64,000 nucleotides of DNA, from the NCBI GenBank assembly GCA_951406725.2, contig OX597816.1, positions 100,006,001 through 100,070,000 of the forward strand, given 5' to 3'. Positions within the stretch are counted from its first letter, which is position 1. Each line of letters begins with the position of its first letter. The position numbers and the translations under genes are program-made. Below the pieces are notes generated by a model that saw only the letters and a list, made by a program, of their open reading frames with translations, did not search any database and had not been told where the DNA came from. The DNA comes from Octopus vulgaris. Its lineage: Eukaryota. Shown here piece after piece: positions 1 through 64,000 of the stretch.

Positions 1-371
1 AAACACAATCTTTCAGGATGATAATGCACCTATTCACACAGATAAAGTTGTTACTGAATAGCACGAGGAACATTCAAGTGAAATTGAACATCTTAAATGG
101 CCACCACAGTCCCCAGATCTCAATATTATTGAACATTTATGGTGCATTTTAGAAAAATAAGTAAGGAGTCAATATAATTCACCATCCCTGCAAGAACTGG
201 AGACTGTTTTAGCTGAAGAATGGACAAAAGTTCCTTTGGAAACAATTCCAACTTTGTATGAGTCCATACCTCATAGAATTCAAGCAGTAATTACTGCCAA
301 AGGCAATCCTACCCAATATTAAAATAAATTTGTTTGAAATTTTAAGGTGTTTCCATTATTTTGTTCAACCC

Positions 372-374
<3 letters not shown>
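1..374 (+). mobile_element. Tc1-like DNA transposon 3' end, decayed DD36E transposase plus right TIR
   Basis: Frame 2 reads FQDDNAPIHT...[15 protein letters not shown]...AVITAKGNPTQY* with two premature stops. It ends in ...TTCCATTATTTTGTTCAACCCCTG followed by TA, i.e. a CAG-starting TIR and TA target. Confidence 0.92.
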
Positions 375-435
<61 letters not shown>

Positions 436-796
436 ATAATGACTGGTTATTTGTAGAAGGGCATGCCCAACGGCTGCACGTGCTATTTGTTACTTGATCT
501 TTCCTCTGATGTTACATAAGGACAGATGTGGGTTATTTTTTCCAAGTATCACCAGTAGATTTATTTCTATTCCTTTGGACTATATGTATATGGTTTTATC
601 TTAATCTGTGATTATCATTTTTGACTTTGGTATGTATATATATATAGATAGATAGGTAGGTAGGTAGGTAGGTAGATATAGATAGATAGATAGGTATATA
701 GATAGATAGATATATAGGTATGTATATAGGTATGTATATAGATATATAGATATATGTATATAGGTATATATGTATATAGGTAAATATATATGTATA

Positions 797-1300
797 TCTA
801 TATATATAAAACTGTAGTTGTGTGAGTGTCTGTCTCCTACGATTTAGATTCCTAACTCCTCCCACATTTTGCGGTGCAGTTTAACCAAATTCGGGTATCT
901 TATAGTCGTGATTAATATCGAGCCCGTCTGGCTATTAGCGCGCGTCGACGATGAGTCTACGATTTTAAAAATAATTTAACATAATTTTTTATTCAATTTT
1001 AATGCATAATTTTTCGTGTGTCGATGGCGGCGGAGTTGGCGTCCACGCTCAAACACCTGCACCTGTGTTTGCTTCTCCCCCTTCTTCCCTCCCTCGTGAA
1101 GCTGTGGGGAAGGGAGTTTAAGGAAATCAACGTCATAATGCGTTGTCAAGGAGACCAGAGTTCTTTTAGAACGACTTCATGGCTTGAAGACACCAAAACA
1201 GAAATGGCTAAGAAAGCCCGAATTGGCATCTATAAAGGAAGTAACTCTCTAAAAATGCTTATATAGTTATTTCCCGAGCAACGCCGGGCGATACTGCTAG
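797..1300 (+). mobile_element. Non-autonomous Helitron (~500 bp)
   Basis: A|TCTATATATATAAA 5' end, subterminal hairpin CCCGAGCAACGCCGGG (1273-1288), CTAG|T 3' end, no TSD. Confidence 0.8.
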
Positions 1301-1616
1301 TAGGTATATATATGTATATATATATGTATATATATATGTATATAGGTATATATATATGTATATAGGTATATATATATATGTATATAATAGAAATATTAAA
1401 ATTACTAAGTCTCTCTAAAAGAGATTACAGCAGCGTTACTGGAAATTAATTGTTATCGCCATATTAATATGGCAGTCTTATAGATATAAGACTAAAAGCT
1501 GTCGCTGATTAGCTCCATGAGGCCATCGCCTTAAGATAGCTATTTGATACACAAACTGTATCCATTATAACCTTCAAACAAGGGAGGTCAGCCACTTCAT
1601 ACTGCTAGTCAGACAG

Positions 1617-1657
1617 CTACAGACACGTTTCAGGGTATTTGCCCTTTGTCAATGTAG
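1617..1657 (-). ncRNA. Minimal type I hammerhead ribozyme (degenerate core)
   Basis: Minus strand: CUACA-UUGACAA-AGGG caaaua CCCU-GAAAC-GU-GUC-UGUAG. Stems I and II pair; the CUGANGA core has two substitutions. Confidence 0.7.
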
Positions 1658-2146
1658 CGTAGTCGACCCAGCAGGTGTCGCCACTGATCGTCTCTGTTCG
1701 AAGGTTTTATTTACCTAGTTTCGGTGGAATACATCCACTTGTTTTCAATAATAGAAATATTAAAATTACTAAGTCTCTCTAAAAGAGATTACGGTGGCAG
1801 CGTTACTGGAAATTAATTGTTAACACCATATTAATATGGCAGTCTTATAGATATAAGGCTAAAAGCTGTCGCTGTTTAGCTCCATGAGGTCATCGCCTTA
1901 AGATAGCTATTTGATACACAAACTATATCCATTATAACCTTCAAACAAGGGAGGTCAGCCGCTTCACACTGCTAGTCAGACAGCTACAGATGCGATAACA
2001 ATTAATTTCCAGTAACGCTGCCGTAATCTCTTTAGTAATTTTAATATTTCTATTATTGAAAACAAGTGGATGTATTCCACCGAAACTAGGTAAATAAAAC
2101 CTTCGAACAGAGACGATCAGTGGCGACACCTGCTGGGTCGACTACA

Positions 2147-2187
2147 CTACATTGACAAAGGGCAAATACCCTGAAACGCGTCTGTAG
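2147..2187 (+). ncRNA. Minimal type I hammerhead ribozyme (degenerate core)
   Basis: CUACA-UUGACAA-AGGG caaaua CCCU-GAAAC-GC-GUC-UGUAG, with palindromic stem III ACGCGU and a GUC cleavage triplet. Confidence 0.75.
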
Positions 2188-2535
2188 CTGTCTGACTAGC
2201 AGTGTGAAGTGGCTGACCTCCCTTGTTCGAAGGTTATAATGGATACAGTTTGTGTATCAAATAGCTATCTTAAGGCGATGGCCTCATGGAGCTAATCAGC
2301 GACAGCTTTTAGTCTTATATCTATAAGACTGCCATATTAATATGGTGATAACAATTAATTATATGTATATAGGTATATATATATATATATATATATATAG
2401 GTATATACGTATATATGTATATAGGTATATACGTATATATGTATATAGGTATATACGTATATATGTATATAGGTATATACATATATATATGTATATAGGT
2501 ATATACATATATATATAGGTATATACATATATATA

Positions 2536-3277
2536 TGCTGAGGGTTGGATACAAGCCTTCTTTTGAGGTGGTGAGTTATCATGCTTCCATTGCTTCAACT
2601 GGACTTTAGTCTCAAGATCGTAGCGATGGACCCATGTTTCATCCTGAGTGATAAGTCGGTCGAAGATGTCCTTGTTTTCTTGACACATTGCCAAAAGAGT
2701 TTAGGAGCAATTGACTTGTTACTGTGTCTGAAAAGGTGTGAGCATCCAGGAATCCATTGTGCAGGCAACTTCTGCATGTGCAAATGGTCGTGAATGATTT
2801 TTTTTCCATGGACCCTACACTTATCTTCACTTCTTGGGCTAGTTGCTGAATAGTTATGCAGATTTTCCAAGATAGTGGTTTCAACTTTATGGATGGTGTT
2901 GTCATCAATGGCAGAATGTGGTCATCCAGAAATAGGAGCGGTTTCCACCAATGTCTGGCCAATTTGAACTGGCGATGCCAGTACTTGATTACATTGTATG
3001 ATCATGCATCATCACCATAAACTTCTTCCATCTCATCAAAAGTCTCTTTTGATGTACACCCTTTCAAATATAAGAACCTGATCACTGGTCTGCATTCAAC
3101 TGCTTCCATTATAACACCTTAGTCCACTTCAGTATTCATAAAGGACAAATGAATTCTAGTGGAAAGCTACAATTTACAATGTGACATGTACAGCCATGTA
3201 TGGTTATACCTGTACAAGTTTTGTTTCCTGCAATAACTGGAAGTGGGTCAAGGAAAATCTTCAATGAACACCTCTTG
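2536..3277 (-). mobile_element. mariner transposon 5' half, frameshifted
   Basis: Minus-strand fragments ITIQQLAQEVKISVGS and [31 protein letters not shown] (first catalytic D motif). TA|CAAGAGGTGTTCA TIR at 3277. Truncated by (TA)n at ~2536. Confidence 0.88.
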
Positions 3278-3981
3278 TATATATGATACATCTGCAACAG
3301 TCTCAAGTACTAAATTTAATTTATTTAGTCAATTTATGTATGCAGTAATAGCTAAAATCTTTGGGTATACACCATAGAAAACTGAACTCTGCTAACACTT
3401 CAGTAATCCACACACACACACATGCATGCTTGCACACAATGAGCTTTTGTACACTTTCCAGCTATCAAATTTTATGCATACAGAATTGGTTGGCCTGAGG
3501 CTATAGTAGAAGATACTTTCCAAGATGTCACTCTGTGACATCTTAGAGCTAACCCTCAAAGGTATCTCACATCATCTCTTCTACATGCATTAACTCTTGA
3601 GTCATTACTGCGGAAATATAGTGGTGCTTAGCATATGTGGACAATGTTACTATAATAATGTTGGGCACCACAGAGGTTCAGGTGTTTAACAGTGTTCTGG
3701 AGGAATACAAGCTTGGGTAAGTCACTAGATAGGCAAGACTGTGTCTGTAGCCAGTGGGAAGAACTTGAAACCATGTAACTGTGAAGTATAACTCTTCATT
3801 ACACAACCATATCTGTGCCCATTATATTTGTAAAATAAAATTATTCTCTCCCAAGGTTTCATCTATTCTTATACACACCATTTATTGCTTTAATAAATAT
3901 CTCTGTTGCGACTATATAATATTTGTAGTTTCTTACCAATTGTCCATAAAATGATATTATTTGTGTTTCTTTTACTTTTAG

Positions 3982-4006
3982 GTAAGTCTTCTTGAATATG
4001 AAGCAG
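3982..4006 (+). other. Putative 25-nt micro-exon / recursive splice site of an unidentified host gene
   Basis: An AG-free zone (3929-3979) and polypyrimidine tract end in TTTTAG, followed immediately by GTAAGT. A second consensus donor CAG|GTAAGT lies at 4007. Confidence 0.5.
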
Positions 4007-5689
4007 GTAAGTGCTTGATATTGTATCAAACTAAAGTAACAGTATATATGTACATTTTGCAAAATTTATTTGACATAAGTTGACCTTTTATTCTGTGTAA
4101 AGAAATATTTTAAAAGTGTTTAGTTTGAGGTTTGCAGTGCAATTTATGGTTAAAATGATATGGGATGTAAATGACAGTGATTTAAGAAAGTTTTGCAGTG
4201 ACAAAATTAACAAGTGTAAATGTATAGAAAGCTATATTGTAATGGCAGCAAAGAGAGTGAAAGTAGACACTGCTCAGAAGAGAAGTTGTAGTTTTGAAGT
4301 GTGGACAAATGTCAGTGTGTTTATCAGATTTCAATTTACCATTTTGTGTATTGGGTGTACCATTCTGTATGGTTTTAGCAATGTTCTTATGCAGAGCAGG
4401 TATGCTCTTTGTAAAAGTGTTAGTTCCTTTTAAAAGTTGAAGTAATATCTATTTTGTAAAAGAAATTCAATCTAAAAATGGTCATCAGAGATTAACAATT
4501 TTATGGGACATAAACTTTTTACTCTATTGTTTATAAAGAAAGTAAATATATTATGAATGTTTCCTTGAAATTTATTCCAGTGTTTTTGTACTTTTGAACA
4601 TACTCAGTATTCAAATCCTATTGGAAATTGTCTGGATGGTTTCCATTCATAATGGACACAAGAGTTGATAACAATTGAAAGAACCATAAGTTTATTAAAT
4701 GATGGGAACAAAGTTAATATAAATGGTATACATTTTAGAACAGACACTCTCTAACCTACATATTTCTTGTCTCCATTAAAAATCATCTTTTTCTCAACCA
4801 AGTGGAAATATAGAATCTTTGAATTTCTACACAGGAGAGGAATATAATTCATTAGAACATGATATAGATGGGTTAGGAAAAGAATGCTAGCTGGTAGTTC
4901 CAAGCAAGTAGTCAACTGGATTGAAAATTGTATAGAAGACACATGAGTCACAAACATTAGCTAATGTTTGTGATGGTGTGAAATTTTAAAGGATGACACA
5001 TGCTAGATAAAGTGTTATGATTTGGTAGCTAAAGATTTACAATGGACATTAATGCTAAAAGGATATTTGCGATAAATTATATCAAACCTTAGAGCAAAAT
5101 TCTTTAGCCTATTTTTTTGTCTAAGAGCAATTTGACAATTTTCAGTATTGTGATAGACACCATTTATTCAAAAGATAAATTTATATTCAAACTTTGTGTG
5201 TCTGTAATAAAAGATTTTAGCATAATGTAAATTTGAAGGTCCAAAATCTCTAGTTTCATATCTTCTGTGCTTACTTAAATATAATAATGAATGCAGCTAA
5301 ATCTGTTAGATTTATGTGACATGTAAAAAACAAAATGTGATCATTGTTTCCATAATAGTAGAAAATTGAAATCACTTTTCTGAAACATTTGAAGGTGGTT
5401 AATGAAGAATGAGGGCTAAAGTCAGTACTACTGTTCATTTTATTTTTTTTATTATTTAGAAAATATACAAACTTCAACTTTAGATGGGAAATTCACCAAA
5501 CGTTTTGTTTGAAATTGCAAAGCAAATACAAATTCACAATACTACTGGCATAATGATTTTCCCAAGTTACAACAAAATTTTATGTATATATTATTAATAT
5601 TATTTACTTTTAAACTGCACGTTTGTTACAATTACTTGCTGAGACACACCCAGCATCAGTCACGTCAAAAAGGCCCTCAGCCAAATTTT

Positions 5690-6965
5690 AATAGATGTGG
5701 CTCACATACAGAGAGGGAGGCAGTTTGCCAGCATTGAGGTTCTCTTTGAAAGTGAGGACCTCGTGCGAAGACAAGCAGTATCACCCCAGTGGACTGAGGA
5801 GTTGGTCCTGTATCCCTCCTACCTCTGAGAGAACAATGGGGATTAGGGTAAATGGTGTGCCACCGGGTATAAATGTCTAGAGGATCGTTGCCTGTGTGGT
5901 GCAGAACCCAAAGTTACTCCTGGCAGTAAAAAGGAGTAGCAGGGATAACTGGTGTGGGATCAACTTGGAGACATTAATCCATGTGAAACCAGAAAATATT
6001 GTGAAGATCCTGGACCTGATCCAGCAGCCCAATAGGGTGGAACTGCCTGCCTTCGTAGAAGGCAGGAAACCCAGATGTGACACCTGTGGGTCCACAAACC
6101 ACCTGAGAGCCTTCTGTCCCCCAAAAGTTGGGAGGTATACAGCCAAACCTATAGCCTGCAGCTCACCCTCAGCAACAGAAACTTTTTAATAGAACTGCAG
6201 CCTCACCAACAACAGATGCATATGAATCCCATATATTCGTAAAAATCACTCAGGTTGTTTGTCAGCCCCACCCCCATCCCCTCTCTCAAAAATACACTCA
6301 AACAAGCACATGCACACTATTACAGACACACACTCCCCAAGACAGACACTAGCCACTACTCATCCTGAGTGAAGAACTCCACAAAGTAAAAAAATAAAAA
6401 AGGCAAAGGAAACAGAAGACAAAAGAACCTACATCAACACCTGAAAACACAGAAACCCCTAATACATCGAACGTAGACACAACAAAAACAACGCCAGCAC
6501 TACCATCCCCACAGCCACCATTACCCCAACCAACTCCACCATTGAATTCATAACCACACATAGCCACCAAAAGAAACCTTACAGTCAATACAGAAACACC
6601 GAATGATATGCTCATGAGGAGAGCCAGCAAAAATTTATTGGCTCTCATAGCCAAAAACAAGCAAATTGAGAGAGAGGGTGCAATTTATGACACCAGCACC
6701 CTTAAAGTTCCAGATCATTTAATGTTAATACGGTTACCCCTCAAAGTATACAAAGAAATTCAGAGGGACTTCCTGTATGACATGGGAAGTAGATAGAAGT
6801 AGTATAAGTTGTCCACATTTCAAAGTCATTAACTATATGGACTATAAATTTATGATCTGTATGGTTGACATAGATAGGACCCATAGACAGGGCCCCAGAT
6901 ACTGGAAGCTGAACATGTCCTTCCTGGCACACCAAGCTTTCAGAGACCAGGTTAGCAACTTCTTC
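5690..6965 (+). mobile_element. Tx1/L1-like non-LTR retrotransposon relic (ORF1 zinc knuckle plus ORF2 remnant)
   Basis: CCHC knuckle GRKPRCDTCGSTNHLRAFCP in ORF 5896-6189, and the post-endonuclease motif GPRYWKLNMSFL at ~6889-6925. Stops and a large internal deletion. Confidence 0.7.
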
Positions 6966-7661
6966 AATGATGTAAAAATCATGTTATAATCACACTTACT
7001 TTTTCCTTCAGTGGCTAGATTCCCTCTTTATCAATATGTCTACAAAACATGAAAAAAGAAACACCAAAAAACATTTTGTTAGGTCATTTGATAAGATGAG
7101 TTTTTGAATGAGTTAATAAGAAAATCTTTGACCTCACTGCTTAAGGCAGGAGGCAGAACACTGACAAAAAGGTGAAATTGGCATGTATCCAAAGAAATTT
7201 TATTCTCTGCAAAATTAGCATTGTGTTGGCCAAACCAAATAAGAGGATCCCCTGTGAATGGAGAGGTAGCAAAGAATAAAGTGACCTGAATAGCTAGCTA
7301 TTACTATTTTCAGAAGGAAGTGATAGGAAAGGTGAATTTGCCATATTTAAGCACAAGTTATTTGCAATCACTCAAATAAAAAGGATATGGAAAGATTAAA
7401 CACGTCTCAATACTGTCAACTTGGAAAGGTTCTTGATGAAATTTGCTCCCAAATCATACATTTGAAGGTTGATGAAATGTTCCTCAGTATTGAAAAGTTG
7501 GTTATTAACAGTATGTTATGCACATAAAAAATGCGAGAGGTAGAAAATATGTGTCTAACCTTTTGAGAGACATGCTATTAGCAAATCACTATTGTAGATC
7601 AAAAGGTTGGTGGGCTTGCAGTAGAAATAGTTACAGGCTCCTGGTGTCTGCCCCTTTTGTT

Positions 7662-7945
7662 CTTAACCACTGTGGGCATATGGCGTAGTGGTTAAGCGCA
7701 CGGGCTACTAACTCCAAGATTCTGAGTTCGATTCCAGGCAGTGACCTGAATAATGATGATGATGATGATAATAATAATAATAATAATATCATCATCATCG
7801 AAAAATACCTTAGGAATGAGAATCCAGGTTCAAAATTTCCCCAAGACACCTGATGAAGGCTGGAGGGTATATCAGCCAAGCAAGGTGAGGATAAATATCC
7901 ATCAAATGTAAATAATGTACATTTCTCATCTCTCAAATATAGAAC
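7662..7945 (+). mobile_element. tRNA-like + hammerhead short retroelement, copy 1
   Basis: A box TGGCGTAGTGG, B box GAGTTCGATTCC, (GAT/AAT)n tract, CTGATGA-A-GGCTG..CAGCC with the GAAAC half deleted, and 3' end AAATATAGAAC. A short inverted 5' piece CTTAACCACT precedes it. Confidence 0.8.
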
Positions 7946-8299
7946 CAATAGATATATCTTATATTATAGTAATACCTGACTGAAAACATGAAAATCTCAA
8001 ATCACCACCCTATTGTGCCACCCAATATAGACATATCTACATGATATCCTTAAATGCTAGAAATAGCAGTCTAATTTCCATCAAACTACACTCTAATCTT
8101 TTGTATATTTAAGGTGCATGTATCATTTTACTTTGATACAATCCCTGAGCATTGCCAGGTACCTTTGGTAGTTCCTTAATAAATTGTTCATTATTCTTTT
8201 TGCTGTAGCATACTGCAATGAAATATTTCTAGAACCTAATGCATGTGAGCATTGGTTGTGGGAACTTCTGAAATTTCTTCCAAGTTCCATTTTTTCCCT

Positions 8300-9550
8300 T
8301 CTGATTCAGCATCTACATGAAGAGTAGCTTGACATATTTTCTATCATTGTAGCTTCCTCTTCAACTTTGTCATCAAATTTTCAAATTCTTCATTTCGTAT
8401 AGAATTTTTGACTTTGAAAAATTTTATTTGTAACTAATTCTTTGTGAGTTTTATTGTTTGCTTTAGAAATTACATATTTTTAAAATCTATTTTGAATAGT
8501 CTTCTGCGATTTGATTCCATGACATTGCTAAAATATATGTAACATAACAAGAAGGAAAATCAGTTTTGTAAGTGTATTTGCATCAAATTGATTTTGGAGC
8601 TCATTAACATTGGCTAAAACTCATGAAATTTCTCTACAATAAGAAACATTTAGAGCTTATATAATACCTTGGTCACATGGTTGTATTAACAGTGTAATGT
8701 TTGAAGGCAAGAAAATTACTTTGATGTTTTTTACTAACAATTGTCAACTAACAGCAATTTTTGCTTTGATTCCAAATACCACTTATGTAACCAGTTGTTA
8801 AAATTACTTGTGGTCTTGCTGCCATTTGCATTAAAACAGTAATGAACAGATAAAATTTTGATATCCTTAGGATTATGACTTTTTCTAATCACTCAGCATT
8901 CTCATTTTTCTAACCCTTCATATCAGTTCAACAAAGAACTGTCAAGTACTCTTTTGAAGCTTTGAATTCTTTGGCAGTTTTATTTTTGAACATATAGCTG
9001 ATAAGTTTGGACATTGCATAAAAATATAACCCTGTTTTTTCTGTTATGATATTCTCAGGAGAATATTTAGCAGTAATTTTTGGTCATTTTGTCTCATCTA
9101 CTGCTTAGCAGATAAAAAAATATAAAAATTGAAAAAAATTCCTTACTATGCATTTGCACATGATATTCTTTCACCTTCTCACCCATTAAATGATCAGTCA
9201 GTTGGTATGGAACATTTTTCACCTTTTTCTCTTTTAAATGCTTTGGCTTTTTGATATATCAGTGATTCATTATTTGAAACACCATTTTTTTTTTTGACAT
9301 TTCCAAGCCAAGCCAAATTTTCATTGCTGACTAAATTTGCTTATCCTAACTAGGTAATCCCCTCTTATAATTTACATTCTCATTAGTATGAGCTGATTTT
9401 TCAAAGTTAAGTCTGCTTTTTAAAATATTATGCCAAAGTGGTTGTGAAATTTTTATTATAACAACTTTTGAGCATTCCAATATTTTTAGTTTTTCATGTA
9501 GAGACAAATTTTATTTTTCTTATTTACCTTCATTATCATGATGAATAATA
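8300..9550 (-). mobile_element. pogo/Tigger-like transposase relic
   Basis: Minus strand KNIKVIFLPSNITLLIQPCDQGII (~8662-8733) matches the pogo FLPPNTTS.IQP.DQGII motif. A decayed PENI...KTGLYF lies near 9020-9059. Boundaries approximate. Confidence 0.75.
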
Positions 9551-10292
9551 TTTTAATAATTGTCTACAAGTACATATATTCAAATGAAAACAGTGTAAAT
9601 ATTTTGGAGGTTAAAATTTTATTGCGTTGGCATTCTCATTGATTCCATGAGAAAAGTATCTATGACTGATGTTGTTCTGTGAGCACATTTTTGACTTTAA
9701 ATACAGTTAGTGAAGAGGAATAATACGGTTTTATAAAAGGAGTGATAATAAATGTGGTTTACTCAAAATTTTTAATAACAATATCTGTAGTTTTGATTCA
9801 GCTACTGTCATAGGAATATTTGGATTCAGCACAGCAAGCTAATGAAACACTCATTAATTTTAAAGTGCTGTACTATTTGTAGTGGTGACATATCACCCTT
9901 GTACCTTGTTATAACAAGGTTTTTCTTGGTGTACAAGTTGTAATTTACCATTAACTGTTAAATATCCTGTTCATGAACACATTGCAGTGCTGTTGATAAG
10001 CACTTTTTACATGCCCTTTTAGCAGGTAGCCTGGCATTTTACTGACTGAGCTAACTATGACTTTACAAATAACTATTTTTTATTCAATAAAAAAAAGAAA
10101 AAATCATATCCATTTATGATTTCTACATGTCATACTAGTGCATTTGAAAAAGCAAGAGTCTTCAGTCAGAATGAATTTTTAACCCTGAATTATAAACTTT
10201 CTATTTAATACAGCTCTGACAATATTCAATATATGAGGTTTTGAACAGGGATCATTGTTAAACTAACATTGGTCTTTATTTTATTTGTATAG

Positions 10293-10745
10293 GCTGAAGG
10301 ACTGTGGTGGGAAAATTTCACAAGATTATCAAAATAGAAGTTGCTTTATTTCTTTTGTCAATTTTCTATTCTGTAACAGCAATATTTTAATATGTAAAAT
10401 CTATTAAAATGGAGCTTGCATTTCTTTCATTTGGTGAGCATTTTTTCTTATTTCATTTCGGTTATATTTTTATAATCTACAATGTTCAATCAATAATACT
10501 TATATCTAAATGTATTTTAGCATAAAATGGATCGAAAAAGATTAGTTTTAATACCAAAGGAAAATATTTGGAAACTATCATAATGAAAGTAACATCTTAT
10601 TCCTAAATCTATTTTTGTAGTGCTGGTCCATTAGCTATTTATTTAATATCCAAACAATACAGACAATTTTCTTTAGTGAATGAATAGTTGTGATTTTCAA
10701 ATATGTTACCATAGATCTCATCAATAAAATTAATATTTACTACCA
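10293..10745 (+). other. Candidate terminal exon of an unidentified host gene
   Basis: Branch point ACTAAC at 10262, T-rich tract, TAG acceptor at 10290-10292, early stop codons in two of three frames, AU-rich tail and AATAAA at 10723. Product not recognised; 3' end guessed. Confidence 0.35.
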
Positions 10746-11206
10746 AATGTTCCAAAAGTAAATTGTTTAGATATATTTTACTTTATGAGTTTTTAAATTT
10801 TATTTTGAAGCTAAGGTTTTAAGGATTATATAATTTTATATAAGAATGTCTGTGTGTGCATGCATTTGTGTGTGTGTGTGGTTTGTTGCTAGTAAGCTTC
10901 TGAGAATCACTGAATCCAGATAAGTGTCATACTGTTTTTATTCCCTTGATAACATATGACTTCTAAAACCAAATTGTCCAACATATTTTCTTTTTCTTTC
11001 TATAACAACATTGTAGGGCAACGCCATGCATTCTGCAGATATATCTATTAATACTGATTTTAAATTTTGGCACAAGGTCTGTAATTTCGGAGTAGAGGTA
11101 AGTTGATTATGACAATCCAAGAGTTCAACTGGTACTTATTTTGTTGACTCTGAAAGGATGAAAGGCAAAGTTGACCTCAGCAGAATTTGAACTCAGAACA
11201 TATATA

Positions 11207-11747
11207 CTAGCTCTGATCAAAAAGTATCAGGACTGGTACTATTAGAAGAAAACTACAACACATATCAATTTGGCATTTAATCTCCTTCAAAGTAGTTCCC
11301 TTTTGAAGCCACGGACTTTGTCCAGCATTGTTTCCTTTGATGGAAGCATTCCTGGAACTCCTATTTTGGGATAGCAACCAGCTGTCTTGTCATATTCTCT
11401 TGGATTTCCTCAACATCTTGAAATCTTGTTTCTTTCAAGTGAGATTTGATTTTTGCCTTGGTTTTGGGCTCATAGCCTTAGATCCATGATTTGTCATCTA
11501 TTATGTCTGTTTTCAGAAAGTTTTCTTCTTCCTCAACACAATGAAGGAGATCCTGAGCAGTTTCAACCCAATTTTCCTTTTGGGATGACCACACTCTACA
11601 CATTTTACTTCCAAGGACATATGTGAGTGAGAACTTAGTGTGCATGCATGACTGAGTTCAAGGTGAATCTGCGCCAAGCAGCTTCATTCTGTGTACTTTA
11701 GCTCCATTTCCATAGCAACACCCCCGATACATTTTGATCAAACCCTG
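11207..11747 (-). mobile_element. Internally deleted mariner (MITE-like)
   Basis: TA-flanked imperfect TIRs CTAGCTCTGATCAAAAAGTATCAGG and (revcomp) CAGGGTTTGATCAAAATGTATCGGG. Minus strand encodes the mariner C-terminus GNYFEGD*. Confidence 0.8.
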
Positions 11748-12125
11748 TATCTATTAATATTAACAGTATTAATAATAATTACAAAATATCTGCTATCAGT
11801 ATTAAATATTGTGTGATATATATTAGACTGGACCTAATTCATATATAATTACTTAGTAATAAAAATAATGATGATGATAATAAATTATTGTTGAATATTA
11901 AATAAATTCCATTTATCTCTTGTAGAGAAAAACACATTTGGGCCAGTAACTCTCTTAACCGTTTCTCACCAGCATTTTTATTATGACACACATAATTCAT
12001 CACCCACTGCTTCACTGATTACCACACCCTTTTCCTTCAGATATAAATATGGTATATGGGACTATTCCCTCCTACTACCTCATACTTTTATGCATGCATG
12101 TGTAATTAAGATTCAGTTGAATTAG

Positions 12126-12852
12126 TACATTGTTTACATTATTTACAAACCACACACACACACAAATGCATGCACACACAGACATTCTTATATAAAATTA
12201 TATAATCCTTAAAACCTCATCTTTGTTTGTTGTCAACACATTTCAGCTGATTTACCCTCAAACGTTCATCAGGCATATCTAAGGTATTTTTTGATGTTGT
12301 TGTTATTATTATTATTATTCAAGTCACTGCCTGGAATTGAACTTGGAATCAGTAGCCCATGCCCTTAACCACTACACCATATGCCCATAGGCCATTGTGG
12401 AGTGAATTTTTAGGGCTTATAAATCTAATAGTTTCCTATCCTTCCTTAATACTGGTTCCCATATGCTATTCATATCTGCACTCGGTATGCTTAGGAGGTT
12501 GTTGTGTCCTAGCAGACCGAGTACAGATATGAATAGCATATGGGAACCGGTATTAAAGAAGTATAGGAAAATATTAGATTCATAAGCCTTAAAAATTCAC
12601 TTCATAATTACCTATGGGCATATGGTGTGGTTAAGTGCATGGGCTACTAACTCCAAGATTCTGAGTTCAATTCCAGGCAGTGACCTGAATAATAATAATG
12701 ATAATAATAATAACATCGGAAAATACCTTAGACACCTGATGAAGGTTGGAGGATATATCAGCCAAAATGTTTTGTTAACAACAAACAAGATGAGGACAAA
12801 TATCCATCAAATGTAAATAATGTACATAATCCCTCATCTCTTAAATATAGAA
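12126..12852. mobile_element. Head-to-head inverted dimer of the tRNA-like + hammerhead element (copies 2 and 3)
   Basis: Palindrome centred near 12502 with ~290-bp arms, each carrying the tRNA-like boxes and CTGATGA...GAAA-like motif. Flanked by the 12-bp direct repeat CAGTTGAATTAG (12114-12125, 12853-12864). Confidence 0.85.
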
Positions 12853-12970
12853 CAGTTGAATTAGATACTTAAACTGAGGCACCAAGCCAGTTCAGTATAG
12901 TCCACACAGCTTGAAGTTAGGTGACCAAAATGTAAATAAGTAACAAGGATGTCCAGGTAATAGGTAGCAA

Positions 12971-13057
12971 TGCATTACAGCCATTTCAAGTGGCTCCATT
13001 TAATCAATCAATGAAAACATTACATCTTTTTGAAAGAAACCACTCTCCTCAGAAGCA
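12971..13057 (-). ncRNA. Type I hammerhead with extended stem II
   Basis: UGCUU-CUGAGGA-[GAGUGGUUUC...GGAGCCACUU, 58 nt]-GAAAU-GGCU-GUA-AUGCA. Confidence 0.62.
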
Positions 13058-15129
13058 GATGACCCTATAGATTTCCAACATAAAGGAGAAACCATTTTAA
13101 GCATTTATTGCAAATTTATATCAGTACTAGAAACCAAAATAATTACATTGTTTCCTTATATTATATTTGTGGCAGAATGAATTCAGAGAATAATGCATAT
13201 CTATTCAATCCTACTATAGAGAGTTGCAGAGGAAAACAGTGGGTCCAAGATATAGGAGTGGTGTGACAGTTATTTATTTATAAGATTTTATGCTGTAAAT
13301 AGTTTAAGACCATTTAGAATTAAATCCATTGGGTGTTGTCAGCTATGTTCTAGTTGATGGTGATAAATTAATTAATTAGACAACCTCTCAGACCTTTATT
13401 TTACTGGGACCATATATCAATCTTTATCTACATAAAAGGATATGTCTCAGAGCTGCTAGTGAGAGAATGACTGATGGGGAAGAGGTGATAACCAGAAGAA
13501 GGAAGAACTATGGGTGGGTAGTCCTCATTTAGATTATCAGATAAAAGGGGATTATAGTGAAAAACAAAAGAGGTAAAAATAAGCTCTGAGGGTGAGAATT
13601 AGAAATGAGAGATACGGGATGTAGTAATTCATAATTTAGCAAATTTATTATATTAAATTTAGAAAAGAATTATAGAACAATATATAGGAAAAGGATAGAA
13701 ATTAAACTTAAAACCAAGTAATAGGGTACTTTAATATATAAGAGAAAGTTCTTAAGGCCTTTCCTAAACATTGTTAAGGTGGTTGGAATAAAACCATTCC
13801 ACAATGAATTTATAAATGAATTAAATTATCATCTAAGTAGGAGTACATAATATATATTAAATCAAAACAAGGATTATTATCTTCATTACAAGTGGATAAG
13901 TATAAAATATTGAAAATATGGAAGCGAATGTAATGGGTAATTAAATTAAAGGTATACAAAATGTATAATAGACTACATGCAGAAGTAATAGCTAAACCAA
14001 TATGAGCATATAACTATTTATTGAATATTATACGATTTCCCATATTAGGTAAACTTTTATAAAAGATCTTGTAAAAAAAATTATTTGTAAATTACAAGCA
14101 CTATGAAAAGATTATGAAAGGATATAAGAAAGTATAAAAATATCACGTATTTATATTAAAAAATTATAAAATTTATGGAACATAAAGTGTAATTAAAAAT
14201 ATGAATATGATATTGTATTATATTATACAGCGAGTTCTAAAAGAAATTATAAACCCCTCTACAATCTGTAGAAGCCACACAAGTATAAAGGAGGGTACAT
14301 AGATATATAAAAATTTAATAAGATAAAAAACATGAAAATGATATGAAAAAAATTAAAAGATAAAATATTTTTATATAATGATTTTTTTATACAGAATTTA
14401 TAAAATGAAATATTTCATTACGGTTGATATAAAAGGTATAACAGATAAAAAAAGAGATAATGAGTAAGGATAAGTCAAGGTACGTATAACGAATGTTAAT
14501 TAAAGAATAAATAAAGATAAAGATACCTTTGGAAGTAGGTTTATAAAATATTTGTTAACTATATCAGAGACATTGATTTATGTAGAATAATAACAGTTCC
14601 TTGGGAGTATGCCTTATACTTAGGCGAGGCACAAGATTTTGTAATCTGTTACAAATTTATATATTACAAGAAAAACAACACCTCCGTGAGCCAGTAGCCG
14701 TTATGTTAATAGTTAGGGTAAAATCGCTTACAAAACGTTAGCTAAGGGAATTAATTCAACTGGTCTTGTGGCATAAGTTTAGATAATTCAGGTAGGGAAT
14801 GAAAAAAAAAATGTGTACAGAAAATCTTGGTGATTTGAAATTTGCGTTTTAGTGGAGAAGGATAGGACAAACTTTGCTGTTAATTGTTAGCAACACATAA
14901 AGGGAAGAGCAAATAATTTCAAGAAATATTTATTAATAAACAGCTGCGCCGTCTTGGGTCTAGGAATCCTGCTAGGCATGTCAGTTCTACAATACACCTC
15001 AGTCATACTTGAACATTAATGTGACTCAGTAACTTATTAAAGATGAAGTATATTCTAACCTTGAAAGGGAATCTTAATGTTTGGGATCCAGATTATGGCA
15101 GTGTTGCTATGGCAGTGAACAGATTGAGT

Positions 15130-15500
15130 CGTTAACGCACTAGACAAAATGCTTAGCAGCATTTCTTGCAGTTCTTTAGGCTCTGAGTTCAAATGCCGCT
15201 GAGGTCGACTTTGCCTTTTGTCTTTTGGGAGTCAATAAAATAAAAACCAGATGAGCACTGTAGTCAATGTAATCGATTTCCTCCTCCACTCAAAATTGCT
15301 AGCATTGTGCCTATTTTGGAAAAAAATTGAGGTGTCGAGCTGGCAGAATCGAAACGCAGCGGACAAAATGAATAGCGGCATTTCTTCCAGTTCTTTATGT
15401 TCTGAGCTGAAATTCCGTAGAAGTTGGCTTTGCCTTTCATCTTTTCAGGGTTGATGAAATAAGTATCAGTTAAGCCTTAATGTCGATGTAATCACCTTCC
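15130..15500 (+). mobile_element. Two tandem decayed SINE fragments
   Basis: Two diverged copies of GACAAAATG..TAGC.GCATTTCTT..AGTTCTTTA....TCTGAG.T.AAAT.CCG...CTTTGCCTTT..TCTTTT...AAGTA.CAG. Related pieces lie at 11090-11200 (-) and ~39335-39445. Confidence 0.6.
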
Positions 15501-15746
15501 CTCTCCCCATAAAGGCTTATGATATTTATGTGTCAATGGGAAATTATTAATTACTAGTGGGACCCGTTAATATTCCATGGAATTAATGGTAAACTTATTG
15601 GGCTATTTCTGAAAACTTTATCCAAAAAAACCTGAAAGGGTAGCCTGTATCATGTCTGTATCAAAAGATAATTGTTCATCTGCTTATCATTAAAAAGTGA
15701 AGGAAACTGGAATACGATAATTAATTAATACACTTTATATACTTTA

Positions 15747-16061
15747 CTAGCACTATGACCCGGCGCACATACACGTGAGTACTGTCCAAATCTCCGACCA
15801 ATCACATACAGCTAGCTGGCATTCAATTGGCGTATCAAGTTTTGGGCATTTTGATTGGATTTTGGATAGAAAATTCACAAAAAGTCACTGTTATTGAATT
15901 TTTAATGGCTTTATGGGGTGACTGGGGAAATGTAAAGATGTGCACGACCACCCTTGCACGGTTTTGAATGACCATATAAAGTGCGATCCCTCTAACTGAA
16001 AAATTGTGGATTTGTATAAAGGACACACACACAGACATTTTGCTATTTATATATAGAGAGA
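15747..16061 (-). mobile_element. Non-autonomous Helitron (second family)
   Basis: Minus strand: A|TCTCTCTATATATAAA 5' end and GCGCCGGGTCATAGTGCTAG|T 3' end, with the hairpin partly deleted. Confidence 0.7.
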
Positions 16062-17060
16062 TAACTAAAAGGGAAGAAAATCCTAATACTGAAGGGTACA
16101 TATGCAAAATAAGTATTGAAGGAATGCAGCTTAAAATGGTTAGGGGTTCTTAGAGAGCAATACTACATATATTTCTAGATAATAGAGGGTATGTCATAAA
16201 TAATATGACACTCCAGATAACTTATGCTACCAAATTATAGTATGATATGCTTATTATTATCTGCTTCTAAAGTATTTGAAGGTACAGATAATCTTATGTA
16301 CAATAGATACTTTAAGGTATAATTTATTATTAATTAGGTTTTGCTTTTCTCTATATTTAAAAATTTCATGAATTTCTATACAACATAGTTCACATCTATA
16401 TCAGCTATTTTTGTGTGGCTGAATCCTGCAGACTATATCTCATTTTAGGTGAAATTTACTATTATTTTCCTTGAGTTACCAGTTTTTCATAGCTTATGAG
16501 GTGCTGTTGGCTTTATGTCTATTTTATATCTTTAAGACAAAAAATGGTTATTCAGGCATTTTTTTCATATTTACAGAGCACCCAATGTAAATGAAGTTAT
16601 TAGTTTCCATCATTATTGTACATTTGCATATAGCATTTTCAGCTAAACACCGACTCTGGGACATATCCTTTTATGTAGATAAAGCTTGATATATGGTCCG
16701 TGTAAAATAAGCGTCTGGAAGGTTGTCTGGTATTAATTAATTTATCACCATCAACTGGAACATAACTGACCACTCCCAGTGGATTTAATACTAAATGGTC
16801 TTAGACTATATGCTGTATAAAATCTTATAAATAAAAATAAATAACTGTCTCACTACTCCTATATCTTGATCCCCACCATTTTCCTCTGCTACTCTCTAAA
16901 TTACAGAAGGCTTAAACAGATATGCATTATTCTCTGAATTCTTTCTGCCACAAATATAACATAAGGAAACTGTAATTATTTTGGTTTCTAGTACTGATAC
17001 AAATTTGCTGTAAATGCTTAAAATGGTTTCTCCTTTATGTTGGATATCTATATGGTCATC

Positions 17061-17155
17061 TGCTTCTGATGAGAGCAGTTGAGCAGTCTCTTTCAAATTG
17101 ATGTAATGTTTTCATTGATCAATTAAATGGAGCCACTTGAAACAGCCATAATGCA
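17061..17155 (+). ncRNA. Type I hammerhead with extended stem II (second pLTR copy, decayed)
   Basis: UGCUU-CUGAUGA-GAG...CUU-GAAAC-AGCC-AUA-AUGCA. The consensus with the 12971 copy gives palindromic ACGGCCGU-A. Confidence 0.55.
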
Positions 17156-17672
17156 TTGATACCTAAACATCCTTGTATATATATATATATATATATATAT
17201 ATGCCCTGACACATCTTCAACATTGTATCTCCCTCCTCTTTCTCTCTCTCTGCTATCTCTCCTCTCCCTCTGCCACTAAGGTAACCAGGCACCCTGTCCA
17301 AACCAAGACACCTATTTCTGTTCCTCTTTTCATACTCTAACTTGTCATCACCTGGCACAAAGTCACCTCCCATAATAATACTCCTTGGTCGTTTGAGAGG
17401 TCCTGTCTTGCAAGTTACTTGGTGTCCTCACTGCTCCTGTTACCATGTTAAAATCACCCAGTATGGTCTGTAAAGTGTTTGGCATTTAAAAGGGCATCCA
17501 GTTGTAGAGACCATACCAAAACAGATTATACAGCTTGGCGCAGTTATTTTACTTGCCAGCTCCTGTCAAATAATACAACCCATGCCAGCATGGGTGGAGG
17601 GTGATAAGTGAGGTTGATATAAATGTATATGTATGTATACATATATACATACATATGCGTGTGTGGGGTATG

Positions 17673-17706
<34 letters not shown>

Positions 17707-17884
17707 ACCCATGCCATCATGGAAATCAGATGCTAAATGATGATAATGTATGCTCACCCATATGTAATGCATAGGTACATATATAATGCTTACATTTATA
17801 GCTATTGAATTCTTCTCACTTCCAGCCAGAACCCCATCCACTTCCCTTCCCACTTTATTTCCCCCTTCTGTTGTTGATTATTTA

Positions 17885-18100
17885 ATGCTCTTGGAAATGA
17901 GGACAATATCATCAATGAATTTGAGATGATTTAGTATGCATCAATTTGTATTTATTCCTCTATCTGACCAATATGCATTTTTAAAAACCTTTTCTATTAC
18001 AGATGTGAATAATTTGGTGTCTCCTTGTCTGACTCCTTTACCAATTTTGACATCAAATGCATTGTTGTTTATAGTTGTGGTAATGCTACAGTTGGTGTAA
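17885..18100 (-). mobile_element. Old RTE-clade RT fragment (distinct family)
   Basis: KGVRQGDTKLFTSVIEKVF...GIN...LNHLKFIDDIVL, i.e. RT motifs with a deletion and a stop. Confidence 0.7.
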
Positions 18101-19032
18101 ATATTCTTATATATTTGTATGTATATACATATGTATATATGTGTGTGTGTGTGTGTGTGTCTGTGTATAGTTGATATTACATGTGTACATTTTGGCAACT
18201 GATAATAAAATCTTGCTTGAAGTACAAGTTCTATTATACAGAATATTTTCAATGGTGGAAATGGAATCAGTACCAGTTCATCTATCATGATGAGGAAATT
18301 CATCCATTCATTCACTCTGTATACAAAGCAAAGACTGTTTGAGCTATGTATCTTAAGTGTGATATATATTAATTGTAAATGAGTGACAAAAGTAGTAGTT
18401 CACTAGTCGCTTATAAAGAATGAATTAAGCATGGTCTATTTACAAGAAGAGACATGTGAATACAAAGGACAGCTGACATGCCAAGGGACCAACGTTAATA
18501 TCAAATGTATCATGCATAGAGGTAGGGGAGAGATAAAGCAGAAGTAAAATAAAGAAAATATTGAGTTGATACATTTTGATGTAATCTGAAAGAGCATGAG
18601 CTCAAAGAAGAATTAATGAACAGATTATCTGAACTTGGAGGATTAATTCTTCTTTATCTTTTGAGTATTGTATTGTAGATTTTTAGCACCAACAAATGTA
18701 AATTCACCCATAATACGGGACAGCCTATCTTTTATTTACTTCTGTATATCATGTCTCAAAAGAAAGTTCACAATGAGTTTCAGTATTTATTTTGATGAGA
18801 ACAGAGCAGAACACAAATTTTTTCATGGCTGCATAAAACAATGAATGATCGTTTTGATTTGACATAGGCCAGATTTTGTATAGATTTGGATACAGTCAAT
18901 TGAATTGCTTCAAGAATATTACTGGACTTTATTGATCATGATGAAAGAAAAGCATAAGTCAACTTCAGCAAGATTTAACTCTGAATATAGAATTTTCTCA
19001 GACTTTTAAAAAAAGATTTTGTAATTTGATGA

Positions 19033-19146
19033 TAAGTTCAGTTGCTGCGAGGAGTGAAAAGTCTAACTTTTGGACTGATATACTTTAGAGTGAAGAGAGA
19101 AAATATAAATGCTTGACCTTTCTATTCCTCGCAGCAGTTGAACTTA
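19033..19146. repeat. Small inverted-repeat element (MITE-like)
   Basis: Imperfect arms of ~30 bp: TAAGTTCAGTTGCTGCGAGGAGTGAAAAGTC and GACCTTTCTATTCCTCGCAGCAGTTGAACTTA. Confidence 0.65.
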
Positions 19147-20012
19147 CTGATACTCTACAAATTCTCCTTTGAATTAATTATTGTTGATGCTGATTTTCAC
19201 AAATTGTCTTTTGATTTTGGCCTTTATCTTGTTTGGCTTTAGTTTGCCATTATAATCTTTTAATTCATCACCCTTTTCATAATAACATAATAAAGTGAAA
19301 TCTGCTAGTTTCTGCTTTCATGATAATTGATGGCATTGAATTATCACTTTTATTTTGTTATATAGATAATTAAATGTAAGCATATCAAGACAATGACCAT
19401 TGTATAAACATTGGTACTCACATATATATACACAGCTATGTATGCACACACATAACCAACTGAACAGATTGTGAAAAAGTACTTGAGGCTATGGAAAAGC
19501 TTGTGAATAGACATAAATAAAAACAAGAAGGAAGAAACTGAGAATGTCCTTATCACATCTTCTTGGCCCTTACCCCATTCTACACAAAATTTTTGTTGAG
19601 AGCTGTGTTCACAATGCCTTCATATTTCTCTATTCTTTGTTGAAGTGCAAGAGCTTGAAATGTTTAGACTTCCCACTTTTTACAATAGTAAAACTTATTA
19701 ACATTCTATGAACTTTCCTTTGGATCAATTATTGCTTATGCAGACCATTAGATCCTGGATTTTATCCACTTTCTAAAAGGTTTGATTTTATTTTGCTCAC
19801 ATTCTGAAATGTTTGTGTCACATTTGATTTCTATGCAATTTAAGTAAGATGAAATAGTAGCCTTTTTAATATAATCTTCAATAGAAAAATTAAAACCAGG
19901 GATGCCATTTATTTTACATTTGAGTGAGCGAAAATGCACAAAAAGCACATATCTCCAGCCTAAAATCTAGAAGATCTCATAGAAGTGATCTCGTCTATCT
20001 ATTGCAAAATAT

Positions 20013-21846
20013 ATTGAATAGACAGCTCCCTAGTAGATAAAGCAATTAAGGGTATGAAGCCAGGAAAAGCCTCAGGCCCATCAGGAATCACTGCTGAGAT
20101 GCTTAAAACATCTGGTGGTGTGGGCTATGGCCTAGTCACACGCATTGTAAACCAGGTAGTTCATCATGGAGTCGCAGCACCATAGTCAACTGCTGCAAGT
20201 GTAAAGGTGATGCTCTAGATAGAAATAACTACAGGGGTATCAAACTGCTGGATCAGGTGATGAAGGTCACAGAGAGGGTCATAGCCCATCTCATGAGGGA
20301 AATAGTCTGCTTAGATGAGATGCAGTTCGGTTTTGTGCTAGGTAGAAGCACCACTGATACCATTTTCCTGGTTCAAAAACTGCAGGAGAAATACCTAGCT
20401 AAAGAAATACCTATACTTAGCTTTTGTGGACTTGGAAATACCTATACTTAGCTTTTGTGGACTTGGAGAAAGCCTTTGACAGGGTCCCCTGATCCCTTAT
20501 CTGGTGGGCAATGCGGAAACTGGAGATTGACGAATGGTTAATAAGGGCTGTACAGGCCCTTTACAGAGGCCGTTAGTAAGGTTAGGATTGGCAGCGAGTA
20601 TAGTGAAGAATTCCGGGTAGGAGTAGGGGTCCACCTAGCTTCAGCCCTCAGTCCCCTTTTATTCATCATAATCCTCCAGACAATAACAGAGGAATTCAAG
20701 ACGGGTTGCCTCTGGGAGCTCCTCTATGCTGATGATCTGGCCCTCATAGTAGAATCACTACCAGAACTAGAAAAGAAATTTCGGGTGTGGAAGCTAGGTT
20801 TAGAATCTAAAGGCCTTAGAGTCAATGTAGCAAAGACCAAAGCTCTTGTAAGAAGGTGAACTCCTCACACACACCCTCAGGTAGGTGGCCCTGCTCGATC
20901 TGTAGAAAAGGTGGAGGTAGAAACTCCATAAGATGTACCCAGTGTAAGCTATGGACACATAAGAGGTGCAGCAACAGCAAAGGAAAATTAACCGAGAAGA
21001 TATCTTTCATGTGCGGCAGATGCACAGGGGCAATAGACACTACAGATACTCAGAAAACAGATTCCATCACACTAGAAGTAGTTGATAGCTTCCACTACCT
21101 AGGTGACCAAGTTAGTAGTGGGGGTGGATGCTCAGAAAGTGTTACCACTTGAATAAGAATAGCCTGGGCAAAGTTTAGAAAGCTTCTTCCTCTGCTGGCG
21201 ATAAAGGGTCTCTCGCTCAGAGTGAAAGGTAGATTGTACGACGCATGTGTGCAAACTGCCATGCTTCACAGCAGTGAAATATCGGCCGTGACTGTGGAGG
21301 ACATGCGTAGGTTCGAAAGAAATGAAGCTAGTATGATCCACTGGATGTGTCATGTCAGTGTGCATGCACGACAGAGTGTAAGCACCCTGAGAGAAATGTT
21401 GGACATAAGAAGCATCAGATGTGGCGTGAAGGAGTGACATTTGCATTGGTATGGTCATGTACTATGGATGGATGAGGAGAGATGTGTGAAGAAGTGCCAC
21501 TCCCAAACAGTTGAAGGAATCCAGGGTAGAGGTAGACCCAGGAAGACATGGGATGAGGTGGTTAACCATGACCTTCGAACGTTGGGCCTCACAGAGGCAA
21601 TGACAAAAGACCGAGACCTCTGGAAATATGCTGTGACTGCGAAGACCCGACAAATGAAGTGAGTTCATGGCTTGCAGGACAGTCTGCTGTGCTTACCTTG
21701 GATCGTAGGGTGACCTGCTGTGCTTGAGCAGATCTATTGAGTCAAGTACATTAACATCATGGTGCAGCCTCCTGGCTTCCCAGACCCCGGCCAAACCATC
21801 CAACCCATGCTAGCATGGAAAATGGACGTTAAATGATGATGATGAT
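20013..21846 (+). mobile_element. RTE-clade LINE, 5'-truncated and decayed
   Basis: NYRGIKLLDQVMKV, QFGF..GRSTTD, LLYADDL, Cys/His finger, GRGRPRKTW and (GAT)n tail. Contains stops, frameshifts and a ~31-bp tandem duplication near 20405-20468. Confidence 0.95.
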
Positions 21847-22927
21847 TCAAAATTTGATAGTTCAACACCTTGAATAATTAATTTATTGAAAATTTTCTAA
21901 ATGTGATTTGGCAGTAGTTAAAACAATGAAATAGGGAAATGTTTCAGAACACAGTTAAACGTAAAAGTTAATTAGAAAATAAACAGAACATTTTCTCTAA
22001 ACAAGAACATAGTTATATTTATGGGTGTATGTTATTTAGCAAAGTGATAGTTGGTTCTCACACTTCTTTTCACATAATTAGGAAGGATAAATCATGTCTT
22101 ATGTAAGAAAATAGAAGTAGCATTTTTTTTTTGTAATAATAAACATTAAACCTATTTGAGAGTAAAAGTAAAATTTATTATTTAATTTTTAGAATAGTAA
22201 ATACTAACAAAGCCTCTCTAAATATCCTTTCTTGTTTGTTTGTTTTTTACTATCTCATAAGATCCTTGAATGAAGAAGACAATCTATTAAACTAAAAATT
22301 AATTGTGCTTACATAATCAGTACAAATATTATTAAATTCGATACATAAGTTGAATATGAATGGGAAAGCTTAGGCATCCACACAGAACATGTTTTGAAAT
22401 ACAAATTTTTAAGGTTTCATTCATAAGAATTCAGTAATTAAGATTAGATTTAGTTATATGCTTAGTTTATCAAATTATAAATCTGAATGTTATATCTATA
22501 GTGTTAAATTAGATAAAAACTAGCAGCAATTTTACAAAAGTAATTTTCCTGAAAGTGAGCAGAGAACTACAAGAATTATAGATGAAATTAAGGTGACTGA
22601 GAAATTTATTTCTCAGTAATTGATATTAGTTGTGAACTAACATTTCAGATAGACTGATGGAGCACATAGTCTTTGGGGGCAGGGGATGCTAATGTATCTT
22701 GCTGTCATATATAAACATCAGTATTTAAATCAGTTATCTTAACCAAACTCTCTTTCATAAGGCATTTTCATAGTGACTGTGGAGGTTCTTTACTTGATAA
22801 GGTTATTGAAAGAAGTAGAATGTATATATTGCACAAAATTAGAAGGGTTTGTAATCAATATATTAAAATTAATGCATTACATTATTCATTTCACAATCAC
22901 TATCCCACATCAACTAGACTATCAGAT

Positions 22928-23074
22928 CCCAGGTTCGAAATTTTCCCCAAACACCTGATGAAGGCTGGAGGTTATATCAGCTGAAACTTTGTGTTAACAA
23001 TGATCAAGATGAGGACAAATATTCGTCAAATGTAAATAATGTACATACTTCTTCATCTCTTAAATATAGAACTG
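22928..23074 (+). mobile_element. 5'-truncated hammerhead element (copy 4) with 13-bp TSD
   Basis: Same 3' module as 7825-7945, flanked by TAGACTATCAGAT at 22915-22927 and 23075-23087. Confidence 0.85.
22950..22995 (+). ncRNA. Minimal type I hammerhead (best-preserved copy of the tRNA-linked family)
   Basis: AACAC-CUGAUGA-A-GGCUG gagguuauau CAGCU-GAAAC-UUU-GUGUU, with a perfect 5-bp stem I and intact core. A sister copy suggests GAAACGUU. Confidence 0.75.
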
Positions 23075-24026
23075 TAGACTATCAGATGTCCTTATACATT
23101 ACAGATTACAATGCACTTTCATTCTCTCCTTGCTTGTGCCCTTCCCTTCACTTCAATCCAAGTTCTTTTGCTACATCATCTTTCCATCATTTTGGAGGTC
23201 TTCTGCATGGTCTTATCTGATCACATTAATCAGCATCATTGTTGTTTAACATCCGCTTTCCATGCTGGCATGCGGTGGACGGTTTGACTATGAATTGATA
23301 AGTGATGTGAGTCCTCCTGTCTGCGAGTCATGCAACATATCTTGCTCAGCAGATCTTGTGCTTTCCGTATTCCACAATCACATCGTTCATTCTACTCCAT
23401 TCTCAAATTATCTAATCATGGATACTCTCTCACAATATTTTAGGGTATGCTTCTTTTTCAACAGAATTTTACGGGGTAGGGATACATGCTCTCATTCGAA
23501 GGGGGAACATTGCTATTGAGAGAAATGGTGACTATGTTGAGAAGTAGGGATGTAATCCACAGAGGACCAGCTTCATTTTGACGTATGATACATGTTCCTG
23601 TGTTGGTAATTATACCTGTCCTAAACAAAATGGCATTACTTTTTGACTCACCCTCGTATATATAAGTATATCAAAACACACACAGTTTTACAAAAGTACA
23701 TTTATAAACATGCATGATTTCCACTTGCACCAATGCAATTATCTTTTGTTGAATACTATTTTGAGGCTCTGTTCTTGAGATAGGTGCATGACATTGTTTT
23801 ACTTATTATTTTCTGTATGCATTTATCTTAATGAAGATTTTCCTCAAAATGTTTTGTGTACAGATTAGCGTCATAATCAGTGCATAACTCTCGCAATGAA
23901 CCTCTTTTAATAAATGATTAAGTGTATTAGAATGTATTAGAAATATAAAGTAATTGGAATTAGAAATATGCAACCAGAAGATATTTTAATTTTACTAAAG
24001 GTTATATTCTCAGTTTTATATGCATG

Positions 24027-24620
24027 CTAGACTACCCGTGACCCATTGGTTCGCTTACAGTTCGAGTTATAAAACATTGAAGCTGATTTCAACATTGCTT
24101 TGAAATGAAAGTTAATTTTATGATGATTCAGTTAAATATTTCTATTCATTTGTGTCATCATAGGTCTATTTTACAAGTTGATGTTTAAGGTTTTATTGAT
24201 TATTTACAGCATCTAATAGAAATTGAACTTCCAGGATAAACTTGAACTCCAGTAACAGCATTTATTTATGACATATATGAGCACTTCTACAAAAATGCAA
24301 AAGGAATTATTATATAATGTAAGCATTAAATTAATGAAAACAATTTTCACAGTATTATATATTCCCATTTCAGGGTGATGCTACTTTCAGTGTATTTTCC
24401 TATTATGCACTGTTTTGGCTATTTATGAAGGTACCCCCCAAAAAACATGTATCTCTGGAATTTGTGGTGCAGTTTACGTGAAACTTGTTTTATTCCATTT
24501 GTATTCACATTTCAGGGGTTCCTTACTTTTGGAGTATTTTCTCATTATGTGCTGGTTTGGCTGTATTAGATTACAAACAAGCAAGCACACAAGCAAGTAA
24601 GCAATCATAGAGTTTTATAC
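24027..24620 (-). mobile_element. Possible old Helitron-like element
   Basis: Minus strand begins TATAAAACTC...(GCTT)n and ends GGGTCACGGGTAGTCTAG. Contains a diverged ~141-bp internal duplication (24366-24430 vs 24507-24570). Confidence 0.35.
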
Positions 24621-26539
24621 CCATTCTCAGTTTTATATCCATAACCAACTGTTGGTACTTGTATTATGCGGTTGTAGAGTTTTCTTTATAACTTTTATAT
24701 TGTCTAGTTGAAAAGCCGGTTAGTATTTTAGTGTAAACATAAAGAGACAATCATAAAGGCGGGTAAAAAATTTTAGCTACCATAATATTATAAAGTATGT
24801 AAATGTGATAGACACTTTATATGAGAACGGTACAATACTGCATAATTGCTATTAACACATTTTCTTATTAGAATGCAAAATCACAAACTTATAGACATTT
24901 AACATTGTTATGAAATATCATTTTCAGTTATCACAACACATCATGGCTCAACACAGTTTTACAAATCAAATACATTTTATTCACTGAAATATTGATTTAT
25001 GTATACCATTTTTACAAAGATTCCAGAAATCAAGTAAGGCAATTGTAGCTTACTAGAAACATAATTTATGTATGAAATAAACTACATAGAAACATCTGGT
25101 ATGGATATTTTTTAATACAAAAAAGTATTTTAGAAGAGATGTCGTTAGCAATCAATATGCAATTTTAGTCTTTTATTTGTATCATTTTGTGTTTGATCTT
25201 GCTTCAGTTTAGTTTGGAAAATCAATGCAACAACAATTATAAATGACATAATGTTGACTGCTATACAGACACCACAATACGTGTCCTCTGAGGATTGCCT
25301 GTTTAGATTGTTTAATACACATTTAAATGAACACTATATTCTACAATGATTTCTATGTCATAAAGGATAAATACAGCATAACCTCATTTATTTACATAGA
25401 CATATCTATTTTGCAAGTCTACAAAACTTGAGGAAGTGAGGTGTCTTTATACTAGGAAATGAGGGTTAAGAGGGTGGGACAGAGCAGGTTCTTGTTGAGA
25501 AGCTACACAGCTACTTACATTTCAGGGAAAGAGTGAGAATGAATCAGTAGTAACTGCAAAGACATAAATAGTGGTGATGAGATGTCCAGGTGGCACCTCA
25601 AGGTGCAAAGTGGGGTAGAAGTGAGTGAGCACAGAAGCTAGGAGTGTATGTGATTGGATGTTTGCAAGAGATAGAGCTAGCAAATGGGAGAGAGGATATT
25701 GGCAACATCTGCAAAAAATAGGTAAGGTTGAAAGGTGGATGCGAGAATGGTTGATACAAGGGTAGGAGATGGCCAGTGGTGCATGAGTTGGAGAAAGTTG
25801 AGGGATGCAACAAGTAAGCAGCGACAGGATAGTATTAGTGATGCATTCAACAGTAGAAGAACAAGAGAGAGTTAACATATATTTGAGTAGGCTGCATGAG
25901 ATGTGAAAAAGACAAACAGACATGCATAGTACATGAGAAGAAATAATTGGTGGCCCATTGAGGGTAGAGGAGGAGCAGTGACCAATGTAACATATGGGTA
26001 AAGAAAAAAGTATTAATGGATGAATAATGCCTAACAAGTGAAAAATGGTTGAGAAGGGAAAGTATTATTAGGAAACAGAAGGGAACTGCAGTGGGAGAAT
26101 TGTGATGGTGGTGAGGTGTGAAGTGGAGATTGATTAGAGAAATACCCATTTGTTTTGCGTGCATGCACACACATAGACACATGTAAAATCAATAAAAAGA
26201 GTACAGTGAAATTGCTGTGAAGAGTGGAGAATCCAGTGCTCTTGTTCTGGGAAGATGTGAAAGATGAAAAATAAATTAATTATAGCAGAGTTTTACATTC
26301 TCTAAGATAAAAGAAAATCTGGTTGCTTTCTCTCATTTATTTCTCACCTTTCAAATTTTCCACGATGAAGGACACTGCCTGAAATGTCGGATTTTTCACT
26401 CCTCACAGCAAGTTCACTGTACTCTTTTATCAATTTCATTACTTTACATAATGCAGACCAAAACAAACTTTTTTGTAGTCTGTTTAGTCATTTATGCATA
26501 GACACAGACTTTCAGAAGTCAGTTTCGTCATAATGATGG

Positions 26540-28475
26540 GTCTTTTCAAGAACCACATATCACCAGACTTCTCAGTCCTTTGCCATCTCTTCTGTGAAAC
26601 TCAAATTCCCAATGTCAGCCTTCACCACTTTGTCCTATGTTTTCTTAGGTCTCTGTCATCCACAAGCTCCAGCCATGTTTAGTGAATGGTATTTCTTTAT
26701 ACAGCTGTGCCCATCCATATGCATCACATGTCAATACCAGTGCAGTCTTCTTTCTTGCACACTACATTTGATCCCTCTTATGCCCAGTTTTTTACATTTC
26801 ACATCTAGTGGAGCATGCTCACTTCATTTCTTGTCCTCACTGCTAGATATTATTGCAGATCCAACACAAGCATCATAAATCTGCCTTTCACTCCGTGGAA
26901 AAAGATCTTTGTTGCTAGCAGCAGTAGTAGTTCTCTGAAATTCTTCAACCTGTTCTTACTCTGGCTACTATACTTTTAGAGTGACCACTTCTTTACTGAC
27001 AGCATGTCCTAGGTAGCAAATGCTGTCAACTACTTTTAGTGAGCCATTCAGGCATTCAAATAAGTCTTTTTCTGGTATGTTCATACAATGTACTGCACAA
27101 GTGCATCTATCACATGAAATCTATGTTCTCTGCTAGTCTTCCTGTGATTCCATTTCTTCTCTTGTGTGTTCATAATATACACTGAATACAACATATCAAG
27201 TTTATACCTCCTGTTTTTCTGCATAGGCTATTTCCTTGAAGATATCAGAGTTCTGTCTCCTTTATTACTTACTAAGGCCTTTGTCTTGGCTAAATTTACC
27301 TTTAGACCTCTGGATTTTTGGTTTAGCTTCCATGTCTGGACTTTCCTCTATCATTCCCCCAATAGATTCAGTTACGAAGACTAGATCTTCAATATATTGG
27401 AGTTTTCATAGACAATCTTTAAATCCTTTGTGATGGCAAGTAGGACTATGATGAGTCTGAGGAGATTGAGAACTGAACCTTGAACCACATGCTTAATTCC
27501 CTAAAGTCACTGTTGACTCTCAATTTACTGCATCCTTGTACATGGCTTTCACAACTCTCACAAGCCATTTCCTTATTGGCCACCAGATTACTATATGTGG
27601 TACCATGTCAAAAGCATTCTTCAGGTCAATAATGGCCAAGAATAATGGTTTACACTTAGCCGAGAATTTCTTCTGCAGGTACTTCATTAGAAAGATTACA
27701 TATGTGGTACCTCTCTCAGATACAGAACCAAACTGAATCTCATATTGGCCTATCCTGTCACAAATCAATTGTTATGACTCTCTTTCTTTGACTACATAAC
27801 CTGTTCTAGTAATTTGATTCTCTATAATTGCTTCTCTCTCAGGTATTTCCTTTGTCTTTGTAGCGGTTTACAATGATACTGCTATGCCAGTCAGTGAGTG
27901 TAAGTCCTTGTATAAGTTGATTTACAGGTGGTTATGCTGTAGCCTACCTCACCAGATATTTTGAGCATCTCTGCAACTATCCCTGATGGACCTGCAGCTT
28001 TCCCGCTCTTCATGTCTTTGGTGGCTTTATCTACCATACTGCTGTCAACTTGAATTGTTGTTCCCTCTGTAGGGTCAGAAAAGGTAGCTGCTCTTTATCC
28101 CATGCATACTCTGCATGCAACAGCCTCTCATAATAACACTTTCCATATCAATAGCTAGTATGATCTCAACATTCCAGATACATTTCTCACAAGGATATCT
28201 CACACATTTTCTTGTGATCCTGAAAACCTATGCCTCTGATCCTCATGTTGCAAGACATGCAAATCTTTTCTTCTCTGCCTCATCTTTTACCAAATATACC
28301 TGTTGCCTTGCTGCTCTTCTTGTCACTTGGTAATGCTTCCTTATTACTACCTTCCTTCCAGGTTTTCCATGCCTGTCTTAACTTTTATTGCCCTATCAAC
28401 CATATTACTCTTTCACCACTATACTTTTGGCTTAGTCACAACTTTGCTCCTGGCACATATTTGGTCTGGCCTTGA
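26540..28475 (-). mobile_element. Old RTE-clade LINE relic
   Basis: QFGSVSERGTTYVIF..KPLFLAIIDLKNAFDMVPH..WLVRVVKAMYKDA, colinear with the younger RTE copies. Confidence 0.85.
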
Positions 28476-28763
28476 GTAAGTTATTTCATTGTAATTTTGG
28501 GTTTTCATTTACACTACAAGTATCTAAATGTACCCCCTACTGGCAGGAGTTAGAATTTCTCTAAACTCTTAGCATTCAGAATACTCTGTCAAATGTAATG
28601 CTTATTTATTCACATTGTTTTGAATTAATCATGCAATATCTTGCAGCTATAAGGTTCTGATGATGTGATCATTTAGTTTTGTAATGACATTTTAGGCTAT
28701 GTGTGAGAGGCCAAATCTAGTTAGTTTGAACATAGAACAGGTAGAATATTTGGGTATGTATGC

Positions 28764-28799
<36 letters not shown>

Positions 28800-29934
28800 T
28801 TGGAAATGGATGTGTGGCGTTCAATTAAATAATATATATATATGTATATATGTATATATGGATGCGTATATGAGTATAGGACACACTAATTGTGTAAACA
28901 ACATGAAGTACACAAACAAGCGAGTTAAATACGCAAACAACGAGAAAAAAATGGAAAACTGGGCAAGTAACACAAATAACAACCCTTCATCAGTTGTCAG
29001 CTGTCTATCTACTCCTCATTTTGAGCATTCAATGACAACATGAATCTTCGAAGACAGCTGCTCCCATAAATTCTAGAATAAAATTTTGAATTTATGGAGG
29101 ATCAAAATTAGGAACAAAAACAGGACAGTGGGGACATACAAGGAAACCGAATAAAAACAAACATGGAGGGTCATTAGACCTGAATGAGAGGAAAATAGTG
29201 AATGCTGGAAGAAATATTTTCTTTGAAAAAAGAAAAGACAGCAAAGAGAGATAGAAGACATCCACTCCTTAGAGCATCATGCAAGGACTAGATGTCTTCT
29301 GTCTCTCTCTGCTATCTTTTCTCTTGTTTGCATATTTAACCTGTTTTTTTTTGTGCTTCATGTTGTTTGCACAGTTGGTGACATTCTGTATCCACATATG
29401 CATATATATATATTTCTCTATCCTTTCTCATTTTCCCACTCTCTTACTCTTCCTTTCTCTCGGACTTTCCCTTGCTTTCTCTTACCCTTTATCTTTCTCT
29501 ATCTGTCTCTGCCATTTATAAAAAAATTGGATTTCCACGTATAAATTACAAATCTGCTTCCACTTTACCATGTTCAAAATTTGATTGAAATCAAGCAAAA
29601 GGTATCCAATCTAAACCACCAAGTGTCCCCTAAAATCAATAAAATCCCAGTTTTCACACCAAAGCAACCACTGTAGCACCACAAAACGTCTCCCAATCAA
29701 TTTCCCCTCTCAAGTTACCCTCTCCTGTAAATTTGAATCCCCTTCCAGTCCCATTTAGACCCCTTTTTACATAAAAATCCAATTTGTATCAATGTTCGCC
29801 TTCTTCATTTTATAGATAGGATTAGATGCCAATCACACCAATCTGGAGGGGCTTAGAGCCCCTTGAATCTTCTCACCATAGCAACTGCATCTTTCCAGAT
29901 GGTGAGTTTTAACCTACTCAACTCTGCCTCATCA

Positions 29935-30265
29935 CAAAATTTTTTCTCTAGTTGTGATAGTGATTCAGCTATAAAAACAAAGTTATCAGCATAAAGGAGC
30001 TCCCAAAGGTAACCCTTCTTAAATTCCTCTGTTATGGCCTGGAGGACTATTGTGAACAAGAGGGAGCTGAGAACTGATCCTTGGTGAACTCCTACTTGTA
30101 CACTGAATTCATTACTATACTTGTTGACTTTCACCTTATTGATAGCATCCCTGTACATGACTTGTACAGCTATCACCAACCGTTCATCTATCCCTATTTC
30201 CACACTGAGCACCAGATAAGGGAGCAGGGAACCCTATTAAAGGCTTTTTGTGTGTCAACGAAAGC
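29935..30265 (-). mobile_element. RTE RT fragment
   Basis: VGVHQGSVLSSLLFTIVLQAITEEFKKGYLWELLYADN. Confidence 0.88.
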
Positions 30266-30329
30266 CATACACACGCACACACACACTGAGGTTTATATAT
30301 ATTTATATAAATAAACTTCTTTGTGTGTG

Positions 30330-31335
30330 TGTATAGTTTGATTTATGAAAGATGTAAGATATGAAGATATTTTGTTTATTAATCACTACAATTGTTTCAA
30401 CCCATCTAGCATCGATCCTTCATGGGTTAGAAACTTAACAATTGGTTTAAGAATATCCATTAGTGTAGGTGTGTCTCTTCAGGTGATATTAAGAGGATGT
30501 ATCTTGTTAAAATAACAACTGTTCCACAAGGTATATTCTCAGCTTGTGTATAGAAATGCAGCAAATTAAGGGATACAACTTCATTTTTATAGAAGATCAA
30601 TAATAAATAACAAATGCAAAAAGAAATGAATACACAATACAGCAAAAAAGGTATTAAATATAACTGTCAACAGATATGGATGTATAAACACCTTCATTTA
30701 GGTTGTATGGCACACATACACTTGCTTGTACAAACATCCACATATAAGCATACATACATACATGGCTTGGTGCGCATATGCTCACACAACAAATTAAATA
30801 GCTACTTAATGTTTATAAGAATGGAGAGGTTAGAGTTAAACCTAATTCATCCATATAGGTAAATTATGGTTATTAATTTGGCTAACAGTTACTCAAATTT
30901 ATTCTCACTGCATTATGCAAACGTGCATTTATAAGCATGTAAGCATTTTGAAAGTCTTTCAGAAATTCTATTAATGATCATCTTATTGATCCACAAAATA
31001 GACAGGGATTCCTTAGAGCTGAGTTTGCATCTCCTGGAATGGATATTATATGGTTGTGCATTCCTTATTATGAACTAAGTTAGATCATATTTAACTTATC
31101 TTCCATAAGTTGCCACACAAAATCAGCCAAAGATGTTGAATGCCTCTTGTTGATTTTCTTGACACTGGCGACATGTTTGCAATAACGATACTTGAATGAA
31201 TCAGCCATTGCCTTAATGTAAACGCAATGTAAACATATGGTCCTCCCCTTGTGTGTACGGTACATTTATATACAAGATTTGTACTCCTACAGAGGTTCAT
31301 CAATGAGCATTTTGATTTTTCTTTGCATGGGCATT
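30330..31335 (-). mobile_element. Penelope-like element 3' end: decayed GIY-YIG endonuclease plus pLTR
   Basis: Minus strand across frameshifts: CRSTNLVYKCTV..GPYVYI, FKYRYCKH, STSLADFVWQL, AQPYNIHSRRCKLSSKE.L.IL. A hammerhead lies downstream on the same strand. Confidence 0.78.
30382..30487 (-). ncRNA. Type I hammerhead with ~77-nt stem II
   Basis: AUCAC-CUGAAGA-[GAC...GUU]-GAAAC-AAUU-GUA-GUGAU: perfect stem I, intact core, palindromic stem III ACAAUUGU, GUA triplet. Confidence 0.75.
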
Positions 31336-31351
31336 TTTAGATTTAGTTGTA

Positions 31352-31626
31352 CGAGGTCTGATCAATAAGTATTCAGGCTGTTGTCATAGTAATGAAGCTA
31401 AAGCACACAGAGTAAAGCTGCTTGGCACAGATTGACTTTGAACTCTGCTGTGCATGAGCACTAAGTTTTAACATTCTAGCTCACTTCTGCTGTTTACAGC
31501 AGTGCTTGGAAGGAACGTGTGTAGTGTGTAATTGTTGAATTGAGCCTGACTGAGCAAGTTGTCATGGCAATACCTGCTCAAAAGCTTACGCAAAGTTACA
31601 GAAAGTGTATGGAGAGGAGTGTATGA
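31352..31626 (+). mobile_element. mariner 5' end fragment
   Basis: TA|CGAGGTCTGATCAATAAGTAT TIR, related to the TIR at 11207. Encodes AYAKLQKVYGEECM (N-terminal HTH region). Confidence 0.75.
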
Positions 31627-31751
31627 ACCACCACATGGTTCTGGGTTCAGTCCCACTGTGTGGCACCTTAGGTAAGTGTCTTCTACTATAGCCTCGGGCC
31701 GACCAAAGCCTTGTGAGTGAATTTGGTAGATGGAAACTGAAAGAAGCCGGT

Positions 31752-31753
<2 letters not shown>
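31627..31753 (+). mobile_element. tRNA-derived SINE 5' part
   Basis: Matches 56297-56422 of the full-length SINE and is interrupted at its internal (TA)n by the RTE LINE. Confidence 0.85.
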
Positions 31754-31787
<34 letters not shown>

Positions 31788-31790
<3 letters not shown>

Positions 31791-33706
31791 TCATCATCAT
31801 CGTTTAACGTCCGTTCTCCATGCTAGCATGGGTTGGACGGTTCGACCGGGGATCTGGGAAGCCAGAAGGCTGCACCAGGCTCCAGTCTTATCTGGCAATG
31901 TTTCTACAGCTGGATGCCCTTCCTAATGCCAACCACTCCGTGAGTGTAGTGGGTGCTTTTTACGTGCCACCTGCACAGGTGCCAGGTGAGGCTGGCAACG
32001 GCCATGGTCGGATTGGTGTATTTTATGTGCCACCGGCACGGAAGCCAGTCGAGGCGGCGCTGGCATCGGCCACGAGTCGGATAGTGCTTTTTACGTACCA
32101 CCAGACCAGGAATCCTGGCTGGTTCAATTTGATTTCGATTTCGCTTGCCCCAACATGTCTTCGCAAGCAAAGGGGGTTGGCATGGGTGCCTGTTGTCGGA
32201 TGAGGTTCTATATCGACTTCACTTGCCTCAACAGGTCTTTGTGTCGAAGGGAGGAAAGGCATGCATAAGTGGGCTGGGCTCACTTGTCCTGCCTGGTCTT
32301 CTCACGTACAGCATATTTCCAAAGTTCTCGGTCTCTGGTCATTTCCTCAGTGAGGCCTAAAGTTCGAAGGTCGTGCTTCACCACCTCGTCCCAGGTTTTC
32401 CTGGGTCTACTTTTTCCACGGGTTCCCTCAACTGCTAGGGATTGGCACTTTCTCACACACCTATCTTCATCCATTCTCGCCACATGACCATACCAGCGCA
32501 ATCGTCTCTCTTGCACACCACAACTGATGCTTCTTAGGTACAACATTTCTCTTAAGGTACTAACGCTCTGTCGAGTATGTACACTGACATTACACATCCA
32601 TCGGAGCATACTGGCTTCATTTCTCACGAGCTTATGCATGTCCTCAGCAGTCACGGCCCATGTTTCACTGCCATGTAGCATGGCTGTTCGTACACATGCA
32701 TCATACAGTCTGCCTTTTACTCTGAGCGAGAGGCCTTTAGTCACCAGCAGAGGTAAGATCTCCCTAAACTTTGCCCAGGCTATCCTTATTCTAGCAGTTA
32801 CGCTTTCAGCGCACCCACCCCAACTACTGACTTGGTCACCTAGATAACGGAAGCTATCAACTACTTCTAGTTTCTCCCCCTGGAAAGTGACGGAAGTTGT
32901 TTTCTGCAGATTTTTGGAGGTTAATGCTCCCGAGCATCTGCCACATACAAAACTATCTTCCCAGTTAGCCTACCTTTGACATTGCTGCACCTCTTATGTG
33001 TCCATAGCTTACACTGTGTACATCTTATAGAGTTTCTACCTACACCTTTTCTACAGATCGAGCAGGGCCATCTTCCTGAAGACATTTGTGGATTGTCTAC
33101 CTTCCTACTTATTAGTACTTTGGTTTTAGCTAGGTTGACTCTAAGGCCCCTCGATTCTAAACCCTCCTTCCACACCTGGAACCTCTCCTCCAGTTCTGAT
33201 AGTGACTCAGCAATTTGAGCAAGGTCGTCAGCATAGAGGAGCTCCCAGGGGCAACCTGTCTTGAATTCCTCCGTAATTGCCTGGAGGACTATGATAAATA
33301 GGAGGGGGCTGAGTACTGAACCCTGGTGGACCCCAACCTCTACTTTGAATTCTTCTGTGTACATGTTGCCAACCCTAACCTTACTTACGGCATCTCTGTA
33401 CATGGCTTGCACAGCCCTCACCAGCCATTCATCTATCCCTAGTTTCCTCATTGACCACCAGATAAGGGATCGGGGGACCCTATCAAAGGCTTTCTCCATG
33501 TCAACGAAAGCCAGGTACAGGGGCTTATCTTTGGCTAGGTATTTCTCCTGCAGCTGCCTTACCAGGAATATAGCATCAGTGGTACTTTTCCCTGGCACGA
33601 ACCCAAACTGCATCTCATCTAAACTAACTCTCTCTCTAATTAGTTGGGCTATGACCCTCTCCGTAACCTTCATTACCTGATCCAACAGCTTGATACCTCT
33701 GTAATT
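31788..33706 (-). mobile_element. Young RTE-clade LINE, 5'-truncated
   Basis: ORF segments 32921-33706 (RT with LLYADDL, PHD-like finger) and 32280-32744 are separated by a single 1-nt deletion near 32950. Followed by a 3' UTR and (GAT)n tail. Confidence 0.96.
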
Positions 33707-33751
33707 ATGTATATATATATAGGTGCATGTCATAGTGTTTATGGTATTCCC

Positions 33752-34060
33752 TAGTGGCTTGGGTATTTGGATCATGATCTTAAGGTCGCAAGTTCAATTC
33801 TCAGCAGTGTGTTGCATCTTTGAGAAAGACACTTTATTTCACATTGCACCAGTTCACTCAGCTGGTAAAATTCAGTAGTACTTGTATTTCAAAGGGCCAG
33901 ACTTGTCTCATTCTGTATCATGCTGAATCTCTCTGAGAACTATGTTAAGGGTATGCATGTCTGTGGAGTGTTCAGCTACTTGCACGTTAATTTCGTGAAC
34001 TGACTTTTCCACTGATTGGGTCAACTGGAACCCTTGTCGTCATAAGCAATGGAAGGCCAT
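33752..34060 (+). mobile_element. tRNA-derived SINE (second family, decayed)
   Basis: TAGTGG...AAGTTCAATTC box pair followed by a CTTTGAGAAAGACACTTTATTTCAC body typical of tRNA SINEs. Confidence 0.6.
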
Positions 34061-37000
34061 TTACATAGACACACATATTTGCGTTAGTGTGTGCATATGT
34101 GTGTGTGGCATAGTGCTTCTGGAATTCTGAGCTGCAAATGGCTAAACCATCTGCAATACAAAGACCACAATGCTGTCCAGCCATACACATGATCATTTAT
34201 CAAGAGATTAATCCGCAAGCCAGAAAACGTGATAGGGAGATGACTACAAAGGCTCATTCCTTCTTTTGTGAAGAATGTATCAACCCAACATGATGTACTA
34301 GCCACCCCCCCACCACCACAGATCATTAATTATTAACATCAATCAATGCTTTACCTACAGTGATTTCTACAACTATCCATTATTTGTGTTCTGTCTTATC
34401 AACAAACATATTACTACCATTAGTGTCTCCCTCTCTCACATTTCACTCTGCCATTATTGTCTCTCTCTCATTACACTCTACCATTACTAACGTTCATTAT
34501 CTCTTCTAACACAGTTCCCTCCAGTGTTACCTTCTCCACTCAGATCAGTCTATTTCCTTTCTCTCCCTTTTTCAATAACTACAATTATCTCCTCCTCTAC
34601 CTGCTCTATTTCTTATATTGCCTGAATGAACAGGGACAACATTGCGTTGAGAGGACTCTTGTCAAGGATATGACAACCTCTTTAACACTGCATGATAAAA
34701 TGCATCTCATATAATATGTAAAGTGATGGAAGGGGCATCTAGTCAAAGAAACTATGCAAAAATAAAATATACAAGTAAAACTTAGTCTCCCAACCTGTCT
34801 AAGTGGGTAATAACTCTAAGTAAGAACTGACCCAAATACTAACAATCCATACGATCCATACCAGCATGGAAATCAGATGTAAAACAGTGGTTGTGGTAGT
34901 GGTGGTGGTGGTGGTGACATCGGTGGCAGCAGCAACAGTGGCTCTGATGGTGGAAGTTATGTATGTATGCATGCATGCATGTATGTATGTATGTATGTAT
35001 GTATGTATGTATGTATGCATGCATGCATGCATGCATGCATGCATGTATGTTTGTGTGTGTTGTGTCTGTGTTTGTGTGAGCATATGTATCTACATTTATA
35101 CTAAAAATATTATTCTTAGAAATGAAATGGGTTAAGTATTATTACCCACTGATGTTAAAGACTAAAGAACATTCTAAAAAGGACTGACAATTTTTGTGAA
35201 TAAATTTAAAATTTAGCCATACTGTAATTTAAAAACAATATATTTTGAATATTTAATGTAATCTTGTGTTTAAGATCTTTAATTTATTTCCAATTTACTT
35301 TAGAACAACATATGAGGATAAAATAGATTTGAAACCATAAATTAAATCAAAAGTCATTTGTTTTACACATCACTTCTCGAAATCATGTTAGAAATGGGTT
35401 TGAATTCTTTCTGGACTATTATATTACATTTGCTATTTAACAGGTCTATTAATGTGTTTTTTTTTTTACTTATCTTAATTGAAAATAAGCAGTGTTCCTA
35501 TCATTGTATAGACAATGTGAAGAATAGCATCTAGATTTAAAAATCATACCACACACTTGTATATGCTTTAAAAATTGTTTATTAAATCTTGTATGAAAAG
35601 AAAATTTAAATTTAAATGAATAAATTCTTTATTTTTTTTTTAGTTTTTGTCAATATTATTGAGTATATGTTTTCCATTGTAGGACACATTAAAGTTTCCA
35701 AAGTAACTATTGTGATAAGCTCAAAATAAATATTCTTTTCTAATTTTACTGATTTTGATGGGTTATAATGAATTGAATGGAATAAATCCTTCACTTGTGA
35801 TAACATTAAATTATCCATTGAATATAACCCTCATTAACATTGAATTGGTTAGTAAAATTATTTACTGTCAAACTGAAAAGTAAATAATCATCTTAATTTG
35901 TACTATTTAAAATACTGAGTCAATTGACACAAATTATTGACTGCCTATAAGAATCTTTAAAGTTATTAGGTTAACCAAGTAGTGGTCTAGTGACCGTATT
36001 TCAGTAATGTTATAGTTTTGCAAATGCAATAACATTTTCAGATTATAAGAATAGTTTTAAGTGTTTCTATAAAATATATATAAATAACTGATGTAGATTA
36101 TATTATAAAAATCACCTTTCTGGTGGAGCAATAACAGGTAATGCAATAAAAAGAAAATGAGAAAAAAATAGTTATAACTGTGTTGCAAAATAAAGGCATA
36201 TAAAAGAAATTTTACCATATACTATGTTATGCAAGTTCTATACTAAGAATCTGAAACACTATAGTTTAATTTTTGAATTCTCTTTTCCTTTTTAAATTCT
36301 TTTCTAATTTTAGAGTTAGTAGTAGTAATTTGTGATTGCTCATATTTTCCAACTATTCAGTTCATATCAAAGGTAATTGACTTAACACAAATTAAAGCCA
36401 GGAAGCCACCATAATTTATAATTTTAATTGATCTCTTTTGGTACTTGCAATCTACTGTTTCAAACACTGTTAATTATACTCTCATTTTTAAATCAAAATA
36501 TTCAGTGTTATTAGCTTAAATCTGTTACTTAGAGCAAAGGTACTTTGATGCCCATCAGTTTTATGGCAAATGACCTGCAACAGAAGGGATTATTTCTGTT
36601 ATTTTAACATAGTGAAAATTGAATTTAGGATAAACATGAAAGTGATTCTGCATAAAGCACACTTGACAATTGTTATGTTCACCATGTAAGTCTTCTGAAT
36701 GAAATTACACAAGGTGAAGATAGAATAGATGATTTATGTTCATGGAACAAAATTAGAAAAACTTATGCTATTACCAGTCACAAATACATATAACTATAGC
36801 TTGTGAATAAGTCCTTTGTTAACAGCTATGTTTTCTTTCCATCTTTTCTCTGAAGATTCTACTAGCTTCTTATTTATCAAACTTTTCAATCCCATTCTTA
36901 TCTGTTGAAAACTATTTGCTGCACTCCTGGCTTTATCTGCTTCTTTCATATTATATTTCTCCCCAAATATTTTATACTTAATTATTTTAGACAGTTCTTC

Positions 37001-37260
37001 AGCCTTAATAGTCACTCACTAACTGCCAAGATTCAAGCGAAAAAATCTTATTAGACAGGTTGATACAAACCTTGCACTTTCTATAAAATTGGACAGGCTG
37101 ACACAAACCTTGCACATTCTATAAAATTACACAGGTGATTATTTAATTATAAGTTCATCATAAATAAATATATATTTTAATTTTAACAATAACTGCCTGA
37201 ATGTTAATGTATGGATTTATATATCCATTCCCAGCTTTACATGAATGGCAGTTTATGAAA

Positions 37261-37322
37261 GCTTATGTAAATATAAATGTATCACTCCATATGTGGACTG
37301 ATACATTTATATTTACATAAGC
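37261..37322. repeat. Near-perfect 62-nt palindrome
   Basis: GCTTATGTAAATATAAATGTATCA-C-TCCA tatg TGGA-C-TGATACATTTATATTTACATAAGC, one mismatch in 29 bp. Confidence 0.9.

Positions 37323-64000: not shown

Follow-up and report, generated by a model that had tools for sequence, protein, structure and literature searches.

The closest described systems to the repeat reported here are the metazoan non-LTR retrozymes (Cervera & de la Pena 2020, PMC7229834), for example those of Mytilus with units of 350–390 bp. RNA circles have been shown for the retrozymes of coral, mussel and axolotl. Retrozymes are already known from molluscs and the class itself is not new. The hammerheads of axolotl HHR_Amex1 and newt satellite 2 cleave poorly as monomers and efficiently as dimers (PMC7229834), and a palindromic helix III is described as a requirement of this double-hammerhead cleavage (PMC4209133, PMC7229834). 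The enzyme that moves animal retrozymes is still treated as a hypothesis (PMC7229834; 10.64898/2026.07.22.740005).

Hammerheads also occur in Penelope-like elements (PLEs), whose insertions are marked by a partial tandem, an inverted 5′ copy, a bias towards (TA)n and a target duplication that cannot be read (10.1101/2021.04.23.441226). The purified PLE protein of the anole cleaves AT-rich DNA on both strands and extends both, starting at an internal position of the RNA downstream of its hammerhead; unprocessed RNA is the main substrate and hammerhead cleavage is not needed for insertion (PMC11167929). In Octopus vulgaris, 31 recently active PLE families have been reported (PMC13282606).

The window, the whole 64-kb stretch of O. 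vulgaris DNA that was analysed, contains a short array of a repeat that, judged from its sequence, is probably a decayed insertion of a many-copy non-coding family working as a non-LTR retrozyme with a canonical U3:A8 type I hammerhead. Alignment of 1384–1623 with 1748–1990 gave a direct repeat with 95 % identity and a period of 364 (367 where 3 nt are inserted), and the inverted copy (1992–2360) aligned with 1444–1822, again at 95 % identity, in agreement with the first-pass annotation of a 364-bp monomer in a tandem and inverted array. The direct part (1384–1994) measured 611 bp, which corresponds to the ~1.7 units claimed there. Read on the minus strand, it begins with 3–6 nt belonging to the remnant of a second hammerhead (1983–1994, minus strand; the 3′ strand of helix I, with C17 at 1989 and a C-to-T change at a CpG at 1991), continues with a unit-length monomer of 367 nt from cut site to cut site (1622–1988, 39.8 % GC) and ends with a 3′ partial monomer (1384–1621), whose 238 nt run from the cut site up to the TA tract, where the outer end has a 3-nt ATA overlap.

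At the head-to-head junction the direct and inverted parts have a GCG microhomology in common (1992–1994), as had been noticed before, and the tandem runs to 1991–1994, 5′ of the predicted cut at 1989/1988 and so at the 3–6 nt from it that had been given. The inverted copy (plus strand) is, as described earlier, a full, circularly permuted monomer; it has a 16-nt terminal redundancy (1992–2007 and 2345–2360) and an 11-nt deletion, and its outer end is reached 178 nt downstream of the cut. Both ends of the array sit in one compound (TA)n microsatellite, the insertion target, with its left portion at 1301–1383 and its right portion at 2361–2536. The sequence at 2361–2371 is identical to 1376–1386 and could be an 11-bp target duplication, but it is uninformative because the same word is present five times in each flank. 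The longest stop-to-stop frame within 1384–2360 was 66 aa, consistent with the reported lack of an ORF, and the repeat unit has no LTR. No further copies were found elsewhere in the 64-kb window. The inverted arms (1444–1772 with 2032–2360, 329 nt, 98 % identity) would give a long double-stranded RNA in a read-through transcript, a possible substrate for editing or for small-RNA production, and a possible short exon at ~3980–4006 suggests that the region may be intronic.

A generic hammerhead descriptor that allowed any paired positions 3 and 8 detected two complete type I hammerheads in the window, with U3 at 1652 (minus strand) and 2152 (plus strand). When applied to dinucleotide shuffles of the monomer it matched none of 3000 with helix I of at least 5 bp and helix II of at least 4 bp, and 2 of 3000 at looser settings. 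The first hammerhead (1615–1661, minus strand) consists of an internal loop UAC (1661–1659), a 6-bp helix I (1658–1653/1621–1616), a core of U3 (1652), U4, G5, A6, C7 (1648), A8 (1647) and A9, a 4-bp helix II (1645–1642/1635–1632) closed by A10.1:U11.1 with CAAAUA as loop 2, GAAA at 1631–1628, and a helix III of 1–2 bp (ACGUGU) in which the palindrome is broken at a CpG. The GUC lies at 1624–1622, with C17 at 1622, the predicted cut at 1622/1621 and U1.7 at 1615. In the hammerhead of the inverted copy (2143–2189, plus strand; U3 at 2152, A8 at 2157, C17 at 2182, predicted cut 2182/2183) the palindrome ACGCGU is intact and helix I has 5 bp after a CpG change at 2146, so that each hammerhead in the window has one CpG defect. 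The direct part includes only one complete core, as all that its second copy retains is the 3′ strand of helix I with the cut site. The conserved core letters U4, G5, A6, A9, G12, A13, A14, A15.1, U16.1 and H17 are present in both copies.

With a helix I of 6 bp, a helix II of 4 bp and a loop contact, the motif is canonical in the sense of the metazoan geometry defined in PMC4209133, rather than the minimal PLE motif, and the long helix II and missing loop contact of the latter are not features of this repeat. The Schistosoma contact (IL1.U1, IL1.C8 and L2.A6; PMC2632901) is matched here by U1.7, by CAAAUA and by the internal-loop UAC on the 5′ side. The earlier description of a minimal hammerhead in each complete unit was right in that two complete hammerheads are present, but the canonical helix lengths and tertiary loops do not fit the term minimal.

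The first-pass annotation had also read both cores as UUGACAA instead of CUGANGA, and the only departures from it are at positions 3 and 8, which form a base pair. The Watson–Crick pair 3:8 is present as U3:A8 in both copies and the usual C3/G8 letters are absent. The suggestion that the copy may be inactive for this reason is not sustained, as the swap is natural, reported active and the norm among the contigs of the family. Position 3:8 covaries to U3/A8 in several natural hammerheads, with activity in vitro (Perreault et al., PMC3088659), and ~1,300 U3-A8 motifs have been reported in the S. mansoni genome (PMC4209133). At the sequence level, the core base pair of the repeat family is swapped rather than lost. 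The second departure is A10.1:U11.1, which stands where the closing pair of helix II is usually G:C.

A search of Rfam gave no match to a hammerhead family at the gathering score or at E≤10, only AT-repeat noise. The Rfam models presumably favour the C3/G8 letters, and the miss therefore counts only against membership of an Rfam family. The exact core pattern had no matches in metagenome and viral contigs, and a degenerate form had 2, 0 and 2 matches in three contig searches. These four were rejected as relatives, as none forms helix I or resembles the monomer; one (L001) looks, in our reading, like a copia-type fragment.

Like the retrozymes of PMC7229834, the octopus repeat has a non-coding unit of ~365 bp (150–450 bp in the class), a GC content under 45 %, a canonical type I hammerhead, tandem copies, a highly paired predicted circle, many copies and a mollusc as host. 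All of the retrozyme features that are testable at the sequence level were found, and we provisionally include it among the metazoan non-LTR retrozymes; the earlier label of retrozyme-like agrees with the unit size, GC content, lack of an ORF, tandem copies, hammerhead and many copies. It differs from the described retrozymes in its family-wide U3:A8 and A10.1:U11.1, and in having the full Schistosoma-type loop contact, which is mostly missing from the mussel motifs (PMC7229834). Its inverted copy lies head-to-head in (TA)n, whereas the word ‘inverted’ occurs 0 times in the main text of PMC7229834.

Other hammerheads resemble that of the octopus repeat in part. Axolotl HHR_Amex1 and newt satellite 2 have the same one-pair helix III capped by a palindromic tetraloop, together with a contact between loops 1 and 2 (PMC7229834), but differ in core pair, sequence and phylum. 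Sm-alpha of Schistosoma mansoni has the same loop 2 (CAAAUA), the same 5′ U in loop 1 and the same 3′ UAC ending in an extrahelical C, and differs in the core 3:8 pair, the closing pair of helix II and helix III (PMC2632901). The Cercyon PLE hammerheads of S. mansoni contain the same U3-A8 swap but are minimal, with a helix II of 7–8 bp and an ill-defined loop 1, and are heterogeneous, mostly single and linked to PLEs (PMC4209133), while the octopus motif is canonical and lies in a short self-closing monomer.

The repeat family was examined using contigs from 4 of 24 listed sequencing runs (X1, X4, X14 and X8) aligned to the monomer at 1440–1806. These runs carry three organism labels and come from four studies, and one may be the source of the window itself. 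None of the listed runs is on record as RNA, and X8 as RNA is a guess only. In the run search 20 of the 24 rows, from 10 studies, contained part of the stretch. Contigs aligning at 80–100 % likeness over 367 bp numbered 2222 in X1, 1839 in X4, 602 in X14 and 102 in X8, counts that show many copies but are not a copy number. Variation was read per site, depth-weighted, from short contigs, for the best-supported 40 of 61 variant rows. Among these 40 rows, no variant was found at the C3/G8 sites (1652 and 1647) in any of the four runs, which makes U3:A8 the family norm, though a minority C3:G8 form may exist beyond them. Of 16 listed variable sites in 1604–1674, none fell at the 12 core positions (p 0.034) or at the 19 core-plus-contact positions (p 0.003), and the free position N7 varied in 59–78 % of depth.

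The variable sites in helix I, two per strand, are partners. At the pairs 1655:1619 and 1658:1616 both members vary, and the substituted letters are again complementary (A2.3:U1.3 to G:C and G2.6:C1.6 to U:A; 1/135 by a simple count). The dinucleotide of loop 3 is GC, AU or UA, all self-complementary (p about 0.007–0.03). Its frequencies match between the two sites, and per run the three forms together make up 1.00, 1.02, 1.06 and 1.00 of the depth. Phase was inferred from such matching frequencies, which is good for loop 3 and loose for helix I. Each form keeps A15.1–U16.1 a perfect palindrome. A palindrome kept through three dinucleotides, with no listed variation at the catalytic positions, fits the pattern expected under selection for dimer cleavage, and its persistence is genetic support for the double-hammerhead model.

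Folded as a circle, the monomer is predicted to be 64 % paired (z −4.75, 60 shuffles), but self-pairing cannot alone pick the strand because the opposite strand scores −6.6. A long predicted rod (1570–1705, minus strand) has the hammerhead at its tip, and its pairs 1576–1699 and 1594–1681 are G:U in the window copy and G:C in the family majority. The outer pair of a small predicted hairpin (1475–1492, minus strand) shows a two-sided change at 1475:1492 from C:G to A:U, at equal depth, in one X8 contig. Predicted pairs were broken on one side at 8 of 38 listed variable sites, which counts against this picture.

Both the cut site and position 1748 are spanned by contigs carrying 5–19 differences relative to the window, and 1791–1794 is strongly joined back to 1440. 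Other copies are thus arranged head-to-tail as well, and the monomer sequence closes on itself without a gap. Just 0–5 % of the aligned contigs ran on into unlike sequence, and among 24 of 393 loose ends no long unrelated sequence was found besides TA repeats, although a junction with a PLE ORF might escape notice because short contigs end at branch points. In X8, two contigs carry an apparently independent junction with TA repeats, of another repeat text, at 1748, the position that corresponds to the left end of the insertion. Contig depth on the monomer had its peak near 1700–1790 and its minimum over the hammerhead, and cannot rank the parts. No shared start or end points were listed, but contigs cannot reveal ends. 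On 1524–1631 one contig variant (depth 1357) dominates X8, with letters that are rare in X1, a DNA run with the same organism label (1597C 73 % versus 0 %, 1611C 80 % versus 4 %). Such a variant might come from an expressed master locus or a small number of expressed loci, or else from another individual.

Under the retrozyme reading, tandem copies would be transcribed on the minus strand of copy 1, and neighbouring hammerheads would pair via the palindromic helix III (A-C-N-N′-G-U) and cut after GUC. The released ~365-nt monomers would then be ligated into circles, as for the coral, mussel and axolotl retrozymes. Among predicted Xenopus retrozyme dimers, only 1 of 9 cleaved in vitro (10.64898/2026.07.22.740005). 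The fullest version of this account, an octopus family with fixed U3:A8 and A10.1:U11.1 that cuts only as a dimer, yields ~365-nt circles from a few masters and is inserted into (TA)n by a Penelope enzyme that uses the circle as template and primes on both strands of the target, is a tentative proposal that we place below an even chance.

If the T at 1991 is counted as a mutated CpG, the direct part extends 3–6 nt beyond the predicted cut. On that count the template did not end at a cleaved 5′ terminus but ran across the site, as either an uncut multimer or a ligated circle. The post hoc chance that one breakpoint falls within 6 nt of the cut is ~0.033. The other end of the head-to-head junction is ~160 nt from the cut, and three other listed strand-switch joints (1594/1783, 1598/1671 and 1661/1711) are all more than 20 nt away from it; one such breakpoint in eight has a chance of about 1 in 4 by our arithmetic. 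The near-cut stop is one case and other inversions in the family break elsewhere, so that the ribozyme-processed, possibly circular template of the first-pass annotation is no more than a possibility. Private non-CpG changes numbered 5 in copy 2 and 1 and 0 in the other copies (p about 0.05). This difference slightly favours several RNAs or a heterogeneous multimer as template over repeated laps of one circle.

The copies differ by ~2–5 %, with many of the changes at CpG sites. The broken palindrome of copy 1 weakens the predicted self-duplex to −3.1 from −7.5 kcal/mol, and the inverted copy has lost the pair 2.6:1.6. An ‘active’ retrozyme locus has been defined by two complete tandem motifs (Li, Clavereau & Pollet 2026, 10.64898/2026.07.22.740005). 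The two complete cores here are in opposite orientation, no two consecutive tandem units have complete hammerheads, and the locus was not filed as active. Because the cores face opposite ways and each has a CpG change, the window locus would probably release circles poorly. It is probably a CpG-decayed dead end for reasons other than its UUGACAA core.

The array has the partial tandem, inverted 5′ copy and microsatellite target of a PLE insertion, and the unresolvable duplication is also as in PLEs (10.1101/2021.04.23.441226). As in the PLE insertions of PMC11167929, it has two different outer ends downstream of the hammerhead. The array differs from these in having no ORF and in outer ends that are 60 nt apart, against a 30–40-nt tail, and its start points, at 178 and 238 nt, are farther beyond the cut than those of the anole element, at about 85–92 nt (PMC11167929). 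From the partial tandem, the head-to-head inversion and the TA target we infer a Penelope-type insertion. In such an event the two strands of the TA tract would both be nicked by the reverse transcriptase/endonuclease of a PLE, and a cDNA would be started from each strand at an internal position of the RNA, one 238 nt and the other 178 nt past the cut site. Copying of a multimer or circle would carry both cDNAs beyond unit length, and they would be joined head-to-head via the GCG. Oppositely primed cDNAs and a GCG junction would explain the layout of the array. No ORF with a reverse transcriptase and a GIY-YIG domain was found beside the array (11 window frames scanned, three with RVT_1 and none with GIY-YIG), and no helper PLE for the family was identified among these frames.

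These same features could arise if the unit were the pseudo-LTR of an autonomous PLE and the locus a 5′-truncated PLE insertion with no small-RNA cycle of its own. A partial tandem with an inverted copy in (TA)n is a PLE signature, the U3-A8 swap is known in PLE hammerheads of S. mansoni (PMC4209133) and Xenopus retrozymes are related to pLTRs (10.64898/2026.07.22.740005). We regard this as unlikely, as the hammerhead is canonical here and mostly minimal in metazoan PLEs (PMC4209133), the monomer closes on itself in other copies, few contigs (0–5 %) enter unlike sequence, with no long unrelated sequence besides TA repeats at the 24 loose ends listed of 393, and GIY-YIG was present in 0 of the 11 frames. 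Somewhat less probable still is a retrozyme-derived repeat with a dead or very slow ribozyme, amplified as an unprocessed multimer with the hammerhead kept as a structure, for example as a protein-binding site. The two consensus departures (U3:A8 and A10.1:U11.1), the template that passes the cut site, the differences of copy 2 from the other copies and the ability of the anole PLE to insert without hammerhead cleavage (PMC11167929) would all suit it, but helix III remains palindromic in all three dinucleotide forms and no variation is listed at the catalytic positions.

The GCG microhomology at the junction and the low-complexity flanks would also be expected if DNA repair had locally duplicated and inverted a unit of satellite or minisatellite type, without an RNA step. 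The short array within a microsatellite, the matching 1748 end joined to TA repeats in other contigs and the covariation of the RNA structure all argue against this, and we consider it very improbable.

With the locus read as a retrozyme insertion, its new aspects are the swapped core in a canonical retrozyme hammerhead, the PLE-type footprint and, probably, the cephalopod host. No report of a cephalopod or U3-A8 retrozyme was found in a literature consisting mainly of non-subscription sources and, for PMC7229834, of the article apart from its supplement. Within the same mainly non-subscription scope (and PMC4209133 apart from one file), none was found of family-wide U3:A8/A10.1:U11.1 in a canonical retrozyme hammerhead, nor, again in mainly non-subscription literature, of a PLE-type footprint of retrozyme insertion. 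The words ‘ribozyme’ and ‘retrozyme’ occur 0 times in the main text and readable supplement of the 2026 octopus repeat annotation. As this swapped-core family is invisible to Rfam here and would be missed by descriptors that require CUGANGA, retrozyme counts may be low, and swapped-core retrozymes would, if the reading is true, be a layer overlooked by censuses of both kinds. Tandem-plus-inverted footprints would likewise be direct genomic evidence of Penelope elements moving retrozymes, and this hypothesis is testable in a genome with many copies and active PLEs.

Several other features were seen in the window. The sequence at 797–1300, which adjoins the TA tract of the array, starts with TC after A, ends with CTAG before T and has a GC-rich hairpin at 1273–1288; we take it to be a non-autonomous Helitron-like element. 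Remnants of a Tc1-like transposase (1–375, on the left) and of a mariner-like transposase truncated at the TA tract (2537–3280, minus strand) were recognised by eye from their translations and had no Pfam match. A sigma-70 promoter scan, which uses a bacterial model irrelevant to a eukaryotic host, gave hits at chance level. LINE-type frames belonging to two sequence families, presumably RTE-like and CR1/L2-like, lie at 32283–33793, 47983–49005, 54090–55409 and 57240–58181. RVT_1 was detected in the first three of these and a PHD-like match in those at 32283–33793 and 57240–58181. For one nearby LINE protein, the highest identity to a named entry among 120 matches listed, 83 %, was to Octopus vulgaris, and an entry labelled as a bacterial MAG matched at 80 %. 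A 63-bp tandem repeat is attached to LINE-associated sequence at 50500–50781 and 56895–57089, and a tRNA with a GAA anticodon (63631–63703, minus strand) is located between (TA)n tracts.
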